DNA of 64,000 nucleotides, taken from the IMG/VR virus record IMGVR_UViG_3300026078_000017, positions 248,001 through 312,000 of that record; one strand, written 5' to 3'. The notes beneath the pieces were generated by a model that worked only from the letters and a program-made list of their open reading frames with translations, did not search any database and was not told the origin of the DNA. Shown here one piece after another: positions 1 through 64,000 of this stretch (positions within the stretch are counted from its first letter, which is position 1; every line of letters starts with the position of its first letter). The translations under genes and the position numbers were made by a program.

Positions 1-1
1 A

Positions 2-175
2 GCTTTCGCCATTGACCAAAACTACAAGCCGTGGCGATTTGTACCAGGTATGTATATTCTCTTCCTTGATACAGTCAGGTCACTAGACATAACAGATGAA
101 TCAACACCCATTCTGTGTCAAGGTGTACGTTATCACATCATGCGACTCTATATCAGGGCCTTAGTACCTCTGTGA
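2..175 (+). CDS. partial small protein (5' truncated), probable GD-family member
   Basis: Open frame ...FVPGMYILFLD...LVPL* running off the window start. Confidence 0.5.
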   Translation, partial: AFAIDQNYKPWRFVPGMYILFLDTVRSLDITDESTPILCQGVRYHIMRLYIRALVPL

Positions 176-182
176 GACACAA

Positions 183-512
183 ATGGAATTTCATAAATCA
201 AAAATGATAGAAGTCAAAGTTGGTCAGGTGTATCAAATTCGAGAAGAGACAGATCCGGATCTGTGGTGTCACCTAATGATTTTTCAAGACGAAAGAGATA
301 GTCAAGGCAACTATCCCCACAAGCACTTGGAATACCCTTCTAAGGTCGTAATAACCCGTGAGAAGCATATTTCAAACGGACGTTGGGTGATTGAGGTTCA
401 GGTGGCAAATGTCATCTCACCGCTTCTGAGTGACCTGGAAAAACGTTGGATTTGTCGAGAAGGAGATCTCAGAGAAGATACAATTCAACTGGTAGATCAT
501 GGAACCCCATAA
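183..512 (+). CDS. small SH3/KOW-like protein (expanded GD family)
   Basis: VKVGQVYQI motif; coupled to next gene. Confidence 0.65.
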   Translation: MEFHKSKMIEVKVGQVYQIREETDPDLWCHLMIFQDERDSQGNYPHKHLEYPSKVVITREKHISNGRWVIEVQVANVISPLLSDLEKRWICREGDLREDTIQLVDHGTP

Positions 513-789
513 AAATCATAGACACTATGTGTCAAGGAAAAATCTCCCTAGTGTTGGTGACATAATCCAGTGGGGCGAATGTAAGCCCGGTGAGCATTAT
601 TTGCTGGTTTTGGAAGAGCCAAAGTTGATACAAGAAGCCAAAGATTTTTCCAGTCCCCTATTAAATGCCATAATAGACACACATTGGCAACTTTTGTGTC
701 TCGACATTGATTCTGGAACCCTGGCACACAATTGGTTTTGGGATGATGTTATCAGCGACTATGTGTTCATTAGTCGACTTGACCCATGA
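499..789 (+). CDS. small SH3/KOW-like protein (GD family)
   Basis: PSVGDII...YLLVLE...LCLD...FISR. Confidence 0.75.
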   Translation: MEPHKNHRHYVSRKNLPSVGDIIQWGECKPGEHYLLVLEEPKLIQEAKDFSSPLLNAIIDTHWQLLCLDIDSGTLAHNWFWDDVISDYVFISRLDP

Positions 790-817
790 CCAAAGCCATG
801 CTAGACTATTTGGTTCT

Positions 818-1111
818 ATGTTTCACAAAGGTACAGTAAAAAAACTGAAACTGCTTAAAGAAGTTCCCAAGAATGGCACGCTTCTTGTTCAGCAGCACAA
901 CAATGGCAATAATGTGTCGCTTGATTTTTCTCTCTATCTGGTCTTGGATTCTGAGTATATCGCGACTCGACGTGACTGGCGCTTAAATCTATGGTGTATC
1001 ACAGCAGGATATAACACAAGGTGGAATCCTCCGGGCTTTCCAAATGGAAAGCTAAATCTTGACTGGACAACAGGACCCGTTAAGTGGTATGTGTTTAGTG
1101 AGCCCGAATGA
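818..1111 (+). CDS. small SH3/KOW-like protein (GD family)
   Basis: PKNGTLLV...LYLVLD; ATG 818 follows promoter TTGACC(779)-TGCTAGACT. Confidence 0.65.
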   Translation: MFHKGTVKKLKLLKEVPKNGTLLVQQHNNGNNVSLDFSLYLVLDSEYIATRRDWRLNLWCITAGYNTRWNPPGFPNGKLNLDWTTGPVKWYVFSEPE

Positions 1112-1413
1112 CACGTCAGAAGAAAGTCAAGCATTTACCTGGCAAGATTCTTGAAATGCGTGCCAATGGATGTGTGATGTATTTTTTCTCAGATGAAGAC
1201 AATAATACTTCCAACCTCAAACACCTTCACAAGGGAAATCTCTTTATGATACTTGACACGGTCAAGTCAGAGGATGTTCCAGGCGAAGCCTGGCAAAAAA
1301 GCAACCCTCAAGAAAAGTGGTGTCGAGTTTGGCACTTCAAGTCTAATCTGATTGGATACATTGCCCTAGAGGACATAATCGTCTTCACAGAAGAAACTCG
1401 GTGGTTGACATGA
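1108..1413 (+). CDS. small SH3-like protein (GD family)
   Basis: LPGKILE...GNLFMILD; ATGA overlap. Confidence 0.65.
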   Translation: MTRQKKVKHLPGKILEMRANGCVMYFFSDEDNNTSNLKHLHKGNLFMILDTVKSEDVPGEAWQKSNPQEKWCRVWHFKSNLIGYIALEDIIVFTEETRWLT

Positions 1414-1622
1414 GCACTATTCTGCGAACAGGAGACATTATCCGTTATCGGCCAGCAGCCCTTGGTACAGTATCCTTGGTTTTGACAGAACCAATTTTGG
1501 TAAACAGTCGTTGTTGGCGTGTTAAAACGTGGGACCTAACCCGAAATGAACTGTCGGGTGCAGTCTTTTACACAATCAAGAACAATGCCGATCCCAACTG
1601 GGAAGTTATTTACCACATATGA
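1401..1622 (+). CDS. small SH3/KOW-like protein (GD family)
   Basis: RTGDIIRY...LVL...WDL...DPNWEVI; tandem paralog of next gene. Confidence 0.75.
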   Translation: MVDMSTILRTGDIIRYRPAALGTVSLVLTEPILVNSRCWRVKTWDLTRNELSGAVFYTIKNNADPNWEVIYHI

Positions 1623-1978
1623 CCAAAGGTGACAACAGGTATTTGCCAGAAGTAGGTGACTTGATCCGTTACCGTCGTCAGGAGTTTATCGAAGGTTTGC
1701 ACCTGGTTCTTTCTACTCCAGAAAAAGCCAGAAATTCAGCTTATGCCATGTATGTGGGTGGCGTGCCTGTGCATATGGACTCTTGGGTTGTGTCAGTTTG
1801 GGAATTGACTGGAATGTGTGAAAGCGGTGCAAGCTTTCAGAAGATCAACAGTCCAGATCCCAATTGGGAAATCGTCCTCAAGTTCAAGCCATCACACACG
1901 AGTCACCAGACACAGGTGCAAGGTGCAAGTATTCCGGAATGTCCTGATTGCTCAGGAAGTACACCAGACCGTCTGTAA
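1619..1978 (+). CDS. small SH3/KOW-like protein (GD family)
   Basis: PEVGDLIRY...LVL...WEL...DPNWEIV. Confidence 0.7.
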   Translation: MTKGDNRYLPEVGDLIRYRRQEFIEGLHLVLSTPEKARNSAYAMYVGGVPVHMDSWVVSVWELTGMCESGASFQKINSPDPNWEIVLKFKPSHTSHQTQVQGASIPECPDCSGSTPDRL

Positions 1979-2177
1979 GGGCGTTGCGAATCTCTTCCAC
2001 CCACAGAGCCTCGGTTTCCCGAAACTGGCTCAGATCGTCTTCTGTGGTCGCGAACATGGCACTGGCGAGCAGTAGTCCAGTCTCGTCAGAGGTTTCGTCG
2101 AAAAGAACCTTGACCGACTTGACGCCATTGGTGATCGAAGCGGTGTAGGTCGTGACGGCAGGCTGATTCATTTGCAA
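1884..2177 (-). CDS. hypothetical protein
   Basis: GC-rich codons, GAGGAG RBS, own promoter at 2200-2227. Confidence 0.75.
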   Translation of the reverse strand: MQMNQPAVTTYTASITNGVKSVKVLFDETSDETGLLLASAMFATTEDDLSQFRETEALWVEEIRNALTDGLVYFLSNQDIPEYLHLAPVSGDSCVMA

Positions 2178-2223
2178 TATCTCCTCAGTGAGTAAGAAGA
2201 GTATAACAAAAAACCCTCATGTG

Positions 2224-2457
2224 TCAAGGTGCTCTAGAAATCAACTTCCAATATTTCTGAGTTGATTCAACGATACCTAAGTCACGCTTTTCCATGGTTT
2301 CCAGGTCAAGGCCGACAAATTGGGTGTGAACGGGACTGACAGGAGTTACCGAAAGAACAAGCACAAAAAGCATGTCTCTTTCTAGAAAAGAAGATTCGTC
2401 TTCCTCGGAAAATCTTACCAGATCTCCGACTTTTATGCTGTCATGCCTAATCGTCAT
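2224..2457 (-). CDS. small SH3/KOW-like protein (GD family)
   Basis: IKVGDLVRF...VLVL...GLDL...WKLISR. Confidence 0.75.
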   Translation of the reverse strand: MTIRHDSIKVGDLVRFSEEDESSFLERDMLFVLVLSVTPVSPVHTQFVGLDLETMEKRDLGIVESTQKYWKLISRAP

Positions 2458-2677
2458 CTTCAATCCGAGCAACAAAGTGCCAACATTTTTCGGTTGACGT
2501 GATAATGCCACATTGGTCGTACTGCATGGTATCAAGATTCAGACCATCGAAATCTGTGTGACCTTCCTTGCGTGGAATCAGCTTCAAGATCAAGAAACAC
2601 TTGACATGGAAGTCACTTTCGGGCCTTGACTTGAAGGAAACAACATCCCCAACCCTAACTTCATTCCATTTAATCAC
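2447..2677 (-). CDS. small SH3/KOW-like protein (GD family)
   Basis: VRVGDVVSF...FLIL...GLNL...WHFVAR. Confidence 0.75.
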   Translation of the reverse strand: MIKWNEVRVGDVVSFKSRPESDFHVKCFLILKLIPRKEGHTDFDGLNLDTMQYDQCGIITSTEKCWHFVARIEDDD

Positions 2678-2683
2678 ATAAAC

Positions 2684-2746
2684 ACCTTAGCATATAAGCT
2701 TGTTCTTGTCAAAGGGTTTGACAAGACACAAAAACCGTGCTAAAGT
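2684..2746. promoter_or_regulatory. back-to-back divergent sigma70-type promoters
   Basis: Minus TTGACA(2712-2707)..TGCTAAGGT; plus TTGACA(2718-2723)-17bp-TAAAGT. Confidence 0.7.
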
Positions 2747-2756
2747 CTCAGGTGAT

Positions 2757-3035
2757 ATGAATCGACAAGATATTAAGGTAGGTGACTTACTTGAGTGGAC
2801 AGGTAAAATGATGAATGAGGTTGGCATCATTTTGGTCCTAGAGATTTACACTCAAGACTTTACGGTGGAAGATCCAAACCTTGGAATGAAACCAACCTTG
2901 ACGAAACATCGTTACATGCCTGAGAGAACAGTATTTCTTGGGTTGTCGCTCAAAGACAACGACAAGGAGGTTTATGCTCTCAATAAAGATACCGAATCTT
3001 TTTGGCGTCTTGTGGAGCGTGCTAAAACAACATAA
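2757..3035 (+). CDS. small SH3/KOW-like protein (GD family)
   Basis: IKVGDLLEW...ILVLE...GLSL...WRLVER. Confidence 0.75.
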   Translation: MNRQDIKVGDLLEWTGKMMNEVGIILVLEIYTQDFTVEDPNLGMKPTLTKHRYMPERTVFLGLSLKDNDKEVYALNKDTESFWRLVERAKTT

Positions 3036-3062
3036 GAGCCCACCGATTTCTCAGTAGGCTCT
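3035..3062. terminator. hairpin between convergent genes
   Basis: AGAGCC...GGCTCT inverted repeat. Confidence 0.45.
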
Positions 3063-3085
3063 CACTTGTGACTCACGGTTGAGAC

Positions 3086-3397
3086 TCAGGTTGCTTCGCC
3101 CTTGTACTCGCAATCCTGGAAGTATGCCAGAACCCAACCGTACTGTGCGTGCAAGCGCTGCTCTTCCGCCATCGAACGAACAGAAGCGTTTTGGGCATGA
3201 GCCATGCAGTGAACGATGTAGTACTGGTCGGTCTTCACGATCATGAGGTAGAGACAGTCCTCGAACATGTCGAAAAACTTGTCGTTTGCTGCCAACAGCT
3301 TCTCACGGGTGACGAGCGTGTTTGCAAGCTCAAGTGGCGCCTTCATGTCACCAACGTCGCTCGTCAAGTCGATAACCGAAACAGTGTTGTTGCTCAT
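3086..3397 (-). CDS. hypothetical protein
   Basis: GAGGAG RBS, own promoter 3421-3448, GC-rich codons. Confidence 0.75.
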   Translation of the reverse strand: MSNNTVSVIDLTSDVGDMKAPLELANTLVTREKLLAANDKFFDMFEDCLYLMIVKTDQYYIVHCMAHAQNASVRSMAEEQRLHAQYGWVLAYFQDCEYKGEAT

Positions 3398-3444
3398 ATC
3401 GCGATCTCCTCAGTGACTTTGTTTTAGCAGAATCCCAGGTTGGG

Positions 3445-3801
3445 TCAAGCGATTTTCTTAAGCCACTCAGTCAAAAGCTCAGGACGATCGCCCTTGATCC
3501 AGGGAGAAACTCCCTCAGGAATCTTCTCACGCGAGGAAAAGACCACCACTGGAAGTTCTTGCTCTTCCGCTTCCCAAAACACACGTTGACCCATGTTGTC
3601 TTCCGGCCATTGACTGTCAAGTCGGGCAGGAAACACCCAATCAGTAACCACAGCACAGAAGCCATGATCGGGTGCACGAAGGGCTTTAATGGCCTCATAA
3701 AGCGTGCCAACGTGTGTGACCTGAAGTCCCAGCGCTGCACACTCCTCCAAAACCATTTCCGCCTTGCTGAAAGTGTCCTCAACCAAAAGAATCTTTTTCA
3801 C
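3445..3801 (-). CDS. single-domain response regulator (CheY-like receiver)
   Basis: KILLVED acidic pocket, VVTDW phosphoacceptor Asp, PVVVFSS, IK. Confidence 0.85.
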   Translation of the reverse strand: MKKILLVEDTFSKAEMVLEECAALGLQVTHVGTLYEAIKALRAPDHGFCAVVTDWVFPARLDSQWPEDNMGQRVFWEAEEQELPVVVFSSREKIPEGVSPWIKGDRPELLTEWLKKIA

Positions 3802-3863
3802 CTTCTTATGGTAGCAGGCTGATTTCCCTTGTCAAGGCATATTCTGTGCACTAAGATTGGTCG

Positions 3864-4187
3864 ATGGTGGAAAAGAGAAAGCGAAAGAAAGAATTGGAAC
3901 CTGACTTCTGGATTGCCACGCACTGGATTGTTGAACGTGAGCAAGGTTGCTTTCTTGATCCCAACATGACTTCTATCAAGGAAGCCAATGAAGATCCGCG
4001 ACCTTTGACTATTGCCGATCACAATACCATCATGACCGTATTGACAGAACCTATTAACCCTTTTGCAGACCCGACAAAGGAAAGAGAACGAGTCGCAAAC
4101 AGTCCTTATGTTCAGGTTTTGTGGATGGGTCAAAAATGGCACATCTCTACCAGTCGACTTAAAGCTTACTGTCGGAGACTTAAGTGA
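3864..4187 (+). CDS. small SH3-like protein (WIV/VLWxG subfamily)
   Basis: HWIVE...YVQVLWMG; paralog of 4460..4720. Confidence 0.65.
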   Translation: MVEKRKRKKELEPDFWIATHWIVEREQGCFLDPNMTSIKEANEDPRPLTIADHNTIMTVLTEPINPFADPTKERERVANSPYVQVLWMGQKWHISTSRLKAYCRRLK

Positions 4188-4450
4188 TATTTTCAGTTGG
4201 TACTGTACTCAAAATTACCAGTCAGATGGATGGTAAGATTGCAGTAAACCAGGGTGCGGCATTTCCAGGCTTGCAGTGGCGTAATGTCAAGGGACCATAT
4301 ATTATCATTCTTGAGAAAATCCTGTCTTATACAGACAACCGCATTCCTGATACAAAGTATTGGGTCTTTGACCTCGGAGCCCAAAGAAAAACAATGGTGT
4401 GGGAAGAGGATTTAGAGGATTGCACTGAGACTCTCAGTGTGGTAGACTAA
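4184..4450 (+). CDS. small SH3/KOW-like protein (GD family)
   Basis: FSVGTVLKI...IIILE...VFDL. Confidence 0.7.
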   Translation: MIFSVGTVLKITSQMDGKIAVNQGAAFPGLQWRNVKGPYIIILEKILSYTDNRIPDTKYWVFDLGAQRKTMVWEEDLEDCTETLSVVD

Positions 4451-4459
4451 TAGGTCAAC

Positions 4460-4720
4460 ATGAATAATACTCTTCCAAGAGACGAGGATTTTGGTTGTGG
4501 GTGGATTGTTCGTGAAGGCGGATGTCTCTGGCTTGATATCTACAAAAACCAATCCACGTTTTCAAATCTCTTTCGTTCAGCCAAAGTGCCACCAAAAAGC
4601 ATAATATTCGTTATTGAGCCTTGTGTGACTCACAAGGGATACGTCAAGGTTTTGTGGAATGGAAGATTTGCTATGGTTCATGTCCACGTGTTGCAAGCTC
4701 GATGTGAGCCTTTGCCATGA
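4460..4720 (+). CDS. small SH3-like protein (WIV/VLWxG subfamily)
   Basis: GWIVRE...YVKVLWNG. Confidence 0.65.
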   Translation: MNNTLPRDEDFGCGWIVREGGCLWLDIYKNQSTFSNLFRSAKVPPKSIIFVIEPCVTHKGYVKVLWNGRFAMVHVHVLQARCEPLP

Positions 4721-4995
4721 CCGAGGAAACCATTTCTGAGGGTTCCTTGCCTGATGTGGGAGACCTTTTGATACACTCAGTGACTGGCGAAGTGGTGATA
4801 GTGTTGACTAAACCATCACAAGAATTAACTCGCAAGCTCAGACTCATAAAAGAATACAAGGAAGCGCCTTGGCGTTGGTGGTGTGATGTTTTATGGTTGA
4901 CAACCAAACACAGAACGTCTATAGAATTGAGCTTCGATATCTATCAATCAGGCATCGGATACGTGTGTCGAACATGGCGTTGGGTAAAAGAGTAA
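4717..4995 (+). CDS. small SH3/KOW-like protein (GD family)
   Basis: PDVGDLLI...VIVLTKP. Confidence 0.7.
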   Translation: MTEETISEGSLPDVGDLLIHSVTGEVVIVLTKPSQELTRKLRLIKEYKEAPWRWWCDVLWLTTKHRTSIELSFDIYQSGIGYVCRTWRWVKE

Positions 4996-5243
4996 AAGAA
5001 GAGATCACCATTGATTCCTTGTGGATTGTCACAAAGGGTGACATGGCTTTGTCCAATGCCATAGCGTTCCACGCTCAAGTTTGTCCAATCAAGGTGTATC
5101 ACACGACATTTTTGGTCGTAGACATTACGCCAAATATTTACCTTCCAAGTAGCTCACCTCACATAAAAGTCTTGTGTGAAGGTCGAACTTACTGGACGTT
5201 TCCTAGAGACATTAACAAGTGTTGCAGGAAGGTCAGCAAATGA
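4974..5243 (+). CDS. small SH3-like protein (WIV subfamily)
   Basis: LWIVTKG...FLVVD...IKVLCEG; start uncertain. Confidence 0.6.
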   Translation: MALGKRVKEEITIDSLWIVTKGDMALSNAIAFHAQVCPIKVYHTTFLVVDITPNIYLPSSSPHIKVLCEGRTYWTFPRDINKCCRKVSK

Positions 5244-5503
5244 AGCTTGACAATCCGGCCAATCACCCAATCCCAGGGGACATTATTTGCATGCGTGGAT
5301 CGATGCGTATATTTTTGGTGTTAACCAAAACGCGATGGATTGACCTACTCGAAAGAGATCTAGGATACAACGATTACCCAGATCAATACAAGCTTTGGGT
5401 TTTGGATTTACAGTCTCTTACCAAAAGAGAAATTGTGCTACATAACGCTTTTGGTAAAGCGTTATGGCACACGTACCTTGATCCCAATGATCCACGCGCT
5501 TGA
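5240..5503 (+). CDS. small SH3/KOW-like protein (GD family)
   Basis: PIPGDII...FLVLT...VLDL. Confidence 0.7.
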   Translation: MKLDNPANHPIPGDIICMRGSMRIFLVLTKTRWIDLLERDLGYNDYPDQYKLWVLDLQSLTKREIVLHNAFGKALWHTYLDPNDPRA

Positions 5504-5508
5504 TTGCG

Positions 5509-5787
5509 TCAGAATGGATCCCAAGTGCTGTAGTCGTCGAGTGCGCCCTCACGCGTGCGAAACTCGTACTCCTCACACTTGATTCCGACTGCATTCCTTG
5601 CAGCCATGAATCGACGCTTGGCATCGTAGATCTTGCCAGAACCCGGATTTTCATCCGAGAACACACCAACGATCGTCACCTCACGATCTCGATGATTCTC
5701 GATGTGATACAGAACCGTCACCATCTTGGCCGGCTGTGCAGAGATTTCGGTGGATCGAATGTGGGCGATGATTGCTTCGTTCAACAT
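5509..5787 (-). CDS. hypothetical protein
   Basis: GC-rich codon usage, coupled to upstream gene. Confidence 0.65.
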   Translation of the reverse strand: MLNEAIIAHIRSTEISAQPAKMVTVLYHIENHRDREVTIVGVFSDENPGSGKIYDAKRRFMAARNAVGIKCEEYEFRTREGALDDYSTWDPF

Positions 5788-6071
5788 GTCCAGATTATAT
5801 CAGTTTCCTCTGACCCGTCAAGTACTCGTTCACCATTTCTGATAAGATGAGCCTGAGGCTTTGCCTGGTTTTGTTCATCAAAGAACACACGTTGGATCTT
5901 TTGGGCTTGCAGAGAAAAGCCAAATATGTCAAGATAAAGATCTTCCTTGTTAAGGATATACGGTGCACCCAAATCCCCAAATCTCTCAGAGTTGATTTTG
6001 GTAATAATCCATGCTACCTTCTGGCGAGGGATTACAATCAAGTCACCAACCTGAACAGAACAAAGTTTCAC
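5781..6071 (-). CDS. small SH3/KOW-like protein (GD family)
   Basis: VQVGDLIV...LIRNGERV. Confidence 0.7.
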   Translation of the reverse strand: MKLCSVQVGDLIVIPRQKVAWIITKINSERFGDLGAPYILNKEDLYLDIFGFSLQAQKIQRVFFDEQNQAKPQAHLIRNGERVLDGSEETDIIWTC

Positions 6072-6304
6072 AACGGTATTCTCTCAATTGAGCTTGCATC
6101 CCAACCAAGAATATTGTAGTGTTTGACCTTGTGGCCTAAGTGAAAATCATACACCGTAATATTTCTTCCTGGATCATTGGGATCCTCAATGTCGATGTTG
6201 TCAACAGACAACACAAGGGAATATCTTTTCCCATATTTGTGGTCTTTTTGAATGAGTATGTCACCAGGTGATACATCACGTGCAGCAAGAAGAGTTGTAG
6301 TCAC
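6068..6304 (-). CDS. small SH3/KOW-like protein (GD family)
   Basis: RDVSPGDILI...LVLSVD...GWDA; tandem paralog. Confidence 0.75.
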   Translation of the reverse strand: MTTTLLAARDVSPGDILIQKDHKYGKRYSLVLSVDNIDIEDPNDPGRNITVYDFHLGHKVKHYNILGWDASSIERIPL

Positions 6305-6528
6305 AGAGAAATCCTTTGAGTGACCTCAGCATCCCACCCATCAATAATGTTTGGCTTGTATATAACACGTTCTTGGGTGTTTAGGTCGTATAAGGTGCAA
6401 CCTGGTCTATAACTGTTGACAGGATCAAAATCAACAGACAACACCAATAGACACTTGGGACCATTCTTGAGACCTGAACGAATGAGCAGATCTCCGAGTT
6501 TTAGGTCTCTGACGGGAAGGAGTTTCAT
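6301..6528 (-). CDS. small SH3/KOW-like protein (GD family)
   Basis: RDLKLGDLLI...LVLSVD...GWDA. Confidence 0.75.
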   Translation of the reverse strand: MKLLPVRDLKLGDLLIRSGLKNGPKCLLVLSVDFDPVNSYRPGCTLYDLNTQERVIYKPNIIDGWDAEVTQRISL

Positions 6529-6530
6529 TT

Positions 6531-6665
6531 TCAGTCACAGAAATCTGCGGTGGTACACTTATTGTCACCACTGCGAAGCTTTTGCGTCACTGACAAGTCC
6601 AGTGCAGCAACCGAAACCGCACCAAGGACCAATCCAAAGAGGACACTAGCCAGAAATCCACGCAT
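6531..6665 (-). CDS. small membrane/secreted peptide
   Basis: Hand-translated MRGFLASVLFGLVLGAVSVAAL...; follows promoter TTGACG..TGCTAAGGT. Confidence 0.5.
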   Translation of the reverse strand: MRGFLASVLFGLVLGAVSVAALDLSVTQKLRSGDNKCTTADFCD

Positions 6666-6684
6666 GAGAATACCTTAGCAGGAT

Positions 6685-6975
6685 TTATTTGAACGTCAAG
6701 ACTTTTTGTGTGGGAAGCTGCATTTGCCACACATTAGGTTCACTGTCTGGATAATCAACTGAAATCCACACATGACGTTTTATTTGCGCTGCGATGTCAA
6801 GAGCAAGGTATTCATTCGCTGACAGTTTTTTCAGTACGAGGTAAAAAGTAATTGTGGTAATATGACCTGGATCTGAATACTTTCTGAGATGATCAGAGTG
6901 AGCAAGAAGCGTACCACGAACAATTCGTTTTTTGTCTATCGGAATCACTGCCGTCGTCTCAGGTGAGGAAAACAA
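6685..6975 (-). CDS. small SH3/KOW-like protein (GD family)
   Basis: VRGTLL...FYLVLK...ALDI. Confidence 0.65.
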   Translation of the reverse strand: MFSSPETTAVIPIDKKRIVRGTLLAHSDHLRKYSDPGHITTITFYLVLKKLSANEYLALDIAAQIKRHVWISVDYPDSEPNVWQMQLPTQKVLTFK

Positions 6976-7142
6976 ATATGGCGTCTGACGTGTCGAGCAT
7001 GGTAATACTGAAGCGTCCCAAGGTTTAGTTTGTTGTTGTCAACGATCCACTTTCTCTTCTGTCGAGTGACCCATTTCTTGAGCCACGAGAATGGCCCAGG
7101 TGACACGACAGAGGGTTTAGACGACTCACGATAGGGTGTCAT
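6945..7142 (-). CDS. hypothetical protein
   Basis: MTPYR start like 38785; fills operon. Confidence 0.5.
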   Translation of the reverse strand: MTPYRESSKPSVVSPGPFSWLKKWVTRQKRKWIVDNNKLNLGTLQYYHARHVRRHICFPHLRRRQ

Positions 7143-7145
7143 GGG

Positions 7146-7277
7146 TCAACGGTTCCTAAGCCATTCTAGAGCCCACACGAGCACCTCAAAGAACACTGAG
7201 AGCAGGGTGACTCCAATCAAGAGTCCAAGACACAAAAATCCGATAGAAATCAACAAGGTTACCAAAAATCCAATCAT
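7146..7277 (-). CDS. small membrane protein
   Basis: Hand-translated 43 aa hydrophobic ORF, ATGA-coupled. Confidence 0.5.
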   Translation of the reverse strand: MIGFLVTLLISIGFLCLGLLIGVTLLSVFFEVLVWALEWLRNR

Positions 7278-7564
7278 AGCGTTACCTCTTTTCCTGTTCC
7301 AATGTGGTAGATTTTCCCATCTTGAGAGAACAACAATATAAAGTCATCTTCTATGTACAGAATTTCCTTTGTGTCTTTGTTCCGTGTGAGAACGTGCTCC
7401 ATCTTCATAAATTGAAGATGTAAACCATAGATCTTAATGGCCCACTGCGAACCCATTGTAGGGTTATTGTCAACCTTGCAGATTAGCCAAGATTCCGCAC
7501 GTGGCTTGCCATAATCCAGCCAGACAATATCGCCAGGAGAAACGATAAGGTTCGCATTTGTCAC
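7274..7564 (-). CDS. small SH3/KOW-like protein (GD family)
   Basis: VSPGDIVW...WLI; GTGA overlap. Confidence 0.7.
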   Translation of the reverse strand: MTNANLIVSPGDIVWLDYGKPRAESWLICKVDNNPTMGSQWAIKIYGLHLQFMKMEHVLTRNKDTKEILYIEDDFILLFSQDGKIYHIGTGKEVTL

Positions 7565-7881
7565 GGATAACCACAATCCTCTCTGAATCGAAGTTTTTGT
7601 CCGTCGCGCAAGAGATACCACTCGTAGGCATGTGTCAAGTTAATTTTCCCAAAATTACGTGAGAAAATCAGTGTGATGGTCCGATTTTCGAGATCCAGAC
7701 ACTGGACGTGTTCACAATCCCGCACCATCACAGACGGCACAAACTCAAGAAACAAATACATTTTCTCCTTAGGTTGTGCTGCGGCTTGATACGGGTCTGG
7801 ATATTGTCGATGGACAATCACATCACCAGGAACAAGCGTTCCATCACAGAAATAAGTCACTTCTTCTCGCTGGGCCGACAT
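7561..7881 (-). CDS. small SH3/KOW-like protein (GD family)
   Basis: LVPGDVIV...YLFLE...CLDL...LLRDGQKL. Confidence 0.75.
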   Translation of the reverse strand: MSAQREEVTYFCDGTLVPGDVIVHRQYPDPYQAAAQPKEKMYLFLEFVPSVMVRDCEHVQCLDLENRTITLIFSRNFGKINLTHAYEWYLLRDGQKLRFREDCGYP

Positions 7882-7898
7882 GTACTAAAGAATAGCAC

Positions 7899-7938
7899 AA
7901 AAAGAAACGGGAGCAAACCCTTTCGAGCTTGCTCCCGC
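7899..7938 (-). terminator. intrinsic terminator after khpA-like gene
   Basis: CGGGAGCAA...TTGCTCCCG stem plus U-tract on minus strand. Confidence 0.65.
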
Positions 7939-7972
7939 GGTATGGATCCTTTTGTCTCAGGTGTCCGATAGA

Positions 7973-8257
7973 TCAGGCATCCGAAGGATCCCAGGAAAGA
8001 CGCATCGAGGTTGCCAGCCCCCAGTTCCGCGCCTGACACAGGAAAATCCTGTGAAGCGCCTTAGCGGTGTCTCCACCCTTGCCGACGATCATGGCGAGCA
8101 TCGCACGCGGGGCAACGATGTCCACGATCAGTTCACCCTCGCACGTGGGATTCTGGTGAACGCCGATGGACACCGAGTCCGGATCGTTCACGAGAGCAAG
8201 AAGCGTATCTTCCACAAGGTCACCGAAATCCTCGAAAAGCGTCTGACTGTTGCTCAT
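7973..8257 (-). CDS. khpA: KH-domain RNA-binding protein, KhpA/YlqC-like
   Basis: LVxxLLALVNDPDSV N-terminus and IVGKGGDTAKAL GxxG loop; own promoter and terminator. Confidence 0.85.
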   Translation of the reverse strand: MSNSQTLFEDFGDLVEDTLLALVNDPDSVSIGVHQNPTCEGELIVDIVAPRAMLAMIVGKGGDTAKALHRIFLCQARNWGLATSMRLSWDPSDA

Positions 8258-8350
8258 ATCTATATCCTCTTTCTATTTCTTAGAGGCGGTTTCTTGTGCC
8301 ACCTCTTTCATTTGTTTGTTTTAGCAGAATCCGACCTAAGTGCAAAATCT

Positions 8351-8527
8351 TCAGGCGTCGGTTTCTTCTACGAAATCCACTTCCCAACGCGTGGCACGAG
8401 CCTCACAGAAATCGTCTCGTTCGATCAACTCTTCTGCCAGTTCTGTAGCATGCTCGTGATCTTCCGCCTCAACCTGAAAGGTCAAGCCACGTGTGACAGT
8501 CACGGTATACGTCTTCTTTTCGGTCAT
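8351..8527 (-). CDS. small acidic hypothetical protein
   Basis: Hand-translated MTEKKTYTVTV...VEAEDHEHATELA; RBS and own promoter. Confidence 0.65.
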   Translation of the reverse strand: MTEKKTYTVTVTRGLTFQVEAEDHEHATELAEELIERDDFCEARATRWEVDFVEETDA

Positions 8528-8588
8528 ATCGTCGACTCCCTATAGATTGAAGATAGCACCAAAATCCTCAGGTGCAAGGGGAAAATGT

Positions 8589-8654
8589 TTGTGCGTCCAA
8601 CACCCTCGGGTTGCCAGATTCTGCAAATGAATCGGAGTGAACACTAACGCACAA
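8589..8654 (-). ncRNA. degenerate tRNA-like cloverleaf
   Basis: TTGTGCGT/ACGCACAA closing stem; GATTC-7nt-GAATC arm; directly 3' of tRNA-Lys. Confidence 0.35.
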
Positions 8655-8655
8655 T

Positions 8656-8727
8656 TGGGCCATCGGGGTAACGATCCCCGTTCGTCGGATTAAAAGTCCG
8701 ATGCTTCACCATTAAAGCTTATAGCCC
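8656..8727 (-). tRNA. tRNA-Lys (UUU)
   Basis: Full cloverleaf GGGCTAT/ATGGCCC; anticodon arm TCGGA-CTTTTAA-TCCGA; atypical T-loop ATCGTTA; no encoded CCA. Confidence 0.9.
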
Positions 8728-9065
8728 TAAATCACCAAAACACCAGCATGAATCTCACCGTGACAATTAGAGCATACCAAAACGCACTTGTCAAGCTCTT
8801 CTTTTACTCGTTTCCACGACAGAGCCCAATTGCCGCTTATTTGAAATTCCTTGGTTGAGGGATCGAGATGATGAAAATGTAATGACTGTTTACATTTACT
8901 ATACCCGCAAACAATACATGAATCACCTTTGTAAGCGAAGCACTGTCGTGCTCTTTCTTTACGCCTGGCGTTGACAAGACAGGTATTACACTGCGTTTTG
9001 GTATGGCCTGCTTTTTTACTATAGCTATATGTGCGAGTGCATTGTGAACATTGATTCATGTTCAC
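8727..9065 (-). CDS. HNH homing endonuclease
   Basis: CxxC pairs, LHFHHLDP..K...KCVLVCSNCHGEIH. Confidence 0.9.
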   Translation of the reverse strand: MNMNQCSQCTRTYSYSKKAGHTKTQCNTCLVNARRKERARQCFAYKGDSCIVCGYSKCKQSLHFHHLDPSTKEFQISGNWALSWKRVKEELDKCVLVCSNCHGEIHAGVLVI

Positions 9066-9075
9066 AATTTAGATG

Positions 9076-9119
9076 AAGGCTAGAGCAATGTCTCACTCTG
9101 CCAACTGAGCTAACGCCTC
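9076..9119 (-). pseudogene. 5' tRNA fragment
   Basis: GAGGCGT-TAGCTCAGTTGGCAGAG acceptor strand and D-arm; no T-arm follows. Confidence 0.5.
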
Positions 9120-9134
9120 GAAAGAAGTTAAGTT

Positions 9135-9240
9135 AAGACACGTGGCAGTTTTGATTACCCAGGTACTGCCAGACCTTTTTGACAAAGTGGCTCACAGGGG
9201 ACACATTCCCACGACAAGTTATGTTGTCGTCCACCCGTCC
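9135..9240 (-). ncRNA. putative structured ncRNA / tRNA-operon leader
   Basis: Downstream of promoter 9245-9272; hairpins ACGACAA/TTGTCGT and TGGCAGT/ACTGCCA. Confidence 0.35.
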
Positions 9241-9260
9241 ATCTACTTTAGCAGAAAGAA

Positions 9261-9320
9261 GTGATGAAGCAAGTAGGAAGGGACGCAGCCTGGTGCTTGC
9301 CAACCTACTCGCCTCATCAC
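9261..9320 (-). ncRNA. putative ~60 nt hairpin RNA
   Basis: 17-bp stem GTGATGAGGCGAGTAGG/CCTACTTGCTTCATCAC just after promoter 9328-9355. Confidence 0.45.
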
Positions 9321-9434
9321 AAAGAACACTTTATCACAAAACCCTAAAGGGTCAAGAGAAAAGATTGGCTGTTTATCCTCCCCGCAGCCAAGGATCACGG
9401 GACACTTTCGTATCAACCGTGAGGAGTCTTTGTG

Positions 9435-9620
9435 TCAGATCGACTCGATGAAAAGCTCGATCTGATTCTGTTGTCCGGGCGTTGCCCCTGGAACTTCTGG
9501 CATCACACGACCATGCGTGTGATGCTCGCATGCTGCCGCAACCCATGCGCGACGTTCTGCGGTGTTCGGAATGAGACTGCGAAGGAAGGTCAGACCGGGG
9601 TGAACCGTTTCGTTTTCCAT
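9435..9620 (-). CDS. hypothetical protein
   Basis: Own promoter at ~9627-9654. Confidence 0.6.
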   Translation of the reverse strand: MENETVHPGLTFLRSLIPNTAERRAWVAAACEHHTHGRVMPEVPGATPGQQNQIELFIESI

Positions 9621-9665
9621 TTGAATATCCTAGCAGGCTGAAGGATTTTGTCAAGAAGATTTGTT

Positions 9666-9790
9666 GTTGTTGGCTTGAACCGGCGCACACAAGGCAAGAC
9701 AAGAGTTTCACGTGTCACTCGCTCCCACGAGTAAAAACGCTAGGCTTCTGTCAGGGGAGATCCCCATATGCGCCCATTCAAACCAACAAC
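9666..9790 (-). ncRNA. putative ~125 nt structured ncRNA
   Basis: ~25-bp closing stem with G-U pairs on minus strand; promoter TTGACA(9825-9820)..TGCTAAAGT. Confidence 0.55.
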
Positions 9791-9976
9791 ACTCTAGACT
9801 TTAGCACCAACTTAGTTTCTGTCAAGACCTTTGTGACCTTACAACCCCGATTTATTCCTCGCACCCAAACACATTAAAGGCATTTGACATATTCGTCTGT
9901 CATAGCCCAACGTGTTGTCGGGACCATACGAGGCAGAATCTCAGGTCACAAAAAGAAGCATAGCAGAGTTTGAGGC

Positions 9977-10393
9977 TTATGCAACGTCTCTTTGAAAATC
10001 TGTCGAGCTTGCCTCAAGCATGCTAGGAATATTCAGGTGGACATTGTGCGGGAATCTGATACCAAGACGACCCGTAACCGGACAAGGGAAGATAATCCCA
10101 GATTGCCACATCACGAGCATTTCTTCAAGAAGTTCTGTCAGAATGGCACTGGACGCTTTTCGCATGCCAAACTTGAGTGGACACCTTGACACAATATCCG
10201 CGATGATCGGGTCAAAGTGCCATTTCGCGACAGTGGGAGAAATCCAGTCGTCAGTTTCGTACTCGACTTCAGTGGACCTGTCGCCTTTCAGTCTCACGAC
10301 AAAATGGACCAAATGACCATAAAGTCGGATACAGGGACGCACAGTAACATCAGACTCACACAGGGATTCAGAGAGAGACAGGAAAGTATTCAT
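9977..10393 (-). CDS. hypothetical protein
   Basis: 138 aa ORF with GGAG RBS. Confidence 0.6.
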   Translation of the reverse strand: MNTFLSLSESLCESDVTVRPCIRLYGHLVHFVVRLKGDRSTEVEYETDDWISPTVAKWHFDPIIADIVSRCPLKFGMRKASSAILTELLEEMLVMWQSGIIFPCPVTGRLGIRFPHNVHLNIPSMLEASSTDFQRDVA

Positions 10394-10540
10394 GTCTCCG
10401 GGCTATGCACTCACCTTGCCAAGTAAACCCCAGGGGAAAACCCTAGTGATTTCGCGGGCTGTTCTAAAATGCCTTGTGGCTCATGCCGTACACGTGGGAC
10501 AAAGGGTGTGCCACGCAGAATTTTGCCCCGTGGGGATAAG

Positions 10541-10566
10541 GAGACGGCACGTTATTGCGCCGTCTC
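10541..10566 (-). terminator. hairpin terminator
   Basis: GAGACGGC...GCCGTCTC. Confidence 0.5.
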
Positions 10567-10603
10567 TATAATGCCTCAGAGGTGACTTCTGTATTCTTAC
10601 ACC

Positions 10604-10822
10604 CTACGACGTAAGCATGTCCGTCAAACGCTTCACAAGCTCTTGCGCTTCCGCAGGAGTGAGCGTAAGAACGTTTGCACGGGGCGCGTGCTCCATGAGA
10701 AGCGTGACGTCGATGGTGTCCGCACGGCGAGAAAAAACAACAGAGTCCTCGCCCATGTCGACTTCCGTGATTTCCGTCTTGCCCGTGTAGTCGTTGACAG
10801 TCGTTCGTACGTGAAAGCTCAT
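10604..10822 (-). CDS. hypothetical protein
   Basis: Own promoter, purine-rich leader, GC-rich codons. Confidence 0.75.
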   Translation of the reverse strand: MSFHVRTTVNDYTGKTEITEVDMGEDSVVFSRRADTIDVTLLMEHAPRANVLTLTPAEAQELVKRLTDMLTS

Positions 10823-10956
10823 ATCGTGGCTCTCTTTCTCAGTTACCTAATAATAGCACCTAACCTGAGGCATGCAAGTACTATTTTGACAAAAGAAAAT
10901 CGGGCACGGAAACCCAAAGGTCTCACATGTCCGATTGCGGCGCCTAGAAGGCTGTG

Positions 10957-11271
10957 TCAGTCATCGAAGTCGGAAAAGCTACCGTAGTCCTCGTCCGTTC
11001 CGAAACCGCAGGAAGCGAGCGCAGACTCCGCATCGCCATCCATGTCCTCACCGTAAAGGTAATCCTCGATTTCCCCTTCGGCCTCGATTTCCTCACGCTC
11101 ACGACGATTCTCTTCCTCATACGCCTCATCGAAGGCAATCTCGATGGACTGCTCGAAATGATGCGTCACGCTATTTGCGGTGGAATCCGCCTCACGCCAG
11201 GCATCGGCGTCAAGCTCAAGTGCCCGAAGATACGTGGAATGGCAGCACTGAATGGTGTGATTCTCGTTCAT
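10957..11271 (-). CDS. highly acidic hypothetical protein
   Basis: D/E-rich, C-terminal MDGDAESALASCGFGTDEDYG; own promoter. Confidence 0.8.
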   Translation of the reverse strand: MNENHTIQCCHSTYLRALELDADAWREADSTANSVTHHFEQSIEIAFDEAYEEENRREREEIEAEGEIEDYLYGEDMDGDAESALASCGFGTDEDYGSFSDFDD

Positions 11272-11359
11272 GGCATATTCTCCGTTGTTGAAGTGCCCTG
11301 CTGACAAAGAACATAATAGCAGAATGGGGTTGTCGTGCAACCCCTATTTTGCCAGATTT

Positions 11360-11599
11360 CTACCGAGCGAGTTTCTTGGCGAATGCCTTACGAGCACGCT
11401 TGTGGGCATCACGATCCGGCTTTGACATTCCGGCTTCCATACGATACCACTCGTGGACACTAAGACACTCGATCGGAACGATGATCTCGCCCCACAAGGG
11501 CGCACACAGTCCACAGTTGTCGATGTTCGGATTCGAGTGTGCCTCACCGGGACACTTGACCGCGTGATACCTGACAGCCTTCGTGGTCGACTTCGTCAT
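11360..11599 (-). CDS. hypothetical Cys/His-containing protein
   Basis: KCPGEAH...NCGLC; own promoter. Confidence 0.75.
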   Translation of the reverse strand: MTKSTTKAVRYHAVKCPGEAHSNPNIDNCGLCAPLWGEIIVPIECLSVHEWYRMEAGMSKPDRDAHKRARKAFAKKLAR

Positions 11600-11655
11600 G
11601 GCGTCCGTCCTTTGTTATGAGGATACTATAGCAAAATAGAAGACACGTGCAAGGA

Positions 11656-11880
11656 TTATTTTTCGGGAAACCACGCCTGAGTGTATCCGCCACAGTCATA
11701 CTCAAAGCTCGACACGCGCTTTCCTTCGTCGAAGCTTGCCAAGATCACACGATCGCCTGAATAAGTCGTCTGTGACAGTTTGCAAGCCTGTAGGTGTGCA
11801 GCTTGACGATCCGTGAAAACCGAAACCGTCGAAAGACCCTCGTAAGGAACATTGACTGCAACCATGTGTGCAAGTGCCAT
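11656..11880 (-). CDS. hypothetical protein
   Basis: Own promoter and RBS. Confidence 0.7.
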   Translation of the reverse strand: MALAHMVAVNVPYEGLSTVSVFTDRQAAHLQACKLSQTTYSGDRVILASFDEGKRVSSFEYDCGGYTQAWFPEK

Positions 11881-11938
11881 TTCGTCATCCGCCTTTCGAT
11901 AGATTCAATATAGCAAAAACCGAGAGTATGTGCAAGAA

Positions 11939-12100
11939 TTATTTTTCCTGCACCCGGAGTTTGTTTAGTGCGGCAAAAAACGCCACTAAGGACTCGGCAA
12001 TACACCGATTGATTGCCTTTGCGTCACCTGGACCAAAGGTGTATCCGCCAGCGGACAAAATCCGCTGTAACTTTCGGTAGTTATTTGGTCGTTTTGTCAC
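11939..12100 (-). CDS. hypothetical protein
   Basis: Hand-translated 53 aa GTG-start ORF after TGCTATTCT box. Confidence 0.45.
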   Translation of the reverse strand: MTKRPNNYRKLQRILSAGGYTFGPGDAKAINRCIAESLVAFFAALNKLRVQEK

Positions 12101-12112
12101 CTTTACAGAATA

Positions 12113-12146
12113 GCAAAACCCACTTGACTTTCAAGTGGGTTTTGCC
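12113..12146 (-). terminator. perfect hairpin terminator
   Basis: GCAAAACCCACTTGA..TCAAGTGGGTTTTGC. Confidence 0.6.
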
Positions 12147-12155
12147 AGAATGTTA

Positions 12156-12365
12156 TCAGTGGATTTCGATGCCCACACCGTAAGGCGTGAACGTTCCGCC
12201 ATCGGCGAGCTTGACGGGCCGAAGAGAAACCTGACCCGTGATCAGGTTCGTGATCTTCGCAGGAAACATGCCACGAAGGTCGGGCTTGTTGTCGAGGATC
12301 TTGACCTCACGGGTCCCACAAGCGAAAAAGAACGACCGACCAATGTTGAAATTGACGATGGACAT
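12156..12365 (-). CDS. hypothetical protein
   Basis: MSIVNFNIG start, own promoter. Confidence 0.7.
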   Translation of the reverse strand: MSIVNFNIGRSFFFACGTREVKILDNKPDLRGMFPAKITNLITGQVSLRPVKLADGGTFTPYGVGIEIH

Positions 12366-12415
12366 TTTCGACACCCTCACTTTCTGAATATAGTCTAGCA
12401 GGGTTTTGGTAAAGG

Positions 12416-12571
12416 TCAATGCAAAACGTTGGACAGAAGGGTAATCACACCCACGAACGCCAGCCAAGCAACCAAAACCCATCCAGCCGTCACGGTTGAG
12501 CCCGTGATCAAGAATGCAGCGAGGGTGAACAGAAACGCGAGAACGAAGGGGAGAGGATTCATGTTCTGCAT
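12416..12571 (-). CDS. small membrane protein
   Basis: Hand-translated 51 aa with two hydrophobic segments; stop lies within TTGACC. Confidence 0.55.
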   Translation of the reverse strand: MQNMNPLPFVLAFLFTLAAFLITGSTVTAGWVLVAWLAFVGVITLLSNVLH

Positions 12572-12595
12572 GATGATTTCTTTCTATGTTGGAGT

Positions 12596-12820
12596 CTAGC
12601 AGGATTCGGGTAAAAGTCGACCCAAATGCAGCAAAGGGTCAAAAAAACCTGAATCGGACATGAGTTGAAAGAAAAAGAACGACTGAGGCGTTTGGGTTCC
12701 AACAAATGTACTTGAACCACGACACCAAATTTCACCAACATATGAATTCCACGTCAGATATTCTTGCTCTGACAAGTCAAACTCATATGCCTCTGACACC
12801 TCAGGAAGTTCGATTCTCAT
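12596..12820 (-). CDS. hypothetical protein
   Basis: Follows promoter TTGCTT..TGCTAAGGT. Confidence 0.6.
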   Translation of the reverse strand: MRIELPEVSEAYEFDLSEQEYLTWNSYVGEIWCRGSSTFVGTQTPQSFFFFQLMSDSGFFDPLLHLGRLLPESC

Positions 12821-12858
12821 CGTAAGAAACCTTAGCACAGGTTTCATTGGAAGCAAGA

Positions 12859-13122
12859 TTACTTCTTCTCACCGTATTTCTTTTCGTAGTTTCGCACGTA
12901 TTCGGTCATGCTAGGACTGAGCAAGTCACAATCAGCCAGAAAGGTCAGACACCCTTCGTACTGTGTCAACTTGTCGCTGTCAAGCGTGCACTTGAATCGT
13001 GCATCCTCATGATTGCCACGGCGCAAGTGTGTCACAGCTTGCCTAAGCACTTCCGTGCCACGACCGTTGTTGACAGTACGATTGTAGGCTTCTACCTTAT
13101 CGGCCAGTTCATCGTTTGTCAT
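12859..13122 (-). CDS. hypothetical protein
   Basis: Follows promoter TTGCAT..TGGTAAGAT. Confidence 0.7.
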   Translation of the reverse strand: MTNDELADKVEAYNRTVNNGRGTEVLRQAVTHLRRGNHEDARFKCTLDSDKLTQYEGCLTFLADCDLLSPSMTEYVRNYEKKYGEKK

Positions 13123-13160
13123 GTGCTTATCTTACCAGGCTTTTGACAGAATGCAAGCCC

Positions 13161-13535
13161 TTACTTCTGAGATTCGTTGTAGGTTTGCCGAAGTAGGTGC
13201 TTTGCGTAATTTACACTACTCCGCAGAGAAGTTACCCACGTTGCACCGCATTTTCCTTCCATCTTGACTATGAATTCATGGTCATCCACGATATCACGAA
13301 GGAGTTGACGCATTGTGTCAAGCTCTTTCTTGAGCTTGACGATTTCGGTTTCTTCCTGTACGACTGGAGCGGTGTATTCCACTTCGGTCATCACGATCGA
13401 CAACCCTGCATCGGACGCCAGCGCCCAGAAACACCGTGCTTCATCCGAGAAAATCCACTGTTGAGCATCGGGCTCGATGAAAAACGAAGCGATCTCACGT
13501 CCAGTGGCAATGTCTTTGACAACGGCGATTTCCAT
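13161..13535 (-). CDS. hypothetical protein with coiled coil
   Basis: MEIAVVKD start, AAGGA RBS, own promoter. Confidence 0.7.
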   Translation of the reverse strand: MEIAVVKDIATGREIASFFIEPDAQQWIFSDEARCFWALASDAGLSIVMTEVEYTAPVVQEETEIVKLKKELDTMRQLLRDIVDDHEFIVKMEGKCGATWVTSLRSSVNYAKHLLRQTYNESQK

Positions 13536-13603
13536 TGTGTCCGTCCTTTGAATATAAAGAAAGCTTATCACGATTTTTCTGTCGTGCAAGCTTTCTTTTT
13601 GTA

Positions 13604-13694
13604 TGGTTGATTTCTGGAATCGAACCAGATCCGTTCCTGCGGTATGCCGGAACATGCTCCCTCTAGGACTTCCGCCCCTTACAACAAATCAACC
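13604..13694 (-). ncRNA. tRNA-like RNA with non-canonical D and anticodon arms
   Basis: Acceptor GGTTGATT/AATCAACC; perfect T-arm TCTGG-TTCGATT-CCAGA; GTTCC/GGAAC arm with 11-nt loop. Confidence 0.6.
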
Positions 13695-13711
13695 GTGACC
13701 CTAGGAACCTC

Positions 13712-13969
13712 TCAGAACGACTTTTCGATCGTCCAACCTGCCGACTTGAGGGTGATCTCGAAAGCCCGCAGAATCGAATTCTGGTGGCGCGTGGTGGTAC
13801 GCGAGCGCGTCTGACCAAAGAACCGAATCGACTTCTTGACACGATCGACGATCGCGATGTTCATGTCGTAGGAGTGAACGTGATCGCCCTTCATCGTCAG
13901 TGCGCCACTGACGCAACCAAGGCCAGTGTTGCAGAAATCGACGAATTCGGAGTCGCGATACTTTGCCAT
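13712..13969 (-). CDS. conserved phage hypothetical protein (SY...S-x-TT-x-H-Q type)
   Basis: HSYDMNIA...SRTTTRHQN; strong AAAGAAAGAGGATA leader. Confidence 0.75.
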   Translation of the reverse strand: MAKYRDSEFVDFCNTGLGCVSGALTMKGDHVHSYDMNIAIVDRVKKSIRFFGQTRSRTTTRHQNSILRAFEITLKSAGWTIEKSF

Positions 13970-14140
13970 TTCGATATCCTCTTTCTTTTCCGTGTCAGTC
14001 AGTGGATAGATATACTTTACCAGAAACCAAGTCAGAGTCAAGAACGATTTTGCTTTTTCTCGTGTTCCTGACGCATGGCAAGGATTTCCGACAGAGATCC
14101 GATTTTGTACTGAATCCCTGGGAAAATGCAAGAACCAAAT

Positions 14141-14335
14141 TCAGCGATTGACCATCGCATTGGCGAATTCCGTACCATCCATGCGGATCTCACGCTTGCA
14201 CGCGAGCCGTGAGACTCGACGCTTCATACGGGAATTCATGACCTTTGCCTGCTTGAGCGTGCCATGACGGCAGCACGAGCACTTGAAGCCACCAGGACCA
14301 CGATTGCACTTCTTGGCGGTGTCTCGGATATCCAT
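14141..14335 (-). CDS. small basic Cys-containing protein
   Basis: GPGGFKCSCC, K/R-rich; own promoter. Confidence 0.7.
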   Translation of the reverse strand: MDIRDTAKKCNRGPGGFKCSCCRHGTLKQAKVMNSRMKRRVSRLACKREIRMDGTEFANAMVNR

Positions 14336-14378
14336 GTTCTCAACCTCTGAATCTATATTAGCAGAATCAGGTAACCCG

Positions 14379-14576
14379 TCAACCGTTCTTTTTGGGATTC
14401 GGCAACCTGAGTACTTGCTTATAACCATCGCACGGACAGTGGGCACACGGACACTTTTCGTTGAAAGTGAAGTGATTACTACGTGGGTGCCCACACTCAC
14501 ACCCAACAATTCCAAGCATTTCCGCTTGTTCTTGGGTGAGATCGACTCGAATCTTTTTGCTCTTTTTCGTAGCCAT
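14379..14576 (-). CDS. small putative zinc-binding protein
   Basis: CECGH...H...CPCAHCPC. Confidence 0.7.
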   Translation of the reverse strand: MATKKSKKIRVDLTQEQAEMLGIVGCECGHPRSNHFTFNEKCPCAHCPCDGYKQVLRLPNPKKNG

Positions 14577-14578
14577 GG

Positions 14579-14974
14579 TCAATTCCCCACATGACCGCAA
14601 AAGGTCACGTCGTCATGGTTCGGTTGACACACAGCATAGCAGCGTCCAGCGGGGTCAAACTGACTCGAAAAGTCACAAACTCCATCGCTGGTGTCGCCAA
14701 AAAGACACGACTCGCACGCAACGAAGTGATTGATTTCGATATCTTCCATGCAGAAGTGTGCAGCATTGACCGGCGAAGCGTAGGTAAGACCCACACAAGC
14801 CTGCTCACACGTACGACCATTCGACGGATAACCGGCAATGTGGCAGTCGGTCTGCATGCGCTGACAGTCCGACACGCAAGCTTCCATGGCAGTCTCGTCC
14901 GTGTAGGTCATCGCCACCGGCGCGCTACAACCAACAACCGTCGCGAGCATCACGAGCGAAAATAGAGTCTTCAT
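14579..14974 (-). CDS. Cys-rich lipoprotein
   Basis: Signal peptide with VVG-C lipobox, many Cys; own promoter. Confidence 0.75.
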   Translation of the reverse strand: MKTLFSLVMLATVVGCSAPVAMTYTDETAMEACVSDCQRMQTDCHIAGYPSNGRTCEQACVGLTYASPVNAAHFCMEDIEINHFVACESCLFGDTSDGVCDFSSQFDPAGRCYAVCQPNHDDVTFCGHVGN

Positions 14975-15034
14975 ATTGGCATCACTCACTTTCTGAGTAT
15001 ATCTTAGCGGAAAATCTCGATCTGTCAAACTGAT

Positions 15035-15442
15035 TTATAGCCAGTCGTGACAATTGAGCGTTTGCGCCTGAGAGACAACACTTGGGCAATGTTCCAAGGC
15101 ATATGCCTGTAGTGCACTGTCGATTTGCGACACTGAGGCATCCTCGCACGAATTGTAGGACGAGAAGAAGCCTTCCACACACAGAATTTCGTCTTGTGAC
15201 AAGTCGACACACCCTGGAATTGCCGCATTGGCTACCGCAGTATCGTGACACTTCGTGCGATCTGCCTCGGTCGTCTCGTAACCGGGCATGGTGCAAGCAA
15301 ACACAACGTCAAGCATGTTGACGCAATCGGTCGTCAGAAGCGTGTCAGGCGCCAGCAATGGCGTACTACCAGGCGCACTTGCGCAACCGCTCGCCATCGC
15401 CACACCAACCGTCAGAAGAAATGCCATCGTGATTTTCGTCAT
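15035..15442 (-). CDS. Cys-rich lipoprotein
   Basis: Signal peptide with ASG-C lipobox, regularly spaced Cys; own promoter. Confidence 0.75.
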   Translation of the reverse strand: MTKITMAFLLTVGVAMASGCASAPGSTPLLAPDTLLTTDCVNMLDVVFACTMPGYETTEADRTKCHDTAVANAAIPGCVDLSQDEILCVEGFFSSYNSCEDASVSQIDSALQAYALEHCPSVVSQAQTLNCHDWL

Positions 15443-15495
15443 GTCGCTAACCTCAGAAGACAATATAGCAGGGTGAAGGGATCGTGCAAGGGATT

Positions 15496-15639
15496 TTAGG
15501 TAGAAAGCTTCTCTTTGTACTTTTCCAGGGCTTGCAGGAATGCCGACCCGTATCCATGACGAGCGCAAGCGCTCGAAAAGTCTCGCCCCTGGATTTCGTT
15601 GGTTGTGCCATCGAACCAAAACAGGATGAAAGTGCGCAT
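15496..15639 (-). CDS. hypothetical protein
   Basis: MRTFILFWFDG, own promoter. Confidence 0.65.
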   Translation of the reverse strand: MRTFILFWFDGTTNEIQGRDFSSACARHGYGSAFLQALEKYKEKLST

Positions 15640-15662
15640 GGTGTCGTTTCTCCCTTTGGAAT

Positions 15663-15968
15663 AACTAGCAGGAAAATACTTGCGTGCAACCTGCAATATG
15701 GCTTGCGGGGTTTTAGGTTTCTGCTATTATGATCTTACTCCAGAAGGAGGGGAGAATGAGGGATGGGAATTTTCAGGTTGGCACGGTTAGTGCTATCGCA
15801 ATCCCTAGACCATCGTACCAAACTCACTTGGCATAAAACTTTCCCAAAAAGATTTCTTGCTTCTGACGTCAAGCCTGCTAAAGTGTTGATTGTTGAAGGC
15901 GAGACGAAAGAGACGAGAAAAGAGACTCAAAAAAATCTCTTGACGAAGTTTCCGAGTCTGCTAAAGTA
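15663..15968. promoter_or_regulatory. divergence point with clustered promoters
   Basis: One leftward and at least three rightward TTG..TGCTA promoters in an ORF-poor interval. Confidence 0.6.
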
Positions 15969-16005
15969 ACCAAGTCCCAAACGAGAAAAGAAAGAGGATA
16001 TCAAT

Positions 16006-16557
16006 ATGACGAACGGAATCAAGGTCACGCGCAATGTCACGGGCTCGGTCGATGGCGCGCTTGTGCGTCTTTCCAAGGATGGCGAGATCGCCACGGTGCT
16101 CGTGCGTGACACGGGGCTTTTGGAGCGTGTGCCTGCCGCGACGCTCACGCCTGCGAAGGGTCGTCCGATCAAGCTCATTCGCGGTCTTTGCCGTGCGGAC
16201 GTGAACGAGCTTATCCGTGACGACGACGATTTCTGTCAGGACGCAATCGGCGAGCTTTTCGGTCGTCAGGCGTACGACGAGCGCGATGCGAAGGCGACCT
16301 ATCACGACAACGACGTGGGTTTCCGTGCGGACGATGCTCGCCGTGGTTCGATGCTCGCGGTCAAGTCGGCTTGTGCGTGGGGCGCGGAAGAGTACGCGAT
16401 GGCGCGTGGCATCCTTCGCAGCTACAGCGGAACGCAGCTTTTCGATATCGCTGCCGAGCGTCTTTCGGAGCGTGAGATCATCGAGGCGACGTCCAGCACG
16501 GAAACGCAGCGCTGTGTTTCGGAAGTGCTCGCCGACCTTCTGTCGATGGCGGCTTGA
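16006..16557 (+). CDS. hypothetical protein, N-terminal SH3-like KGRP domain
   Basis: Strong leader; N-terminus similar to 36179..36457. Confidence 0.8.
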   Translation: MTNGIKVTRNVTGSVDGALVRLSKDGEIATVLVRDTGLLERVPAATLTPAKGRPIKLIRGLCRADVNELIRDDDDFCQDAIGELFGRQAYDERDAKATYHDNDVGFRADDARRGSMLAVKSACAWGAEEYAMARGILRSYSGTQLFDIAAERLSEREIIEATSSTETQRCVSEVLADLLSMAA

Positions 16558-16571
16558 TTCTCTGACGAAAT

Positions 16572-16603
16572 GGGAAGGGCGGTTTATGTCGCCCTTCCTT
16601 TTT
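16572..16603 (+). terminator. intrinsic terminator
   Basis: GGAAGGGCG...CGCCCTTCC-TTTTT. Confidence 0.75.
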
Positions 16604-16641
16604 GTTTGACTTGTTCTCAAAACGTGGTAAAGTGTAGTGCT

Positions 16642-16920
16642 ATGTCCTCTCACACAATTTATCGCGAACCTTTTCGTCCGGTTGTGAAACCGGAAACCAT
16701 TTTGATCGTTCGACGTGAACTTGCGTTGTCGATCACGGGAATGGGTCAATACACGGTCGTAAATGGCTTCAAAGGTCCGGATGCACGGGTCAAGGCCAGT
16801 AAATGGCTCGGTGACTTTCTGCGAACCTTGCCCAAGTCATATTCGGCAACTTACATGGTTTGGACCTTGGAAGAGTACGAAACCCACACCGGGCGGAAAT
16901 GGGTTTGGCTTACCTTCTGA
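16642..16920 (+). CDS. hypothetical protein
   Basis: Follows promoter TTGACT..TGGTAAAGT. Confidence 0.7.
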   Translation: MSSHTIYREPFRPVVKPETILIVRRELALSITGMGQYTVVNGFKGPDARVKASKWLGDFLRTLPKSYSATYMVWTLEEYETHTGRKWVWLTF

Positions 16921-16947
16921 CCCCTACCTCCTAGGAGGATCTACAAC

Positions 16948-17238
16948 ATGCTTGAAAAGGATATTCAAGTTGGTGTTTTGGTAAGCACCATTAAAGGTGT
17001 TTACGAACTAAGTAATAACTTAGAATTAGACGTCAATTCTGTGTGGTTTCGTCAAATTCACAGAGAAAGTAAGGTCCACACATTCTTGATTTTGGATATT
17101 ATCCAAGGTCACAGACCTTGGAATATTGTTAAAGTGTTGTCAGTGGAGTTTCAGGATGTTTGGTGGATTAATCAAACTTGGCTTGAACCAATGTTTCAGG
17201 TTTTTGAGACCCCACCCTCCTCAGCTCTGTGGCGTTGA
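16948..17238 (+). CDS. small SH3/KOW-like protein (GD family)
   Basis: IQVGVLV...FLILD...VKVL. Confidence 0.7.
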   Translation: MLEKDIQVGVLVSTIKGVYELSNNLELDVNSVWFRQIHRESKVHTFLILDIIQGHRPWNIVKVLSVEFQDVWWINQTWLEPMFQVFETPPSSALWR

Positions 17239-17298
17239 TTTTTCTTGACCACCTCCTAGGTCCTGCTACAATCTGGTAACTTCTTCTCAGTTGGAGAC

Positions 17299-17730
17299 AT
17301 GAACATGAATGACTATACCTGGTTCGCTCAGATTCTGGTCGATGCGGATTACACGCCCCGCAAGTATTCTGGTCGTTTCATGTATGGAAAGCAGTGTCTT
17401 TCCATTCACCTCGATCGCGAGGATTCTCAGGCCCGGACCATCGGTCTGATTCTTGCGAACATGTCGATGGACAACAAGCATCCGGCACGGTTCAAGCAGG
17501 ATGTGCTTGATCTTTCGGAGATCTTGCAGGATGCTCGTGAGGATTCCATGGGCCTTGGAAGCGTCCTGTACTTCCCCAAGGTCACGTGGAAGGATTCCTA
17601 CGAGAATCCCACGGGCGAGGAAGAGGATTTCGACGAGGAAGACGAACAGAAGGAATGGGAAGACGAGCGTACCACGAACGCTCTTGAGTTGACCTGTTCC
17701 GATTCTGAGGAGATTTCTCCTAAGGGTTGA
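17299..17730 (+). CDS. conserved phage protein (YSGRxMYGxxC...DSMG motif)
   Basis: YSGRFMYGKQC, DSMGLGSVLYFP; acidic tail; own promoter. Confidence 0.8.
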   Translation: MNMNDYTWFAQILVDADYTPRKYSGRFMYGKQCLSIHLDREDSQARTIGLILANMSMDNKHPARFKQDVLDLSEILQDAREDSMGLGSVLYFPKVTWKDSYENPTGEEEDFDEEDEQKEWEDERTTNALELTCSDSEEISPKG

Positions 17731-17814
17731 CACCGGGGGTAGCTCCTGCTACCATTTCCTCTGTCCGTTTTGACATGTTTTTGAACATGTTTTGATGGAC
17801 GGAGGAAAACTGCT

Positions 17815-18075
17815 TTGAAGCCCACAGACATTTATACCAACGACTCGGGTAAGTCTTACATCATCACGTGGGTAAGCCCTGTCGAAAGTCTTATTTCTGC
17901 GGAGCCTGTGAGGGCTTTCCAGGGCATTTCTCTACCCCCCCACCTCCTAGCTCCTTCTAGGTTCCGCAGGATTTTCTGTGCGATTCTCGTGGCGCACTAC
18001 TGGTTAGTTCGTGGAGTCAAACGCCTTTATTGGGAGTTGATTTACCAGCCAGGGGTTTGGAAGAAACGTGGTTGA
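17815..18075 (+). CDS. hypothetical protein
   Basis: GGAGG RBS, TTG start. Confidence 0.5.
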   Translation: MKPTDIYTNDSGKSYIITWVSPVESLISAEPVRAFQGISLPPHLLAPSRFRRIFCAILVAHYWLVRGVKRLYWELIYQPGVWKKRG

Positions 18076-18322
18076 CTATATCTACAAACACTTAACGGTC
18101 GAAAATCGAACGATTGAAGTTGGAGACTTATTCAGCTTGCCTTCGGCAAGTAAGGTTTATCGAGAGGTTAATGGATTATGGCTGGTGATTGCCATTGAAA
18201 TCAGGGATAAACCTTTTGAAAATGGAGCCGTGTTTGTTTCCGCAGTAAACAAAAACAATCGAAAGGACCATTTTTGGCCTGAGATTGAAAACGTACAGGT
18301 TATTTCTCGTGTACCACCTTGA
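18068..18322 (+). CDS. small SH3/KOW-like protein (GD family)
   Basis: IEVGDLF...LWLVI...VISR. Confidence 0.75.
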   Translation: MVDYIYKHLTVENRTIEVGDLFSLPSASKVYREVNGLWLVIAIEIRDKPFENGAVFVSAVNKNNRKDHFWPEIENVQVISRVPP

Positions 18323-18536
18323 CAACACAGAACAGGTATATCGCTTTCAACCGGCAACCAATGAGGTTGTTCCTGGGGACTTGGTCATTCATAATACTGG
18401 AATGGTTCAGCTTTGGTTAGTTTTAGCAGTGTGGGGTCAGGCTCGGGACTGTTGGGTTGAAATGATGAGCTTAACCACTCATCGCAAAGTGCAGAATCCT
18501 ATTGAAGTCTTGATGGTTGCGACCCCCACCTCCTAG
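18285..18536 (+). CDS. small SH3/KOW-like protein (GD family)
   Basis: VVPGDLVI...LWLVL; start uncertain. Confidence 0.65.
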   Translation: MKTYRLFLVYHLDNTEQVYRFQPATNEVVPGDLVIHNTGMVQLWLVLAVWGQARDCWVEMMSLTTHRKVQNPIEVLMVATPTS

Positions 18537-18544
18537 GTGCTCCT

Positions 18545-18802
18545 ATGTTCACCAAGCTTAAACAAAAAATAATCTACAAGCTCACACGTGTGTTAAACAA
18601 GGCAATGTGGGTTCCCGAGAAGGGAGACCTTGTCAAGGGAATTTTCCTAAACCCAAAAGAGCTTTGGCTTGTGATGGAAGTGAACGACTCAAGCAGTGGG
18701 TATGGAAAAACTTTAACGCTCCTGAACTTGAACAGCAATCATATTTTGCAGTTTGGGTGGACAGAAGACATTGAAATTGTTACGAAGGCGGATGACCAGT
18801 GA
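18545..18802 (+). CDS. small SH3/KOW-like protein (GD family)
   Basis: PEKGDLVK...LWLVM...LLNL. Confidence 0.75.
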   Translation: MFTKLKQKIIYKLTRVLNKAMWVPEKGDLVKGIFLNPKELWLVMEVNDSSSGYGKTLTLLNLNSNHILQFGWTEDIEIVTKADDQ

Positions 18803-19044
18803 GAGTCAATCCCAAAGTGGGCGACTTGGTTAAACTTGATCGTCAAGATCTTACCAACAGATACGCTTCTGTCAAACAGGAAAATGAACCCACGTGGCTC
18901 ATATTGGATCTGGTTGAGGACAGAACAATATCGGGCACCAAAAGGTGGACACATAAAGCCTTGAACTTGCGGTCAAATGATGTTATGTGGTTTGGCCTTG
19001 AAGGAACTGTGTGGATTGTTGTGTCCTCAGCAGGTCAGAAATGA
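18799..19044 (+). CDS. small SH3/KOW-like protein (GD family)
   Basis: PKVGDLVK...WLILD...ALNL. Confidence 0.75.
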   Translation: MRVNPKVGDLVKLDRQDLTNRYASVKQENEPTWLILDLVEDRTISGTKRWTHKALNLRSNDVMWFGLEGTVWIVVSSAGQK

Positions 19045-19304
19045 TTACCTTTGAACAATTTGAGGCACTTGTCCCTGGGGACATATTCTCCCGTGAGTGG
19101 ACCGAACTAGATCAAGATGGCAATAAGTTGCTTTTACGCGATGTGTGCATGGTGCTTGAAAAACCCCGAATGCACGATAGACCCCACCCACACATGTTGA
19201 CCGTGTGGTGTCACAGACTAAATACAAACACCAAAATGACATATGTGTGGGCTAGAGAACTAGCTCACACATACACCTTTTGGGTTGGTCAAGAAGACGA
19301 GTGA
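19041..19304 (+). CDS. small SH3/KOW-like protein (GD family)
   Basis: LVPGDIF...MVLEKP. Confidence 0.7.
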   Translation: MITFEQFEALVPGDIFSREWTELDQDGNKLLLRDVCMVLEKPRMHDRPHPHMLTVWCHRLNTNTKMTYVWARELAHTYTFWVGQEDE

Positions 19305-19540
19305 TTGTCTGTCGAGAAGCGTGACATTCTGATCTTTTGGGTTGCATCATAGGTCACGGGAAACTTCGTGTGTGACTTCATCATGAAGTAAGTGACAACC
19401 ATGTACGGCTTACCATTCTGCTTTCTCGCGTAGTGGTGAATTTCCAGAACCAACATTGCTGCATCCGGGTTGAATTCTCCGGACAAGGACAGCATGTCGC
19501 CAACCTGTAGATCCGTAACACTGGTGAATCCCTGAGACAT
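19289..19540 (-). CDS. small SH3/KOW-like protein (GD family)
   Basis: LQVGDML...MLVLE; own promoter. Confidence 0.7.
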   Translation of the reverse strand: MSQGFTSVTDLQVGDMLSLSGEFNPDAAMLVLEIHHYARKQNGKPYMVVTYFMMKSHTKFPVTYDATQKIRMSRFSTDNHSSS

Positions 19541-19578
19541 GAGGATATTATAGCATCCTCATGATTTAGTGCAAGGGA

Positions 19579-19824
19579 TTATTCCTTGGGCCAGATTTGC
19601 ACGCCATCACGAAATACTATCTCAGGACTTTCAATAGGCGTGGCGACTAGACTAAGTGAGCTTTTTTTAGCTCCACTTTTACCAAAAACAAACGCTTCAC
19701 CTTGACCAATCAAGGAAATGATGAGATACCAGTCATGGGTGTCGTAAATTAAGTCACCGACTTGAAGCTCATCTCTAAAGTCACCAAAAACAAGTCTATC
19801 GACATACTTGATAGGAAGTCCCAC
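19579..19824 (-). CDS. small SH3/KOW-like protein (RDGxxIWP subfamily)
   Basis: LQVGDLIY...FRDGVQIWP. Confidence 0.75.
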   Translation of the reverse strand: MGLPIKYVDRLVFGDFRDELQVGDLIYDTHDWYLIISLIGQGEAFVFGKSGAKKSSLSLVATPIESPEIVFRDGVQIWPKE

Positions 19825-19826
19825 AG

Positions 19827-20132
19827 TTAGATTTGTTCCTTAGGCCAGATTTTCTTTCCATCTCGCCAGATTTCATCATAGGACAACAAGCCAGGTTCTA
19901 GGTCCCATGAACAGGTTTCGTGTGTGGTGAGACACCACAACTTCATGTAACGAGTCATGTCAGTACCAAAACGTGAGGAGTCTTCTGGTTCATATTCCAA
20001 ACACAAAAACCAACCTTTATTACGGGTTTCAGGAAAATCATTTCTGGTAAACCACAGGTCACCAGGCTGGACTACTTCTCTTGCGGACATACCTTCTTGT
20101 TCTTCGTTTTCGACAATGTCCCAGTTGGCCAT
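19827..20132 (-). CDS. small SH3/KOW-like protein (RDGxxIWP subfamily)
   Basis: VQPGDLW...WRDGKKIWP. Confidence 0.75.
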   Translation of the reverse strand: MANWDIVENEEQEGMSAREVVQPGDLWFTRNDFPETRNKGWFLCLEYEPEDSSRFGTDMTRYMKLWCLTTHETCSWDLEPGLLSYDEIWRDGKKIWPKEQI

Positions 20133-20413
20133 ATTTTCTTTCCGTCTCGAAAAATCTGCATGAGTCTCTTAGACAACAAGGCTGAGGTGTAAATCAGGTG
20201 TTTGGTATTATCTTCAAGACACAAGACATTCCAATAAACGTCGTCTGGAAGACCCATGAATTCTGGTGGTGGCATGTGAGGTGACACATCCAAAATAAGA
20301 TATTTTATCCACGTCTCCTCAGAGCCCTGAATTTTTAGGTACAGCAAGTCACCAATCTGACATACCGTACAAATCCTGAGCTTGTCATCCATCGGCATCC
20401 ACAAGAGTACCAC
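20072..20413 (-). CDS. small SH3/KOW-like protein (RDGxxIWP subfamily)
   Basis: QIGDLLY...YLILD...FRDGKKIWP. Confidence 0.75.
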   Translation of the reverse strand: MVLLWMPMDDKLRICTVCQIGDLLYLKIQGSEETWIKYLILDVSPHMPPPEFMGLPDDVYWNVLCLEDNTKHLIYTSALLSKRLMQIFRDGKKIWPTGTLSKTKNKKVCPQEK

Positions 20414-20433
20414 AAGAATTCAGGTGGTCAAGG

Positions 20434-20892
20434 TCATTTTTTCTTGGAGGGTGTTCCGGTAGATGAGAGAGGAAATGGATAACTTGTTGAATTGGTTATC
20501 ATCGCCGGAAAAGAAAAACTGGTTGCAGAGCTATTTGTAGTGGTTGATGTGGCATACATCATCTCACGAGGGTCAACTGGCTCACCTGTTTCCTCTGTAG
20601 AAGCAAGCAGTTCAACGCCAGAGTCATTGATTCCATTTGAAGAAAAATAAAATGTGGTTCTCTTGAAGTTGTTGACACCAGAAGTAAGCCACATGACCTG
20701 ACATACAAAATACACACTGCCATCAAACTTAGGTTGCGTGATTACCAGAAAGGTAATAGGATCTGGACTCACAGGAACAGGTCCGTTGTTCTGACTTTGT
20801 TGATATTTTACATGCGTGAACATGTCGCCCTTCTTGAAGCGACGTCTTTTCACGGGTAGACTCTTTACTATGTTGAAATTTACCACTGTCAT
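20434..20892 (-). CDS. SH3/KOW-like protein with S/T-rich tail (GD family)
   Basis: FKKGDMF...FLVITQP. Confidence 0.7.
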   Translation of the reverse strand: MTVVNFNIVKSLPVKRRRFKKGDMFTHVKYQQSQNNGPVPVSPDPITFLVITQPKFDGSVYFVCQVMWLTSGVNNFKRTTFYFSSNGINDSGVELLASTEETGEPVDPREMMYATSTTTNSSATSFSFPAMITNSTSYPFPLSSTGTPSKKK

Positions 20893-21122
20893 TCCAGGTT
20901 CTGCAACAAAATAAATTTCTCCAAGAGACTTTGTTGAAATCTTATCTTTTGCTGCTTCTTGAAGTCAAAGACCCTGTAGGAAGGTTCTCGGGTCATGCCC
21001 AATGCATTTTTCCCGCCCGCCACGTGCTCTAGGACAAGCCATCTTGGCTTAGCTGGGCTGCCATCGTCTCTCACAGTCACGAGGGCTACAAGGTCCCCAG
21101 GAGCGAACTTAAACTTGGTCAT
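20889..21122 (-). CDS. small SH3/KOW-like protein (GD family)
   Basis: FKFAPGDLV...WLVLE...VFDF. Confidence 0.75.
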   Translation of the reverse strand: MTKFKFAPGDLVALVTVRDDGSPAKPRWLVLEHVAGGKNALGMTREPSYRVFDFKKQQKIRFQQSLLEKFILLQNLE

Positions 21123-21403
21123 TGGACATCCATCAAAAGACGATAACATGTGCTGTTGTCAACTTGTAGTGAATATCTTTTGTTTTCGGTGAGACTATAA
21201 ACGATTACGACATACTCACGGAAATATTGTTCCTTACCGCTAGAGGAAAGCCATCGAGCCCTTTCTGTTAGCTCCTTTGGTTCATCCACGACCAAGTAGG
21301 TCAGTTTCTTACTGTCACCAAGGAATTGGAATATGTCACCCATTTTCAGTGGGTGACTCTTGAACTGAAACTCTCCATCGCCCTCAAGGAAGTTAAATGG
21401 CAT
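21119..21403 (-). CDS. small SH3/KOW-like protein (GD family)
   Basis: LKMGDIF...YLVVDEP. Confidence 0.7.
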   Translation of the reverse strand: MPFNFLEGDGEFQFKSHPLKMGDIFQFLGDSKKLTYLVVDEPKELTERARWLSSSGKEQYFREYVVIVYSLTENKRYSLQVDNSTCYRLLMDVQ

Positions 21404-21635
21404 TCATTTCTTCCCCTGTTTCGCCTGCCCACACACAGTTTGTCTCCAAAAAGTGTTTTCGGACTCGTGATCGTCTGTTTAGACTAAGGTCCCAAATCAA
21501 GTAGTAGTCCACTGCATATTCCTCATATGTGGCTTCCACGGTCTCGGAGCAAATCTGCTCTAAGACCAAGTAATAGTGCGTTTGGGACAAGTTTGACACA
21601 ACATCCCCACGTTGATATTTGAACCTAGAAGTCAT
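21393..21635 (-). CDS. small SH3/KOW-like protein (GD family)
   Basis: FKYQRGDVV...YLVLE...IWDL. Confidence 0.75.
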   Translation of the reverse strand: MTSRFKYQRGDVVSNLSQTHYYLVLEQICSETVEATYEEYAVDYYLIWDLSLNRRSRVRKHFLETNCVWAGETGEEMNAI

Positions 21636-21832
21636 TCGGTTTTCATCTTTAGAAGGCGTGCGTTTACGTAAAGGTAGTCATACCAAACAATTTTGTTTGG
21701 TTTTAAGTCCCAAAGGACGTATACTTCTTCCTGTAAATCTGTATCCAAGACCATCCACAAGTGTTTGGTTCTTATTCCAAGCTGTTCCATTTGGAGAAGT
21801 TCGCCCACCTTGAATTTGAAGTTAAGGCTCAT
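21632..21832 (-). CDS. small SH3/KOW-like protein (GD family)
   Basis: FKFKVGELL...WMVLD...LWDL. Confidence 0.7.
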   Translation of the reverse strand: MSLNFKFKVGELLQMEQLGIRTKHLWMVLDTDLQEEVYVLWDLKPNKIVWYDYLYVNARLLKMKTE

Positions 21833-22136
21833 ACTTGAAATTTTGGTCTGTGTCAAATGACCAAAACAATTCTCCATCTCGATAGACCTTGTCGCTTTTG
21901 TAGATGGAGTCAAAGTGGGGATGTTTCCATCCAGACTGGATATCCATAACTTCCCATCGGATGGAATTCCAATAGTCCCTTGGACTGCGACGTAATACCA
22001 GGAAATTAATCCCTCCGGAGTCGACGACGATGTCTCCTGGCACAAGGTTTGCCACAATGGTACGAGCATACTCAACCCACTGCGCGTGGATTCTTTCACG
22101 TTCCTCTAGGGCAAGCATTTCTTCTTCGGGAGTCAT
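21822..22136 (-). CDS. small SH3/KOW-like protein (RDG subfamily)
   Basis: LVPGDIVV...FLVL...YRDGELFW. Confidence 0.75.
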   Translation of the reverse strand: MTPEEEMLALEERERIHAQWVEYARTIVANLVPGDIVVDSGGINFLVLRRSPRDYWNSIRWEVMDIQSGWKHPHFDSIYKSDKVYRDGELFWSFDTDQNFKYEP

Positions 22137-22396
22137 AGTCGTTGTTGAATTCTAAAAGCTTCCTGGATATGGATCATCTCATAATCCTTATATCCGAAAC
22201 TGGAAAATCCATCATTGCACCAAAAATAGACCTGCCAGAAACTTATTTCGTTCCAATTTTGCCAAGTGCACTTAGTAATAATGGCCCAGCACTTTATGGC
22301 ACCTGGACGTTTGAATTCGACCAAGTCACCAGGAGTGTAAAGACACTTGTAGAAGAGAGGATCTTCTGTTGGTTGAGTTTCAGAAATCATAGGCAA
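22133..22396 (-). CDS. small SH3/KOW-like protein (GD family)
   Basis: YTPGDLVEF. Confidence 0.65.
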   Translation of the reverse strand: MPMISETQPTEDPLFYKCLYTPGDLVEFKRPGAIKCWAIITKCTWQNWNEISFWQVYFWCNDGFSSFGYKDYEMIHIQEAFRIQQRL

Positions 22397-22652
22397 GAGC
22401 CTGAGCCAGGTGACTCAGGAAATCCATCACGTCACCATTTGCGAAGTCGATGCGACGAAGCATATCGGCGATCTTCTCCTGTTCCTGAGCAGGAGCCGAG
22501 TACAGAATGGTGTCGATCACCACACCAGCCTCGATCACATTCTCCGTGCCAAGAGGTGCCGTGACGTGGAACGTGTGGTCACGATCCAGGTCCTTCTCGG
22601 CAAAGAAATCGGTGAGGTACTTCTTCGTGGACTGCGTCTTGGTGTTGGACAT
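22380..22652 (-). CDS. conserved phage hypothetical protein
   Basis: FFAEKDL...IDFANGDVMDFLSHLA; GC-rich codons; own promoter. Confidence 0.8.
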   Translation of the reverse strand: MSNTKTQSTKKYLTDFFAEKDLDRDHTFHVTAPLGTENVIEAGVVIDTILYSAPAQEQEKIADMLRRIDFANGDVMDFLSHLAQALAYDF

Positions 22653-22735
22653 GAGGTTATGATAGCACCCAACAAAGAAGGCGCAACAAAAATCTTTTTG
22701 TGGCAGTTCAAGACCCTTCATGATAGACTTGTCTC

Positions 22736-22990
22736 GTGGCCTTTAATTTTCTTCAGGAAACAATTGAAGTCGGAGACATGCTCAAGTGGCAATATATGCC
22801 AAACGGACTACCAGAGTATTTTCTTGTGGTTTCCGCATCATCGATGATAGTCACCGAAAATCAGTTTAATCTCAGGTTTTTCTGTGAGATTGGAATCCAG
22901 GTCTTAGACTTGAAGACTTCACATGTTGAGGTTGACTTGGTGATTGACTCAACAAATCAAGCTTATTGGACTAAGGTTTATCCAACCTAG
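22736..22990 (+). CDS. small SH3/KOW-like protein (GD family)
   Basis: IEVGDMLKW...FLVV...VLDL. Confidence 0.7.
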   Translation: MAFNFLQETIEVGDMLKWQYMPNGLPEYFLVVSASSMIVTENQFNLRFFCEIGIQVLDLKTSHVEVDLVIDSTNQAYWTKVYPT

Positions 22991-23204
22991 ACATCAGAAG
23001 GTATTTCTTCTGGTAGTCATCTTGATACATGTTGAAGTCGTGAAATTGTCTTGTAGTGAGGTTGACACAGGTAGCTCGAATGCTACCTCGACTTTCATGG
23101 TCAACAGCCAAAACAAGCCAACAGTGCATCGGATTAACGGGATTTAATGGAACCGGATTGAAGTACCGGAACAAATCACCGACAATCGGATATCTGACTG
23201 TCAT
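22971..23204 (-). CDS. small SH3/KOW-like protein (GD family)
   Basis: PIVGDLF...WLVL...LMSR. Confidence 0.75.
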   Translation of the reverse strand: MTVRYPIVGDLFRYFNPVPLNPVNPMHCWLVLAVDHESRGSIRATCVNLTTRQFHDFNMYQDDYQKKYLLMSRLDKP

Positions 23205-23223
23205 TTCCCTAAATAGGGAAACC

Positions 23224-23532
23224 TTAGGCCGATTGTATCAAAATGTAGGCATGCTGAACAGAATCATCATCCCAAACCATATGAGGAATAAGTCTACTTT
23301 GATTGAGGGTGTCCTTGATTAGCAGAATCCTAAAAACCCAAACAAACTCTACATCATTCCCAAATGCATATTTTTGGTCATAGCTTTTTTCTACATTTAA
23401 CATAAGCCAGACACAGTCCCACAGTTCATCCTTGACTGGTTCTGGTTTTTTGCCAGAAATACCATCACGAATTGGCACTCGTTGATCTCGCCAGTAGAAC
23501 AAGTCACCAACCTGAGGGATTTTGGGTGTCAT
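23224..23532 (-). CDS. small SH3/KOW-like protein (GD family)
   Basis: PQVGDLFY...VWLML. Confidence 0.7.
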   Translation of the reverse strand: MTPKIPQVGDLFYWRDQRVPIRDGISGKKPEPVKDELWDCVWLMLNVEKSYDQKYAFGNDVEFVWVFRILLIKDTLNQSRLIPHMVWDDDSVQHAYILIQSA

Positions 23533-23824
23533 CTGTTGCCTGCATCTCAATCATGGTACGCTTTGATTCCGAAATGGTGATCTTTCGAGTTATGTTATCT
23601 TTGGTCAATATTGTCATTTGAACCCACTTCTTGCATCGTTTGTGGATTTCAAGAACAAGGTAATACGAAAACTCAGGCATGTTCCTTTGCCAGGATTGCG
23701 TGGCATAGTCCCAAGAAATGCCTTTGTGTTTTTTACGAACAAGCCATCCTTCCTGGACTTTTTGCGTGTCGAATAAAATGAACATGTGTATGTCAGACTT
23801 TAGCACCGAACCCATAGAGATCAA
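23504..23824 (-). CDS. small SH3-like protein (GD family, divergent)
   Basis: MGSVL...YYLVLE. Confidence 0.6.
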   Translation of the reverse strand: MISMGSVLKSDIHMFILFDTQKVQEGWLVRKKHKGISWDYATQSWQRNMPEFSYYLVLEIHKRCKKWVQMTILTKDNITRKITISESKRTMIEMQATDDTQNPSGW

Positions 23825-23828
23825 ATGG

Positions 23829-23863
23829 AAAAGGATGGAACCCCATTTCGGTGTTCCACCCTT
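23829..23863 (-). terminator. intrinsic terminator of the 24 kb ncRNA unit
   Basis: AAGGGTGGAAC...GTTCCATCC-TTTT on minus strand. Confidence 0.7.
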
Positions 23864-24190
23864 CTCAGCAGATTATTGCGACTTTCGACATTGCTGGCAC
23901 TTGTCTAAAGCCTAACTGACTTCGGTCCAGCCCCGGTCAGCGTAACAGCCTCGCTTATCTATGAGCACAGTTGTTTCTCTATTATCTTAATTAGAGGGTT
24001 GCTAGTTTATTGGTTTGAGTGAGGGAACTATGTTCCTGAGCTGAATGCACCGAGCCTGCTCGTAATCGACCCTACTTGCCTAAAATTAGGGTGGCTTTCA
24101 TGCCGACTACCAAGGACTTTATGTGCGCACATACACCTAGGGAGCGTCCTCCAAGGTCAGGTTAGGTGCATTCAACTCAGGAACATCATG
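23864..24190 (-). ncRNA. putative promoter- and terminator-bounded structured ncRNA(s)
   Basis: ORF-free; promoter TTGACA(24223-24218)-16bp-TACAGT; 22-bp inverted repeat 24030-24051/24165-24186. Confidence 0.6.
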
Positions 24191-24219
24191 AACTTACTGT
24201 AGCAAGACTTTTGGAAGTG

Positions 24220-24543
24220 TCAAGCTGTTTCCTGCTCGGTCTGCTTGAGCCAGAGACACGAGTTTGCGTCCACACCCTTGACGATGAACGTCACGTGATC
24301 GACGGAGCACTCACGCGGATACATGGTCACATCCGTAGGCTGGATGTTGAAGTGTGCGGCAACAACCGGAATCAGACGACTCACCACCTTGCGATAGGCC
24401 GTAGACTGACCAATATTTGCCATCTCCGCGTACTGGTCGCCCGTAAGAGCCACACGAACACGACCATTCTTGCGCGGTCGACCCTTCATGCCGGTCTGCG
24501 AGGGAAGCGAAGTGGTCTGCTCAAGAGAAAGAAGCGTCGTCAT
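24220..24543 (-). CDS. hypothetical protein with AT-hook-like motif
   Basis: KGRPRK; GC-rich codons; own promoter. Confidence 0.75.
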   Translation of the reverse strand: MTTLLSLEQTTSLPSQTGMKGRPRKNGRVRVALTGDQYAEMANIGQSTAYRKVVSRLIPVVAAHFNIQPTDVTMYPRECSVDHVTFIVKGVDANSCLWLKQTEQETA

Positions 24544-24618
24544 TTGGGAATCCTTTTGTTGGTGACTTCGAACTCATTTGTTTTAGCGTATTTTCCGAAA
24601 GGCGCAAGAAGTTTTTTT

Positions 24619-24849
24619 TCACTCAGTCCTAGACAAAATTTTGTAAAACCTTATTTGATTCGGCCAGATATGAAAAGATCTTGCAAGACCTGCATAGTTG
24701 TCAGACAGAAAAAAGGCATGCCACACACGACAACTTTCTCGCCATCCTAAATCCTTTAATAGCAAAACCCGATAATAACCAGTGTCATAGTCAACAATGT
24801 CACCAACTCGAAATCTTTCAATGTCTTCAAGGTCTTCTTGATTATTCAC
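24619..24849 (-). CDS. small SH3/KOW-like protein (GD family)
   Basis: FRVGDIVD...VLLL...ILSR. Confidence 0.7.
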   Translation of the reverse strand: MNNQEDLEDIERFRVGDIVDYDTGYYRVLLLKDLGWRESCRVWHAFFLSDNYAGLARSFHIWPNQIRFYKILSRTE

Positions 24850-25121
24850 TGGTTATCCTCAGACAACAAAAAATATTCATGAGAACGGACATTCCCAATC
24901 CACCAACACTCACTGATGGTTTTGTGAAACAGGACTGGAATCTGATTGATTATCCAGCCTTTTCCCTTCCATCTTTCTGTTGCACGACTGTAATCGTCAA
25001 CAGTGAAATTTTCAAGCACCAAATAAGTGACTTTGATGAGTGAGCCATCAGACATGGTCTGACGGAGGAAAATCAAATCACCTGTTTTAGGTGGTCGAGT
25101 TAGAGTCTTCATCACATTCAT
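24846..25121 (-). CDS. small SH3/KOW-like protein (GD family)
   Basis: PKTGDLIF...YLVLE. Confidence 0.7.
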   Translation of the reverse strand: MNVMKTLTRPPKTGDLIFLRQTMSDGSLIKVTYLVLENFTVDDYSRATERWKGKGWIINQIPVLFHKTISECWWIGNVRSHEYFLLSEDNQ

Positions 25122-25545
25122 CCCACGAGGTCTGACTCATGACTACCTCAGTTGGTACAACAACGCACAGAATGCCTTGCATCTTGGCAACCCTGACCTT
25201 ATGTTCCGTCCAACCTTCTGGACTCACCCGATCCCACCCATTTCGCTTGGCATCGCCAACCGACGAGAAAATCTTGAGAGTGCCGAGAATCTTGGCAAGG
25301 TTCCAGTGCCTTGGACACTTGAAAGCAGGCGCACGGGTCAAGTGTAGGTCACTGGTGAGGGATTCCTTCCAGCGTTCGTCAGGGATTTCGTCAAACCCAA
25401 CAAAGACCGTCCCAAAGAAGGGCATCCGAATAAGGTGCGTCTTTTCTTTGTTCAGAATTTGAGAGGAATCAAGGTGATCCTGACATGCCTTAACCCACTC
25501 GGGAAGGTCAAAAGGCTTCTCTTCAAGATTTTGTAGAGGACGCAT
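25087..25545 (-). CDS. protein with S4-like RNA-binding motif
   Basis: LAKILGTLKIFSSVGDAKRNG resembles S4/TyrRS C-terminal motif. Confidence 0.55.
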   Translation of the reverse strand: MRPLQNLEEKPFDLPEWVKACQDHLDSSQILNKEKTHLIRMPFFGTVFVGFDEIPDERWKESLTSDLHLTRAPAFKCPRHWNLAKILGTLKIFSSVGDAKRNGWDRVSPEGWTEHKVRVAKMQGILCVVVPTEVVMSQTSWDECDEDSNSTT

Positions 25546-25583
25546 GATTCACCAATCTTAGCATTTAGAGCATGGGTGTCAAG

Positions 25584-25615
25584 AAAAAAGCCCACCAGTT
25601 TTTATCCTGGTGGGC
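25584..25615 (-). terminator. intrinsic terminator
   Basis: GCCCACCAG...CTGGTGGGC-TTTTTT. Confidence 0.8.
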
Positions 25616-25624
25616 CAAAAGGGG

Positions 25625-25789
25625 CTCCTCGTAAAGGACTCGAACCTTCGATAATCGAAACTCTCGGACTCTACAGCTTCTAGAACACTGCCTTTCAGCA
25701 CAGAAATTTTCCATTGTTGTACTTCCAACGGATCCAGTCTGACTTACTCGCCGACTCCTACTAGTTTCTCTCACCCACCATGACGAGGC
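25625..25789 (-). ncRNA. tRNA-like RNA with ~100 nt central expansion
   Basis: CCTCGT/ACGAGG acceptor, T-arm GAAGG-TTCGAGT-CCTTT; own promoter (25825-25798) and terminator. Confidence 0.6.
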
Positions 25790-25821
25790 ATGAAGTTGTT
25801 TTAGCTCATTCCTTGGACTTG

Positions 25822-26190
25822 TCAACCACCAACGACAACACATGGAAGCTCGCGAACGCTTTCTCGATGCAGGTAAAACCGGCAATAACGTACCGGAAAC
25901 TTCTGCCTGTAGTTCTTGTGCGACGAGAACGTTTCCACTTCTACCATGAACTTCTCGTCTTGCCAGTTGATGTTCTTCGTGATAACACGATGCGTACCAT
26001 AACCATGACCGCAAAGAATATCACCCGCTTCAGCCATACGCCAGGGCGTATATTCGCGCTTCTCGGGACTACGAGTTTGGTCGAGATATCGACTAGGTCC
26101 CGGTCGGACATGCAGCGTTCCCGTCTGCATGTCCATATTCGCCGAGAAGATACTGTGTCCCATTTGAATCTTGAACGTTTGAGGAGTCAT
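25822..26190 (-). CDS. hypothetical protein
   Basis: GC-rich codons; TGCTAAAAC box upstream. Confidence 0.7.
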   Translation of the reverse strand: MTPQTFKIQMGHSIFSANMDMQTGTLHVRPGPSRYLDQTRSPEKREYTPWRMAEAGDILCGHGYGTHRVITKNINWQDEKFMVEVETFSSHKNYRQKFPVRYCRFYLHRESVRELPCVVVGG

Positions 26191-26220
26191 TTGTCACCAC
26201 CTGTGTTTTGGTTTTAGCAT

Positions 26221-26916
26221 TTATCTCGTGGTCGTCAATGGATATCTTTCAAGTCGGTGGCGAATGTCCTCACGACCATAAGGACGTTCCCGTGGAATCA
26301 AGGGATTTACCGTACAGGTGTCATCCTCGATTTCAATCGGCACAAAGGAAATTCGGAAGAACGTCCGTTCGGTTCCCAAAGGAATGTTGTTTGGACGCCG
26401 ATGAATCACATAAGGGTCAATGCCATAAATGTGCTCAGCACGCAAGGTGCAAATGTTCGACTCATCTGCCACATCCTGGAAATACTGGTGGATGTTGTGA
26501 CGCAGTGGGTCAAAGTCCTCAGGAAGAGTGACTTCCTGGTCAAGCAGTTCTGTGGGATACCTGTTTGTCCAAATGTAGTTCTGTTCCGGATTGTGGGGAA
26601 CCCGCATGGAGAAGCCATCCACGTGCCACAGGTCATCCGTAACCGTGTTGATGACACCATGACGAACGGTGACATAAACAAAGGGATTGTAGATCTCCTG
26701 AGTAAGCTGAACCGTGTTGCAAGCCACGATTGCCGTACGAAGCCACTCCAGTTCTTTCGGAATCTGAAATCCCTCTGACCAAGGATTGCGGACCATCATT
26801 CGCAGGATCATCTGTGGGCCAGCAGGAAGCTCCAAGTCCAACGTTCGACCAATAAGCACAGCGGGCTGCCCAAAGGTTTTGCGAGGCGTCAGAAGGTCAT
26901 GTGCTCGTTCGTACAT
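26221..26916 (-). CDS. putative 2OG-Fe(II) oxygenase-like protein
   Basis: WHVD (HxD), distal H (VIHRRP), RTFFRIS. Confidence 0.6.
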   Translation of the reverse strand: MYERAHDLLTPRKTFGQPAVLIGRTLDLELPAGPQMILRMMVRNPWSEGFQIPKELEWLRTAIVACNTVQLTQEIYNPFVYVTVRHGVINTVTDDLWHVDGFSMRVPHNPEQNYIWTNRYPTELLDQEVTLPEDFDPLRHNIHQYFQDVADESNICTLRAEHIYGIDPYVIHRRPNNIPLGTERTFFRISFVPIEIEDDTCTVNPLIPRERPYGREDIRHRLERYPLTTTR

Positions 26917-26952
26917 AAGAAGACTATACCAGATTTTTCTGAGAGGTCAAGG

Positions 26953-27195
26953 TCATTCTGGAAGTACTGGTTTCCATGCCTGTCGCTGTTTGTAAAAGTC
27001 GTATAGAATTACTTTTTCATTGGTAGTGGGTGACCAACACTCATAAACGAAGGCTGCGTCAAAAGGGTCATCCTTACGAAAATGGGAACAGTATTTCAGG
27101 ACCAATAAAGACTTAAAGGTTTTCGTGTAAAGATTTACGCCTTTTGCGGTTCTGACCAAAAGCGTTCCTGGAACTTGTGGTTGTGGCAATTTCAT
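26953..27195 (-). CDS. small SH3/KOW-like protein (GD family)
   Basis: VPGTLLV...LLVL. Confidence 0.65.
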   Translation of the reverse strand: MKLPQPQVPGTLLVRTAKGVNLYTKTFKSLLVLKYCSHFRKDDPFDAAFVYECWSPTTNEKVILYDFYKQRQAWKPVLPE

Positions 27196-27455
27196 GTAGA
27201 ACTCAAGAGGAAATATTCCTCTTCATAAATCTGAAGCCAGTCCATTGTGCCAACATGTGACTCACATGTTTGTGAGTTTACTATGAAAAACAACACAGGG
27301 TAACGAATAGGTTTATCTGCTCTTGCTTCCACAGTTTTGCCTTTTTCAAGCACCAAAAACAAATAGTGCTTTCCTGGCATAAGAGGGGATTGGAATTTAA
27401 TCAAGTCTCCAACTTGCCAGTTTTTGTAACAGGCGACTTCTTCACCACTCCTCAT
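27192..27455 (-). CDS. small SH3/KOW-like protein (GD family)
   Basis: WQVGDLIKF...FLVLE. Confidence 0.7.
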   Translation of the reverse strand: MRSGEEVACYKNWQVGDLIKFQSPLMPGKHYLFLVLEKGKTVEARADKPIRYPVLFFIVNSQTCESHVGTMDWLQIYEEEYFLLSST

Positions 27456-27621
27456 TCCGCCATTCCTTCTTGTGTTCCTTGCGGTCACGCTTGTCAGCAT
27501 GAACACCGCCACCCGAACGGTGAATGGCACTCAGGGCAATGTCAGAACGCACACCCTGGAAAATCTCCACGGTGGTCGGAAGGCTGTTGTTCTTCTTGCG
27601 CTTGTTCTTCTTGCTTGCCAT
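27442..27621 (-). CDS. small basic protein
   Basis: Hand-translated MASKKNKRKK...GGGVHADKRDRK; own promoter. Confidence 0.65.
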   Translation of the reverse strand: MASKKNKRKKNNSLPTTVEIFQGVRSDIALSAIHRSGGGVHADKRDRKEHKKEWRNEEW

Positions 27622-27658
27622 GATGACCAGAGTCTATCAGAGATTATTCTGGAGTCAA

Positions 27659-28033
27659 CTAAATATCGTTGTCTGGTAGGTTTTTGGTCATTGCTCCATA
27701 ACACCAGGAGGAAGTAATCCTGTACTTCTCGTTACTTCCAACACTTAGAACAAGAGCACCAAACTCACAATTGTCCTTAAAATACTCAAGGACAAGGTAA
27801 GTCTGTCCAGTAAGGGCAGTCTCAGAGTTAACCCATCCCTCACAAGCAATAAATGCAGCGTCAGTAAGTGGATGAGCCTTTTCCAGGTCTTTGGGATCAG
27901 GAGCAACAAGACGCCAGTGTTCCTTAGTTGATACCATCAGCGTGCCAACAGGAAAGCTCTTAGCAAATGCCTGTGCAGTCAAGCTTCCATAGAGGTCGGT
28001 TATGCCTAGAAAAATGTCACTCATGATGCTCAT
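27659..28033 (-). CDS. small SH3-like protein (PVGTL subfamily)
   Basis: FPVGTLM...YLVLEYF. Confidence 0.7.
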   Translation of the reverse strand: MSIMSDIFLGITDLYGSLTAQAFAKSFPVGTLMVSTKEHWRLVAPDPKDLEKAHPLTDAAFIACEGWVNSETALTGQTYLVLEYFKDNCEFGALVLSVGSNEKYRITSSWCYGAMTKNLPDNDI

Positions 28034-28322
28034 ATGGTTTTCTAAAGTGTAGCATAAGTTGCGACCAATACAACCACACAACCTTATTTTCCGTCAGGTT
28101 CCAAACCTTAAGACCCTGATAATTTACCAGCTTAGGTCCTTGTTGAACCGAAAAATAACCAAGAACCATGAGTTGATCACCTGAATTTCCAGAATACCCT
28201 TTCTCATGACCATCAGTGGCAGTGTTTTGGGGTTTATTCAACCCTACAACATATCCGAATTCGGCTTGCAAAAGCGTGCCGACCGGGTATCCTTCTCTCA
28301 AAATCAACATGCGATCTTTCAT
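28017..28322 (-). CDS. small SH3-like protein (PVGTL subfamily)
   Basis: YPVGTLL...MVLGYF...VWNL. Confidence 0.7.
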   Translation of the reverse strand: MKDRMLILREGYPVGTLLQAEFGYVVGLNKPQNTATDGHEKGYSGNSGDQLMVLGYFSVQQGPKLVNYQGLKVWNLTENKVVWLYWSQLMLHFRKPYEHHE

Positions 28323-28597
28323 AAAGTACTTGACACAACCTCAATTTTACTTACACCACTGTTCGTGTAGGCATTTTGACTATTGCCAGGCCAAAATTTG
28401 ATTAACTTAAAGTTGTCCTTCGCCAAGAGTCTAAACTCCAAAAATTGATTTTCAGGCCAAAGAAAAAATCCCTTGTTTGTCACTATAGCCCGATGTACAC
28501 CACCTAAATCTGTGTTTGAGATATAAAGAAATCGAGGCGAAATCGTAACTTCAATCAAGTCACCAATTTGGATGTTTTCGATGTTGATACCGCTCAT
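28319..28597 (-). CDS. small SH3/KOW-like protein (GD family)
   Basis: IQIGDLIE. Confidence 0.7.
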   Translation of the reverse strand: MSGINIENIQIGDLIEVTISPRFLYISNTDLGGVHRAIVTNKGFFLWPENQFLEFRLLAKDNFKLIKFWPGNSQNAYTNSGVSKIEVVSSTL

Positions 28598-28878
28598 AAA
28601 ATGATTGGTAGCCTTACCCAATCCCCACCTGGATAAGCCTCACCACCCTCACAAAGATAAAGTTGATTGTTCTTGGGATTTATTTCCACAGTATCTTGTA
28701 TCTTTTCCAAGTTCCTAAGATTTAGGTAAGTGATCGTAACCTGTCCAAAGTGCTCTTCGATGTCAATTACCAACAAAGCAGTTTTTTGTTGACGACCGCC
28801 TTTGATTATGGAAAATCCCTCCTTGGGATAAATCAAGTCACCAATTGCTAAATTCTCGGGCATCATAAAGTTTACCAC
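28594..28878 (-). CDS. small SH3/KOW-like protein (GD family)
   Basis: LAIGDLIY...LLVID...YLNL. Confidence 0.7.
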   Translation of the reverse strand: MVNFMMPENLAIGDLIYPKEGFSIIKGGRQQKTALLVIDIEEHFGQVTITYLNLRNLEKIQDTVEINPKNNQLYLCEGGEAYPGGDWVRLPIIL

Positions 28879-29016
28879 GCAAAAAAAGAGCTGTCAAACA
28901 CGTTGACGCTCTTAGTAAAATGTGGCACACTATAGTTAAATGTATGTTGTGGTATGGTTGGGTAGCTTTAGGATATTTGACCTTGGTCTTTGTCAGCTAC
29001 TCTTGGTTGATTCTCA

Positions 29017-29262
29017 CTAAGGCTGGTCAGAGTCTTCTCCATCAGTCGAAATAACCATCCAACCCTGTAAAATAACATCAAGTCTCTGAGAGTTTTCAAA
29101 CTTCTCATTGGTGTTTAGATCAAGCCAAGTCATGGACTTATACAGTCCACTTGACTCGTCAAGTTCACAATTGGAGATTTTCAACAACATATAACAGCCA
29201 CTAGTAGCGTTTTTAAGAACGTCTCCAACATGAAGATCTGAAAATGTTGTTGCTTGTTTCAT
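29017..29262 (-). CDS. small SH3/KOW-like protein (GD family)
   Basis: FSDLHVGDVL...WLDL. Confidence 0.75.
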   Translation of the reverse strand: MKQATTFSDLHVGDVLKNATSGCYMLLKISNCELDESSGLYKSMTWLDLNTNEKFENSQRLDVILQGWMVISTDGEDSDQP

Positions 29263-29489
29263 TCTGGTGACTCAACGGTAAAGTTGTCCCAAAGCTCTTC
29301 ATCACCAATCCAAGATGCTTTCATGGTTGTTATGTGTTTTAGAGACAGAACCCTAAAGAGATAATAGTGCTGATACTCAGGTGTGGTAAAAGGTTCTTTA
29401 CTTAAGATCAACCAAAAGCTTTTATCATGCTTGTTTGTAATCAAGTCACCAGCTTCAAGATCGCCAAATTTCTCTTTACGTTTGGTCAC
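29259..29489 (-). CDS. small SH3/KOW-like protein (GD family)
   Basis: FGDLEAGDLI...WLIL. Confidence 0.75.
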   Translation of the reverse strand: MTKRKEKFGDLEAGDLITNKHDKSFWLILSKEPFTTPEYQHYYLFRVLSLKHITTMKASWIGDEELWDNFTVESPE

Positions 29490-29751
29490 TAGATTTGACC
29501 TTGTGCAACCTGCAATGAGTTAAGACCTCTGAGCGTCCATCACCGAACAAACCAGAAATGTGGTTGTTTTCCATTTCAAGAATTTTTACATACCAGGTAT
29601 TTTGCAGTCGCTCTTTTACTTCCAAGACCATCCAGAAAATAGAGAAGTTTAAGCCAGTTTCCTGACTTATCCTAAGCAGTTCCAGAATATCCCCAGGTTC
29701 CAGATCCTGGAAATAAACGGGTGGTGGAAGGCGGCTATCGACAGAAGACAT
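29476..29751 (-). CDS. small SH3/KOW-like protein (GD family)
   Basis: FQDLEPGDIL...WMVLE. Confidence 0.75.
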   Translation of the reverse strand: MSSVDSRLPPPVYFQDLEPGDILELLRISQETGLNFSIFWMVLEVKERLQNTWYVKILEMENNHISGLFGDGRSEVLTHCRLHKVKSSDQT

Positions 29752-29759
29752 AGTGATAT

Positions 29760-29987
29760 TCACTCGGGCAAAAGAAAACTCCACATGCTCTGATATCCCT
29801 CAGACTCAAATGCAGAGCTGTGTGTATCACACAGACTATTTAGATGCCAAGTCTTGTAGTGATGAAAATAGGGTCGTGAACTTTCATACTTCAAGATCAA
29901 TTCATATGGTTTATCACCATAGAAAAGTAAAGTCCCTGGTGGCAATGGCGACTTAGGAAAAACGTGAGATGGCTTTTTCACGGCCAT
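29760..29987 (-). CDS. small SH3/KOW-like protein (GD family)
   Basis: LPPGTLL...ELILKY. Confidence 0.65.
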   Translation of the reverse strand: MAVKKPSHVFPKSPLPPGTLLFYGDKPYELILKYESSRPYFHHYKTWHLNSLCDTHSSAFESEGYQSMWSFLLPE

Positions 29988-30382
29988 TCGGGGAGGGTAG
30001 GGTCCTCCTGGAAGGAAGCACGCATCTGTGCAACCTTGTCGTCAGGAACACCATGCGTGTTCTGAAATTGAGTCTTGAGACACTTCTGGAAAACCGTGTA
30101 ACCTGCCTTCTTGGCAAGGTCAACGTATTCCTTGTAGTGTTTGCGGATCAGGTTCGTGTTGTCCACGACGATCAGGTCATCACCACGAGCAAGAGCCTGC
30201 TCGAAAGCATAACGACACGACCCATGTGCCTTGCCCAAGAGAGCAGAATCGAACTGGTAGGTTCCTGAGCGTTCGAAATACAGGTCAGCGGAACACACGG
30301 TAGCCTGAGGAACGTGCGTCTTGATCCAGGTGGATTTACCCGAGCCACTCGCCGCACGCATGAGAATAACTTGCTTAGTCAT
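29978..30382 (-). CDS. P-loop kinase (AAA_33 / polynucleotide kinase-like)
   Basis: Walker A AASGSGKST, CSADLYF, VVDNTN, HGVP. Confidence 0.85.
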   Translation of the reverse strand: MTKQVILMRAASGSGKSTWIKTHVPQATVCSADLYFERSGTYQFDSALLGKAHGSCRYAFEQALARGDDLIVVDNTNLIRKHYKEYVDLAKKAGYTVFQKCLKTQFQNTHGVPDDKVAQMRASFQEDPTLPEWP

Positions 30383-30599
30383 CTGGTTATTGTACCTTGC
30401 TTTCTATGATTGTCAAGGTATAGTTACTCCTATGGCAACGATCGGTTCACAACCGAAATCTCAGAGCTTTTATTAGCGACCAAGAGATTGCTCTCAAGCT
30501 TGTCAGTGCTGGTGAAGCAACGCCTGAGCAGGTTTTCTTGGCTTTGAAGGCTGCCAAGGTACTTGACGGCGAAAGTCCTTAGTGATATAGTCACTCGTT

Positions 30600-30872
30600 A
30601 TGATTCTGGATCTTGTTCCTGGGGACTTTTTGTCAAACAATGATAAACCAAACTATACCAAGTTTTTGGTATTGGCGCCAATTCAATTGTTTTTTGTCCA
30701 TACAACAGGGTTTTGGTCATCCTCAGGAAAGACAATTGACTTAATGGAGTTTCGTCACGAATATGGTAAAGTTTTGATAGGGAGATGTACCAGGCACTTG
30801 GCTTTGTATCCAGGAATGAAGATCTACCGTGATGGCGAAGTGCTGGACCCATTTAACTCTTCTGGTTCATGA
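30600..30872 (+). CDS. small SH3/KOW-like protein (RDG subfamily)
   Basis: LVPGDFL...FLVL...IYRDGEVL. Confidence 0.7.
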   Translation: MILDLVPGDFLSNNDKPNYTKFLVLAPIQLFFVHTTGFWSSSGKTIDLMEFRHEYGKVLIGRCTRHLALYPGMKIYRDGEVLDPFNSSGS

Positions 30873-30897
30873 AGCAACTTACAATGCCTCGTGGCAG

Positions 30898-31206
30898 TCA
30901 TTCGGGCTCTGACACAATCTCGCATGTCTGCCAGAATGCTCGATTCAAAAGCCACACGTTGATGCCAAGGCGGCAGGAATAGAGTTTCCAGGTTGCCCCT
31001 CGTGTTGGATGAGCCGTTAGCAGGACGAACATGTCATCCGGTCGCGTTTGAATATTGAACTGATAACCCTGCTTCAAGGGTGCAATGGTGACCGGATCAT
31101 GATCTGCACAAGAGTACAGATTCAAAAGTCGGGTGCCAAGTCGGGAAGGAGTTGCCTTAGTTCCCCACTTAACCAAAGTTCCAGGCTTGAGAGTTTTCGG
31201 GTCCAC
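30898..31206 (-). CDS. small SH3/KOW-like protein (GD family)
   Basis: LKPGTLVKW...RLGINVWL; AGGAGG RBS. Confidence 0.7.
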   Translation of the reverse strand: MDPKTLKPGTLVKWGTKATPSRLGTRLLNLYSCADHDPVTIAPLKQGYQFNIQTRPDDMFVLLTAHPTRGATWKLYSCRLGINVWLLNRAFWQTCEIVSEPE

Positions 31207-31450
31207 ACGTACCTCCTACCACCTTCTACGTCAGGAGTCAATCATTTTCTGCAAAGGCAAAAAACACCACAAGCTGAATCAAAGCCCAATGGCACAAAAA
31301 ACTAACAAGAGTGAGAGGGTAGGGTACCAGGAACCCAATAAAGACCGTAATTAATACCGTTAGTTGCAGAAACGTTTCCAGGGGGAGTCCAATAACTTTC
31401 ATGAGATAAGTCTAGCACATTCTTTGATGGAGTGCTAGACTTATCTTGTA

Positions 31451-31777
31451 ATGCAACGAGAAGACTATGTTGGACTGTTAAGGATGGGATGTCACACAAC
31501 CCAAACATCCCGTCAGTGGTTTTTGCCTGACGTTGGCGATTTGTTTTTTACATTTTCTAGAAGTGGCGCAGAAGCACGTCGTGTTCTTGTAACAAAAAAG
31601 CCCGTGTTGGTTGATCAACACGAGTCAACCGCTTTCTCTTTGTGGAAACTGGAGGGTCTTGGACTTTTTTCTCTTGACTCTCCAGAGAAGGTCGGGATTG
31701 TGTCAGAGTGGATGTTCAACCTAGGTTCGTTCGATAGTTCTGGACATTACCACTATTATATCACTCGTCACCCGTGA
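31451..31777 (+). CDS. small SH3/KOW-like protein (GD family)
   Basis: LPDVGDLF...VLVTKKP; start uncertain. Confidence 0.65.
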   Translation: MQREDYVGLLRMGCHTTQTSRQWFLPDVGDLFFTFSRSGAEARRVLVTKKPVLVDQHESTAFSLWKLEGLGLFSLDSPEKVGIVSEWMFNLGSFDSSGHYHYYITRHP

Positions 31778-32072
31778 CAGCTTCCACCAGTAATTCGTCA
31801 TCAACACACATCCACACAATTTGGTTGGTCTTAACCACAAGGACCTTTACCCACGTCCACAAAGTGGCAGAGCCATTCAATGGCTCGTGATCAAGAACCA
31901 AAATATGATTTCCGGCCTTTAAGCCTCTAGTCATGGCACCATCTATGTTGCCAAATTTGTACATTGATTTCTTAAGCTCTGTGTCTTCAACAACCCACAG
32001 GTGTCCAACAGATAGAAACATGTTTCCAACAGGAAACAGCTTCTGTGCCTTTTCTTTATTTTCGATCAGCAT
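31761..32072 (-). CDS. small SH3-like protein (PVG subfamily)
   Basis: FPVGNMF...ILVLD...VKVL. Confidence 0.7.
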   Translation of the reverse strand: MLIENKEKAQKLFPVGNMFLSVGHLWVVEDTELKKSMYKFGNIDGAMTRGLKAGNHILVLDHEPLNGSATLWTWVKVLVVKTNQIVWMCVDDELLVEAVTGDE

Positions 32073-32479
32073 TATTCCACATCCAATGTAGCAACCAACT
32101 GCCACCGTCCATGGCTATTCCAGTAACCATCGAAAATGTTGTTGTGATTGACACTTTCGTCAAACTTTCTGTGAGTGACCATGTCAATGAAGTCAAAGGA
32201 CGTATACATGCCATCACCAACATGAGCCTTGATGAACATGCAGTTGTTGCCAGAGGGTTGGCCTAGATGATTCAACTTGACATACAAGTTGCCGTAAAGG
32301 GAATCAAAATAGGCTTGACGAACCTGCTTAGTGAACTGTGGCTTAAGGGAAACGATATTGTTGGCAATCTGCGCCTGATAAGCGAGATTTTGTTCATACC
32401 ACTCAAGAGGAACAAGAGAGTTGCCGGGTTTGTTTCTACGACGATTCTTACGTCGCCAAGCTTTGTATGCCTTGCTCAT
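32072..32479 (-). CDS. hypothetical protein
   Basis: Coupled in operon; basic N-terminus. Confidence 0.65.
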   Translation of the reverse strand: MSKAYKAWRRKNRRRNKPGNSLVPLEWYEQNLAYQAQIANNIVSLKPQFTKQVRQAYFDSLYGNLYVKLNHLGQPSGNNCMFIKAHVGDGMYTSFDFIDMVTHRKFDESVNHNNIFDGYWNSHGRWQLVATLDVE

Positions 32480-32862
32480 TGGTCTTCTTGGATCTTAGCA
32501 TTTGTTTCTGGAATTGCAACATTCTTTTCCAGAGGCCAAATCAGTCGTTCCATGTCAGACTGACACAACCAAACTGTGATTCCAAGTCTCAATGAGATAA
32601 AAGCAAAAAGTCTTGTCTTAAGGCGACTTCTGAGAGGCTTTTTGAAATCTGTCTCATGTGGACTAATCACTCGGAACGAGTGAACGTTTCCAAGGAAGAT
32701 CAAAGTATCACTTGTTTCAAGTCTGATTTCGGACTTACGAGTACCAAAATGGGATGTAGCAACCTTTTTGGAAAAATCAACACTTGTGGCAGCAAAGATC
32801 CAACCCAAATTGGTGGATTTGAGGGCATATAGCTCGCCGATGATAAGGTGTTTAGGTAGCAC
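32476..32862 (-). CDS. small SH3-like protein (GD family, divergent)
   Basis: LIIGELY...LIFLG...RLGITVWL. Confidence 0.65.
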   Translation of the reverse strand: MLPKHLIIGELYALKSTNLGWIFAATSVDFSKKVATSHFGTRKSEIRLETSDTLIFLGNVHSFRVISPHETDFKKPLRSRLKTRLFAFISLRLGITVWLCQSDMERLIWPLEKNVAIPETNAKIQEDQ

Positions 32863-33109
32863 TTTGCACCCATTCCAAGCATCCCATCACGATAAACTCC
32901 TTGTCAACAAAAACAATTCGTTGGGTCAAGGGCAGGAAGAATTTCACATACCTGCGGGTTTTCTTTTCAGGACGCATGTCGACATGAACCATAAAGGTGT
33001 TAGTTGCCCAATATCCTTGTTCGGTCCCATGATAGGTAAACTGAACCCAACAACTACGATCCTTCTTGATTCTGTAGAGTCTCCCCAGTTTCAAGCTTTC
33101 CAGTTTCAT
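32852..33109 (-). CDS. small SH3-like protein (GD family, divergent)
   Basis: LKLGRLYRI. Confidence 0.65.
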   Translation of the reverse strand: MKLESLKLGRLYRIKKDRSCWVQFTYHGTEQGYWATNTFMVHVDMRPEKKTRRYVKFFLPLTQRIVFVDKEFIVMGCLEWVQSAT

Positions 33110-33111
33110 TG

Positions 33112-33444
33112 TTATTCTTCAACCCGAGTCATCTGCGTGCCGAAGAGATAGGTTGGCACATAAACCTTCTTTTGTAGACGCAAACAAAACATCAAGCAAA
33201 ACTCACGCCCAAACTTGAACTTTCTGTTATCCACATACAACAGAAAGTCACCCTTCAAAATCGCTGAGTCATAACTGTTGATGTTGATGACACCTTCCAC
33301 ATATTTCATGTAGTATTCGTCTTTGAGACCAAATCTTGAGCTGTTGATTTCTCCAATCACATGGAACATTTCTCCATACTTCGGATATTCTTCCACGGGC
33401 ATGCTTTGAAGAGCCAATTTCCTTAGCTGGTACTTGGTTGCCAT
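33112..33444 (-). CDS. small SH3-like protein (GD family, divergent)
   Basis: PKYGEMF...KGDFLLYVD. Confidence 0.65.
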   Translation of the reverse strand: MATKYQLRKLALQSMPVEEYPKYGEMFHVIGEINSSRFGLKDEYYMKYVEGVININSYDSAILKGDFLLYVDNRKFKFGREFCLMFCLRLQKKVYVPTYLFGTQMTRVEE

Positions 33445-33472
33445 GTCGGTCTGGACATGATATCATACAAGA

Positions 33473-33811
33473 ATGACCAAGACAACCTCGTGGAATCTTT
33501 TTCTTGATGATCTTCGAATTCCACCTGAAATGCATCAACCTTCTCTTGAAAATCCGGCTTTTTGGACCCTTGCGCAGTCCTCACAAGAAGCTATGGATCT
33601 GGTTCGGGAAAAGGGCATGCCAGCATTTATGAGTCTTGATCATGACCTCGGAGGTGATGATAAGTCTATGGTCTTCCTAAATTGGCTGGCTTATGAGTAC
33701 TGGAATGGAGAAGACAACATTCCGCTTTATGTAGTTCACAGTGCAAATCCCGTAGGTGCCGAGAACATTGAGTCATTTATGTTGTCTTGGGTTAGGAGCA
33801 TGGAATTGTGA
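33473..33811 (+). CDS. cyclic-phosphate-processing receiver domain protein (cREC-like)
   Basis: LFLDDLR-x-P, SLDHDLG, VHSANPVG. Confidence 0.8.
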   Translation: MTKTTSWNLFLDDLRIPPEMHQPSLENPAFWTLAQSSQEAMDLVREKGMPAFMSLDHDLGGDDKSMVFLNWLAYEYWNGEDNIPLYVVHSANPVGAENIESFMLSWVRSMEL

Positions 33812-34053
33812 AGATTGGTGGACACAGAACCAGCAATAATTGGGACTGTATTGAAGTTGATGTTGGGGATGTTTTTTTGGCACAACGAGAGGATGGTCAA
33901 GAAATGTTCATGGTTCTGAGTATCAACGTTGGCTACATGCACCAGCCAGACATAATCGAATGCCTTAACTTAACTCAGAATGTCAAACGCAGATATACGT
34001 TTAATCATTGGTACAACCCTAAGATGGTCTGCAAACTTAATGGAGAAAAATGA
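33808..34053 (+). CDS. small SH3/KOW-like protein (GD family)
   Basis: VDVGDVF...FMVL...CLNL. Confidence 0.75.
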   Translation: MKIGGHRTSNNWDCIEVDVGDVFLAQREDGQEMFMVLSINVGYMHQPDIIECLNLTQNVKRRYTFNHWYNPKMVCKLNGEK

Positions 34054-34346
34054 GCTTATTTGGTGACCTTGTTCCGGTTCTGTCGGTTGGTGACATGATC
34101 ACGCATCGCAAGGATGATGCGAAGTACGGTCGCCTGTATTTGATTTTGGGACCTGGCAAACACGTCCGGAACACATTTGTTTCGAGATATCACCAGAGGT
34201 TTGAATATCCAGTTTATCGATACTTGGTATGGGATATTACCAAGGGCAGAATCCACGATGCAGAAGTTGCACCAAACTCAAACTGGTCCGTCTTTGCAAT
34301 GTTTAAGGAAAGTGCTACAGTGCTACATCATGTGGAAAACGATTAA
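34050..34346 (+). CDS. small SH3/KOW-like protein (GD family)
   Basis: LSVGDMI...YLILGPG...VWDI. Confidence 0.75.
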   Translation: MSLFGDLVPVLSVGDMITHRKDDAKYGRLYLILGPGKHVRNTFVSRYHQRFEYPVYRYLVWDITKGRIHDAEVAPNSNWSVFAMFKESATVLHHVEND

Positions 34347-34497
34347 CATCTATATCCGTGCCGGGTTCATTTCTCTTGGCCTTGGATTGGTCTTGGTACT
34401 TTTGCTGCCAGTGTTTGCCTTGTTGGTGATTGGGGATTATCTCTACCCAAGCAAGGACCCTCGCAAGGACTTTTATGACAACGAAGAAGAAGGTTAA
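34330..34497 (+). CDS. small membrane protein
   Basis: Single long hydrophobic segment. Confidence 0.55.
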   Translation: MWKTINIYIRAGFISLGLGLVLVLLLPVFALLVIGDYLYPSKDPRKDFYDNEEEG

Positions 34498-34750
34498 ACC
34501 TGGATACATTTCACCTAAAGAACTAATGGTGGGTGACATTGTGTCAACTTCTGATCCAGCAGAAGACAAGTCACAGTACAAACTTTCTGGCATGTTTCTT
34601 GTGTTGCAACGAAATGACTTAGGATTTGCGGATTTTCACCTGGGTGTGCAAATCAAGTACATGCAGTTTCAATCCAACATAAAAACTGAAATCATCTATT
34701 CTGATAGTGATGTCAAGCCTCTATATTTAGTGTGTCGGACAGATAAATGA
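34475..34750 (+). CDS. small SH3/KOW-like protein (GD family)
   Basis: LMVGDIV...MFLVL. Confidence 0.75.
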   Translation: MTTKKKVKPGYISPKELMVGDIVSTSDPAEDKSQYKLSGMFLVLQRNDLGFADFHLGVQIKYMQFQSNIKTEIIYSDSDVKPLYLVCRTDK

Positions 34751-35016
34751 TCTATTGCAGCGAAACTGAGAAGTTTGTCAGTCAATTTCCTCTTGTTGAA
34801 ACTTCAAAGGTTGAGGTTGGTGATATTGTCACTTATCACAATGACGCCTTCAAAGACAGCATGTTCCTGATCCTCAAAATCTTCAAGGGACAAAAGGACC
34901 GTTTCACTTTCCATGCGATGGAAGTTCGATGGGGAAAGTCAGGTAAGCTTAATGTTTTCCTGGAACTTGATCCAGAAGCTCGGGGATTTCGACTGGTACA
35001 AAAAGCTGGTAGTTGA
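34747..35016 (+). CDS. small SH3/KOW-like protein (GD family)
   Basis: VEVGDIV...MFLIL. Confidence 0.75.
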   Translation: MIYCSETEKFVSQFPLVETSKVEVGDIVTYHNDAFKDSMFLILKIFKGQKDRFTFHAMEVRWGKSGKLNVFLELDPEARGFRLVQKAGS

Positions 35017-35049
35017 CACCTCCAAGACACATGCTAAGACTAGTGAACA

Positions 35050-35298
35050 ATGACAACGTCAGTAGAACTTAAGTCTGGTGTTGTTTATACCGTGGCATCA
35101 GACTTTATCTTTGTGCCATGTAGTGGCGGATATAAAGCCGCTGTGTCGCCTGGACACAAGTTTCTGTTGACAGTACACAGTTACTTGCACGATCCAAAAC
35201 GTCGCGGGGAATGTTTCCACATGATTGGCGAGGAAACTAGTCATGTTTTTGTTATCGAACGCAAATACTTGGATAGATTGATCGAGGTAGAAAAATGA
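35050..35298 (+). CDS. small SH3-like protein
   Basis: LKSGVVY; own promoter. Confidence 0.65.
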   Translation: MTTSVELKSGVVYTVASDFIFVPCSGGYKAAVSPGHKFLLTVHSYLHDPKRRGECFHMIGEETSHVFVIERKYLDRLIEVEK

Positions 35299-35477
35299 AT
35301 TCGTCGCTTCGTAGTACCATCTTTGATATCGCTCTTGGGGCGGGTTTGGTGTTGGGGTTGTATAGCAATCCTTATGCCTGGGCTTGTGTGGTTCTCATGG
35401 TCATCATGTCATTGATTAATCCCGTGGTGCCAAAGTCTGTGCAATGTTCGTGCCAGAAAGAAAAGACTCAGGGCTGA
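35295..35477 (+). CDS. small membrane protein
   Basis: Two hydrophobic segments. Confidence 0.6.
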   Translation: MNSSLRSTIFDIALGAGLVLGLYSNPYAWACVVLMVIMSLINPVVPKSVQCSCQKEKTQG

Positions 35478-35487
35478 AAGAAACGGG

Positions 35488-36039
35488 CTAATATTTATTT
35501 GCTCGTTCTTTCCGTGTGTAGGTTGGCAAAAGAAGTGTATTATCACGATACGCAAATACCCAACCATTACATTTTTGAATGCGATTTTTGCACATACTAA
35601 CAATAGCTTCATTAGGAATATTACAGGCCCGAGATGCTTCACGAATACCGTTAAATTCCTTTATTTCTTGTGTGGCAATATTGTAACCATGAACAGGTTT
35701 CCGTTGATCTTTTTTAATCTTCATCACAACTGGAATTCCAGTCCACCTGTCTGAAACTGCTTTCCTTAGATTATAGCACGATCTCTGATTGTCATAAAAA
35801 AGGTTCAACCAGTCCTGTTCTCTCAATTCAAGATTTTCAATACAAGAAATTTCCAAGATTTGGGTACTGAAATGTTCAGTACCTGACTTATTGAAGTCAC
35901 GTTGTAAAAATATGTTTGGATGCCGATTCCTTCGTAAGTCTCTAAAATGCCTATGCATTCGTGCCTCATATGAACGTGTACTTCCGACATAAAATCGACC
36001 ATTCAAATTGTTGTTGATAACGTAAACGCAAGAAATCAT
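35488..36039 (-). CDS. GIY-YIG homing endonuclease with NUMOD1-like C-terminus
   Basis: CVYVI...FYVGST...R...H.N..LQ...E; EFNGIREASR; AT-rich and antisense to neighbours. Confidence 0.9.
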   Translation of the reverse strand: MISCVYVINNNLNGRFYVGSTRSYEARMHRHFRDLRRNRHPNIFLQRDFNKSGTEHFSTQILEISCIENLELREQDWLNLFYDNQRSCYNLRKAVSDRWTGIPVVMKIKKDQRKPVHGYNIATQEIKEFNGIREASRACNIPNEAIVSMCKNRIQKCNGWVFAYRDNTLLLPTYTRKERANKY

Positions 36040-36178
36040 AGAGTTATTGTTGTTGCACACATGATTTGATGGGTAAAGAAGAAAGAAAGAAGTTGACTTC
36101 CTAAGCTCAGGTGCTAAACCAAGGTAATCGGAAAGCGGAACCCCGCTAACAAACAAAAGAAGAAAAGAGGATACAGTA

Positions 36179-36457
36179 ATGAAGATTGGAATGCATGTTT
36201 CGGTGATCGAGTCGGGTGCGCGTGGTGTGCTTGTCGGCCTTGAGGGTGAGACGGCTACGGTTCGTCTCCGCAATGAGGACAAGACGCTTTCGGCCAGCGA
36301 GAGCACGTATGCGGTGAGTGCACTCAAGGGTGAGAAGGGTCGTCCGGTTCGTCTGGATCGCCTTGCCGCTCAGGATGCCACGGTGACGGCTGAGGCTCCC
36401 GCTGCGGAGACGGCTGTCGAGTCGGAGACGTCCACGGATGAGGTTTCGGCTGCCTGA
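36179..36457 (+). CDS. small SH3-like KGRP protein
   Basis: MKIGMHV...GETATVRL...KGRPVRL; strong leader. Confidence 0.8.
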   Translation: MKIGMHVSVIESGARGVLVGLEGETATVRLRNEDKTLSASESTYAVSALKGEKGRPVRLDRLAAQDATVTAEAPAAETAVESETSTDEVSAA

Positions 36458-36459
36458 TT

Positions 36460-36680
36460 AGCAGGTTGTCGAACACAAAAAGCAAGAACAAGAAAACAAA
36501 AAACGTTGTAATGTTCGTGTAGTCTATACTTTGTAAGCTGCATTTCTTACGGGGGATGTAGAGAACGACGTAGGGTTAGGTGTTGGAAGTGACATCGACG
36601 CGAAACGTACTTGTATGATTTGGTGAGGGAAAGCCGCCGTTGATCTGGCTTGACTCTGGGGAGAGACCTCGGCCAATTTT
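36460..36680 (+). ncRNA. possible structured non-coding RNA
   Basis: No plus-strand ORF; several short hairpins (GTAAG/CTTAC, GGTG/CGCC, GGG/CTC around GAGA). Confidence 0.3.
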
Positions 36681-36683
36681 CCA

Positions 36684-36872
36684 ATGTCGAAAAATAAGAA
36701 AGAAGCTCATGCTCAGTCTGTTGACATTGAGTCCCTTGTGTCTGATCTAGTTCAAGAACTGGATTATGACATGTGGAAGTCGCTCTTTGACGAGGAGTGC
36801 ATGGAAGATCCTGAGGCTGCCGCAGAAACGCGTGAGGCACTCTGTGAGATTGTTCGTAAACACTGTTCATAA
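36684..36872 (+). CDS. small acidic hypothetical protein
   Basis: D/E-rich 62 aa. Confidence 0.65.
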   Translation: MSKNKKEAHAQSVDIESLVSDLVQELDYDMWKSLFDEECMEDPEAAAETREALCEIVRKHCS

Positions 36873-36888
36873 GTGTTTAGCTCTGGTA

Positions 36889-36973
36889 ACTCCTGGATCC
36901 AGCGGGTAAGGAACCGTCCTCTTAAACGACAGTGGGTGATAACCCAATGCAGGTTCGAATCCTGCCAGGAGTC
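36889..36973 (+). tRNA. type II (long variable arm) tRNA, probably Leu-derived, aberrant anticodon arm
   Basis: ACTCCTG/CAGGAGT acceptor; GCAGG-TTCGAAT-CCTGC; variable arm TGGGT/ACCCA; anticodon loop CTCTTAAAC ambiguous. Confidence 0.7.
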
Positions 36974-36974
36974 T

Positions 36975-37196
36975 ATGTACAAAATGTTTGAAGACAATTT
37001 GGGTTGGGGGTTGGTCATTGTTTTTATTTTGTTTGCATTGTTTGGTGGACTCATGGTTTCCATGATTCAAAGCACTTACACACAGGACTGTCAGGAAATC
37101 TGCGATTCCCGTGGCACAGAAATGCGTCGTGTAACTTCGTTCGGATGCCTGTGCGAGAATGGCGAAGTTGTCAACCACTCCTCCAATCGGCGTTAA
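36975..37196 (+). CDS. membrane protein with Cys-rich C-terminus
   Basis: TM helix then C-x3-C...CLC; similar layout to 57859..58044. Confidence 0.65.
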   Translation: MYKMFEDNLGWGLVIVFILFALFGGLMVSMIQSTYTQDCQEICDSRGTEMRRVTSFGCLCENGEVVNHSSNRR

Positions 37197-37448
37197 ATGC
37201 TTGATCCCAATTATTACCTTGACGCAAGAGTTGGGGACATTTGGGACATTGAAGGCACAGCTTGGCGCATTGTAGTCTTGGTAATAGAACCACTTGACTC
37301 AGAAGGTCGTGCCATGTGTCTCAAGTTGAGATTTTGGAATGATGGGAACGATGAAACTCATCGTGGTCCTAGAATATCTGCCACTGCATTTGTTCATGGC
37401 CGTAAAAGATCGACCTTGATCGCAAGGATTGACGACGAAAATCCTTGA
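37197..37448 (+). CDS. small SH3/KOW-like protein (GD family)
   Basis: ARVGDIW...VLVIEP...LIAR. Confidence 0.75.
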   Translation: MLDPNYYLDARVGDIWDIEGTAWRIVVLVIEPLDSEGRAMCLKLRFWNDGNDETHRGPRISATAFVHGRKRSTLIARIDDENP

Positions 37449-37478
37449 CCAAAATCGAGAGTCTGCTAAGACCTAGTC

Positions 37479-37850
37479 ATGCGAAACAACACGACTCAGG
37501 TTATGTGGATCAACCCGCGAGCAAGCCTTACCATCGTCGCCAAGGAAAGCCGTCAGCTTGGTCGGTGCTATCATGGCACGACCTATGAGGTTTCCAGCAC
37601 CAAGGAAATTTCTCCTGCGACTCTTTACCAGCTTTTTCTCCTGGGCTTTTTCGGAGCCGGTCAGGAATTCAAGGTGGTCAGCTCGGAAGAGCACAAGGAT
37701 TCGATTGCCCCGTGTGTGGTTGACCTGACAACGAACAAGATGATCGAAGGTGCAGTTGCCACGAATCAGTATTCCGGCAAGCCCTACGAGCCCATGAACA
37801 TGTCCTATTGGGTTTATCAGGTAGAGCGTCGAACCGACAGTGGTGACTGA
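37479..37850 (+). CDS. hypothetical protein
   Basis: Own promoter, GC-rich codons. Confidence 0.75.
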   Translation: MRNNTTQVMWINPRASLTIVAKESRQLGRCYHGTTYEVSSTKEISPATLYQLFLLGFFGAGQEFKVVSSEEHKDSIAPCVVDLTTNKMIEGAVATNQYSGKPYEPMNMSYWVYQVERRTDSGD

Positions 37851-37904
37851 CCCTGTTGACAACTGTCATTTGCCATGCTAGAAGACTTCTAAGGAGTTCA
37901 AGGC

Positions 37905-38291
37905 ATGGCAAATTCAGATTCAGACTCGGGTTCGATTGCAGCATTTCTTGGCAAGGGATTGCTGAAGGTTGTGTTGCATTTCTTGTACACCGTTTACGGT
38001 GGTTGGGTTTTGACGATTGCATGGGGTTGGTTCGCTGTGGCATTTTTCCACATGGCACCCATTACGATTCTTGGGGCAATCGCTCTTTCTCTCTTGCGGA
38101 GTGTTTTTTTCATGGACATTGCCACCATGCGAGTGGCACTGGCTGTGGACAAGCATCTTAAGTTGGACAACACGACTAAGGGACTTGTTGACTGGATTGG
38201 TCAACCTCTTTTGGATACCATGGTTCTGATTGCCTGCATTATGACACACTTTGTCCTCTTCCCCTTGCTCATAGCTTTTGGTCTTTCCTGA
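37905..38291 (+). CDS. multi-pass membrane protein
   Basis: Three hydrophobic segments; AGGAG RBS; own promoter. Confidence 0.7.
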   Translation: MANSDSDSGSIAAFLGKGLLKVVLHFLYTVYGGWVLTIAWGWFAVAFFHMAPITILGAIALSLLRSVFFMDIATMRVALAVDKHLKLDNTTKGLVDWIGQPLLDTMVLIACIMTHFVLFPLLIAFGLS

Positions 38292-38298
38292 GAAGTGC

Positions 38299-38553
38299 AT
38301 GACCGAGCCCGAAAACATTGACAAGTCTCTCATTGACGTGGGGGACTTGCTTTGTTTTAAGTCTTTCAGAGACGATTTTTACTTGGTTGTGAAAAACAAC
38401 GACATGGTTGAAGTTGGCTTTGGGGACGACCTTTATTGTATTGCTTATCATCGAATATTGAATCTTCGTGATTTTCGGTGTGAGCGTATCACAGCGGCAA
38501 ACTTCGTAGCCAACCCAAACTTTTTTCTTGTAGCAAAAGCCAATCTAGAGTAA
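38299..38553 (+). CDS. small SH3/KOW-like protein (GD family)
   Basis: IDVGDLL...YLVV...ILNL. Confidence 0.75.
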   Translation: MTEPENIDKSLIDVGDLLCFKSFRDDFYLVVKNNDMVEVGFGDDLYCIAYHRILNLRDFRCERITAANFVANPNFFLVAKANLE

Positions 38554-38564
38554 GATAAGAAACC

Positions 38565-38828
38565 ATGACCAAGACCAACTATCTATACACCCACGAGGCT
38601 CTAAAAGGTCTTTGGGAGCTTTATTGGGACGCACGGATGCCTAACCACATTCCTGGTGCGGAAGTCCCTAAAGAGAACGTGGTGTCTCTAAAAATCAAGA
38701 CTAACATCGAGCAGGTAACCCGAGCTATGACCGAGGCTCTCAATCAGGTTATCGAGGAAAAAAAGAAGAACAAGAAGGAAGCAAATGACGGATCCGTATC
38801 GAGTGAGTCAAAAGCCAGAAACGCCTAA
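38565..38828 (+). CDS. hypothetical protein
   Basis: In operon. Confidence 0.6.
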   Translation: MTKTNYLYTHEALKGLWELYWDARMPNHIPGAEVPKENVVSLKIKTNIEQVTRAMTEALNQVIEEKKKNKKEANDGSVSSESKARNA

Positions 38829-39273
38829 AGTTGAACTTGACCCGAGTCTAAAGCCTTATTTTATTTATCTCGACATTGAGATAGAAAATAAAAAGACCAA
38901 GGCAACCACAGCGGCATATCATCCAGAGTACGAAATGGCTCGTGATAAATACGAGGCGTTTCAGTATGTCTTGACAAAGCTCAAGAAGATTCACTCTGTT
39001 GTGAAGATTAAGGGATTTATGGTTATAGGGCTTGAGGACTTTGGGTGGTTTGCCCCTAGTTCTGCGTCTTTCTTTCCAGTTCGTCTCATGGCTTTTGGAT
39101 GTTTTTCCACCCGTGGAATCATCTTGGAACGATTTACTTCTAGTGACAAATATGCCGCACTCAAAAAGATGAGTGATAAACATGAGTTTGGTCATGAAAA
39201 TGTAGTTATTGTCACGGCAGATGACCTTCGACAGGTGGTCAAGAATGCCATAGAAAATGCCAATTCAGAATAG
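38785..39273 (+). CDS. hypothetical protein
   Basis: MTDPYR start, AAGGA RBS. Confidence 0.7.
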   Translation: MTDPYRVSQKPETPKVELDPSLKPYFIYLDIEIENKKTKATTAAYHPEYEMARDKYEAFQYVLTKLKKIHSVVKIKGFMVIGLEDFGWFAPSSASFFPVRLMAFGCFSTRGIILERFTSSDKYAALKKMSDKHEFGHENVVIVTADDLRQVVKNAIENANSE

Positions 39274-39553
39274 CATTCCTGTCACACTGGATGGATTCAC
39301 CGAACACCTGACCAGGAATCCAAGAGTTGGTGACGTTATTTACATGCCTCACCCTAGCGGACGTCCATATGATCCAGGGAGAAGCAAGTTGCTTTTTGTC
39401 ATCGAAGTAAAAGCGACAAAAGAAAATCAAAACACGAAACTGGATCCCCTGCATGTTCGAGTGATAAACTTGTTCACCATGGAAAAGTTTGGCATGTGGA
39501 TATCGGATTTTGAATATTATCGTCTGATTGCTGAGTTAGAACTTGAAAGATAG
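39257..39553 (+). CDS. small SH3/KOW-like protein (GD family)
   Basis: PRVGDVIY...LFVIE...VINL. Confidence 0.75.
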   Translation: MPIQNSIPVTLDGFTEHLTRNPRVGDVIYMPHPSGRPYDPGRSKLLFVIEVKATKENQNTKLDPLHVRVINLFTMEKFGMWISDFEYYRLIAELELER

Positions 39554-39590
39554 TCCTTGACGCCATCTTGAAATCTGGTAAGATACTCCT

Positions 39591-39893
39591 ATGCAAACGC
39601 TCAAGCTTGAAGAGAAGGTCATCAACGTGGTCGACTACAACGATCTCGATGATTTCATCAGTTTTCACTACGGAGTCCCTTTCGAGGTTGTTGCCGACCA
39701 GGAAATGAACAACTATTCTTCCAAGCTGATCAAGGTCGAGAAGGAAAACCTTGATCAGTGGCAACAGGAAGATTTGAATTACCTCAAGGAATCGGGGGAC
39801 TATAAGGGTGGGTCACTTCGTACACTTTTGGCAGATCTGTGCAACCGTGGACACCTCGCACCCGGAAACTACCTGATTCAGGTGTTCTGGTGA
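39591..39893 (+). CDS. conserved phage hypothetical protein
   Basis: LLADLCNRGHLAPGNYLIQVFW; own promoter. Confidence 0.8.
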   Translation: MQTLKLEEKVINVVDYNDLDDFISFHYGVPFEVVADQEMNNYSSKLIKVEKENLDQWQQEDLNYLKESGDYKGGSLRTLLADLCNRGHLAPGNYLIQVFW

Positions 39894-39898
39894 CCTGA

Positions 39899-40177
39899 GT
39901 GGGACCAGGAGAAAAAGCAAGGATTCGTGTAAGAGGTGGTCAAGTTCCAGAACTTGGTGACCTCATTTACATTGAAGAGAACTTTGTTGACTCCTTGTCG
40001 ATTTATGGCATAGTGTGTAGCGAACCAGTACCGATTAGTTTTATTGGACCACCATCCAAAAAATTGCAAACAGAGGTTTTTAACCTTTTTACGCAACAAA
40101 AAGAACGGTTTCTATTCACGACAGACACCTATGGTTCTTGTTTAGTTCAAACATATGAAAGCAAAGAACGGACTTGA
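39899..40177 (+). CDS. small SH3/KOW-like protein (GD family)
   Basis: PELGDLIY...VFNL. Confidence 0.7.
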   Translation: MGPGEKARIRVRGGQVPELGDLIYIEENFVDSLSIYGIVCSEPVPISFIGPPSKKLQTEVFNLFTQQKERFLFTTDTYGSCLVQTYESKERT

Positions 40178-40415
40178 GGTAGAGATTGGGGACTTGTGGT
40201 CTTGGAAAATGGCGCCACTCAACGACAAAACAGATAACATCTTTCTTATTTTGAACGCAGAAATCGAAACACTTAAAGTAGATGGCGTTACACACGAACA
40301 AATAGTTTTCGAGGCATTTTGTTTTGAATACCACAAACGACGAAGGTTTCTGTTTCGAAACGATGCTAGATTTTACACTCTCATTTCAAGGTTAGACAAT
40401 GGTAAAGACGGTTAA
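40155..40415 (+). CDS. small SH3/KOW-like protein (NGLEVExGDLWS subfamily)
   Basis: KNGLEVEIGDLWS...YTLISR. Confidence 0.75.
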   Translation: MKAKNGLEVEIGDLWSWKMAPLNDKTDNIFLILNAEIETLKVDGVTHEQIVFEAFCFEYHKRRRFLFRNDARFYTLISRLDNGKDG

Positions 40416-40614
40416 TGGACTTGAGGTTGAACTTGGTGACCTTTGGTCATTTAGAACCGTAGACGAAGAAGACAAGTTGATTATGATTATCAGACTTGCC
40501 AAACTTCCAGGTGGAGATTCATCATTTCAGGTTCTCGACATGTCAACCAATGAAATCAAGAACTTTGGTTTTGCTCTGTTGCCTTGGAGATATGCCCTTA
40601 TTTCGAGAACTTGA
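40399..40614 (+). CDS. small SH3/KOW-like protein (NGLEVExGDLWS subfamily)
   Basis: VNGLEVELGDLWS...YALISR. Confidence 0.75.
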   Translation: MVKTVNGLEVELGDLWSFRTVDEEDKLIMIIRLAKLPGGDSSFQVLDMSTNEIKNFGFALLPWRYALISRT

Positions 40615-40650
40615 CATCTGATTTTAAGTGCGCTAACCTCTGGGTTCCCT

Positions 40651-41199
40651 ATGAGTCCAGCAGAAATTGCCTTAGTCATGATGTTGACCCGTGTGTGTAT
40701 TTCGGAAGGCGGGTTCGATGGTCATAAAGAGTGTGCAGTAATTGTACATGCCTTGACCGAACAAGCTGCCGAAAGAGGAATACCTCTCAGAACACAGGTT
40801 TGTTTATATGCTCCAAATTCTTGCCTGAGACACCGAACCGATGCACGAAGGTGGATCAATGACCTTGATCCAGAACGACGTTCTAGGCCCTCAGGATTTC
40901 CTAGAATGCTTTCTTGGACCACATACCGTCCGATGGTGGCTGCCATGTATGTGACAGCTTACAGGGCTTATACGGGCGCCATTGCAAGTCCATGTCCAGG
41001 AGCATTTCACTGGGGTGCCTCCTGGTGTCGTTCTTGTAGAGTCCGAATGCGAGAAGCAGGATTTCAGAGAATTCAGTGTGAAGGCGTAGGAAATCACTGG
41101 TGGGGACACCCTCAGGATTTTAGAAAACCTGAGCCAGAGACATTTGACCCCGTAGCATTTTGTGCTATCTCTTATTCATGGATGCCACCGAGCCAGTAG
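40651..41199 (+). CDS. putative SleB/Hydrolase_2-like cell wall hydrolase
   Basis: LTRVCISEG (catalytic Glu position), PCPGAFHW, VGNHWW. Confidence 0.55.
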   Translation: MSPAEIALVMMLTRVCISEGGFDGHKECAVIVHALTEQAAERGIPLRTQVCLYAPNSCLRHRTDARRWINDLDPERRSRPSGFPRMLSWTTYRPMVAAMYVTAYRAYTGAIASPCPGAFHWGASWCRSCRVRMREAGFQRIQCEGVGNHWWGHPQDFRKPEPETFDPVAFCAISYSWMPPSQ

Positions 41200-41546
41200 A
41201 ACACTGCCGAATCTGTCGTCACCCATTCAAGGATTTTGGATGGGGCAAACAGTCGTTGTGTTTTGGATTTGCCTGTTCTCGGTGTGTGAACAGGGCTTGT
41301 CGACTTGTTCGACGTCATAATCGTCGTGCACGGCTTGCGGACGTGAAGGGAAAGATTTTTGCTTTTGACTGGTTGTCGATCTTGTTTGCGCATGCATTCA
41401 AGTGTGCTACATGTCAAAAGGAAAAGGAGTTGACTCTTGATCACATTCGACCACTGTCGACAGGCGGCCAAAATTTGTCATGGAATATTCAGCCTCTATG
41501 CCTCTGCTGTCATGGCGAGAAGGACAATATCCGAAAGCGAGTTTGA
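41178..41546 (+). CDS. HNH endonuclease
   Basis: CATC...LTLDHIRPLSTGGQN...NIQPLCLCCH. Confidence 0.9.
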   Translation: MDATEPVEHCRICRHPFKDFGWGKQSLCFGFACSRCVNRACRLVRRHNRRARLADVKGKIFAFDWLSILFAHAFKCATCQKEKELTLDHIRPLSTGGQNLSWNIQPLCLCCHGEKDNIRKRV

Positions 41547-41895
41547 GGCGATATTCTATCCGGTAGGACGAACTTACCGGATTAGTCCTAAGTCTCTTGC
41601 GTCAACCTATTTTCATGGTTGGCCTACGGCAGAGTCACTTTTCAGTGAACTTGACGACCATTCTCAGCACTTTAACGTGAGAGCTGAGAAGGTGACATTT
41701 AAGTCTGGCGATCTTTTGTTATTGCTTGGACATGAAAAGCGTATCCAACCAGATGGTTGGCCCATGGTTATTTGGCACGTGTTTCACCTGGGTCTACAGA
41801 AAAACATGTGGATTCTTGAAAACATTGAGCCACTTGAGCCAACTCTGCTTGATAAAATCCGACAGGCAACAGACAATGACTATTCGTTTCCTTGA
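41512..41895 (+). CDS. small SH3-like protein (PVG subfamily)
   Basis: YPVGRTY...FKSGDLLLLLG. Confidence 0.7.
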   Translation: MARRTISESEFEAIFYPVGRTYRISPKSLASTYFHGWPTAESLFSELDDHSQHFNVRAEKVTFKSGDLLLLLGHEKRIQPDGWPMVIWHVFHLGLQKNMWILENIEPLEPTLLDKIRQATDNDYSFP

Positions 41896-41934
41896 GGGTT
41901 GCATCCCTTTAGAAACCTAGTATAGTGTGTGGGT

Positions 41935-42264
41935 ATGTCCACAAAAAGATCCCGCAAGCTACAAATTGGTGACTTCATCAAGTTTGATCCAAATGCTGTC
42001 GTGAAGAAGTTTCACAAGCATCCGATGGACGTGATGCACTACCTTGAAGACATTAACAACCCCAAGTTGGTTTACACTGACTCAGAAAATATTTTTCCTG
42101 AGGTTGAGCAGAACTATCTCATTTCAGATGCCCGAGACTACTTTGACCGTTTCGGTTATCGTACACGGGTCTGTAAGGTCGTAGGACTGGTCGATTCCTT
42201 GGATGGGTGGATGCCTGCTGCGAGTCTAAAGCTCGTGTATGAAGGCTCTGAGGACCCACAATGA
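41935..42264 (+). CDS. small SH3/KOW-like protein (GD family)
   Basis: LQIGDFIKF...GWMPAASLKL. Confidence 0.7.
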   Translation: MSTKRSRKLQIGDFIKFDPNAVVKKFHKHPMDVMHYLEDINNPKLVYTDSENIFPEVEQNYLISDARDYFDRFGYRTRVCKVVGLVDSLDGWMPAASLKLVYEGSEDPQ

Positions 42265-42431
42265 GCAAACCTCGGTCAGGTCACATTGGACCTGTTGGAT
42301 ATCTTTGGATTCCATACGATCCAGAGTATCACCAGTCACGATTGCAGTGGGCATTTTATCCCGAGTGTGACTCTGACTGGTGGTGGGTTCGGGTGCTTGG
42401 AGTAGAATTCTGTGTCGAACGCAAGCACTAA
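42261..42431 (+). CDS. small Trp-rich hypothetical protein
   Basis: Hand-translated 56 aa, ATGA-coupled. Confidence 0.5.
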   Translation: MSKPRSGHIGPVGYLWIPYDPEYHQSRLQWAFYPECDSDWWWVRVLGVEFCVERKH

Positions 42432-42432
42432 A

Positions 42433-42690
42433 ATGGAGTCAGATTTAGAAATTGGTGCCTTGTATAGGTGGAAACGAACACCTAAAACCTGGAATTCTTG
42501 GGAAATAACAAGTGTTATTTTTGAAGGTTCAACCACTCAACGATTTATGTTTCTTAAGGATATCCAGCGTCCCAGCACATATCCACACAGTCTTCCTTAC
42601 CTACCTCGTTACAAGTTTTGGTTTCTTGATCAAAATAAACTTGTAGAATTCGATCAAAGAGATATAGCAAGATTGGAAATGGTAAAGTGA
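42433..42690 (+). CDS. small SH3-like protein (GD family)
   Basis: LEIGALYRWK...FMFL. Confidence 0.7.
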   Translation: MESDLEIGALYRWKRTPKTWNSWEITSVIFEGSTTQRFMFLKDIQRPSTYPHSLPYLPRYKFWFLDQNKLVEFDQRDIARLEMVK

Positions 42691-43079
42691 CACTGCCTGA
42701 CACAATTGGTGAAATCTACAAGTGGAAACCTTCTACCGTCAGATTGACATATTGGGATGCATGGGTAGGAAGCACAGACAGAAATACTGACCAACCGCCA
42801 GTTTCTGCTTATGGTTACTACAAGAGAGTCGATCTCAAGGATCAATTTTTGCTCACAGACATTGTTTCCTGTCAAAACATTTTCTCAGACTCTCGTGACT
42901 TGTTTGTTTTCCTTGATGTGCTAAGAAACACCAAGGTCCGAATGTTTCCCATGGACGCAGAAGGGTTGATGTTGGCATATGACCAAAAAGAAGACACTCA
43001 GACAACGGATTCGTCAACTCGACAAGATTCTGGCGAAATGGCACTTCAAGACGTCAAGGGTGACGTTTCGGGTGGGTGA
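42687..43079 (+). CDS. small SH3-like protein (GD family)
   Basis: IGEIYKWK...FLDV. Confidence 0.65.
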   Translation: MTLPDTIGEIYKWKPSTVRLTYWDAWVGSTDRNTDQPPVSAYGYYKRVDLKDQFLLTDIVSCQNIFSDSRDLFVFLDVLRNTKVRMFPMDAEGLMLAYDQKEDTQTTDSSTRQDSGEMALQDVKGDVSGG

Positions 43080-43362
43080 TGTTTGGGAAGTGAGTCCAGA
43101 TGCCACTGTCAATTTTGATGTGGCAAACACTGATGAACAGCGTGATATTATTCAGTGGTGGGCAACACCCTTTCCTCCCAAAAGCGCTTTTTTGCTGCTT
43201 GCCAAGTCTTCTAGAGAAATGAGAAGGCAGAATGGAATCAACACAGACAGATTTACTTTCTTTGCATTGGAGCTGAAATCTCAGATGAAGTACGAAATTG
43301 TTTTCTCTCGTAAGGATGTGACAGACAAAGTCATCCGTCGGATTTCTTCCTTGCCTATCTAA
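42979..43362 (+). CDS. small SH3/KOW-like protein (GD family)
   Basis: FRVGDVW...FLLL. Confidence 0.7.
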   Translation: MTKKKTLRQRIRQLDKILAKWHFKTSRVTFRVGDVWEVSPDATVNFDVANTDEQRDIIQWWATPFPPKSAFLLLAKSSREMRRQNGINTDRFTFFALELKSQMKYEIVFSRKDVTDKVIRRISSLPI

Positions 43363-43387
43363 CCAATATCTGCTAAAGTTCCCTTAT

Positions 43388-43840
43388 ATGGAGTGCAACT
43401 TCTATAAAATGTGCGAGAAGGTTCGTGCAGATCTCGTTGAGATTTACACGGGAAATCCTTTTCCTGTAAAAGGCATGGAAAACTCCCTGATGCTCCTGAA
43501 CAATGGGCGTTGGCGTTTTTTCGATGAGCAGTTTGGTGGTGCGTGTGGTGTTGGCGCCTACATGTTGACCATTCTTGCACGACGACACAATCAGACATTG
43601 GTGCTTGCTGGACACCAGGCTCACTTTTGGTGTCAGACACCAGAAGGAACTATCGTTGACCCAACCTATGAGCAGTTTGACCCTCGTAGGCCAATTCACG
43701 TTGGTGCACCTTTGAAGTGGCATCATGGTTCTGAGGTTGACACTCGTGCCAAGGAAATTCTCAAAAGGTATCCTGAGACACAAAATCCGTTTTCACGATA
43801 TCATCGCCGGACACTTGAACGATGGATGAATACGCTGTAA
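43388..43840 (+). CDS. transglutaminase/papain-like Cys-His-Asp protein
   Basis: GACG...HFW...IVDPTYEQF. Confidence 0.65.
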   Translation: MECNFYKMCEKVRADLVEIYTGNPFPVKGMENSLMLLNNGRWRFFDEQFGGACGVGAYMLTILARRHNQTLVLAGHQAHFWCQTPEGTIVDPTYEQFDPRRPIHVGAPLKWHHGSEVDTRAKEILKRYPETQNPFSRYHRRTLERWMNTL

Positions 43841-44028
43841 AGTTTGCTGTTGGAAATATTCTTGTGTGGCATAATGTGCCATGTTATCTAATTTTAAGCG
43901 TAATGTTGCAGGATCCTATGAATTTGGGCTTTACCTGCAAAGTGTTAAATTTAAGAACACAAAAGAAAATACACAAAATTACAATTGTACCAGAAGCTTG
44001 GGAAGTTTGGAAACCAGATGACAAATAA
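43822..44028 (+). CDS. small SH3/KOW-like protein (GD family)
   Basis: FAVGNIL...YLIL...VLNL. Confidence 0.7.
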   Translation: MDEYAVKFAVGNILVWHNVPCYLILSVMLQDPMNLGFTCKVLNLRTQKKIHKITIVPEAWEVWKPDDK

Positions 44029-44455
44029 CTTAGAGACCTCTGACGTTCCAGAAGAAGAGGAACTTTCAGAAGAAGAAAAAGAACTACGCAAGATTGCTGC
44101 AACCCTGTACAGCATTCGACTTGACTCGCTTGCTCCCGTCAAGGACATAACGCCTGTTGGTTATAGAGTTATGTCACAACGTGGGTCAGACAAGTCAGGA
44201 ATCTATCTCAGTCGTTCTGCGGTTTTTATCTCTCTTGATGCATTTGAGATTTCTGGTGAGGTTATCACGGTCCACAATCTTGCCAAGTTTTCTTATGTGT
44301 ATCTCAAGTCTGACCAAGATGGCAAGGAAATCATGGTTGAAGTTCCTTCCCTTCAAGGATATCGAATCAGAAACGGAAGCCACTACTCAGGACGTGCAAA
44401 TAGGTTGTGGGTTGAAGGAGACGCACAACCCGGTGGTTTTATTCAAGTCCGATGA
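44018..44455 (+). CDS. hypothetical protein
   Basis: In operon. Confidence 0.65.
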   Translation: MTNNLETSDVPEEEELSEEEKELRKIAATLYSIRLDSLAPVKDITPVGYRVMSQRGSDKSGIYLSRSAVFISLDAFEISGEVITVHNLAKFSYVYLKSDQDGKEIMVEVPSLQGYRIRNGSHYSGRANRLWVEGDAQPGGFIQVR

Positions 44456-44712
44456 CAGCTCGGTCTAAATTCGCCCAAGGTGACATAATCAAGTGGATAG
44501 ACAAAGATCCACCTGACTATGAGTGTTGGCCTCATTTTGACTTTATTGCAAGGAATGATCAGTTTCTCATCCTCTTTTTTCACTCATACCCTGCCAAACA
44601 GTTCAACCAATATAAGGTGCTTGACCTAACACGGAACAAAATCATTTGGTTAGATCAGGACATGGTAGAGTGTAAATCCTGGATGAAGCGAACAATGAAA
44701 GTCTCAAAATAG
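44452..44712 (+). CDS. small SH3/KOW-like protein (GD family)
   Basis: FAQGDIIKW...FLIL...VLDL. Confidence 0.75.
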   Translation: MTARSKFAQGDIIKWIDKDPPDYECWPHFDFIARNDQFLILFFHSYPAKQFNQYKVLDLTRNKIIWLDQDMVECKSWMKRTMKVSK

Positions 44713-44761
44713 ACCTTGCATCCCTCAGGCATTTTGCTATAGTATCCTCAGAGGTTGAGAC

Positions 44762-45073
44762 ATGAGCACCAAGGATTTCCGAATCGTTTACATTGTTTGG
44801 TACCAGGCTGGTGGGATCGACGGACGGAGCACCGAGCCTCGGTCGATTGCACTCGCTACCTTTGACGAAAAGGAAGCGGAGATCAAGGCAAAGGCTGGTT
44901 GGTGTGAAGAGGAAGTCGAGGTGCGTGCAGTGGACATGCACGATGCCAAGAACAACGCACTTCGGAAGCTTTCGCCCCTTGACAAGCTTGCTCTTGGCCT
45001 TGGTACGCCTCCTGCAAAGGAAGAGCAGACCAATCGGTCACCCGACAAGTTCAACAACCCTCCCCGTTGGTAA
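44762..45073 (+). CDS. hypothetical protein
   Basis: Own promoter; ALRKLSPLDKLALGL. Confidence 0.75.
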   Translation: MSTKDFRIVYIVWYQAGGIDGRSTEPRSIALATFDEKEAEIKAKAGWCEEEVEVRAVDMHDAKNNALRKLSPLDKLALGLGTPPAKEEQTNRSPDKFNNPPRW

Positions 45074-45134
45074 ACATTTTCCTTGCACACAACGCGCATT
45101 CTGTTAGAATGTTCTTTGTCAAAGGGAGCTAGAT

Positions 45135-45839
45135 ATGGCCTACAAGATTGCAACGCTTGTTCTCAAGTCCAAGAACGTCAAGATCGGTGAGGTTTCTGCA
45201 ACCTACGCCAGCATTGACGGGTCGTGTCCCTCGGATTGCATGCACAAGGGTGCGGGTTGTTATGCTCAGGCTGGCAACGTGGGAATCCACGTGTCACGCA
45301 TGAATGCAACCAATAACGTGCGTACCCGTCAGGATGCTCGTGAGGTTGCTCGTGAGGTTGCTCGTGAGGAAGCACGTCAGATCAAGGCTGCAATCGCCAG
45401 CGGAGACGACACGCGCCCCTTGCGAGTGCATGTTTCTGGTGATTGTCGTACGCCTTCCGCAGCACGTGAGATTGCAACGGCAGTGGAAAATTGGAAGGCT
45501 CCCGTGTGGGGCTACACTCACGCGTGGAAGAAAGTCTCACGTCAGGATTGGGGACGTGCTAGCGTTCTTGCCTCGGTGGATTCTGCGGAAGACCTTCCCC
45601 TGGCATTTTCTCGTGGGTATGCGCCTGCTATCGTGGTAGAGAAGCACCCAGAGAATGGCAAGGCTTTCCTTCGTGAGGATGGTGTCAAGGTTATTCCTTG
45701 CCCTGCACAAACCCGTGAGGACGTGACGTGTGTCAAGTGTGGTCTGTGCATGAATGCCGACAAGCTTCATGGCATGAACGCTGCTATCTCGTTCGCGGCT
45801 CATGGAGTTTCCAAGCGAAAGTTGACCGTTATCAAGTAA
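45135..45839 (+). CDS. gp88-like Cys-rich Fe-S / radical-SAM-like phage protein
   Basis: SCPSDC...GCYA, RVHVSGD, WGYTH, CPAQ...CVKCGLC. Confidence 0.7.
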   Translation: MAYKIATLVLKSKNVKIGEVSATYASIDGSCPSDCMHKGAGCYAQAGNVGIHVSRMNATNNVRTRQDAREVAREVAREEARQIKAAIASGDDTRPLRVHVSGDCRTPSAAREIATAVENWKAPVWGYTHAWKKVSRQDWGRASVLASVDSAEDLPLAFSRGYAPAIVVEKHPENGKAFLREDGVKVIPCPAQTREDVTCVKCGLCMNADKLHGMNAAISFAAHGVSKRKLTVIK

Positions 45840-45858
45840 CGTGCTAGGGTGTTCCCGT

Positions 45859-46137
45859 ATGTCACGAAATAAATACGGGAACGCTCTCTCGCTTGCTGAG
45901 GCATGCGTTTTGACTGTTGGTGATAAGGTTTGGTATCAGTACGTGAAAAACGGAAATGTTCGGATTTCCGAGGAAGTTCTCGTAAACTACAACGACGGCA
46001 GAAATATCCTGTTTGACAACGGATATGACTTCGAACTTGGTAGAGCCCTGAGAACCTCCGGAGATCTCACTCTCATTCCAGCGAGAGTGGAATGTCATCC
46101 TGGTGAGTGTACTTTGTTTCACTTGACCAAGGTGTGA
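45859..46137 (+). CDS. small SH3/KOW-like protein (GD family)
   Basis: LTVGDKVW. Confidence 0.6.
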   Translation: MSRNKYGNALSLAEACVLTVGDKVWYQYVKNGNVRISEEVLVNYNDGRNILFDNGYDFELGRALRTSGDLTLIPARVECHPGECTLFHLTKV

Positions 46138-46187
46138 CTCCAAGTTATCAGGTGGACAACATTTGTACAGGTTGATACACTATGTGA

Positions 46188-46604
46188 ATGGCATTTTACG
46201 GTCCACCGACTTCCTATCCGCGGATTTATCCACACTTACCTGTTGTTAGTACTACAAGCGAATATTTGTCCACAGTTTGGATTAAGAGAAAAATTTGCAA
46301 GAGGAAAAAGCCCAAGTATATCTCAAAGCACGAAAAAGTTTGTCCGTTTTTGGTAGGGCAGATTATTTTCAACAAGAAACGTCCAACGATTCGCAGACTT
46401 GTTATTGGTGAGCCAAGACTCATTAACAAGACCGTGTGGAGTCGTCATAGAACCTGTTGGGAAATTCCAGTGTTGAATATTCGCAAGAGTGCGAATAACG
46501 GGAAAAAATCTATGTTGGTGATTGAACTAACACGGATTAAGAACTTTGAGATTTTCTCAGACTCTGAGGTTGCCTCTGTTTTGGAGTGTGCTAATATCGA
46601 GTAA
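46188..46604 (+). CDS. SH3/KOW-like protein (GD family)
   Basis: PFLVGQII...LVIGEP...VLNI. Confidence 0.6.
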   Translation: MAFYGPPTSYPRIYPHLPVVSTTSEYLSTVWIKRKICKRKKPKYISKHEKVCPFLVGQIIFNKKRPTIRRLVIGEPRLINKTVWSRHRTCWEIPVLNIRKSANNGKKSMLVIELTRIKNFEIFSDSEVASVLECANIE

Positions 46605-46628
46605 CTCCACAACAGGTTGAGGTCACTC

Positions 46629-47513
46629 ATGGGTTGTCTGAATTCGCAGGGTCAATTCTCTCACTGGTTTGCAAATATACACCTGAGTGGGGCTTGTAAT
46701 CGATCCTGTTACTTCTGTATCGGGCAACACATGCCCGGTCTTGACCCGATCAACAACCTGGACACTTGGCCTTTGCCAGGCATGGACGAGTTTTTGACGA
46801 AGTGTCGAGAGCAGGGCGTTAAGGAAATTAACCTGACTGGCTCTGACACCGATCCCTTGCTCTATCGTCATCTTCCTGAGTTGACGGCATTTCTCCGAAA
46901 GGAGATTCCTGGTGCCATCCTCGGAATCCGGACGAACGGGGTTTTGGAAGAGCGGCACCCTGACTTGATTGACCTGTTTGACAAGGGAAGCATTTCTGTC
47001 ACTTCCTTTGACTCGGCAATCTACAAGAAGACCATGGGTCATGGAAGCCCGCCAGACGTCGCAGGATTTCGTCAGAGGCATCCGGGGTTCCGGGTGAAGG
47101 GGAACGTGGTCCTATGTCCTGAGACCGTCACAAAGAATTCTAATGGCTTCTGTGACCTTGATGCGACCTTGAAATACTTCGCTTCCAATGGATTTGAGAA
47201 GGTCAACATCCGTGAGCCTTACGGGCAGACTCATATTGGTGATCCGCTCAAGGGATCTCAGTTTGAGCAGATTGGTACGATCTATGCCATGCCGATTTAC
47301 AATGTCTATGGCATGCAGGTTACCTATTGGGATGTTCACTACGTGGAGGTTGAATCTGTCAATCTCTATGCCAACGCCAACGTGTCTGTGACTTATCCAG
47401 TCACACTTGGACATGACCCTGTTCTTGGCACGGTGTTTGACCAGAGCAAGTTCTTGCAGGGTCGTCAGCATGAACAGTGGAAAAACAAGCGAAAGCTTTC
47501 GGTGGTGAGGTAA
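46629..47513 (+). CDS. radical SAM enzyme
   Basis: CNRSCYFC (CxxxCxxC), NLTGSDTDP, IRTNG. Confidence 0.9.
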   Translation: MGCLNSQGQFSHWFANIHLSGACNRSCYFCIGQHMPGLDPINNLDTWPLPGMDEFLTKCREQGVKEINLTGSDTDPLLYRHLPELTAFLRKEIPGAILGIRTNGVLEERHPDLIDLFDKGSISVTSFDSAIYKKTMGHGSPPDVAGFRQRHPGFRVKGNVVLCPETVTKNSNGFCDLDATLKYFASNGFEKVNIREPYGQTHIGDPLKGSQFEQIGTIYAMPIYNVYGMQVTYWDVHYVEVESVNLYANANVSVTYPVTLGHDPVLGTVFDQSKFLQGRQHEQWKNKRKLSVVR

Positions 47514-47795
47514 ATGGCCAAAAAGAAACTGAAAGTTGGCGACCTTGTCTACATCAACAACACGAGATATGGGTCAATTCGTGCCATGGAGTGTGATGTA
47601 AATTCCATAACAAAATCAAGTTTCGTTTATGTCCACTACGGAATGTTTTTGATTTTGGATACAGAGTCCTTACCACCTGGTTACTTTTCGAAAACCTCAA
47701 TGTGGCTTGAGGCTCTAGACTTGAGAAACAACACCAAGATTTTTTTGAACACGGATGACATCATGAAATATGTGGAGAATTTTCCTGACCCATAA
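47514..47795 (+). CDS. small SH3/KOW-like protein (GD family)
   Basis: LKVGDLVY...MFLILD...ALDL. Confidence 0.75.
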   Translation: MAKKKLKVGDLVYINNTRYGSIRAMECDVNSITKSSFVYVHYGMFLILDTESLPPGYFSKTSMWLEALDLRNNTKIFLNTDDIMKYVENFPDP

Positions 47796-47831
47796 GGTGG
47801 CATGTTGTTTGTTGTGTGCTAAAGTAATCCT

Positions 47832-48203
47832 ATGCCTCTTTTCTATAGAAACAGTTTAACTCAGTTGAGTCTGCCATTTCCTGAGTCGGAACGTGTGTTG
47901 ATTAAAGGCTACAACCAAGCATTTTTATTTGACCTGGTTGAGTCAGACACGTGGATTGCAACCAAGACCGTTTTATTTCTAACAGAAACCACTGATTCTG
48001 ATGGTTCGCCTTATGGTCCAGAAGTGGTTGTTCTTCAAGAAACTTGGACACAAGGTGCATTCTATGTGAATGGCAAAATCCAAGCATATACTACCACTGT
48101 CAATGAAGCCATAAGAAAATACATGATTGGCGTTTTTTCCTATGAGCGAAATCAGCACGGATGGCTGTGGGCTGGTGACTTTAAGGCAAAGTTAGAACAA
48201 TGA
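47832..48203 (+). CDS. hypothetical protein
   Basis: TGCTAAAGT box upstream. Confidence 0.65.
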   Translation: MPLFYRNSLTQLSLPFPESERVLIKGYNQAFLFDLVESDTWIATKTVLFLTETTDSDGSPYGPEVVVLQETWTQGAFYVNGKIQAYTTTVNEAIRKYMIGVFSYERNQHGWLWAGDFKAKLEQ

Positions 48204-48478
48204 CTGACATATGGAGCGACAATCCACCTTTGGCAAAGGTTATGCCAGCAGGCACCTTAATCATGCGAACAGGTGAATATGGCAAAGATATCTCATCGAC
48301 ATTTGCATTTATTGCCTTACAGCGTTTTGTTACGCCATCTTGTCGTGAGTATAATCAAGAGAAACCTGGGTTTCTCACTGGTGTGTGGGCTTGTGTCTAC
48401 GACATAGAACAACAACGTGTGCGAGACATTATGATCGATTTTTCGACTTCTTGGAAATATACTTTCCAAGAACCGTAG
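48200..48478 (+). CDS. small SH3-like protein (GD family)
   Basis: PAGTLIM...VYDI. Confidence 0.65.
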   Translation: MTDIWSDNPPLAKVMPAGTLIMRTGEYGKDISSTFAFIALQRFVTPSCREYNQEKPGFLTGVWACVYDIEQQRVRDIMIDFSTSWKYTFQEP

Positions 48479-48516
48479 ACCCTTGCATTCATGTGAAAAG
48501 GTGCTAAAACACCACT

Positions 48517-48714
48517 ATGACCACATCACAGAAGTCGCTAGAGGATGACATTCAGATTCTTGGTGGACTTGCAGAAGTTCACATGACTGCCACGACCAAG
48601 GAAGACTTTCAGCTTTGTCAGCGTGTTCGGGCCACGATCACGTGCTACATGCTGAATCGTCCAGGCTGGATCAAGATTGAATCTGGCTTGAACCTTTCCA
48701 CGTCCATGACGTGA
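48517..48714 (+). CDS. hypothetical protein
   Basis: Own promoter TTGCAT..TGCTAAAAC. Confidence 0.65.
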   Translation: MTTSQKSLEDDIQILGGLAEVHMTATTKEDFQLCQRVRATITCYMLNRPGWIKIESGLNLSTSMT

Positions 48715-48998
48715 CAATGGAAAACAAATTTCCATTTGAGGTTGGAGATCTCATTGGCTTCAAGCCAAACATGCAGCCAGGAAAAATGGTGCCAGATTGG
48801 CTTGGACTGGTTTTGACAGCAACAAAACCATATCGCTCATCCTTAGACGACATGGAGGATGAGGATGGCATGTTAGTACGATATAAGATTTTCTGTTTTC
48901 AAACAGAAAACGTGACCTCCTGGTACCATTATGAAGATGACATGCCTCGTTGGTACTTGGTTGCCTCACCCATCGAAAATCTTGTGAGACATGACTGA
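48711..48998 (+). CDS. small SH3/KOW-like protein (PFxVGD subfamily)
   Basis: PFEVGDLI...LGLVL. Confidence 0.75.
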   Translation: MTMENKFPFEVGDLIGFKPNMQPGKMVPDWLGLVLTATKPYRSSLDDMEDEDGMLVRYKIFCFQTENVTSWYHYEDDMPRWYLVASPIENLVRHD

Positions 48999-49206
48999 AC
49001 GAACAAAACCTTTTGGTGTTGGTGACATTGTTGGCAACATGTGGATTGAACCACCAGAGTTGGTCTTGGTTGTTGAGGTTAGAGTTGCTAAGTCATTTTT
49101 TGAGTATGACGTGATTTACCTAGACAAGAAACAGGGTGGACATTCGACTTGGGCAGAACTTTCTGACTTTGATCCCATGTTTAAGCTTTTTTATGAGGCA
49201 GATTAA
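48991..49206 (+). CDS. small SH3/KOW-like protein (PFxVGD subfamily)
   Basis: RTKPFGVGDIV. Confidence 0.75.
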   Translation: MTERTKPFGVGDIVGNMWIEPPELVLVVEVRVAKSFFEYDVIYLDKKQGGHSTWAELSDFDPMFKLFYEAD

Positions 49207-49461
49207 ATGTTAAAGCCTCGTACAAAGCCCTTTAAGGCAGGAGACGTTATCGAGTGGAGGTGGGAACAGAGTTGGTCCCGAGTTTTGGTCCTTGATGTAA
49301 CCTATGAGAAACAAGTAGCTAATCCTATATGGGTTTATTCTGTTTTGCATCTCAGCGACTCAAATCCACATTGTATTTATTTGCAGACCAAGTCTATTTG
49401 GCATGAAAATGAATTTCCGTTTGCGCAAAACATCAACCTGGTGTATAGTGTTGAAGAATGA
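49207..49461 (+). CDS. small SH3/KOW-like protein (PFxVGD subfamily)
   Basis: RTKPFKAGDVI. Confidence 0.75.
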   Translation: MLKPRTKPFKAGDVIEWRWEQSWSRVLVLDVTYEKQVANPIWVYSVLHLSDSNPHCIYLQTKSIWHENEFPFAQNINLVYSVEE

Positions 49462-49709
49462 TAAGAAGGCATCCATTTAAGGTTGGCGACCTAGTCAAGT
49501 TCAAGGTTGACAATGACGACTTCATTACAGCCCTTGTTGTCGACGTGAACGTCAGAAGTACCAAAAATATGGGCTTTCACTATTTCTACGATATTGTCCA
49601 CATTGGTGGAAGCACTCATGGAAGCAAGGGCATTTGGAATGAGTGTCCAGGTTTTGGAATAACGTTTTCAAATGACTTTATCCTGGTGTCATCATGCAAG
49701 ACAACTTGA
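49458..49709 (+). CDS. small SH3/KOW-like protein (PFxVGD subfamily)
   Basis: PFKVGDLV. Confidence 0.75.
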   Translation: MIRRHPFKVGDLVKFKVDNDDFITALVVDVNVRSTKNMGFHYFYDIVHIGGSTHGSKGIWNECPGFGITFSNDFILVSSCKTT

Positions 49710-49948
49710 AGTTTGTGCCATTCAAGGTTGGTGACATTGTCGAGCGTGACCTAGAAGGTGCTCCGAAGCGACTAGGATTAATTTTAGATATTTGGCCTTT
49801 TAGAACCAACACCACTGAAAGACAGTGTTTGCTTTACAAAGTGTGTCTTTTGGATGTGGCTATGTGGCGAATAGTCTCTTGGCAACATGAAAATTTGCCA
49901 AGATGGCCAAATATTCACTACAGGCTTATTTGTGGAACTGACACATGA
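49694..49948 (+). CDS. small SH3/KOW-like protein (PFxVGD subfamily)
   Basis: PFKVGDIVER...GLILD. Confidence 0.75.
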   Translation: MQDNLKFVPFKVGDIVERDLEGAPKRLGLILDIWPFRTNTTERQCLLYKVCLLDVAMWRIVSWQHENLPRWPNIHYRLICGTDT

Positions 49949-50187
49949 GAAAGACTTTCGAGATTGGTGATGTGGTCGAACGAACCTTTCGAGGCAATGT
50001 TCGTACCACATACACTGGTTTGATTTTGGATGTGACAAACACCAAAACAAACAAGTTATATACGGTTTTTGTTTTTGGTGCTAATCAGAAAGTCACCTGG
50101 ATCCACGACTTGATGTATCGTGATACAACAGTCACCTACAAACTCTGTTCTGAGGATTCCGAAAAAGAAGACAAAGAAACCGTTTGA
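49945..50187 (+). CDS. small SH3/KOW-like protein (PFxVGD subfamily)
   Basis: FEIGDVVER...GLILD. Confidence 0.75.
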   Translation: MRKTFEIGDVVERTFRGNVRTTYTGLILDVTNTKTNKLYTVFVFGANQKVTWIHDLMYRDTTVTYKLCSEDSEKEDKETV

Positions 50188-50269
50188 CAAGTTCCTGAAT
50201 GGTGCTAAAACAAAATGGTGATGAGGAGGTGACAATCAAGTCGCCCTCAAACAAATAGAGAAAAAGACA

Positions 50270-50452
50270 ATGAAGATCGGTATGATGGTTGAGACGGCTC
50301 GTTCGTGTGGCGCTCTTGGTGAGCGTGGTGGTGTGGATCTCGGCGCGGAGACGACGGGCAAGCTGCTCGGCATTCGCGGAGATCACTGCAAGTTGGAGCT
50401 TGCGGATGGCAAGGTCGTTTACCTTGCGACCGAATATCTGAAGTGGCGTTGA
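50270..50452 (+). CDS. small SH3-like protein
   Basis: MKIGMMV...; GC-rich, purine-rich leader, own promoter. Confidence 0.75.
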   Translation: MKIGMMVETARSCGALGERGGVDLGAETTGKLLGIRGDHCKLELADGKVVYLATEYLKWR

Positions 50453-50528
50453 GCCCAAAAAGACGTTCTCACGTTCGATTCGGCGCTGTTGTGGCGTTTA
50501 GGGTTGACAGCGTGAGTTGATCACCTGG

Positions 50529-50566
50529 AAGGGTGGCAGGAGAAATCTTGCCACCTTTTCTTTTTT
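50529..50566 (+). terminator. intrinsic terminator
   Basis: GGTGGCAGG...CTTGCCACC-TTTTCTTTTTT. Confidence 0.75.
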
Positions 50567-50782
50567 GTTCTTCTCCTGGGATTTTTAACCAGGTTGCACT
50601 AAAATCTAAAGGGTGATAGTCTTAGGTATCATGGAAACTCTACTGGTTGTCTCTGGCTGGTCTTGCCTCGTGACTGGTTTCTTTCTGTTTGTGCCGCTCA
50701 TGATCCTTGGATCCAAGGCAGGTTACAGTATCGGTGCAGCCATTGGTGGAAGTCTTGGAAGATTTTTTAGGTCCTTTGTTGA

Positions 50783-51142
50783 ATGACTAAATCACCCTTT
50801 GCTAAGGTTCAGGCAGGAGACATGATCCAGACAACAAAGTTTGGGGCATGGACTTTTTTGAAGAGAAACGACTACAGGAAGAATTCCCGAGATTGGAATC
50901 ACTGTGAAGGGTGGTTTTTGGTTATTGAAACAAGAACCTGGAAAATCAGTGACGAGCATCCTTGGATTTTAACCTTAGATCTTTGGTCACCCAAGGAAAA
51001 TTACTGGTGTGACATTAGAGTGTACTTATATCAAGAAGATATTCCAAAGGATGTTGAAAGTCAATTGGAGATGGTTGAAGTTAATGAACTCAACAACCCA
51101 AAATTGCTGACACATATACCTTGTGTCTCTGAGACAAAATAA
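50783..51142 (+). CDS. small SH3/KOW-like protein (GD family)
   Basis: VQAGDMI...WFLVIE. Confidence 0.7.
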   Translation: MTKSPFAKVQAGDMIQTTKFGAWTFLKRNDYRKNSRDWNHCEGWFLVIETRTWKISDEHPWILTLDLWSPKENYWCDIRVYLYQEDIPKDVESQLEMVEVNELNNPKLLTHIPCVSETK

Positions 51143-51153
51143 AGGAAAACAAA

Positions 51154-51546
51154 ATGAACGTTATTCAAGTAGTTATGGGCGATTGGTCACAGGATGGTCA
51201 CAACCACACAGAAACTGTGGTCATTATGAGCGACCACACCGCAAAGCAAATGGAAAAGGCATATAAGGCAGGTGTCAAAAAGTGCAAGTTTGACATTTCT
51301 TCATTCTGTGAGGAATATGAAGACAACACCATTTCCAATAAAATGTTTCTTTATTTTTTCAATTGGGGTGTGGAGATGGAAGAAAACTACGACGAAGATG
51401 CCGACCATCAGCCAATTGGTTATTCTGACTTTGCCAACATTTACTTGAAGACGTGCGAAATTGGAGATCCGACATTTAAGTACGTGAGAGTTGACTCCAA
51501 TGCTTCTTCGGTCAATATTGGCGGATATGGGTTGTTTTCGAATTGA
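51154..51546 (+). CDS. conserved phage hypothetical protein
   Basis: GDWSQDGH...CEEYED...IGGYGLF. Confidence 0.8.
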   Translation: MNVIQVVMGDWSQDGHNHTETVVIMSDHTAKQMEKAYKAGVKKCKFDISSFCEEYEDNTISNKMFLYFFNWGVEMEENYDEDADHQPIGYSDFANIYLKTCEIGDPTFKYVRVDSNASSVNIGGYGLFSN

Positions 51547-51625
51547 AAGTAAATTTGATACAACGCCAAACCAATCTAGATACTACTGCTTAGAGCATCC
51601 ACATTTGCTCTAGAAAGTAGTTAAA

Positions 51626-51781
51626 GTGAGAAAATACGAATACAAAATCGAGTCTTTTACAAGTAATATGTACCAGCCTACATATCTGGAAAATCATCTC
51701 AATAAACTTGGAGAAGACGGTTGGAAACTGATCGATAAAGACAAAGAGGTTATCATCCTCAGGCGTCGTAAACAGGCTTAA
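51626..51781 (+). CDS. DUF4177-like small protein
   Basis: Hand-translated KYEYK...LNKLGEDGWKLI...LRR. Confidence 0.65.
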   Translation: MRKYEYKIESFTSNMYQPTYLENHLNKLGEDGWKLIDKDKEVIILRRRKQA

Positions 51782-51791
51782 TTAACTTGAC

Positions 51792-52442
51792 ATGTTTTGG
51801 ATTTACGCGCTTCTTGATGAAAAAGGTTTTCCTAGATATGTTGGAAAAACCTATGACTTGAAAGAACGACTGAGAAATCATCTCAAAGAGAAAGGTCGTT
51901 GTCATCGAATCTGTTGGCTTAAATCTATGAAATCTAAGGGACTCAATCCCACATTGATTGCATTGGATTCTAAGCCAACAGAGCAAGAAGCTTTGGATGA
52001 AGAAGTTTTTTTGATATCTTATTTTCGTTATTTGGGTGCTGATTTAACCAACGGAACAGATGGTGGTGAAGGAATCTCTGGACACAAACATTCCTTAGAA
52101 ACAAGAAACAAAATGTCCAAAAGTCGGATAGGACATATAACTTCACCTGAAACTCGACGTAAGTTGTCTGAATCAAACAAAGGTAAACCACATAAAGGTG
52201 GATGGCATCATAATGAAACAAGTAAGAAAAAAATAACAGGTAGAAAACCAAGGCAAATTCAAGACTCGCATGGAAAAGTCTTTGCGTCTGTTCGTGAAGC
52301 TGCTAAAGTGTTTGGTGTAAGCATCGATCAAATCAAATATGCCCTTCAAAAGGGCACTCCCACCCACAAAGTACCAAGGTTACATTATGTTGAAGGTTCA
52401 AGAATATCTACTGACGCACACATTGAACGATTTAGCTCGTGA
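51792..52442 (+). CDS. GIY-YIG homing endonuclease with NUMOD3 repeats
   Basis: WIYAL...RYVGKT...R; LTNGTDGGEG; HSLETRNKMS / SPETRRKLS. Confidence 0.9.
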   Translation: MFWIYALLDEKGFPRYVGKTYDLKERLRNHLKEKGRCHRICWLKSMKSKGLNPTLIALDSKPTEQEALDEEVFLISYFRYLGADLTNGTDGGEGISGHKHSLETRNKMSKSRIGHITSPETRRKLSESNKGKPHKGGWHHNETSKKKITGRKPRQIQDSHGKVFASVREAAKVFGVSIDQIKYALQKGTPTHKVPRLHYVEGSRISTDAHIERFSS

Positions 52443-53568
52443 ACATGGCGTCTATTCTCGCTTCAGCACGAAAAATCCTTTGAAGTGGTCTCTAAATTAC
52501 GACCAGATCGAAGCGAAGGATGCAGATCCGATCGCTCAGGAGTGTCGTGGTCTGGTTCTTGCGACGGAAGAGCCGTTGGCAGACATGGATCCGACGCTTG
52601 GCGCAATGGGCGTTACGGTTGGCGAGACGAAGATTCGTGGTCTTCCCATGGGACGGTTTTTCAACTACGGCCAGGGCTCTGCCGCTACGGTTGACCTGGA
52701 TTCGCCTGACACGCGCTTCTGTGAGAAGCTCGACGGAACCCTGTGCATCATGTATTGGGATCGTCACCTTGGAGAGTGGTCCATTGCCACGCGATCTGTT
52801 CCAGACGCTGACCTTCCTATGGATGGTTTTGGCAATCAGACGTTCACGGATCTCTTCTGGAAGGCTTTTAAGGCTTCTGGTGGAATGATTTCGCAGTTGG
52901 ACTATGCACGTGGGTGGCATACCTTCTGTTTCGAGCTTTGCACGCCCGATAACCAGATTGTGGTCAAGTACCCGGACTACAAGGTTTATCTCCTGGCTGC
53001 TCGTGAGAACGAGACCGGAATCAACATGGATCCTCAGCCTTGGGCGGTCCAGATGTCGGTGGAGTGTGCTCCGACGTATCGTTTCGGCTCCACGGACGAA
53101 ATGCTGAATTTCGTTTCCTCGCGAAATCCCTTGGCTCACGAGGGAATCGTCGTTGTTGACAAGGACTTCAATCGAGTCAAGGTCAAGAATGCGGGATATC
53201 TCGCTTACAACAAGATCAAGGACTCTGTTGCAAAGTCTCCTCGTGCGGTAATGGAGATCGTTCTTCTTGGCAAGGAAGACGACGTTATGCCGCTCGTTCC
53301 CGAGCATGTGCAGAAGGTCATCCTTGACACCAAGGATCGCCTGGCGGCATTTTTGCGAGTCACGGACGAGGAATACACGGCTTGCTATCACACGGACCGT
53401 AAGACGTTTGCTCTTGCCATTCAGGCGGGTTCTGGTAACATGGGACCACAGATGGCACGATGGTCGGGAAAGTGTGCTTCTACCAAGGACTGGATCTTCT
53501 CTCAGCGGAAGGATGGAAATTGGTCAGATGGGTTCCTTGACTCGCTTATGCGTATGTGTAAGGAATAA
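52387..53568 (+). CDS. T4 Rnl1-like RNA ligase
   Basis: RFFNY, EKLDGT (motif I), FEL..P.NQIVV.Y, EGIVV (IV), RVKVK (V). Confidence 0.9.
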   Translation: MLKVQEYLLTHTLNDLAREHGVYSRFSTKNPLKWSLNYDQIEAKDADPIAQECRGLVLATEEPLADMDPTLGAMGVTVGETKIRGLPMGRFFNYGQGSAATVDLDSPDTRFCEKLDGTLCIMYWDRHLGEWSIATRSVPDADLPMDGFGNQTFTDLFWKAFKASGGMISQLDYARGWHTFCFELCTPDNQIVVKYPDYKVYLLAARENETGINMDPQPWAVQMSVECAPTYRFGSTDEMLNFVSSRNPLAHEGIVVVDKDFNRVKVKNAGYLAYNKIKDSVAKSPRAVMEIVLLGKEDDVMPLVPEHVQKVILDTKDRLAAFLRVTDEEYTACYHTDRKTFALAIQAGSGNMGPQMARWSGKCASTKDWIFSQRKDGNWSDGFLDSLMRMCKE

Positions 53569-53843
53569 TGGGAACAGACTGGCGGATTGAGGTAGTCCCT
53601 GGTGCTCATCCAGAGCATGTCGGGGACTATTTTCAATTGACAGCATATCGCGTGAATCTCATGTGGCTTCCCAAAAACACCCTATCTGCCTTAAATGAAA
53701 CATGGAGGGTTTCTGACATAGCCCTTTATCTAGGAAACAATGAGTTTCTGGTTAATGGAGAAAGGCTTGTTATGTTTAATGACCTTCATCTTGATTGGAA
53801 TTTCTACTTGACGCCAGCAAAGATCCTACCGAAGGACGACTGA
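53568..53843 (+). CDS. small protein (YLG subfamily)
   Basis: HVGDYF...LYLGNNEF. Confidence 0.7.
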   Translation: MGTDWRIEVVPGAHPEHVGDYFQLTAYRVNLMWLPKNTLSALNETWRVSDIALYLGNNEFLVNGERLVMFNDLHLDWNFYLTPAKILPKDD

Positions 53844-53845
53844 AA

Positions 53846-54130
53846 ATGTCACAGGATTTGAATCAAACACGTCCAATTGGCGGACATGCTGATAAAATCG
53901 GTGAGCTTTTTGTCATGTGTGTGGATCGTCCAGGTCCAATAAGGTGGAATTCCTCAGACTTGTTAGATGATGCCTGGTATCCTGAGGATGTTGTCATGTA
54001 TCTTGGTGACAACATGTTTTGGTGGATTAAAGGAAATTACTTGCGCGAAGTTTATTCTAAGCTAGAACCTTGGGACGACTGGTTTAGTCCTTGGAAGCCC
54101 ACATGCACAACTTCACAAAAGTCAGGATGA
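53846..54130 (+). CDS. small protein (YLG subfamily)
   Basis: IGELF...MYLGDNMF. Confidence 0.7.
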   Translation: MSQDLNQTRPIGGHADKIGELFVMCVDRPGPIRWNSSDLLDDAWYPEDVVMYLGDNMFWWIKGNYLREVYSKLEPWDDWFSPWKPTCTTSQKSG

Positions 54131-54402
54131 ACAAAAAGGCCAAGAAGATCTGGGACCAACGGATTGGAAGCCTCTTTGTTTTCAACAAAGAGGGCTACAA
54201 ATATCCTCGATGGGACCTTGAGCCTATCGTTCCTATCGAGTCAAGAAGTTCAACTCTAAAAAAATCCTCGGTGGATCATTGGGGATTTATTTTGTATCTT
54301 GGTGAAGACCTGTTTTTCTCTTATGGGCTTAACCACAAGATTAGGATGATGAGTGACATGTTTGAGTGGGATGGTTGGCTCAAGTCTGTCGATCAGGAGT
54401 AA
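54127..54402 (+). CDS. small protein (YLG subfamily)
   Basis: IGSLF...LYLGEDLF. Confidence 0.7.
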   Translation: MNKKAKKIWDQRIGSLFVFNKEGYKYPRWDLEPIVPIESRSSTLKKSSVDHWGFILYLGEDLFFSYGLNHKIRMMSDMFEWDGWLKSVDQE

Positions 54403-54406
54403 GACA

Positions 54407-54820
54407 ATGGGAGCTTGGGGAACAGAACCAAAAGATAATGACGAGTCAGCCGACTTGTTTTACGAGATTGAGACCACGTGGGATGCTTGTGGTCTTGAAA
54501 TTGCTACTCGTAATCTTCATGGACAACTCAAGACCACCGAAACGAATTATTCGGATGGCACACAACGCAAGTTTGAACTACTTGGAATGACTCAGTTGTT
54601 TTTCGACAAACTTGAAGAAGGTTACGAAGGATCTCTTACCTACGACAACCTGTGGAAAGATGAACTGATTCCTGACATTTTGTGGACATGTCATCAATAT
54701 GCCCAGGATTGCCTAAACGACACACCCTGGCAAAAGCAGTGGATGGAAACACAAAAACTGGTGGACAATCTTCATCTCTTCAAAAAGAACACCCTGGAAC
54801 TTGTCAAGAAAACATTGTGA
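54407..54820 (+). CDS. DUF4259-like protein
   Basis: MGAWGTEPKDNDESAD N-terminus; AGGAG RBS. Confidence 0.6.
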   Translation: MGAWGTEPKDNDESADLFYEIETTWDACGLEIATRNLHGQLKTTETNYSDGTQRKFELLGMTQLFFDKLEEGYEGSLTYDNLWKDELIPDILWTCHQYAQDCLNDTPWQKQWMETQKLVDNLHLFKKNTLELVKKTL

Positions 54821-54875
54821 GCATTGACAACATTTAATGGACATGATAGACTTGTTATCTTAATGGAGAAAAATA

Positions 54876-55073
54876 GTGAAGATCATTATTCGTGAGTCGG
54901 ATTTTTCAACTGGAACTTCAAAGAGTGTTGCTGGTCAGGCGGTTCGTTATGCTGTCATTGACCTTATGAACTCTCATCAGCTTGACAGATTTTTCCGTGC
55001 CAAGCGAGTGTGGTGGGATTCTTCCAAAGTAGTCAACAAGAATATCTTGTCTGGCCTTGTGTTTGAGGAGTGA
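54876..55073 (+). CDS. hypothetical protein
   Basis: Own promoter, GGAG RBS. Confidence 0.6.
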   Translation: MKIIIRESDFSTGTSKSVAGQAVRYAVIDLMNSHQLDRFFRAKRVWWDSSKVVNKNILSGLVFEE

Positions 55074-55076
55074 CAT

Positions 55077-55301
55077 ATGAGAGTACTTGCCAAAAACTAT
55101 GCCATTTTTGAGCGTGACAAGAGAAAGAAAACCGCTCCAAAACGCATCCATAACTCGATGCTTCCAGCCGGATCTCCGATGTATTTCTATTGTCTGTCAT
55201 GCAATCACCTCTGTGATGTTTTGCCAGAATCCTACACCTGTCGCCCAAAGAACTATTGTGAAGAGTGTCAGCCTTTGGTAGACAAAGGTTGGATTCGATG
55301 A
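55077..55301 (+). CDS. small zinc-finger protein
   Basis: AGSPMYFYCLSC...CEEC. Confidence 0.75.
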   Translation: MRVLAKNYAIFERDKRKKTAPKRIHNSMLPAGSPMYFYCLSCNHLCDVLPESYTCRPKNYCEECQPLVDKGWIR

Positions 55302-55498
55302 AGAATGTGCCAGAAATTGGCGACGTCTACTTAAACGAAGCACAGTTGCCCCAATATGGCAACACCATTCTGATTTTAGACATAATGCTTAATCAAACAA
55401 TTTTGTGGTTTCAGGTATACGAGTTAGACAGACAAAAAAAGGCTATGAGGTCAGAATATGAAATCTCCTCATATTACAAAAAGGTAACAGAAACATGA
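55298..55498 (+). CDS. small SH3/KOW-like protein (GD family)
   Basis: PEIGDVY...ILILD. Confidence 0.7.
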   Translation: MKNVPEIGDVYLNEAQLPQYGNTILILDIMLNQTILWFQVYELDRQKKAMRSEYEISSYYKKVTET

Positions 55499-55704
55499 CA
55501 AATCCATTCGCTCCGCACACCAAGTTTATCATCGAAGGCACCCAACAGGAGCTTGAGACGCTTCACAAGGCTCTCAGTGCCGTTCTGAGTGACCCAAATA
55601 ATGGTCAGGCTCAGGTCATCACAGACAAGTTCAACGTGATTTTCCGCAAGGATGACTCAAGCGGAACCCAAGGTGGCTTGGATGAAGTTGACGACGGCAA
55701 CTGA
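55495..55704 (+). CDS. hypothetical protein
   Basis: ATGA-coupled, GC-rich codons. Confidence 0.65.
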   Translation: MTNPFAPHTKFIIEGTQQELETLHKALSAVLSDPNNGQAQVITDKFNVIFRKDDSSGTQGGLDEVDDGN

Positions 55705-55722
55705 ATCTGCTAATCTTCAAGA

Positions 55723-55998
55723 ATGCAACTAACCCTTGAAGACCTCAAAGACTTGAAAAGTGCTGATGACTTCAAAGAATGGGGTTGGCTAATTTTTAAT
55801 CGTGGTGGTCAAGTTAAAATCCTTGAACCAGGAAGTCAGCCGCTAAAACTCAGCGAAGCATATAAAGCCACTGTCATGTTGCGTTGGCATTGGGATGCCG
55901 ATGACATGTGGGTTTTCAAGAATATGTGGGGCGAAACTGGAGTTTGGGTTTCACAAACCACCATTAGTCAAAGACCAAATCATGACAACCTTGGTTGA
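55723..55998 (+). CDS. hypothetical protein
   Basis: Follows promoter TTGACG..TGCTAATCT. Confidence 0.65.
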   Translation: MQLTLEDLKDLKSADDFKEWGWLIFNRGGQVKILEPGSQPLKLSEAYKATVMLRWHWDADDMWVFKNMWGETGVWVSQTTISQRPNHDNLG

Positions 55999-56257
55999 TC
56001 TCACACCTTTGGATGAGCCTTTGGTTCATGGCGACTTGTTGCAACATCGTCTCAATGAACGATATTATGTTGTCATTCTTGGTCCAGGAAAAGACTGGCA
56101 TGTCGAGGATGACGAAAGATTGCGTCAAACCAAACTTGAGATAAAGCAAGGAAAAACCTGGAATATCTTCATGATGATCGATGAAGGTTTCAGGTCTAAC
56201 ATGTGTGAGGAAGCTATTCGACTTGACTTCCAAAAGGTGCTATTGGAAGAGAAATAA
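55982..56257 (+). CDS. small SH3/KOW-like protein (GD family)
   Basis: LVHGDLL...YVVILGPG. Confidence 0.7.
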   Translation: MTTLVDLTPLDEPLVHGDLLQHRLNERYYVVILGPGKDWHVEDDERLRQTKLEIKQGKTWNIFMMIDEGFRSNMCEEAIRLDFQKVLLEEK

Positions 56258-56260
56258 CCC

Positions 56261-56509
56261 ATGTCAATCCCTAACAGTTATGTTTTTTGTCCTGGTGATA
56301 CTTGCATTAGGTTTCTTGATGATGGCCGTGTTTATGACACCTATTTGTTGCTTGAACACAATAATCACAATGATTGGAAGGTTCTACAACTTTCTGACAA
56401 TAAAATATTGGGCTTGTCAAGACTCTATTGTAAAACGTATTGGTTTCTTCTTGACGACCCTATGGTTGTAGAGTATCTTACACAGAGTTTCCCAAAGGAA
56501 GAGAAATAA
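56261..56509 (+). CDS. small SH3/KOW-like protein (GD family)
   Basis: FCPGDT...YLLLE...WKVL. Confidence 0.7.
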   Translation: MSIPNSYVFCPGDTCIRFLDDGRVYDTYLLLEHNNHNDWKVLQLSDNKILGLSRLYCKTYWFLLDDPMVVEYLTQSFPKEEK

Positions 56510-56511
56510 TC

Positions 56512-56796
56512 ATGAGTAAAAAGACGAAGGCAAAGGCGAAGGACAAGCGTGCAGCAGAGAAGCGCTCGCGGAAGGCGAGTCAGAAGGCTCAGTATCAGGC
56601 ATGGGCAGCGGCTGGTGTGACGAAGGGCAGCAAGCGTCAGCGAAGCAAGAAGGCTTCTGACTACAAGCTCTTGAATCCCCGCAAGAAGGGTCGTACGAGG
56701 ATTCCGTTCCCGGTTCACCTGTGGTTGGACAAGAACGGCAAGCTCAAGGCTGGTGCTCCGCATCGTGCTTGGCTTGAGCTTAATCGTCAGTCGTGA
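56512..56796 (+). CDS. highly basic protein
   Basis: K/R-rich, GC-rich codons. Confidence 0.75.
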   Translation: MSKKTKAKAKDKRAAEKRSRKASQKAQYQAWAAAGVTKGSKRQRSKKASDYKLLNPRKKGRTRIPFPVHLWLDKNGKLKAGAPHRAWLELNRQS

Positions 56797-57095
56797 CGAT
56801 TGAGAGACAAATTCCGGAAGATGTACGTGTGGGTGATATTGTTGAATTCACCTTCACGTACATCTATAAAAGTCCCACATCCTTGCCGCCAGTAAAAGAA
56901 ATCTGGCGTGCACTGATTTTAGAGCTTGTTGGTAATGATGAGTGGAAAGTGTTTGTTCTCAAGAACGACACATATCCTACACAGAACAATAGCGTTCACT
57001 TTTGGAGCACCAAGCAAGCTAGTAACGAAACAGTAGAAATTATTGGGTCAGTTGACATGGAAGATTTTCCTGCTAGTCTTAAGGAAAGAGGGTAA
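56793..57095 (+). CDS. small SH3/KOW-like protein (GD family)
   Basis: VRVGDIVEF...LILE...WKVF. Confidence 0.75.
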   Translation: MTIERQIPEDVRVGDIVEFTFTYIYKSPTSLPPVKEIWRALILELVGNDEWKVFVLKNDTYPTQNNSVHFWSTKQASNETVEIIGSVDMEDFPASLKERG

Positions 57096-57099
57096 ACTC

Positions 57100-57441
57100 A
57101 TGGAACTCACGAATCGAATGTTGATTGGCCTTGGACGCGCAATTGGCGCTACGACGGAAGCTGGTCGTAGTGCTCATGGGTGGATTCGTCTGGCACGGGT
57201 TCGCTCACGTCAGGATGAGAACAAGAATACCTACGTGATCGCCATCCGTGAGACCAAGCAGGGACTTCAGTTCGGATGTTCTTGTCCTCATTGGATCTAT
57301 CGTGTGCGACACAACCCGGGCGCCCTTTGCAAGCACCAGGAGCTTTTTCTAGGCCACACGGCAGGAACCGCACCCAAGACCGGGGTTTGGCTCTATCGTG
57401 CCGGGAAGGCATTTTTGCAGCAGACGCAGAAGGGTACGTGA
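57100..57441 (+). CDS. SWIM zinc-finger protein
   Basis: GCSCPHWIYR...CKH. Confidence 0.8.
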   Translation: MELTNRMLIGLGRAIGATTEAGRSAHGWIRLARVRSRQDENKNTYVIAIRETKQGLQFGCSCPHWIYRVRHNPGALCKHQELFLGHTAGTAPKTGVWLYRAGKAFLQQTQKGT

Positions 57442-57445
57442 CCTC

Positions 57446-57844
57446 ATGACCTACGCAATCGCAAACGTGGTGTATGGCATCGACCTCACCTATGATGAGA
57501 ATTGGCTCAAGGAACTGCCCAAGGAACTTGAACAAAGTTTCGATGACAATCCTGAGAACATTGGGATTACCACCGACTACTCGGGAAATGGTGAGCGTCC
57601 CATGTGGTTTGGGATTAAGCTGTGTGAGTTTGACGAGTGTCAGACCATTCGTCTGGACGAGATCGCCAAGTACAACAATCCCACGGATGAAATCAAGCAA
57701 AAGTGGGCAAAGAAGGTTGAGAATCTCGACCCCGAGCTTCACAAGATTTTGATTGATCATTTCGGTAGGTCAAATCCGGTTCCGGATGGAAGTGGCGGTC
57801 ATTCTTTGAGGCCGGAAGTTCTTATTATTTGGAGTAGCTCTTAA
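57446..57844 (+). CDS. hypothetical protein
   Basis: VVYGI...WFGI; GC-rich codons. Confidence 0.7.
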   Translation: MTYAIANVVYGIDLTYDENWLKELPKELEQSFDDNPENIGITTDYSGNGERPMWFGIKLCEFDECQTIRLDEIAKYNNPTDEIKQKWAKKVENLDPELHKILIDHFGRSNPVPDGSGGHSLRPEVLIIWSSS

Positions 57845-57858
57845 CAAAAGGGAAAACA

Positions 57859-58044
57859 ATGAAAACATACATGCAGGCGGTGTGGATTTTGGCTTTTGGC
57901 ATTGCTGGTTACATGATTGGAGAGGCAGTGTTTTCCACTCCAACTGAACGTGCAGAAACCGCATGCCACCAAAGCTGTGGGTATCATGGAGTTGCCAGCT
58001 TTTCCTCTGACTCTAGTGGCAATGTGACTTGTACCTGTCGCTAA
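57859..58044 (+). CDS. membrane protein with Cys-rich C-terminus
   Basis: TM helix, C-x3-C...CTC. Confidence 0.65.
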   Translation: MKTYMQAVWILAFGIAGYMIGEAVFSTPTERAETACHQSCGYHGVASFSSDSSGNVTCTCR

Positions 58045-58086
58045 TTCTGCTATCTTTTGACTTCACCTGGTCAAAGGAGCAAGGCA

Positions 58087-58734
58087 ATGAGTTTTCGCGA
58101 TAATCAAGTTGCACGTGAGGAACGTGAAAAGGTTGAGCTTCGGGATCGTGTTCTTTCCTTGAAAGAGGAGAATGAACGCCTTGCCCGTGAGCTTGCAATT
58201 GCCAAGCACAAGGAAGAGCAGACGGCTGAGGAAGATGCAATCGTCAATCGGCACAAGTACCTTGACAAGGTTGCTGTCCTTTTCGAAAAGATTTCCTATC
58301 CCTTCGTTGCCCTTGGCCGAGGGATTTTCGCCGTTCTTTCCTTTCCTGCAAGGATTTTCTCCTCACGACCAAACAAGGCTGAGGCTTTGGGTGGTATGTT
58401 CATTGCCTTGACCATTCTGACCATTGTTGGTTGTCTCGTTTGGCAGGAGTTTTATGCCGAGCGTGATGGTTATGTGGTTGGAAAGAACTACTATCCCGAG
58501 CATGAATCTTGTTCTTGGGAAGAAACCTGCACTGGTTCTGGTTCAACCCGATCCTGTACCAGCAACTACGTGTGTCACACTGTGCCTCCACAGTGGACTC
58601 TTGACATTGCTTATCAGGGCAATTCTGCCACATGGTCAGTTTCTGAGTCAGACTACGAAGCCACACAATATGGTGAGTGGTTTTGTGCTCGCGACCTTCT
58701 CCACACGGACCCTTGTGTCCAACCCCCACGATGA
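58087..58734 (+). CDS. coiled-coil membrane protein with Cys-containing extracytoplasmic domain
   Basis: N-terminal coiled coil, TM helix, C-terminal beta domain. Confidence 0.75.
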   Translation: MSFRDNQVAREEREKVELRDRVLSLKEENERLARELAIAKHKEEQTAEEDAIVNRHKYLDKVAVLFEKISYPFVALGRGIFAVLSFPARIFSSRPNKAEALGGMFIALTILTIVGCLVWQEFYAERDGYVVGKNYYPEHESCSWEETCTGSGSTRSCTSNYVCHTVPPQWTLDIAYQGNSATWSVSESDYEATQYGEWFCARDLLHTDPCVQPPR

Positions 58735-59042
58735 CTCACAATTCACTCATTTACTTCAATCACTCACAAACTGCTGATTGGAGAAATTTAAATCTGGAGT
58801 ATGCCTCACGGCTTTTCGATCGATGGATTGGAGAAGTCTTTGTGTGCCATGCCAATTATGTTGGTATGTCATCATCCAAGCCGACATTTTGGATTTATCT
58901 AGATGAGGGTAATTTCCTTGTTTGTTGTGGAAATTACGGCGGCATAGATGGAACCCTTGAATTTTTGATTGCCAAATCCTCAGCCAAAGTCTTGGTTAAG
59001 ATTAACGATTTCGACAATTTCTTTAAGAAGGCTGATGACTGA
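58731..59042 (+). CDS. small protein (YLG-like subfamily)
   Basis: HSQTADW...IGEVF...IYLDEGNF. Confidence 0.65.
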   Translation: MTHNSLIYFNHSQTADWRNLNLEYASRLFDRWIGEVFVCHANYVGMSSSKPTFWIYLDEGNFLVCCGNYGGIDGTLEFLIAKSSAKVLVKINDFDNFFKKADD

Positions 59043-59295
59043 CCTTAAGGATTTTTGTGCCAACACAACCGTGTTGGTGAGTACGGACAACATCAACTTC
59101 TGTGACCACACAGAGGCTGACTGGATGCGTTTTGCTGGTGAGTTTTATCAGCATGCTTACACAAACGACACATTTATGTTCCTTGGCAAGTTTGTTAATA
59201 GTTGTTTGATATTTTGGAACTTGAATCAAAATACCATCGTAGAAATTCCTCTCTCTGGTTTTTACCGCCTTTTAAGGATATCTAAAGAACCTTAG
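59035..59295 (+). CDS. small protein (YLG-like subfamily)
   Basis: HTEADW...AGEFY...FMFLG. Confidence 0.65.
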   Translation: MTDLKDFCANTTVLVSTDNINFCDHTEADWMRFAGEFYQHAYTNDTFMFLGKFVNSCLIFWNLNQNTIVEIPLSGFYRLLRISKEP

Positions 59296-59319
59296 ATGCT
59301 GTAAACTGACCCTAAGACG

Positions 59320-59589
59320 ATGAGCAAACCACTCCTCTTAGATAAACGCCAAGTAAAAGCCTTAAAAACAGGTGACCTGATCGAAATTGACTTCACACAG
59401 TTTCGTAGGATGAAAGACTCTCAGGTAGGCCAGTTTCTCTTTCTGAGTCACTGCAAGGTAACAGACTTCATCTCTGGCAAAACTGCCAGGGGAGTTGAAC
59501 TGGTGGCATTAACTACCGAAAGGAAGTGTTATCTTACCTATGAGCATCTGTGTGGACTATGGACAACGAGATTAGTTTCGAGAATTTAA
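59320..59589 (+). CDS. small SH3/KOW-like protein (GD family)
   Basis: LKTGDLIE...FLFL...LVSR. Confidence 0.75.
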   Translation: MSKPLLLDKRQVKALKTGDLIEIDFTQFRRMKDSQVGQFLFLSHCKVTDFISGKTARGVELVALTTERKCYLTYEHLCGLWTTRLVSRI

Positions 59590-59876
59590 CTCCAAGTGAC
59601 CTAATAGGTTGTATTCTTTGGACAACAGAAATGTTTTCTGAGTCAACTCCTAAAAATGGAGATCCTCATCTCATTCTTGAAGCTGGATATGACCACATCC
59701 AAAATGTCATAAGACCACCCGTCTTTCAGGTGAAGCTTCTTCATATCGCCCGTAACTTTGTTTTCAAGACTCGATGGGATGGTTATGAAAACTGGAGTCA
59801 CATGTTATTGCAGAGTGTCAACGGTCAAACCTTCCAGGTGATTGGAAGGGGAGAGGTCTTGACCAGATTTAGATGA
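59559..59876 (+). CDS. small SH3-like protein (GD family, divergent)
   Basis: LIGCIL...HLILE...VKLL. Confidence 0.6.
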   Translation: MDNEISFENLTPSDLIGCILWTTEMFSESTPKNGDPHLILEAGYDHIQNVIRPPVFQVKLLHIARNFVFKTRWDGYENWSHMLLQSVNGQTFQVIGRGEVLTRFR

Positions 59877-60190
59877 CTTATAAGCTGCCACCTGTTGCAT
59901 ACCAGTGGGATCCCAAATACAAAGTCGACCCACCATTTGAGGTGGGTGATCTGGTCATGCTTAAAGAAGCAAAATACATCATGAATCCAGCAACCAAGAT
60001 GTATTTTCCAAAGTTCTTTTATGGAATGGCGATTGTCCTTGAAAACAAAAAAATCACTCTGTCAAGCGGAGAAAACTCCGTTGAGGAGTTTTGCTTTACT
60101 GTATTTTGGCACCTTAAGGAACAGATCAAAATCGCCACATATGTGTGGGATGGCTCTATCACTCTGGTGAGTCATAAACCCGAACAATAA
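59873..60190 (+). CDS. small SH3/KOW-like protein (GD family)
   Basis: PFEVGDLVM...IVLE. Confidence 0.75.
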   Translation: MTYKLPPVAYQWDPKYKVDPPFEVGDLVMLKEAKYIMNPATKMYFPKFFYGMAIVLENKKITLSSGENSVEEFCFTVFWHLKEQIKIATYVWDGSITLVSHKPEQ

Positions 60191-60389
60191 ACACACGCCC
60201 GTATTCGCGTTTGGTCACAGGGTTTGTTACCATGTTGCCAATAATGTCAAACTCGGGCTGAATGAGGATTTTCTCTATATAGCCATCAGCTTCTGATGCC
60301 AGCCACACGTCATTCCAGGAAAGGAACTTTCCATCCTTTTCTACCTTGTAAGACAAATATCCTATCTGACCACGTGTCATCGTTTCCAT
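60159..60389 (-). CDS. hypothetical protein
   Basis: In operon. Confidence 0.6.
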   Translation of the reverse strand: METMTRGQIGYLSYKVEKDGKFLSWNDVWLASEADGYIEKILIQPEFDIIGNMVTNPVTKREYGRVFIVRVYDSPE

Positions 60390-60390
60390 G

Positions 60391-60654
60391 TTACTCGGTC
60401 ACTTTCTCCAACCACCACTCCGGATATAACTTGATGGACATTTTGGTTTGGGTGTTCAGATTCAACAGAATTATGCGTTCAACCTGAATTGGTAGTCCAG
60501 ACGGGTGGGTTAGAGGACGTAACTCGCCTTCAGAAACACCAAGTGTTGGTACTGTCTCAATTGCAAGAACCAAGTATTTTGTGTTAAGTAAGTTGCCTCT
60601 GTAGCGAACTTGAACAATGTCAGAAAGGGCAATGCCCTGAGAAAGAGTGTCCAT
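60391..60654 (-). CDS. small SH3/KOW-like protein (GD family)
   Basis: LSDIVQ...KYLVL...LLNL. Confidence 0.65.
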   Translation of the reverse strand: MDTLSQGIALSDIVQVRYRGNLLNTKYLVLAIETVPTLGVSEGELRPLTHPSGLPIQVERIILLNLNTQTKMSIKLYPEWWLEKVTE

Positions 60655-60694
60655 CTTTTGGAAGCTTAACACTTGTCACACCAAAGTGCAATCA

Positions 60695-60732
60695 AAAACA
60701 AATCGAGCCACCCAGCTTTATGAGTGGCTCGA
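60695..60732 (-). terminator. intrinsic terminator
   Basis: TCGAGCCAC...GTGGCTCGA then U-rich on minus strand. Confidence 0.7.
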
Positions 60733-60759
60733 CTTGGAGATTGGAACCTTTGCAGGTTT

Positions 60760-61068
60760 TCAGGCAGCCGTCACCGGCGCAGGGCGAACCGTCACGGCCA
60801 GGTCCGTGAGAACCTCACGCGACTTGATCATGAAGTACCCGTGCTCGTGGCGCGCAATCACGGTCGTGTTCGGCAGGCCGAGCTGAGCACGAAGCAGCGC
60901 GAACGCCTGGCGCCGAATCTGCTTCTCCGTCGCACCCTCGCGCATGAGGCGCTCACACCCGACCAGCGAGAGGTACACGCGGGCATTCGCCTGCGGGCGA
61001 CCAGCGCCCTCCGAGTGAGCACTACGAGCAACCTGAGCAGCCGTCACAGTAAGATTCATCGTCGTCAT
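60760..61068 (-). CDS. hypothetical protein
   Basis: Very GC-rich, AAAGAAAGAAGGATA leader, own promoter and terminator. Confidence 0.8.
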   Translation of the reverse strand: MTTMNLTVTAAQVARSAHSEGAGRPQANARVYLSLVGCERLMREGATEKQIRRQAFALLRAQLGLPNTTVIARHEHGYFMIKSREVLTDLAVTVRPAPVTAA

Positions 61069-61220
61069 TGTGGTATCCTTCTTTCTTTCTTGTTTGGTTT
61101 CTTGTTGTTTGGGAACAGGCACTAGAACTTTTGCTTCTTCTTTTTCTCTTCGGCGATCTCGCCAACAACTTAGGTTTAGCAGAACTCCCATTGTGGTCAA
61201 CCTCTTTCTGATCTTTTCTT

Positions 61221-61568
61221 TCAGACCACCGTTTCAACACTAGAAACGGTCATGGATTCAGTCACTTCCGAAAGCGCCTGAACAATCCTAAGCTCATCAG
61301 AATGAAAGAACACACGCAGTTTCATTCCGGGACATTCCGGTTTGACCTGAGACATAAGCGTCTGATCGGCCCACAAAACAAGAACGTCATACTGATAGGC
61401 GTTCGGGTCACCATCAGGCCAAACGAGGTGAGAACGCGTCAGTGTTGTCTTAGAAAGGCACTCAGACAGCACCAGGTACTTGGCAAGAAGACTCTTGGTG
61501 CTGTTGACACGTACTATAATGTCACCAGTGTGACATGGGGGCTGACACACCCAAATCTTGGCAGACAT
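61221..61568 (-). CDS. small SH3/KOW-like protein (GD family)
   Basis: HTGDIIV...KYLVL. Confidence 0.7.
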   Translation of the reverse strand: MSAKIWVCQPPCHTGDIIVRVNSTKSLLAKYLVLSECLSKTTLTRSHLVWPDGDPNAYQYDVLVLWADQTLMSQVKPECPGMKLRVFFHSDELRIVQALSEVTESMTVSSVETVV

Positions 61569-61897
61569 TATTCAATCCTCTGGACGAGAGACCAAGTGCC
61601 ACTTTGAATCCTTTTGTCGCGGGATTCGGGCACAGTAATCATGCCTCTTGCGCCTGCTCCTCTTGGCGCAGCAGGCCCAATATAAAGATTCTTCAAGTCA
61701 CCGCCCAAGTTTATGACTGTATAGGTGTGCAAAGGAATCTTCATATGAGAAGATTCAGCAGGAACTGTGCCAGCATACTTGATGACGAAAAATAAATGAC
61801 TGTCAAAGTCTAAACCCGTGTCAGAGATGAAATTATATGAAATAATGTCACCAGGTTGGAAAGGTCCACGGTACTTGGGTGGGTTGATTGTCACCAC
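61568..61897 (-). CDS. small SH3/KOW-like protein (GD family)
   Basis: PFQPGDII...FFVI...VINL. Confidence 0.7.
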   Translation of the reverse strand: MVTINPPKYRGPFQPGDIISYNFISDTGLDFDSHLFFVIKYAGTVPAESSHMKIPLHTYTVINLGGDLKNLYIGPAAPRGAGARGMITVPESRDKRIQSGTWSLVQRIE

Positions 61898-62145
61898 TCC
61901 GTTTTAGCAGAAAGCTCTTCCATGGCAAGTTTTTCTTGCCAGTCATTAAATAACAAGTCACTATATGACAGACGGACAACTTTGTTGTTTTTTAAATCCC
62001 AAGCCCTAAGGCTTGTATGTTTTATTGGACTTTCCAACAACAAATAAAGAGAAGGTATTGAATCTTTCTTTGATTCCTTGAGATCGAGACTGTAAGTCCA
62101 CCCATTGTATGACACTAAGTCGCCACACTTATGAAAATGTGTCAC
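61891..62145 (-). CDS. small SH3/KOW-like protein (GD family)
   Basis: KCGDLVS...YLLLE...AWDL. Confidence 0.75.
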   Translation of the reverse strand: MTHFHKCGDLVSYNGWTYSLDLKESKKDSIPSLYLLLESPIKHTSLRAWDLKNNKVVRLSYSDLLFNDWQEKLAMEELSAKTEW

Positions 62146-62489
62146 ACCTCATCCTTACGGTCGTAATATTTCCAGAAGAGGGTTGGATCCTTGAACCAAA
62201 CCGTGTCAAGCTTCTTGTTGTCGTCACACTTGAGGATTTTCAGGCGAACCCTTGGTGAAGCTGTAACCGGAGAATTTTCCTCTACCTTATCCAAGGACAC
62301 TTCAAGAATCGTGTAAAACCGATTCTGATCGTGCTTTGGTACAATAAGCATGCCAACGACCGGCACATTTGCTGGAATCGTATAAGGTAACGAGTTTGCC
62401 ATATCCACTTTCTCTTCTTCTTCCTTTTGTTCTGCTGGTTCATTTGCTCCAATGAACCTATCAATCATTGACCTAAGCATATTTTTCAT
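62142..62489 (-). CDS. small SH3/KOW-like protein (GD family)
   Basis: PVVGMLIV...YTILE. Confidence 0.7.
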   Translation of the reverse strand: MKNMLRSMIDRFIGANEPAEQKEEEEKVDMANSLPYTIPANVPVVGMLIVPKHDQNRFYTILEVSLDKVEENSPVTASPRVRLKILKCDDNKKLDTVWFKDPTLFWKYYDRKDEV

Positions 62490-62728
62490 TCTAATGTACT
62501 CCAAACTTCTACACGAAAACCTTCATTTACGTACCAATAGTCAAGTTCTGACCTTAAAATTATCAGGAGATGTTGTGTAAATGATGACTTTCCAAGACGA
62601 ACCACCTTGAAATAATGTGCGTACTCATGAAGTACACCATTATCAAGAGCCAAAAATAACAGGTCATTTGAATCGATACCGATGATACCGATGATTATGT
62701 CGCCTGCTTTGGCTGGAAATGGCTTCAC
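62486..62728 (-). CDS. small SH3/KOW-like protein (GD family)
   Basis: AKAGDII...FLALD. Confidence 0.7.
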   Translation of the reverse strand: MKPFPAKAGDIIIGIIGIDSNDLLFLALDNGVLHEYAHYFKVVRLGKSSFTQHLLIILRSELDYWYVNEGFRVEVWSTLE

Positions 62729-62732
62729 GAAG

Positions 62733-63128
62733 TTAGACTAGCACATGGAATGGCAATGTGCCATTGTAATCAGTCAAGTTTATTAGGTACTCATAGTGTG
62801 AGTGATTGCACCAAAACACAAACCGAATACAAGATTCCATTTGACGATTCTCAAGAACGACAGGCCAGTAAATGTTCATCAACATTGCACCTTGCCCACG
62901 TTTGGCAGTGTGCCATCCTAGGATTTTACCTTGACCTGGAGAAGAGTTGCCTCCAGATTGAACTTGACACATCGTACATGCAAAATCAAAGGCTACAGCA
63001 GTTCCACGAGGCAACTTGTCCCAATAGCCCCTAAGATTTTCCAGTTTCTTCGTGCGAGCCTTCGTTCCGTTGAATAAATCTTCGGCTATCGACTTAGCCA
63101 AATTTACCAAAATGGAACGAACCGTCAT
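62733..63128 (-). CDS. hypothetical protein
   Basis: In operon. Confidence 0.6.
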   Translation of the reverse strand: MTVRSILVNLAKSIAEDLFNGTKARTKKLENLRGYWDKLPRGTAVAFDFACTMCQVQSGGNSSPGQGKILGWHTAKRGQGAMLMNIYWPVVLENRQMESCIRFVFWCNHSHYEYLINLTDYNGTLPFHVLV

Positions 63129-63141
63129 TCCATTAAATATG

Positions 63142-63441
63142 CTATCTCTTTTGAACCAACTTCAAAAACTTGTAAACCATGTGGTCAGGGACGGTCATGA
63201 CAACGATCTGACCTTGGTCAATCATTTTGACTCCCACAAGCTCCATAAGCTTGTAGTCACCATTGCAATCGGTGTCCCAATCAAGAGACGGGGTTCGTTT
63301 GGCGCCCATGAAAACAACTGTGCTTCCAGCCTTCAACACCCCTTTGACTCTTTTTTGACCTTGAGCTATTTCACACACGTGTTCTTGCTTGACCTTAAGC
63401 AAGTCCCCGTTACGAAAGAAGTTCAGACGTTTTTTAGGCAT
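63142..63441 (-). CDS. small SH3/KOW-like protein (GD family)
   Basis: FRNGDLLKV...VVFMG. Confidence 0.7.
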   Translation of the reverse strand: MPKKRLNFFRNGDLLKVKQEHVCEIAQGQKRVKGVLKAGSTVVFMGAKRTPSLDWDTDCNGDYKLMELVGVKMIDQGQIVVMTVPDHMVYKFLKLVQKR

Positions 63442-63733
63442 GTGAAACCACTAGAAAGTCATCAATGTCCGAAATGTGACTCAACACAAAGTAACACACA
63501 ACCCGATTGTTGCTCAAGTCTAAAAGTTTCATACTATGGAAGTTTGGTGGTACTTCAAGTACAGTTCCATCAAAAAACGGAACTTTTTCCCCAAGACCAA
63601 TTTCTAAAACCAAGTAATTGCTGGAACTGTTAACAAACATATGGTCATAGGCGAAACCAGCAAATCGATGTTCTTGGTCCTTGTTTACCGTAACAATGTC
63701 TCCAACTTGATATTTGTCACACAAGGTCATCAA
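63434..63733 (-). CDS. small SH3/KOW-like protein (GD family)
   Basis: YQVGDIV...YLVLE...LLDL. Confidence 0.75.
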   Translation of the reverse strand: MMTLCDKYQVGDIVTVNKDQEHRFAGFAYDHMFVNSSSNYLVLEIGLGEKVPFFDGTVLEVPPNFHSMKLLDLSNNRVVCYFVLSHISDIDDFLVVSHA

Positions 63734-63749
63734 CTAGTACCTTAGCATC

Positions 63750-63785
63750 AAAAAGAAAAGAAGGCAAGAATCCCTGCCTTCTTCT
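63750..63785 (-). terminator. intrinsic terminator
   Basis: AGAAGGCA...TGCCTTCT then U-tract on minus strand. Confidence 0.65.
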
Positions 63786-63812
63786 CGTTAACAAAGTTAT
63801 GTGATTTTGGGT

Positions 63813-64000
63813 TCAGCGCCCAAAATGCTTGGAGAGTGTTTCGTAGAGTGCGCGTGCCTGACGTCCCGACATTTCGACCTTGACCACACGCTTGCCGCCT
63901 GTAATCGTGGTCGAAGGCAAAAGAACCTCAACACTTGAACCCTTCTTGGTTCCGTGCGACTCTACACGAACACCTGCGGCAGTCGAGTGAGTGGTGCGAA
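63813..64000 (-). CDS. partial hypothetical protein (5' outside window)
   Basis: Hand-translated ...VKVEMSGRQARALYETLSKHFGR*. Confidence 0.65.
   Translation of the reverse strand, partial: RTTHSTAAGVRVESHGTKKGSSVEVLLPSTTITGGKRVVKVEMSGRQARALYETLSKHFGR

What the first reader, a model, noticed from the sequence alone, without database searches (positions are those of the whole stretch)
13604..13694. Second tRNA mimic: perfect acceptor and T-arm, remodelled D and anticodon arms
Seen (minus strand): GGTTGATT/AATCAACC acceptor, TCTGG-TTCGATT-CCAGA T-arm, an enlarged D region containing GGGGC-GGAA-GTCCT, and a GTTCC/GGAAC arm with an 11-nt loop containing CAT. It sits at the 3' end of a gene with a strong leader. 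Inference: the RNase P/Z-recognised top half is kept while decoding parts diverge, fitting a processing signal or decoy.
Basis: partly seen in the sequence, partly recalled or inferred. Interest (0 to 1): 0.68.

Follow-up and report, generated by a model that had tools for sequence, protein, structure and literature searches.

The report
Lone tRNA-shaped RNA in jumbo phage
A 91-base stretch of a 320-kb soil-type jumbo phage folds like a tRNA whose upper half is perfect but whose decoding half cannot work; it is real, not chance, but it is a one-off insertion with no relatives anywhere we could search, so its role (most likely a tRNA-style cutting/processing module or mimic) stays inferred.

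Summary
On the minus strand at 13604-13694 there is an 8-bp all-Watson-Crick acceptor stem stacked on a 5-bp T stem with a canonical UUCGAUU loop, a D region carrying a 14-nt GGAA-tetraloop hairpin, and a perfectly paired arm with an 11-nt loop. That top-half geometry occurs in 0 of 300 dinucleotide shuffles. It is not a tRNA by any standard test: ARAGORN calls nothing and Rfam gives only tRNA-Sec at 22.5 bits (threshold 47). The loop lacks U33 and a purine at 37.

It lies 17 nt after the stop of an 85-aa early gene and 6 nt before a terminator/promoter hairpin, so it is most likely co-transcribed and excised like the phage's own CCA-less tRNA-Lys.

It is a singleton. Pattern scans of IMG/VR, JGI metagenomes and GTDB genomes return only the source contig. 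In the nearest relatives (64-82% protein identity) the same junction is empty or holds unrelated structured inserts, so covariation cannot be tested.

Best reading: a tRNA-derived, non-decoding, tRNA-shaped RNA that keeps what RNase P, 3' trimming and the CCA-adding enzyme read. Whether it acts as an mRNA punctuation site or decoy, or is a young relic, is unresolved. It is a new variant of a known kind, of moderate to low interest.

The parts
13604..13694 (-). tRNA-shaped RNA element, 91 nt (90 nt plus the unpaired A at 13604)
   Evidence: Sequence. Fold -32.4 kcal/mol, z -2.99. Top-half geometry in 0 of 300 shuffles. Rfam tRNA-Sec 22.5 bits against a threshold of 47. No ARAGORN call at default settings.
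13687..13694 (-). Acceptor 5' strand, GGUUGAUU. It pairs with 13605-13612 in 8 Watson-Crick pairs. This can be read either as G-1:C73 plus 7 bp (tRNA-His-like) or as an 8/5 tRNA-Sec-like stem with discriminator A13604.
   Evidence: Compared with canonical tRNAs that share this acceptor, there is one extra A (13612) between T stem and acceptor (alignment).
13654..13686 (-). Enlarged D region. A short D stem (UGUU/AGCA in the minimum-free-energy fold; UGU/GCA in the alternative register) encloses a loop that still has A14/A15-like AA and an AGAGGGA tract (candidate G18 G19 A21).
   Evidence: With the hairpin removed in silico, ARAGORN at a 95% threshold draws a normal D arm with a 9-nt loop.
13665..13678 (-). 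14-nt hairpin GGGGC-GGAA-GUCCU (GNRA-type tetraloop). It sits where the D loop tolerates length variation (after position 15).
13633..13653 (-). Anticodon-position arm. The 5-bp Watson-Crick stem GUUCC/GGAAC can extend by G.A plus G-C (plus C-G), giving 7-8 stacked layers. The loop reads as 11, 7 (CAUACCG) or 5 (AUACC) nt. Position 33 is not U and position 37 is not a purine.
   Evidence: Rfam's tRNA-Sec model and ARAGORN -ps80 instead treat this arm as a variable arm.
13613..13629 (-). T arm UCUGG-UUCGAUU-CCAGA, with G53-C61 and a canonical T loop.
13605..13612 (-). Acceptor 3' strand AAUCAACC. No CCA is encoded; the following bases are AUAC.
   Evidence: The window's tRNA-Lys also lacks an encoded CCA.
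13556..13598 (-). 17-bp A/U-flanked hairpin, 6 nt after the element. It overlaps the promoter of the next gene (CTTGCAC ... TG-A-TAAGCT, 13562-13590). Read as a terminator/promoter module.
   Evidence: Fold of 13545-13694: -52.9 kcal/mol, z -5.83. Promoter family scan. Analogous promoter-embedded inverted repeats occur in relatives.
13712..13969 (-). Upstream 85-aa gene ('gene A'), whose 3' UTR holds the element. Its promoter is at 14014-14042.
   Evidence: Translation. Promoter. Relatives at 64-68% identity.
13161..13535 (-). Downstream 124-aa ORFan gene. Together with the element and its own promoter it is extra relative to the L011-type relatives.
   Evidence: Translation. No homologue among 1.84 billion representative proteins. 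No family hit. The AlphaFold2 model is poor, pLDDT 60.
12859..13122 (-). 87-aa gene. Its orthologue (82% identity) directly follows gene A in relatives L011-L013, and so marks the far edge of the inserted block. Its promoter is at 13129-13157.

Best explanation
This is a tRNA-derived RNA gene that keeps a tRNA's shape but can no longer decode.

1. Transcription (inferred). It is transcribed as the 3' end of the 85-aa early gene's mRNA, from the promoter at 14014-14042. Transcription probably stops at the hairpin at 13556-13598.
2. Recognition (inferred from established knowledge). The transcript offers 13 stacked Watson-Crick pairs (8-bp acceptor plus 5-bp T stem), a canonical T loop and D-loop guanines for the elbow. 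These are the features that RNase P, the 3'-end enzymes (RNase Z or exonucleases) and the CCA-adding enzyme recognise.
3. Processing (inferred). These enzymes should cut it out of the mRNA and finish it, as they must do for the phage's CCA-less tRNA-Lys.
4. Product (loop features shown; consequence inferred). The result would be a stable RNA of about 90 nt, together with an upstream mRNA that has lost its 3' structure. The product cannot read codons. Its anticodon-position loop lacks U33 and purine 37, its stem is 2 bp too long, and its D loop carries an extra GNRA hairpin.

All helices are intact and the changes are confined to loops. I therefore think the fold is maintained by selection rather than decaying. 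What the released RNA does afterwards (nothing, or mimic/decoy) is not resolved.
For: - The sequence and fold are tRNA-like. All 13 top-half pairs are Watson-Crick, and U8, A14-15, a GG tract, A21, G26, G53-C61 and UUCGAUU are all present.
- The geometry is far beyond chance: 0.01 expected for 7 bp, and 0 of 300 shuffles for 8 bp.
- The whole-length Rfam match is to the tRNA clan only (tRNA-Sec, model positions 1-91, 22.5 bits, E 0.046).
- Deleting only the 14-nt hairpin in silico makes ARAGORN draw a complete cloverleaf at a 95% threshold. The departures from a tRNA are therefore two loop changes and one extra A:U pair, not scattered substitutions.
- It has the same strand and transcriptional context as the neighbouring genes. 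There are 17 nt after the stop codon with no promoter in between, and a strong hairpin 6 nt downstream.
- The window's real tRNA-Lys and the second tRNA-like element are likewise embedded between same-strand ORFs and lack an encoded CCA.
Against: - There is no homologue anywhere, so no covariation and no evidence of purifying selection.
- Relatives lack it.
- It sits in a hypervariable junction where inserts turn over even between contigs with identical gene A protein. That fits a recent, possibly neutral acquisition.
- In a 241-nt context the minimum-free-energy fold prefers an alternative in which the 5' flank (GGUUCC) pairs with the GGAAC strand.
- There are no expression data.
- RNase P cleavage, CCA addition and stability are all inferred, not shown.
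Confidence: 0.48

Rival explanations
1. Neutral relic. A phage tRNA gene was disabled by a few insertions (D-loop hairpin, anticodon loop, one A at the T/acceptor junction). It persists only because the disabling is recent. It may still be cut by RNase P, but nothing selects for that.
For: - It is a singleton in all collections.
- It is absent from relatives.
- It lies in a hyperplastic junction with rapid insert turnover.
- The adjacent 124-aa gene is an ORFan.
- The same window holds a second sub-threshold tRNA-like element. This suggests tRNA genes come and go in this genome.
Against: - All five helices are perfectly paired, with not one stem mismatch in 13 top-half pairs plus 5 anticodon-stem pairs.
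- The inserted 14 nt form their own perfect tetraloop hairpin, at the one D-loop site that tolerates extra length.
- Random decay should hit stems as often as loops.
Confidence: 0.25
2. Dedicated trans-acting tRNA mimic (decoy or sponge). The released RNA occupies a host tRNA-binding factor. Candidates are a tRNA-cleaving defence nuclease, a modification enzyme, or an aminoacyl-tRNA synthetase read through the G-1:C73-like end. This would protect real tRNAs or blunt a defence.
For: - The top half is intact and the bottom half is deliberately non-canonical.
- The phage invests in tRNA repair and replacement. It has an Rnl1-type RNA ligase (phrog_562, 1.8e-39) and a tRNA-Lys(UUU) with unusual tertiary positions.
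- Jumbo phages are known to carry RNA-repair systems and tRNA-like partners (PMC7824862).
- The 8-bp end can be read as G-1:C73, the main HisRS determinant (established knowledge).
Against: - No partner protein was identified. The neighbours are ORFans without family hits.
- The loop does not copy the anticodon loop of any known nuclease target.
- G-1:C73 pairing has about a 25% chance expectation.
- There is no conservation.
Confidence: 0.15
3. A working but structurally unusual decoding tRNA, with an 8/5 acceptor-T domain, long anticodon stem, short variable loop and extra D-loop arm. An example would be a Val(UAC)-type or other reader.
For: - With the D hairpin removed, ARAGORN proposes a cloverleaf with a 7-nt loop CAUACCG and anticodon UAC.
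- 8/5 stems and 6-bp anticodon stems exist in tRNA-Sec (Rfam alignment).
- A canonical bacterial tRNA-Val shares the acceptor and T-arm sequences.
Against: - Position 33 is A and position 37 is C in that loop, and the closing pair is G.A.
- There is no call at default ARAGORN settings and the element is below the Rfam thresholds.
- The shared acceptor also occurs in Cys, Ile, Ser and Tyr tRNAs, so it carries no isotype signal.
- Stop-codon recoding is not indicated in the window.
Confidence: 0.05
4. Not an RNA element at all. Either it is a chance fold, or it is the 5' part of a longer 164-aa version of the downstream ORF (13161-13655), whose in-frame ATG lies inside the element.
For: the ORF listing reports an uninterrupted 164-aa ORF starting at ATG 13655.
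Against: - The geometry occurs in 0 of 300 shuffles.
- The internal ATG has GGGAG only 1 nt upstream.
- A family-type promoter (13562-13590) and a well-spaced AAGGA serve the ATG at 13535.
- Forty stop-free codons are expected by chance about 15% of the time.
Confidence: 0.02

Closest known systems
Canonical bacterial/phage tRNA (Rfam RF00005)
   Same: - Acceptor stem stacked on a 5-bp T stem.
- UUCGAUU T loop and G53-C61.
- U8, A14, GG and A21 candidates in the D region.
- 5-bp stem at the anticodon position.
- Embedded co-directionally among phage early genes, and CCA-less like the window's tRNA-Lys.
   Different: - 8-bp acceptor, from one extra A:U layer.
- 14-nt hairpin inside the D loop.
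- Anticodon stem extendable to 7 layers, and a loop without U33 or R37.
- 3-nt variable loop.
- Not called by ARAGORN and below the Rfam threshold.
Bacterial tRNA-Sec (Rfam RF01852) and related 8/4 and 9/3 'allo-tRNAs' (from memory: Mukai et al. 2017)
   Same: - 13-bp acceptor-T domain in 8/5 format.
- A 5-bp stem with a 4-nt loop in the D region.
- Lengthened anticodon stem.
- About 90 nt overall.
- It is the best Rfam hit.
   Different: - 22.5 bits against a gathering score of 47.
- No UCA anticodon.
- No long variable arm if the GUUCC arm is the anticodon arm, and no anticodon arm if it is the variable arm.
tRNA-His acceptor end (G-1:C73)
   Same: The first G pairs with the C that would be position 73, giving the 8-bp stem typical of bacterial tRNA-His.
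   Different: - No GUG anticodon.
- No encoded CCA.
- The extra pair could equally be U8:A at the inner end of the stem.
- The pairing has about a 25% chance expectation.
Non-decoding tRNA-like RNAs released by tRNA processing enzymes. Examples, all from memory: phage T4 stable RNAs C and D in the tRNA cluster, Bacillus cereus tRNA-Other, MALAT1 mascRNA, MHV68 vtRNAs.
   Same: A tRNA-shaped top half is expected to be read by RNase P, RNase Z and the CCA enzyme. The bottom half is not competent for decoding. The gene is co-transcribed with other genes.
   Different: No sequence relationship is shown. Processing is not demonstrated here. The D-loop hairpin plus an 8-bp stem is not described for those RNAs, to my knowledge.
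tRNA punctuation of polycistronic transcripts (from memory: the mitochondrial model, and the E. coli secG-leuU and metT operons)
   Same: A tRNA-shaped unit lies directly after a coding sequence and before a terminator hairpin. RNase P cleavage would separate the mRNA from the structured 3' end.
   Different: In those cases the unit is a functional tRNA. Here it cannot decode.
Bacterial Y-RNA-like YrlA (a tRNA mimic bound by Rsr/Ro60)
   Same: It is a tRNA-mimicking non-coding RNA found in bacteria and some phages, linked to RNA repair (PMC7824862).
   Different: - In YrlA the RNA ends form the Ro-binding stem, and the tRNA-like module is closed at the 'acceptor'. Here the ends form the acceptor.
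- No Rfam Y-RNA hit on this element.
- No TROVE protein among the 23 ORFs scanned.
Promoter-early stem-loop (PeSL) cassettes of T4-type phages (from memory: Arbiol et al. 2010)
   Same: Small early genes are each preceded by a stem-loop/promoter module. Gene content at such junctions varies between close relatives.
   Different: This describes the neighbourhood, not the tRNA-like element itself. No homology with T4 was tested.

Membership tests
tRNA (RF00005 / ARAGORN definition) | Score at or above the family threshold with a covariance model or a tRNA detector | tested here: not met
   ARAGORN at default settings finds no gene here. Rfam at gathering thresholds gives no hit. In E-value mode the best clan member is tRNA-Sec at 22.5 bits, and RF00005 scores lower.
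tRNA (RF00005 / ARAGORN definition) | 7-nt anticodon loop with U33 and a purine at 37, closed by a 5-bp stem | tested here: not met
   The loop is 11 nt (GGCAUACCGCA). In the best 7-nt reading (CAUACCG), position 33 is A, position 37 is C, and a G.A mismatch lies one pair above the closing G-C pair.
tRNA (RF00005 / ARAGORN definition) | Acceptor stem directly stacked on a 5-bp T stem, with a canonical T loop | tested here: met
   8 + 5 Watson-Crick pairs, UUCGAUU, G53-C61.
tRNA (RF00005 / ARAGORN definition) | D arm of 3-4 bp with a 7-11-nt loop containing GG | tested here: inconclusive
   A 3-4-bp stem and the AGAGGGA tract are present, but the loop is 23-24 nt because of the 14-nt hairpin. 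It becomes a normal 9-nt loop if the hairpin is removed in silico.
tRNA-Sec (RF01852) | 8/5 (13-bp) acceptor-T domain | tested here: met
tRNA-Sec (RF01852) | UCA anticodon, a long variable arm, and a score at or above 47 bits | tested here: not met
   No UCA in any loop. The variable region is GGA (3 nt) in the minimum-free-energy fold. The score is 22.5 bits.
tRNA-His | G-1:C73 extra base pair | tested here: inconclusive
   The sequence allows it (G13694: C13605). The same helix can be read as a 7-bp stem plus U8:A, and a chance pair is expected about 1 time in 4.
tRNA-His | GUG anticodon | tested here: not met
   There is no GUG in the anticodon-position loop.
tmRNA tRNA-like domain | Detected by ARAGORN tmRNA mode or Rfam tmRNA; G3.U70 | tested here: not met
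   ARAGORN -m finds nothing. There is no Rfam tmRNA hit. The third pair is U-A.
YrlA / Y RNA | Ro-binding stem formed by the RNA ends, an Rfam Y-RNA match, and an Rsr/TROVE gene nearby | tested here: not met
   No Y-RNA hit on this element. The ends form the acceptor stem. None of the 23 ORFs scanned matches TROVE. The rest of the 320-kb genome was not examined.
RNase P / CCA-enzyme substrate (functional class, not a sequence family) | Cleavage at the acceptor 5' end and 3' CCA addition | not testable with these tools
   Only the structural prerequisites are shown. No expression or biochemical data are available.
Conserved structured RNA family | Homologues with compensatory base changes | tested here: not met
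   No homologue was found in any collection. Syntenic sites in relatives lack the element. No alignment could be built, so no covariation count was possible.

The most novel reading that the evidence does not exclude
A jumbo phage deliberately encodes a five-armed, non-decoding tRNA mimic: a tRNA L-shape with an added GNRA hairpin on the D loop and a His-like or Sec-like 8-bp end. It is released from an early mRNA by RNase P. It then acts in trans as a decoy for a host tRNA-targeting immune nuclease or a tRNA-binding enzyme. It would be one of several such RNA decoys that occupy a hypervariable 3'-UTR slot in this phage lineage, since relatives carry other structured inserts at the same slot.
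Probability: 0.13. Interest if true: 0.7.

Novelty: new variant of a known kind. Interest (0 to 1): 0.36.

Why it matters
If the fold is maintained and the RNA is processed, the element would show two things. First, phages use tRNA-shaped modules for something other than decoding, either mRNA punctuation or molecular mimicry. Second, the D loop can carry an extra arm without losing the features that processing enzymes read.

The neighbouring observation may be the more general lead. The 3'-UTR slot after this early gene holds a different structured RNA in each relative, which points to a hotspot where phages swap small structured RNAs.

As it stands the element is a single sequence without relatives or expression data. 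Its value is as a candidate for a simple RNase P / CCA / aminoacylation assay rather than as a finding.

Tried and rejected
- **GenBank phages.** blastn of the 1.5-kb region and of the 91-nt element gave nothing, or only 15-25-nt T-arm or coding coincidences. tblastn of both flanking proteins gave nothing.
- **IMG/VR pattern scans.** I tried the 25-mer of the T arm plus acceptor, a loop-anchored gapped pattern, a D-hairpin 16-mer and an anticodon-loop 17-mer. Results were the source contig only, plus chance hits inside coding sequences.
- **Acceptor plus T-loop geometry pattern.** GTDB genomes gave 0. JGI metagenomes gave the source contig only.
- **Canonical-geometry version of that pattern.** It found ordinary Val and Cys tRNAs in bacteria and Ile, Ser and Tyr tRNAs in phages, so the acceptor carries no isotype or ancestry signal.
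- **Relatives found through neighbour proteins.** The 85-aa and 87-aa genes led to contigs L004-L014 and L035-L040. They contain no tRNA, no tRNA-like top half and no Rfam hit.
- **The 124-aa neighbour.** There is no homologue among 1.84 billion representatives and no Pfam or PHROG family. The AlphaFold2 model is too poor (pLDDT 60) to search with.
- **Intron-containing tRNA.** ARAGORN -i gives only implausible low-threshold models.
- **tmRNA.** Nothing found.
- **Stop-codon recoding as a reason for an odd suppressor tRNA.** ORF statistics give no support, and the local genes read normally in code 11.
- **Base-pairing target for the 11-nt loop.** No complementary site elsewhere in the window.
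- **Multi-copy or mobile nature.** Neither the element nor the relatives' inserts are repeated.
- **The second tRNA-like element (36889-36973).** Its neighbour is an ORFan, and its T-arm/acceptor 24-mer hits only an unrelated tRNA-Arg.
- **Literature.** Two full-text searches found no description of a comparable phage element.

Full report
**What is there.**
Read on the minus strand, window 13694-13604 runs in this order:
- GGUUGAUU (acceptor 5' strand)
- a 33-nt D region
- a 21-nt arm, GUUCC-(11 nt)-GGAAC
- GGA
- UCUGG-UUCGAUU-CCAGA (T arm)
- AAUCAACC (acceptor 3' strand)
- an unpaired A

RNAfold gives a four-way junction with exactly these helices, at -32.4 kcal/mol and z = -2.99. None of 200 shuffles folds as well. 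All 8 acceptor pairs and all 5 T-stem pairs are Watson-Crick, and the T loop is the canonical UUCGAUU with G53-C61.

I counted this geometry: a Watson-Crick T stem around UUCRANN, immediately followed by a Watson-Crick acceptor strand whose partner lies 35-115 nt upstream. The window contains it twice (this element and 36889-36972). Shuffles give a mean of 0.01 with a 7-bp acceptor, and 0 of 300 with an 8-bp acceptor.

**It is not a tRNA by the usual tests.**
- ARAGORN finds only tRNA-Lys(UUU) at 8656-8727 in the window.
- Rfam at gathering thresholds finds only that same gene.
- With permissive settings, the only tRNA-clan hit on the element is tRNA-Sec. It covers the full model length at 22.5 bits against a gathering score of 47, E 0.046. 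That score comes from the acceptor and T arm. The model places the GUUCC arm as a variable arm and cannot align a D or anticodon arm.
- ARAGORN at lowered thresholds draws a similar class-II shape with poor D and anticodon arms.
- The tmRNA and intron modes give nothing credible.

**How it departs from a tRNA.**
Numbered as a tRNA, the element keeps U8, G9, A14, A15, an AGAGGGA tract that can supply G18, G19 and A21, G26, G53-C61 and the T loop. I see four departures.
1. One extra A (13612) lies between the T stem and the acceptor 3' strand. It pairs with U8 and makes the stem 8 bp. This shows in an alignment with canonical tRNAs that share the acceptor. The same helix can be read as G-1:C73 (His-like) or as 8/5 (Sec-like).
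2. A 14-nt hairpin, GGGGC-GGAA-GUCCU, sits after A15, in the part of the D loop that tolerates length variation.
3. The anticodon-position stem can stack 7-8 layers: GUUCC/GGAAC, then G.A, G-C and C-G.
4. The loop has no U at 33 and no purine at 37, and the variable loop is 3 nt.

Removing only the 14-nt hairpin in silico is enough for ARAGORN, at a 95% threshold, to draw a full cloverleaf. That cloverleaf has a 9-nt D loop and a 7-nt loop CAUACCG, nominal anticodon UAC, with A33 and C37. The element is therefore a tRNA plus a few discrete loop and junction changes. It is not a tRNA eroded by scattered substitutions, and no stem carries a mismatch. I take this as the main internal argument that the fold is maintained. 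It is an inference from one sequence.

**Genomic setting.**
The window is positions 248,001-312,000 of a 320,479-bp contig (IMGVR_UViG_3300026078_000017 = Ga0207702_10000008). Several features mark it as a jumbo phage:
- about 140 small ORFs
- an Rnl1-type RNA ligase, GIY-YIG and HNH homing endonucleases, and a radical-SAM protein

No close cultured relative was found.

Small genes are preceded by a recurrent sigma-70-type promoter with an extended -10, of the form cTTGAC-N14-TGnTAARRT. The layout around the element, all on the minus strand, is as follows.
- The element starts 17 nt after the stop of an 85-aa gene (13712-13969). That gene has such a promoter at 14014-14042 and a strong Shine-Dalgarno leader. 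No promoter lies between the stop and the element.
- Six nucleotides after the element comes a 17-bp A/U-flanked hairpin (13598-13556). It overlaps the next promoter (13562-13590). Element plus hairpin fold at z = -5.83.
- The next gene is a 124-aa ORFan (13161-13535).

Relatives show the same kind of inverted repeat wrapped around their promoters. I read it as a terminator/promoter module.

The simplest transcript model is promoter, gene A, element, terminator hairpin. This is the layout of a tRNA gene at the end of an operon. The window's tRNA-Lys and the second tRNA-like element are also wedged between same-strand ORFs and lack an encoded CCA. The host must therefore mature CCA-less precursors.

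**Comparative evidence.**
Two neighbour genes led to relatives.
- The 85-aa protein has three relatives at 64-68% identity, on contigs L004-L014.
- The 87-aa gene at 12859-13122 has five relatives at 68-82% identity, including one on a contig of about 290 kb.

At the same junction, these relatives show three arrangements.
- In L011-L013, the stop of gene A is followed within about 10 nt by the promoter and the 87-aa orthologue (82% identity).
- In L004, L005 and L007 the junction holds an unrelated structured insert of about 160 nt.
- In L006 and L008-L010 the junction holds a different insert of about 190 nt (z = -4.07). This is so even where gene A encodes the identical protein.

None of these loci contains a tRNA, a tRNA-like top half or an Rfam hit. 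That includes 20 kb of the large relative. Relative to the L011 type, the window carries an extra block of about 550 nt: element, promoter hairpin and the 124-aa ORFan. That ORFan has no homologue among 1.84 billion representative proteins.

Direct searches for the element also failed. A 25-mer, gapped loop-anchored patterns, a D-hairpin 16-mer, a loop 17-mer and an acceptor plus T-loop geometry pattern returned only the source contig or chance coding hits. These covered IMG/VR, JGI metagenomes and GTDB genomes. blastn against GenBank phages gave only 15-25-nt coincidences.

Canonical tRNAs with the same acceptor sequence exist, but they are of many isotypes: Val, Cys, Ile, Ser and Tyr. They say nothing about ancestry.

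The element is a singleton in a hypervariable junction. No alignment, and hence no covariation test, is possible.

**Mechanism.**
From established knowledge of tRNA maturation, RNase P, RNase Z and the CCA-adding enzyme read the acceptor/T coaxial stack and the T-loop/D-loop elbow, not the anticodon. The element presents these features intact.

I therefore think the most likely course has four steps.
1. It is co-transcribed with gene A.
2. RNase P cuts at its 5' end.
3. Its 3' end is trimmed and CCA-tailed.
4. It persists as a tRNA-shaped RNA of about 90 nt that cannot decode, while the upstream mRNA loses its 3' structure.

The structural prerequisites and the context are shown. Transcription, cleavage, stability and any downstream role are inferred.

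The alternatives I weighed are:
- a young neutral relic of a phage tRNA gene, favoured by singleton status and the turnover at this site
- a dedicated decoy for a tRNA-binding host factor, suggested by the phage's RNA ligase and its odd tRNA-Lys, but with no partner identified
- a working unusual tRNA, disfavoured by A33/C37 and the detector failures
- coding sequence or chance, disfavoured by the shuffles and the promoter/Shine-Dalgarno layout

One caution applies. In a 241-nt context the minimum-free-energy fold pairs the 5' flank GGUUCC with the GGAAC strand instead. The precursor may therefore have a competing fold.

**Comparison with known systems.**
The element works like a tRNA-processing substrate or tRNA mimic.
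- It shares the 8/5 format with tRNA-Sec and a possible G-1:C73 with tRNA-His, but it fails the defining anticodon and score tests of both.
- It differs from YrlA-type Y RNAs in topology, and no Ro/TROVE gene was seen among the ORFs scanned (background in PMC7824862).
- Non-decoding tRNA-like RNAs in phage and viral genomes are the closest functional analogues. tRNA punctuation of operon transcripts is another. Examples from memory are T4 RNAs C and D, MHV68 vtRNAs, mascRNA and secG-leuU.

I found no description of a tRNA-like RNA combining an 8-bp stem, a D-loop hairpin and a lengthened anticodon stem. The literature search was shallow.

**Verdict.**
The element is a new variant of a known kind, a phage-encoded tRNA-derived, non-decoding RNA, and is unique to this genome as far as public data show. 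Interest is moderate to low until a processing assay or additional genomes are available.

Noticed in passing
window 8656-8727 (-) and 8727-9059 (-): The only bona fide tRNA, tRNA-Lys(UUU), has A at position 8 with U as the first D-loop base. Its T loop is AUCGUUA (A54...U58). Both tertiary reverse-Hoogsteen pairs (U8-A14 and T54-A58) therefore look swapped. An HNH homing-endonuclease ORF (phrog_2255, 8.6e-26) ends exactly at the tRNA's 5' end. Relatives of this phage lack both within the 20 kb examined.
   Followed up: partly
window 36889-36973 (+): A second sub-threshold tRNA-like element (RF00005, 26.5 bits against 29). It has a Watson-Crick 7-bp acceptor, a canonical T arm, a class-II-type variable arm and a defective anticodon arm. 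It is wedged between two same-strand ORFs. Its neighbour is an ORFan, and its T-arm/acceptor 24-mer hits only an unrelated tRNA-Arg in IMG/VR, so it too is a singleton.
   Followed up: partly
L004:5259-5420, L006:1147-1340 (also L005, L007-L010); compare L011:1245-1300: The junction after the 85-aa gene is hypervariable. It is empty in L011-L013. It holds one structured insert of about 160 nt in L004, L005 and L007. It holds a different insert of about 190 nt (z = -4.07) in L006 and L008-L010, even between contigs whose 85-aa protein is identical. None matches Rfam, and none is repeated elsewhere in the fetched DNA.
   Followed up: partly
window, e.g. 13562-13590, 13129-13157, 14014-14042, 9627-9655, 6672-6700 (all -), 15939-15967, 39556-39584 (+): A recurrent early-type promoter, cTTGAC-N14-TGnTAARRT (extended -10), lies in front of many small genes. 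It is often embedded in an inverted repeat that looks like a combined terminator/promoter module. Several have the start codon only 7-10 nt after the -10 (possibly leaderless). This is reminiscent of the PeSL cassettes of T4-type phages.
   Followed up: partly
window 52339-53568 (+); 35488-36327 (-); 51792-52442 (+); 46617-47513 (+): An Rnl1-type RNA ligase (phrog_562, 1.8e-39) has a GIY-YIG/NUMOD3 homing endonuclease directly upstream and overlapping it. There is also a second GIY-YIG endonuclease and a radical-SAM protein. This fits a tRNA-repair-capable jumbo phage that carries many selfish endonucleases.
   Followed up: no
L041:6698-6791, L042:6504-6597, L044:5604-5697 (all -): Unrelated IMG/VR phage contigs carry a 94-nt tRNA that ARAGORN calls Ile(UAU). 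It has a long variable arm, which is unusual for tRNA-Ile, and sits inside a tRNA cluster.
   Followed up: no
window 13695-13711 (-): The 17-nt spacer between the stop codon and the element contains GGUUCCUAGGG. This repeats the GUUCC stem strand and resembles the CCUAGAGGG tract inside the element. It can pair with the GGAAC strand and gives a competing fold in long-context folding. It may be a trace of how the element arose, or a precursor switch.
   Followed up: no

What the first reader, a model, noticed from the sequence alone, without database searches (positions are those of the whole stretch)
23829..24223. ORF-free ~360 nt transcription unit with a 22-bp closing stem: candidate novel ncRNA
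Seen (minus strand): promoter TTGACA-16bp-TACAGT, followed within a few nt by ATGTTCCTGAGTTGAATGCACC, which pairs with GGTGCATTCAGCTCAGGAACAT about 113 nt later (one G-U). Internal hairpins follow, then a second hairpin-rich domain (23864-24020) and an intrinsic terminator. No ORF of 60 aa or more spans it in an otherwise densely coding genome. Inference: one or two functional structured RNAs, possibly a 6S-like polymerase decoy, protein sponge or antitoxin mimic.
Basis: partly seen in the sequence, partly recalled or inferred. Interest (0 to 1): 0.8.

Follow-up and report, generated by a model that had tools for sequence, protein, structure and literature searches.

The report
New phage structured RNA gene family
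The ORF-free stretch is a real, conserved small RNA gene of an uncultured 320-kb jumbo phage, with its own early promoter, a long closing helix kept by compensatory mutations in related phages, and its own terminator; it belongs to no described RNA family and its function is unknown.

Summary
On the minus strand there is a sigma-70 extended -10 promoter (24223-24196), a 22-bp helix with one G-U (24186-24165 with 24051-24030, 113 nt apart), a terminator hairpin (23866-23828) and no coding signal. The promoter belongs to a family of 29 sites in the window against 2 expected by chance.

Sequence searches found no relatives at first. Going through neighbouring proteins found two orthologous RNAs in other uncultured phages (L038, L040) and a related RNA type at the same position in three more (L027, L031, L036).

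Across the three orthologues 86.5% of cells pair and 17 of 52 pairs changed on both sides; 0 of 500 shuffles reached these values, and slid controls gave at most 6 such pairs. One U-G wobble in the helix is kept in all three. In all relatives the unit has its own promoter and terminator and is not a leader, and no reading frame is conserved.

No Rfam family matches, and the 6S, Y RNA/YrlA, ToxI and retron tests fail. The inner 113 nt and the 3' half of this copy fold no better than shuffles.

Best reading: a stand-alone early phage ncRNA whose conserved helix and first hairpin dock a protein, possibly the arginine-rich protein encoded just upstream. The helix may also be cut by RNase III. Function remains inferred.

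The parts
24196..24223 (-). Early sigma-70-type promoter with extended -10 (TTGACA, N16 with TG, TACAGT). Its -35 element overlaps the stop codon of the upstream gene.
   Evidence: It belongs to a promoter family with 29 sites against 2.07 expected. The same promoter type precedes the orthologous RNAs.
24165..24186 (-). P1 5' arm. It begins about 3-4 nt from the predicted transcription start. It holds the invariant blocks UUCCUG and GAAU and the U of the conserved U-G wobble.
   Evidence: Conservation and covariation in alignment A8.
24141..24152 (-). hp1, a 4-bp hairpin with core GGACGC. The stem covaries: GGAG/CUCC here, GAGG/CCUC in L040, UUGG/CCAA in L038, AGGG/CCCU in type B.
   Evidence: (helix 2).
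24052..24164 (-). The 113-nt insert enclosed by P1 (hp1, hp2 and further hairpins). It is weakly structured in this copy but well formed in L038.
   Evidence: z = -0.31 here. Helices 2-4 are 71-92% paired across orthologues. The L038 unit folds with z = -9.96.
24030..24051 (-). P1 3' arm, with invariant blocks AUUC and CAGGAA.
23970..24029 (-). C/A-rich, unstructured linker found only in this phage. It is absent from L040 and L038 and contains CCCUC/CCUCU motifs.
23894..23955 (-). Conserved core of domain 2, a nested hairpin shared with L040 at about 75% identity and with compensatory changes. L038 lacks it.
23828..23866 (-). Intrinsic terminator hairpin (14 pairs, 2 G-U, 11-nt loop) ending in UUUU. 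The L038 terminator resembles it.
24220..24543 (-). Upstream gene for a 107-aa protein with a conserved arginine-rich N-terminus (SLPSQxGxKGRPRKxGRVRV) and a C-terminal FIVKG motif. It is a candidate protein partner of the RNA.
   Evidence: An RNA unit follows this gene in 6 of 6 closer loci but not in 2 more distant ones. Its fold was not identified.
9665..9825 (-). 'RNA2', a possible distant paralogue. It has the same promoter type (9825-9798), a closing helix of 16+9 bp starting at the transcription start, and a 5' arm sharing 13 of 17 nt with the P1 arm.
   Evidence: z = -8.05 on the minus strand against -6.09 on the plus strand. Covariance model R3 does not detect it, so relatedness is unproven.

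Best explanation
The region is a stand-alone, early-expressed gene for a structured non-coding RNA. It belongs to a family, not previously described, that is carried by a group of uncultured jumbo phages.

Host RNA polymerase starts at the extended -10 promoter. The first nucleotides of the transcript are locked into a long closing helix (P1, 20-30 bp). P1 encloses a multi-hairpin insert of about 115 nt that begins with a small conserved hairpin (hp1, core GGACGC). An intrinsic terminator ends the RNA. This copy also carries an accessory 3' domain.

Shown here: the promoter family, the absence of coding signal, orthologues at the same genomic position, compensatory changes that keep P1 and hp1, invariant sequence blocks and a conserved U-G wobble inside P1, and the stand-alone promoter-to-terminator layout in the relatives.

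Inferred: P1 keeps specific bases and a wobble rather than just pairing. The helix and hp1 therefore most likely act as a sequence-specific docking site for a protein. The first candidate is the arginine-rich small protein encoded immediately upstream, which would make the pair an early phage RNA-protein particle. A perfect helix of 20 bp or more is also a textbook RNase III substrate. Cleavage there could separate the 5' domain from the 3' domain. The cellular target is unknown.
For: Promoter and coding
- The promoter is 10 of 12 to consensus and belongs to a motif family with 29 sites against 2.07 expected.
- Codon log-likelihood is negative in all three frames across the unit.

Synteny
- The flanking proteins are homologous in L027 (43% identity, E 2e-25 and 5e-12).
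- An ORF-free promoter-to-terminator unit follows the upstream gene directly in window, L040, L027, L031 and L036. In L038 it follows after one inserted gene.

Orthologues and covariation
- The orthologues are L038:1771-1968 and L040:1497-1810. They share the arm blocks GUUCCUG..GAAU and AUUC..CAGGAA.
- On alignment A8, 52 pairs are 86.5% paired against 77% in shuffles. 17 pairs changed on both sides against 7.8 in shuffles. 0 of 500 shuffles reach either value. Slid-partner controls give 32-49% paired and at most 6 such pairs.
- Helix P1 has 29 pairs, 10 of them with double changes, and is 90.8% paired.

Strand
- The U-G pair at alignment columns 16/155 is kept in all three sequences.
- Model R3 scores 145-161 bits on the promoter strand and 33-42 bits on the other strand.

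Other support
- The L038 RNA folds with z = -9.96.
- The type B RNAs at the same position show a 12-bp long-range closing helix with compensatory changes, and the same hp1.
- In relatives the next gene has its own promoter (L038, L040) or is convergent (L027, L031, L036), so the unit is not a leader.
- No reading frame, start codon or peptide is conserved.
Against: - No transcript evidence exists. No RNA run was listed, and the only run holding this DNA is the source metagenome.
- Only three type A sequences are available, so the covariation statistics rest on few independent events. The alignment was made by MAFFT and the structure was derived from the same sequences.
- In this copy the inner insert and domain 2 are no more stable than shuffles.
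- The protein-partner idea rests on gene adjacency alone. The loci were found through that protein. Two more distant homologues (L041, L042) have no recognisable RNA next to them. The protein's fold gave no hint. The complex predictor does not handle RNA.
- In this phage, unlike the relatives, no promoter was found between the terminator and the next genes. A cis role here is therefore not excluded.
Confidence: 0.62

Rival explanations
1. Cis-acting leader or conditional terminator. The RNA is the 5' leader of the downstream block of small genes (23824 to about 20970). The helix and terminator would form a timing device in the manner of lambda nut, HK022 put or pR'-tR', or an RNase III-processed leader.
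For: - In this phage no strict early promoter lies between the terminator and the genes from 23824 downwards.
- The first gene starts 5-14 nt after the U-tract and has no Shine-Dalgarno sequence.
- The upstream operon reads into the unit with no terminator in between.
- The terminator's U-tract is short.
Against: - In all five relatives the RNA unit is separated from the next gene by a promoter of that gene's own (L038, L040), or the next gene is convergent (L027, L031, L036).
- The conserved part therefore cannot be a leader.
- No alternative antiterminator pairing is conserved.
Confidence: 0.12
2. A pure double-stranded RNA element: an RNase III processing site or decoy whose only function is the long duplex. 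The enclosed and following sequence would be passenger.
For: - A perfect 22-bp helix here, and 20 to more than 30 bp in L038.
- The inner sequence of this copy is not significantly structured.
- Phage early transcripts processed by host RNase III are established knowledge for T7 and lambda.
Against: - Invariant base blocks and a conserved U-G wobble inside the helix, plus the conserved hairpin hp1 and further covarying inner helices, go beyond what a generic duplex would need.
- The L040 helix carries an internal loop.
Confidence: 0.1
3. A known kind of protein-binding RNA: 6S-like polymerase decoy, Y RNA/YrlA-like Ro partner, or antitoxin mimic.
For: - A long closing helix that involves the 5' end resembles 6S and Y RNAs.
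- A related phage locus (L011) has a weak YrlA-like hit inside a 19-26 bp helix.
Against: - No Rfam hit for this RNA or its orthologues at E up to 5-10.
- No T-arm or D-arm motifs.
- No TROVE/Ro60 domain among 120 window ORFs.
- The fold is a multi-branch junction, not a 6S rod.
- No tandem repeats.
Confidence: 0.05
4. A DNA-level element: an invertible segment, a pair of operator sites, or a miniature transposable element bounded by 22-bp inverted repeats.
For: Near-perfect inverted repeats 113 bp apart sit directly downstream of a promoter. The plus strand folds almost as well.
Against: - The arm differences are compensated between phages, and the one mismatch is a U-G on the transcribed strand in all three orthologues. 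On the other strand it would be an A-C mismatch.
- Model scores are strongly strand-asymmetric.
- No recombinase or transposase domain was found among the 120 window ORFs scanned.
- No inverted variant appears in the source assembly, although contigs would hide rare variants.
- No target-site duplication.
Confidence: 0.03
5. A small-peptide gene: the 34-aa ORF at 24132-24028, or the 5-codon leaderless mini-ORF at the transcription start.
For: - An ATG lies exactly 6 nt after the -10 element, the same spacing as in the leaderless genes of this phage.
- A 34-aa ORF ends exactly at the end of the 3' arm.
Against: - Neither start codon is conserved: L038 and L040 begin AAAAAG and UCUUUG.
- The longest ORFs of the three orthologues are unrelated in sequence.
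- Insertions and deletions between orthologues are not multiples of three.
- The codon score is negative.
Confidence: 0.02

Closest known systems
Bacterial and phage Y RNAs / YrlA (Rfam RF02553; PMC4201824)
   Same: A non-coding RNA of roughly 100-200 nt with a long helix involving the 5' end that closes a multi-hairpin module. Y RNAs act as protein-docking scaffolds and occur in phages. A related jumbo-phage locus (L011) has a weak YrlA-like element inside a 19-26 bp helix.
   Different: No covariance-model match. No tRNA-like T and D arms. No Ro60/TROVE gene in 64 kb. The helix has no bulged Ro-binding motif, and its 3' arm is internal and followed by a terminator.
6S RNA (Rfam RF00013 and related families)
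   Same: An abundant regulatory RNA with a closing helix formed by distant segments.
   Different: No Rfam hit. The covariation-supported fold is a junction with three or four hairpins, not a rod with a central open-promoter-like bubble.
RNase III processing helices of phage early transcripts (T7 R sites, lambda N leader) and of rRNA precursors
   Same: A duplex of 20 bp or more on an early transcript made by host polymerase. As with the helices that bracket rRNAs, it encloses a structured insert. This comparison rests on established knowledge and was not tested here.
   Different: Those sites lie between genes on long mRNAs. This unit has its own promoter and terminator, base-specific conservation inside the helix, and a conserved U-G wobble.
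ORF-free transcribed regions (ncRNA001-004) of jumbo phage PA5oct (PMC7318152)
   Same: Jumbo phage dependent on host polymerase, with highly transcribed ORF-free regions of 236-619 nt, of unknown function and without database relatives.
   Different: Those were defined by RNA-seq without a structure model. This one is defined by sequence, synteny and covariation without expression data. No sequence relationship was tested or found: blastn against the phage collection gave no match.
Lambda nut / HK022 put promoter-proximal RNA elements
   Same: Structured RNA directly downstream of early promoters. There may be two related copies per genome (this RNA and RNA2), and in this phage a terminator follows with promoter-less genes behind it.
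   Different: nut and put are short hairpins that act in cis. In the relatives the RNA unit is insulated from downstream genes.

Membership tests
6S RNA | Match to the Rfam 6S covariance models | tested here: not met
   No hit at E up to 10 on 23700-24350. No hit at the gathering threshold on the whole window. No hit on the orthologue loci.
6S RNA | Rod-like fold with a large central bubble between a closing stem and a terminal stem | tested here: not met
   The consensus fold is P1 closing a multi-branch junction with hp1, hp2 and further hairpins.
6S RNA | Binds the sigma-70 holoenzyme and templates product RNA | not testable with these tools
   Needs biochemistry.
Y RNA / YrlA | Match to Rfam YrlA or Y_RNA models | tested here: not met
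   No hit. Only the unrelated L011 element gives 21 bits against a gathering score of 69.
Y RNA / YrlA | tRNA-like module with T-arm and D-arm | tested here: not met
   No T-loop or D-loop motifs. ARAGORN finds nothing credible even at relaxed settings.
Y RNA / YrlA | Encoded next to a Ro60/Rsr (TROVE) gene | tested here: not met
   No TROVE hit among 120 ORFs of the 64-kb window. The rest of the 320-kb genome was not examined.
Type III antitoxin RNA (ToxI-like) or its phage mimic | Tandem direct repeats of about 34-36 nt next to an endoribonuclease toxin gene | tested here: not met
   No internal direct repeats in the self-BLAST. The neighbouring proteins have no Pfam or PHROG family.
Retron msr-msd | Inverted repeats flanking the ncRNA together with an adjacent reverse transcriptase gene | tested here: not met
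   Inverted repeats are present, but no reverse transcriptase domain was found among 120 window ORFs.
Invertible DNA segment (inverton) | Inverted repeats together with a site-specific recombinase and both orientations present in the population | tested here: inconclusive
   No recombinase domain in the window. Only the assembled orientation is seen in the source run, but contigs drop rare variants. The conserved U-G wobble and the strand-asymmetric model scores argue for RNA.
RNase III substrate | Uninterrupted RNA duplex of about 20 bp or more | tested here: met
   22 bp here and 20 bp plus an extension in L038. L040 has 9+7+4 bp with an internal loop.
RNase III substrate | Cleaved by RNase III | not testable with these tools
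   Needs in vitro cleavage or an RNase III-deficient host.
Stand-alone small RNA gene | Own promoter, own intrinsic terminator, no coding potential, conserved across genomes with structure-preserving changes | tested here: met
Stand-alone small RNA gene | A discrete transcript is detected | not testable with these tools
   No RNA run was listed for this DNA.
Lambda nut / HK022 put type antitermination element | Acts in cis on terminators upstream of dependent genes | tested here: not met
   In relatives the next gene has its own promoter or is convergent. Only this phage lacks a downstream promoter.

The most novel reading that the evidence does not exclude
The RNA and the arginine-rich small protein encoded just upstream form an early phage RNA-protein particle of a new class. 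The conserved helix, with its invariant blocks and U-G wobble, and hp1 would be the protein's docking site. The particle would bind, block or redirect a host machine such as an RNA-processing enzyme, the ribosome or an anti-phage defence sensor. Type A, type B and perhaps RNA2 would be diverged members of one fast-evolving superfamily.
Probability: 0.2. Interest if true: 0.8.

Novelty: new variant of a known kind. Interest (0 to 1): 0.6.

Why it matters
Phage-encoded non-coding RNAs are reported in transcriptome studies of jumbo phages but almost never have a structure model, relatives or a candidate partner. For example, the four ncRNAs of PA5oct have unknown function (PMC7318152).

This finding provides:
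- a family with defined boundaries;
- a fold supported by covariation;
- base-specific conservation inside a long helix;
- a conserved neighbouring gene for an arginine-rich protein.

Together these make a concrete, testable RNA-protein hypothesis for the first minutes of infection. The family could be added to RNA family databases and would improve annotation of 'gaps' in jumbo-phage genomes.

The search route also matters. Direct sequence and pattern searches all failed. The relatives appeared only by walking through neighbouring proteins.

Tried and rejected
Searches that found no relatives of the RNA
- blastn of the region against 50,697 phage records: no match.
- Exact peptide-pattern searches for both flanking proteins in IMG/VR: only the source contig.
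- Word-based search of the upstream protein alone: only itself.
- Arm-pattern scans of the viral, metagenome and genome collections: only the source phage, plus chance hits inside long ORFs that form no helix.
- Covariance models: R1 (this RNA alone), R2 (type B 5' domain) and R3 (three type A sequences) find no cross-type hits and nothing in 16 more distant phage loci.
- The link between type A, type B and RNA2 therefore rests on synteny, shared architecture and the hp1 core. Unconstrained local alignments between the types are not significant.

Hypotheses rejected
- Leaderless mini-ORF and the UGA-AUG motif: attractive in this copy but not conserved.
- Decayed paralogue gene: jackhmmer found no paralogues of the neighbouring small protein, and the seed profile matched nothing in the six frames of the region.
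- Antisense target search: within the window only chance-level matches. A duplex-energy scan timed out.

Attempts on the upstream protein
- Its resemblance to a Hin-type DNA-binding domain was seen by eye only. Pfam, the protein atlas and fold searches of a medium-confidence model (pLDDT 69.5) did not confirm it. The segment is not conserved in homologues.

Sequencing runs
- Only the source DNA run holds the region, and it shows no variants.

Full report
**Source**

The window is bases 248001-312000 of IMGVR_UViG_3300026078_000017, a 320,479-bp viral contig from a rhizosphere metagenome. It is a jumbo phage with very many small genes, an Rnl1-type RNA ligase and homing endonucleases. A neighbouring gene (26221-26916, phrog_1843) has its nearest cultured homologues in Ralstonia phage phiRSL1 (55% identity). 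Further homologues occur in Erwinia, Serratia and Xanthomonas jumbo phages.

**Observation**

- The promoter is TTGACA, 16 nt with a TG extension, then TACAGT, at 24223-24196.
- The 22-bp helix with one G-U pairs 24186-24165 with 24051-24030 across 113 nt.
- The terminator hairpin lies at 23866-23828.
- No ORF reaches 60 aa.

The promoter is not a chance match. The motif TTGACA-N13-TGnTAnnnT occurs 29 times in the window against 2.07 expected, mostly upstream of minus-strand genes in the first 30 kb. Many of these promoters are followed by a start codon 5-9 nt after the -10 element, so the early genes are largely leaderless.

A codon-usage log-likelihood trained on the phage's own genes is positive in the flanking genes. 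It is negative in all three frames from 24240 to 23850.

The whole unit folds with z = -4.99. That signal comes only from the long helix and the terminator:
- inner 113 nt, z = -0.31;
- 24029-23868, z = +0.73;
- opposite strand, z = -4.62.

**Known families**

Rfam 15 gives nothing at the gathering threshold or at E up to 10. ARAGORN finds only a tRNA-Lys elsewhere in the window.

**Search for relatives**

Direct routes failed:
- blastn against phage records;
- exact-peptide searches with the flanking proteins;
- arm-pattern scans of three collections, whose only extra hits were chance matches inside long ORFs;
- a single-sequence covariance model over 16 loci of more distant jumbo phages.

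The route that worked went through proteins. The phrog_1843 protein has relatives at 76-77% identity. Their contigs (L027-L029, L031) show the same gene order. The upstream 107-aa protein is homologous there (43% identity, E 2e-25). So is the downstream protein (E 5e-12). A profile of the upstream protein then found further homologues on short contigs: L036/L037, L038/L039 and L040.

**What lies at the syntenic position**

In every one of these six distinct loci an ORF-free unit sits downstream of the upstream-protein gene. Each unit has the same type of extended -10 promoter and an intrinsic terminator. In five loci the unit follows the gene directly. In L038 one gene lies in between.

Two of the units are clear orthologues of the RNA under study (type A).
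- L038:1771-1968 carries the arms GUUCCUGGAUUGAAUGC and GCAUUCAGUCCAGGAA. Its helix extends beyond 30 bp and the terminator follows directly. It folds with z = -9.96.
- L040:1497-1810 has a helix of 9+7+4 bp. It also has a 3' domain whose core is about 75% identical to 23955-23894, with compensatory changes.

The other three (L027, L031, L036; type B) are about 160-190 nt. They have a 12-bp long-range helix between the 5' end and the segment just before the terminator, again enclosing about 113 nt. Compensatory changes support that helix.

All types share a first hairpin with the core GGACGC, and its stem covaries.

**Covariation**

On the three type A sequences (alignment A8) the consensus structure has 52 pairs.

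| Measure | Observed | Shuffles | Slid partners |
|---|---|---|---|
| Cells forming a standard pair | 86.5% | 77.2% | 32-49% |
| Pairs changed on both sides | 17 | 7.8 | at most 6 |

None of 500 shuffles reaches either observed value.

- Helix P1 has 29 pairs. Twelve are invariant, ten have double changes, and 90.8% of its cells are paired.
- Inside P1 the blocks UUCCUG/CAGGAA and GAAU/AUUC never vary.
- That wobble fixes the strand, as do the model scores: 145-161 bits on the promoter strand against 33-42 bits on the other.

Three sequences are few. The structure was derived from the same alignment. The result is therefore strong support, not proof.

**Rivals**

*Leader or attenuator.* In this phage no promoter was found between the terminator and the next nine small genes, which would fit a leader. 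In all relatives, however, the next gene has its own promoter or is convergent. The conserved element is therefore a stand-alone gene.

*Peptide.*
- The ATG at the transcription start is not conserved.
- The 34-aa ORF has no counterpart in the orthologues.
- Insertions and deletions between orthologues break every frame.

*DNA-level inverted repeat.* The conserved wobble and the strand asymmetry argue against it. No recombinase or transposase domain was found among 120 window ORFs. The source assembly shows one orientation only, which is weak evidence.

*6S, Y RNA/YrlA, ToxI, retron.* Each fails at least one defining feature that was tested.

**Mechanism**

The shown facts are an early promoter, a 5' end locked in a long helix, base-specific conservation and a conserved wobble within that helix, a conserved small hairpin, and a terminator.

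Pairing alone would not require invariant bases. The helix and hp1 are therefore most simply read as a docking site for a protein.

The gene immediately upstream encodes a small protein whose N-terminus (SLPSQxGxKGRPRKxGRVRV) is its most conserved part. Arginine-rich segments of this kind bind RNA in other systems; that is established knowledge and was not tested here.

The adjacency holds in six of six closer loci. It does not hold in two more distant homologues. The protein's fold could not be identified. I rate this pairing at about one in three.

A perfect helix of 20 bp or more is also the canonical RNase III substrate. Cleavage would release the 5' domain from the accessory 3' domain. 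This too is inference.

**A second element**

The window holds a second promoter-proximal RNA at 9825-9665. Its helix of 16+9 bp starts at the transcription start. It is much more stable on the transcribed strand (z = -8.05, -66.7 kcal/mol) than on the other strand (z = -6.09, -52.5 kcal/mol). Its 5' arm shares 13 of 17 nt with P1. Model R3 does not detect it. An unconstrained alignment between the two is not significant. It may be a distant paralogue, but this is unproven.

**Verdict**

This is a genuine, conserved, structured non-coding RNA gene of a family not in Rfam 15. It is carried by a small group of uncultured jumbo phages, and its function is unknown. The specific functional guesses are not.

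Noticed in passing
window 9665-9825 (-): A second promoter-proximal structured RNA ('RNA2'). It has an extended -10 promoter at 9825-9798 and a closing helix of 16+9 bp. It folds with z = -8.05 and is far more stable on the transcribed strand. No Rfam match. Its 5' arm resembles the P1 arm of the RNA studied.
   Followed up: partly
window 9261-9355 (-): Another early promoter (9355-9328) is followed within a few nucleotides by a 17-bp hairpin (9320-9261, 2 G-U, 26-nt loop) in an ORF-poor stretch.
   Followed up: no
window 8656-9120 (-): A tRNA-like 5' fragment (acceptor and D-arm-like sequence near 9116-9080) is followed by an HNH endonuclease ORF (9065-8727). That ORF abuts a complete tRNA-Lys(UUU) at 8727-8656. 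This may be a tRNA gene disrupted or duplicated by a homing endonuclease.
   Followed up: no
window, e.g. 26950-26916, 5821-5787, 9654-9620, 39557-39593: Many early promoters are followed by the start codon only 5-9 nt after the -10 element. Much of the early gene set is therefore leaderless. Other genes use AAGAGG-type ribosome binding sites.
   Followed up: partly
window 7976-8257 (-): A small protein with a weak KH (KhpA/KhpB-like) RNA-binding domain match (E 1.5e-4, below the Pfam cut-off). It is encoded next to the cluster of RNA genes at 8656-9825.
   Followed up: no
window 52339-53568 (+), and unlocated ORFs of the window: RNA repair genes are present: an Rnl1-type RNA ligase, plus Pfam hits to cREC_REC (cyclic-phosphate processing) and AAA_33 (kinase) among the window ORFs. 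The same two domains occur in the related locus L027.
   Followed up: no
window 35488-36327 (-) and 51792-52442 (+): Two GIY-YIG-type homing endonuclease genes with atypical codon usage.
   Followed up: no
L011 26-225, 1283-1441 and 1990-13360: A related jumbo-phage contig carries three RNA features. One is a permuted tmRNA (104 bits). Another is an element with tRNA-like T and D arms that weakly matches YrlA (21 bits, below threshold) inside a 19-26 bp helix. The third is an array of 37 tRNA genes.
   Followed up: partly
L013 8875-8949 (-): A tRNA with a CUA anticodon, a possible amber suppressor, in a related phage contig.
   Followed up: no
L042 2124-2436 (+): Another ORF-free stretch of about 300 nt behind an early-type promoter. 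It lies in a more distant phage that carries a homologue of the arginine-rich protein. It was not recognised by the RNA models.
   Followed up: no
window, many small ORFs (e.g. 24846-25121, 24619-24849, 22971-23204, 21393-21635): By eye, dozens of 70-110-aa proteins share a loose motif (GD...YLVL). jackhmmer did not link them at E 1e-3, so the paralogy is unproven.
   Followed up: partly
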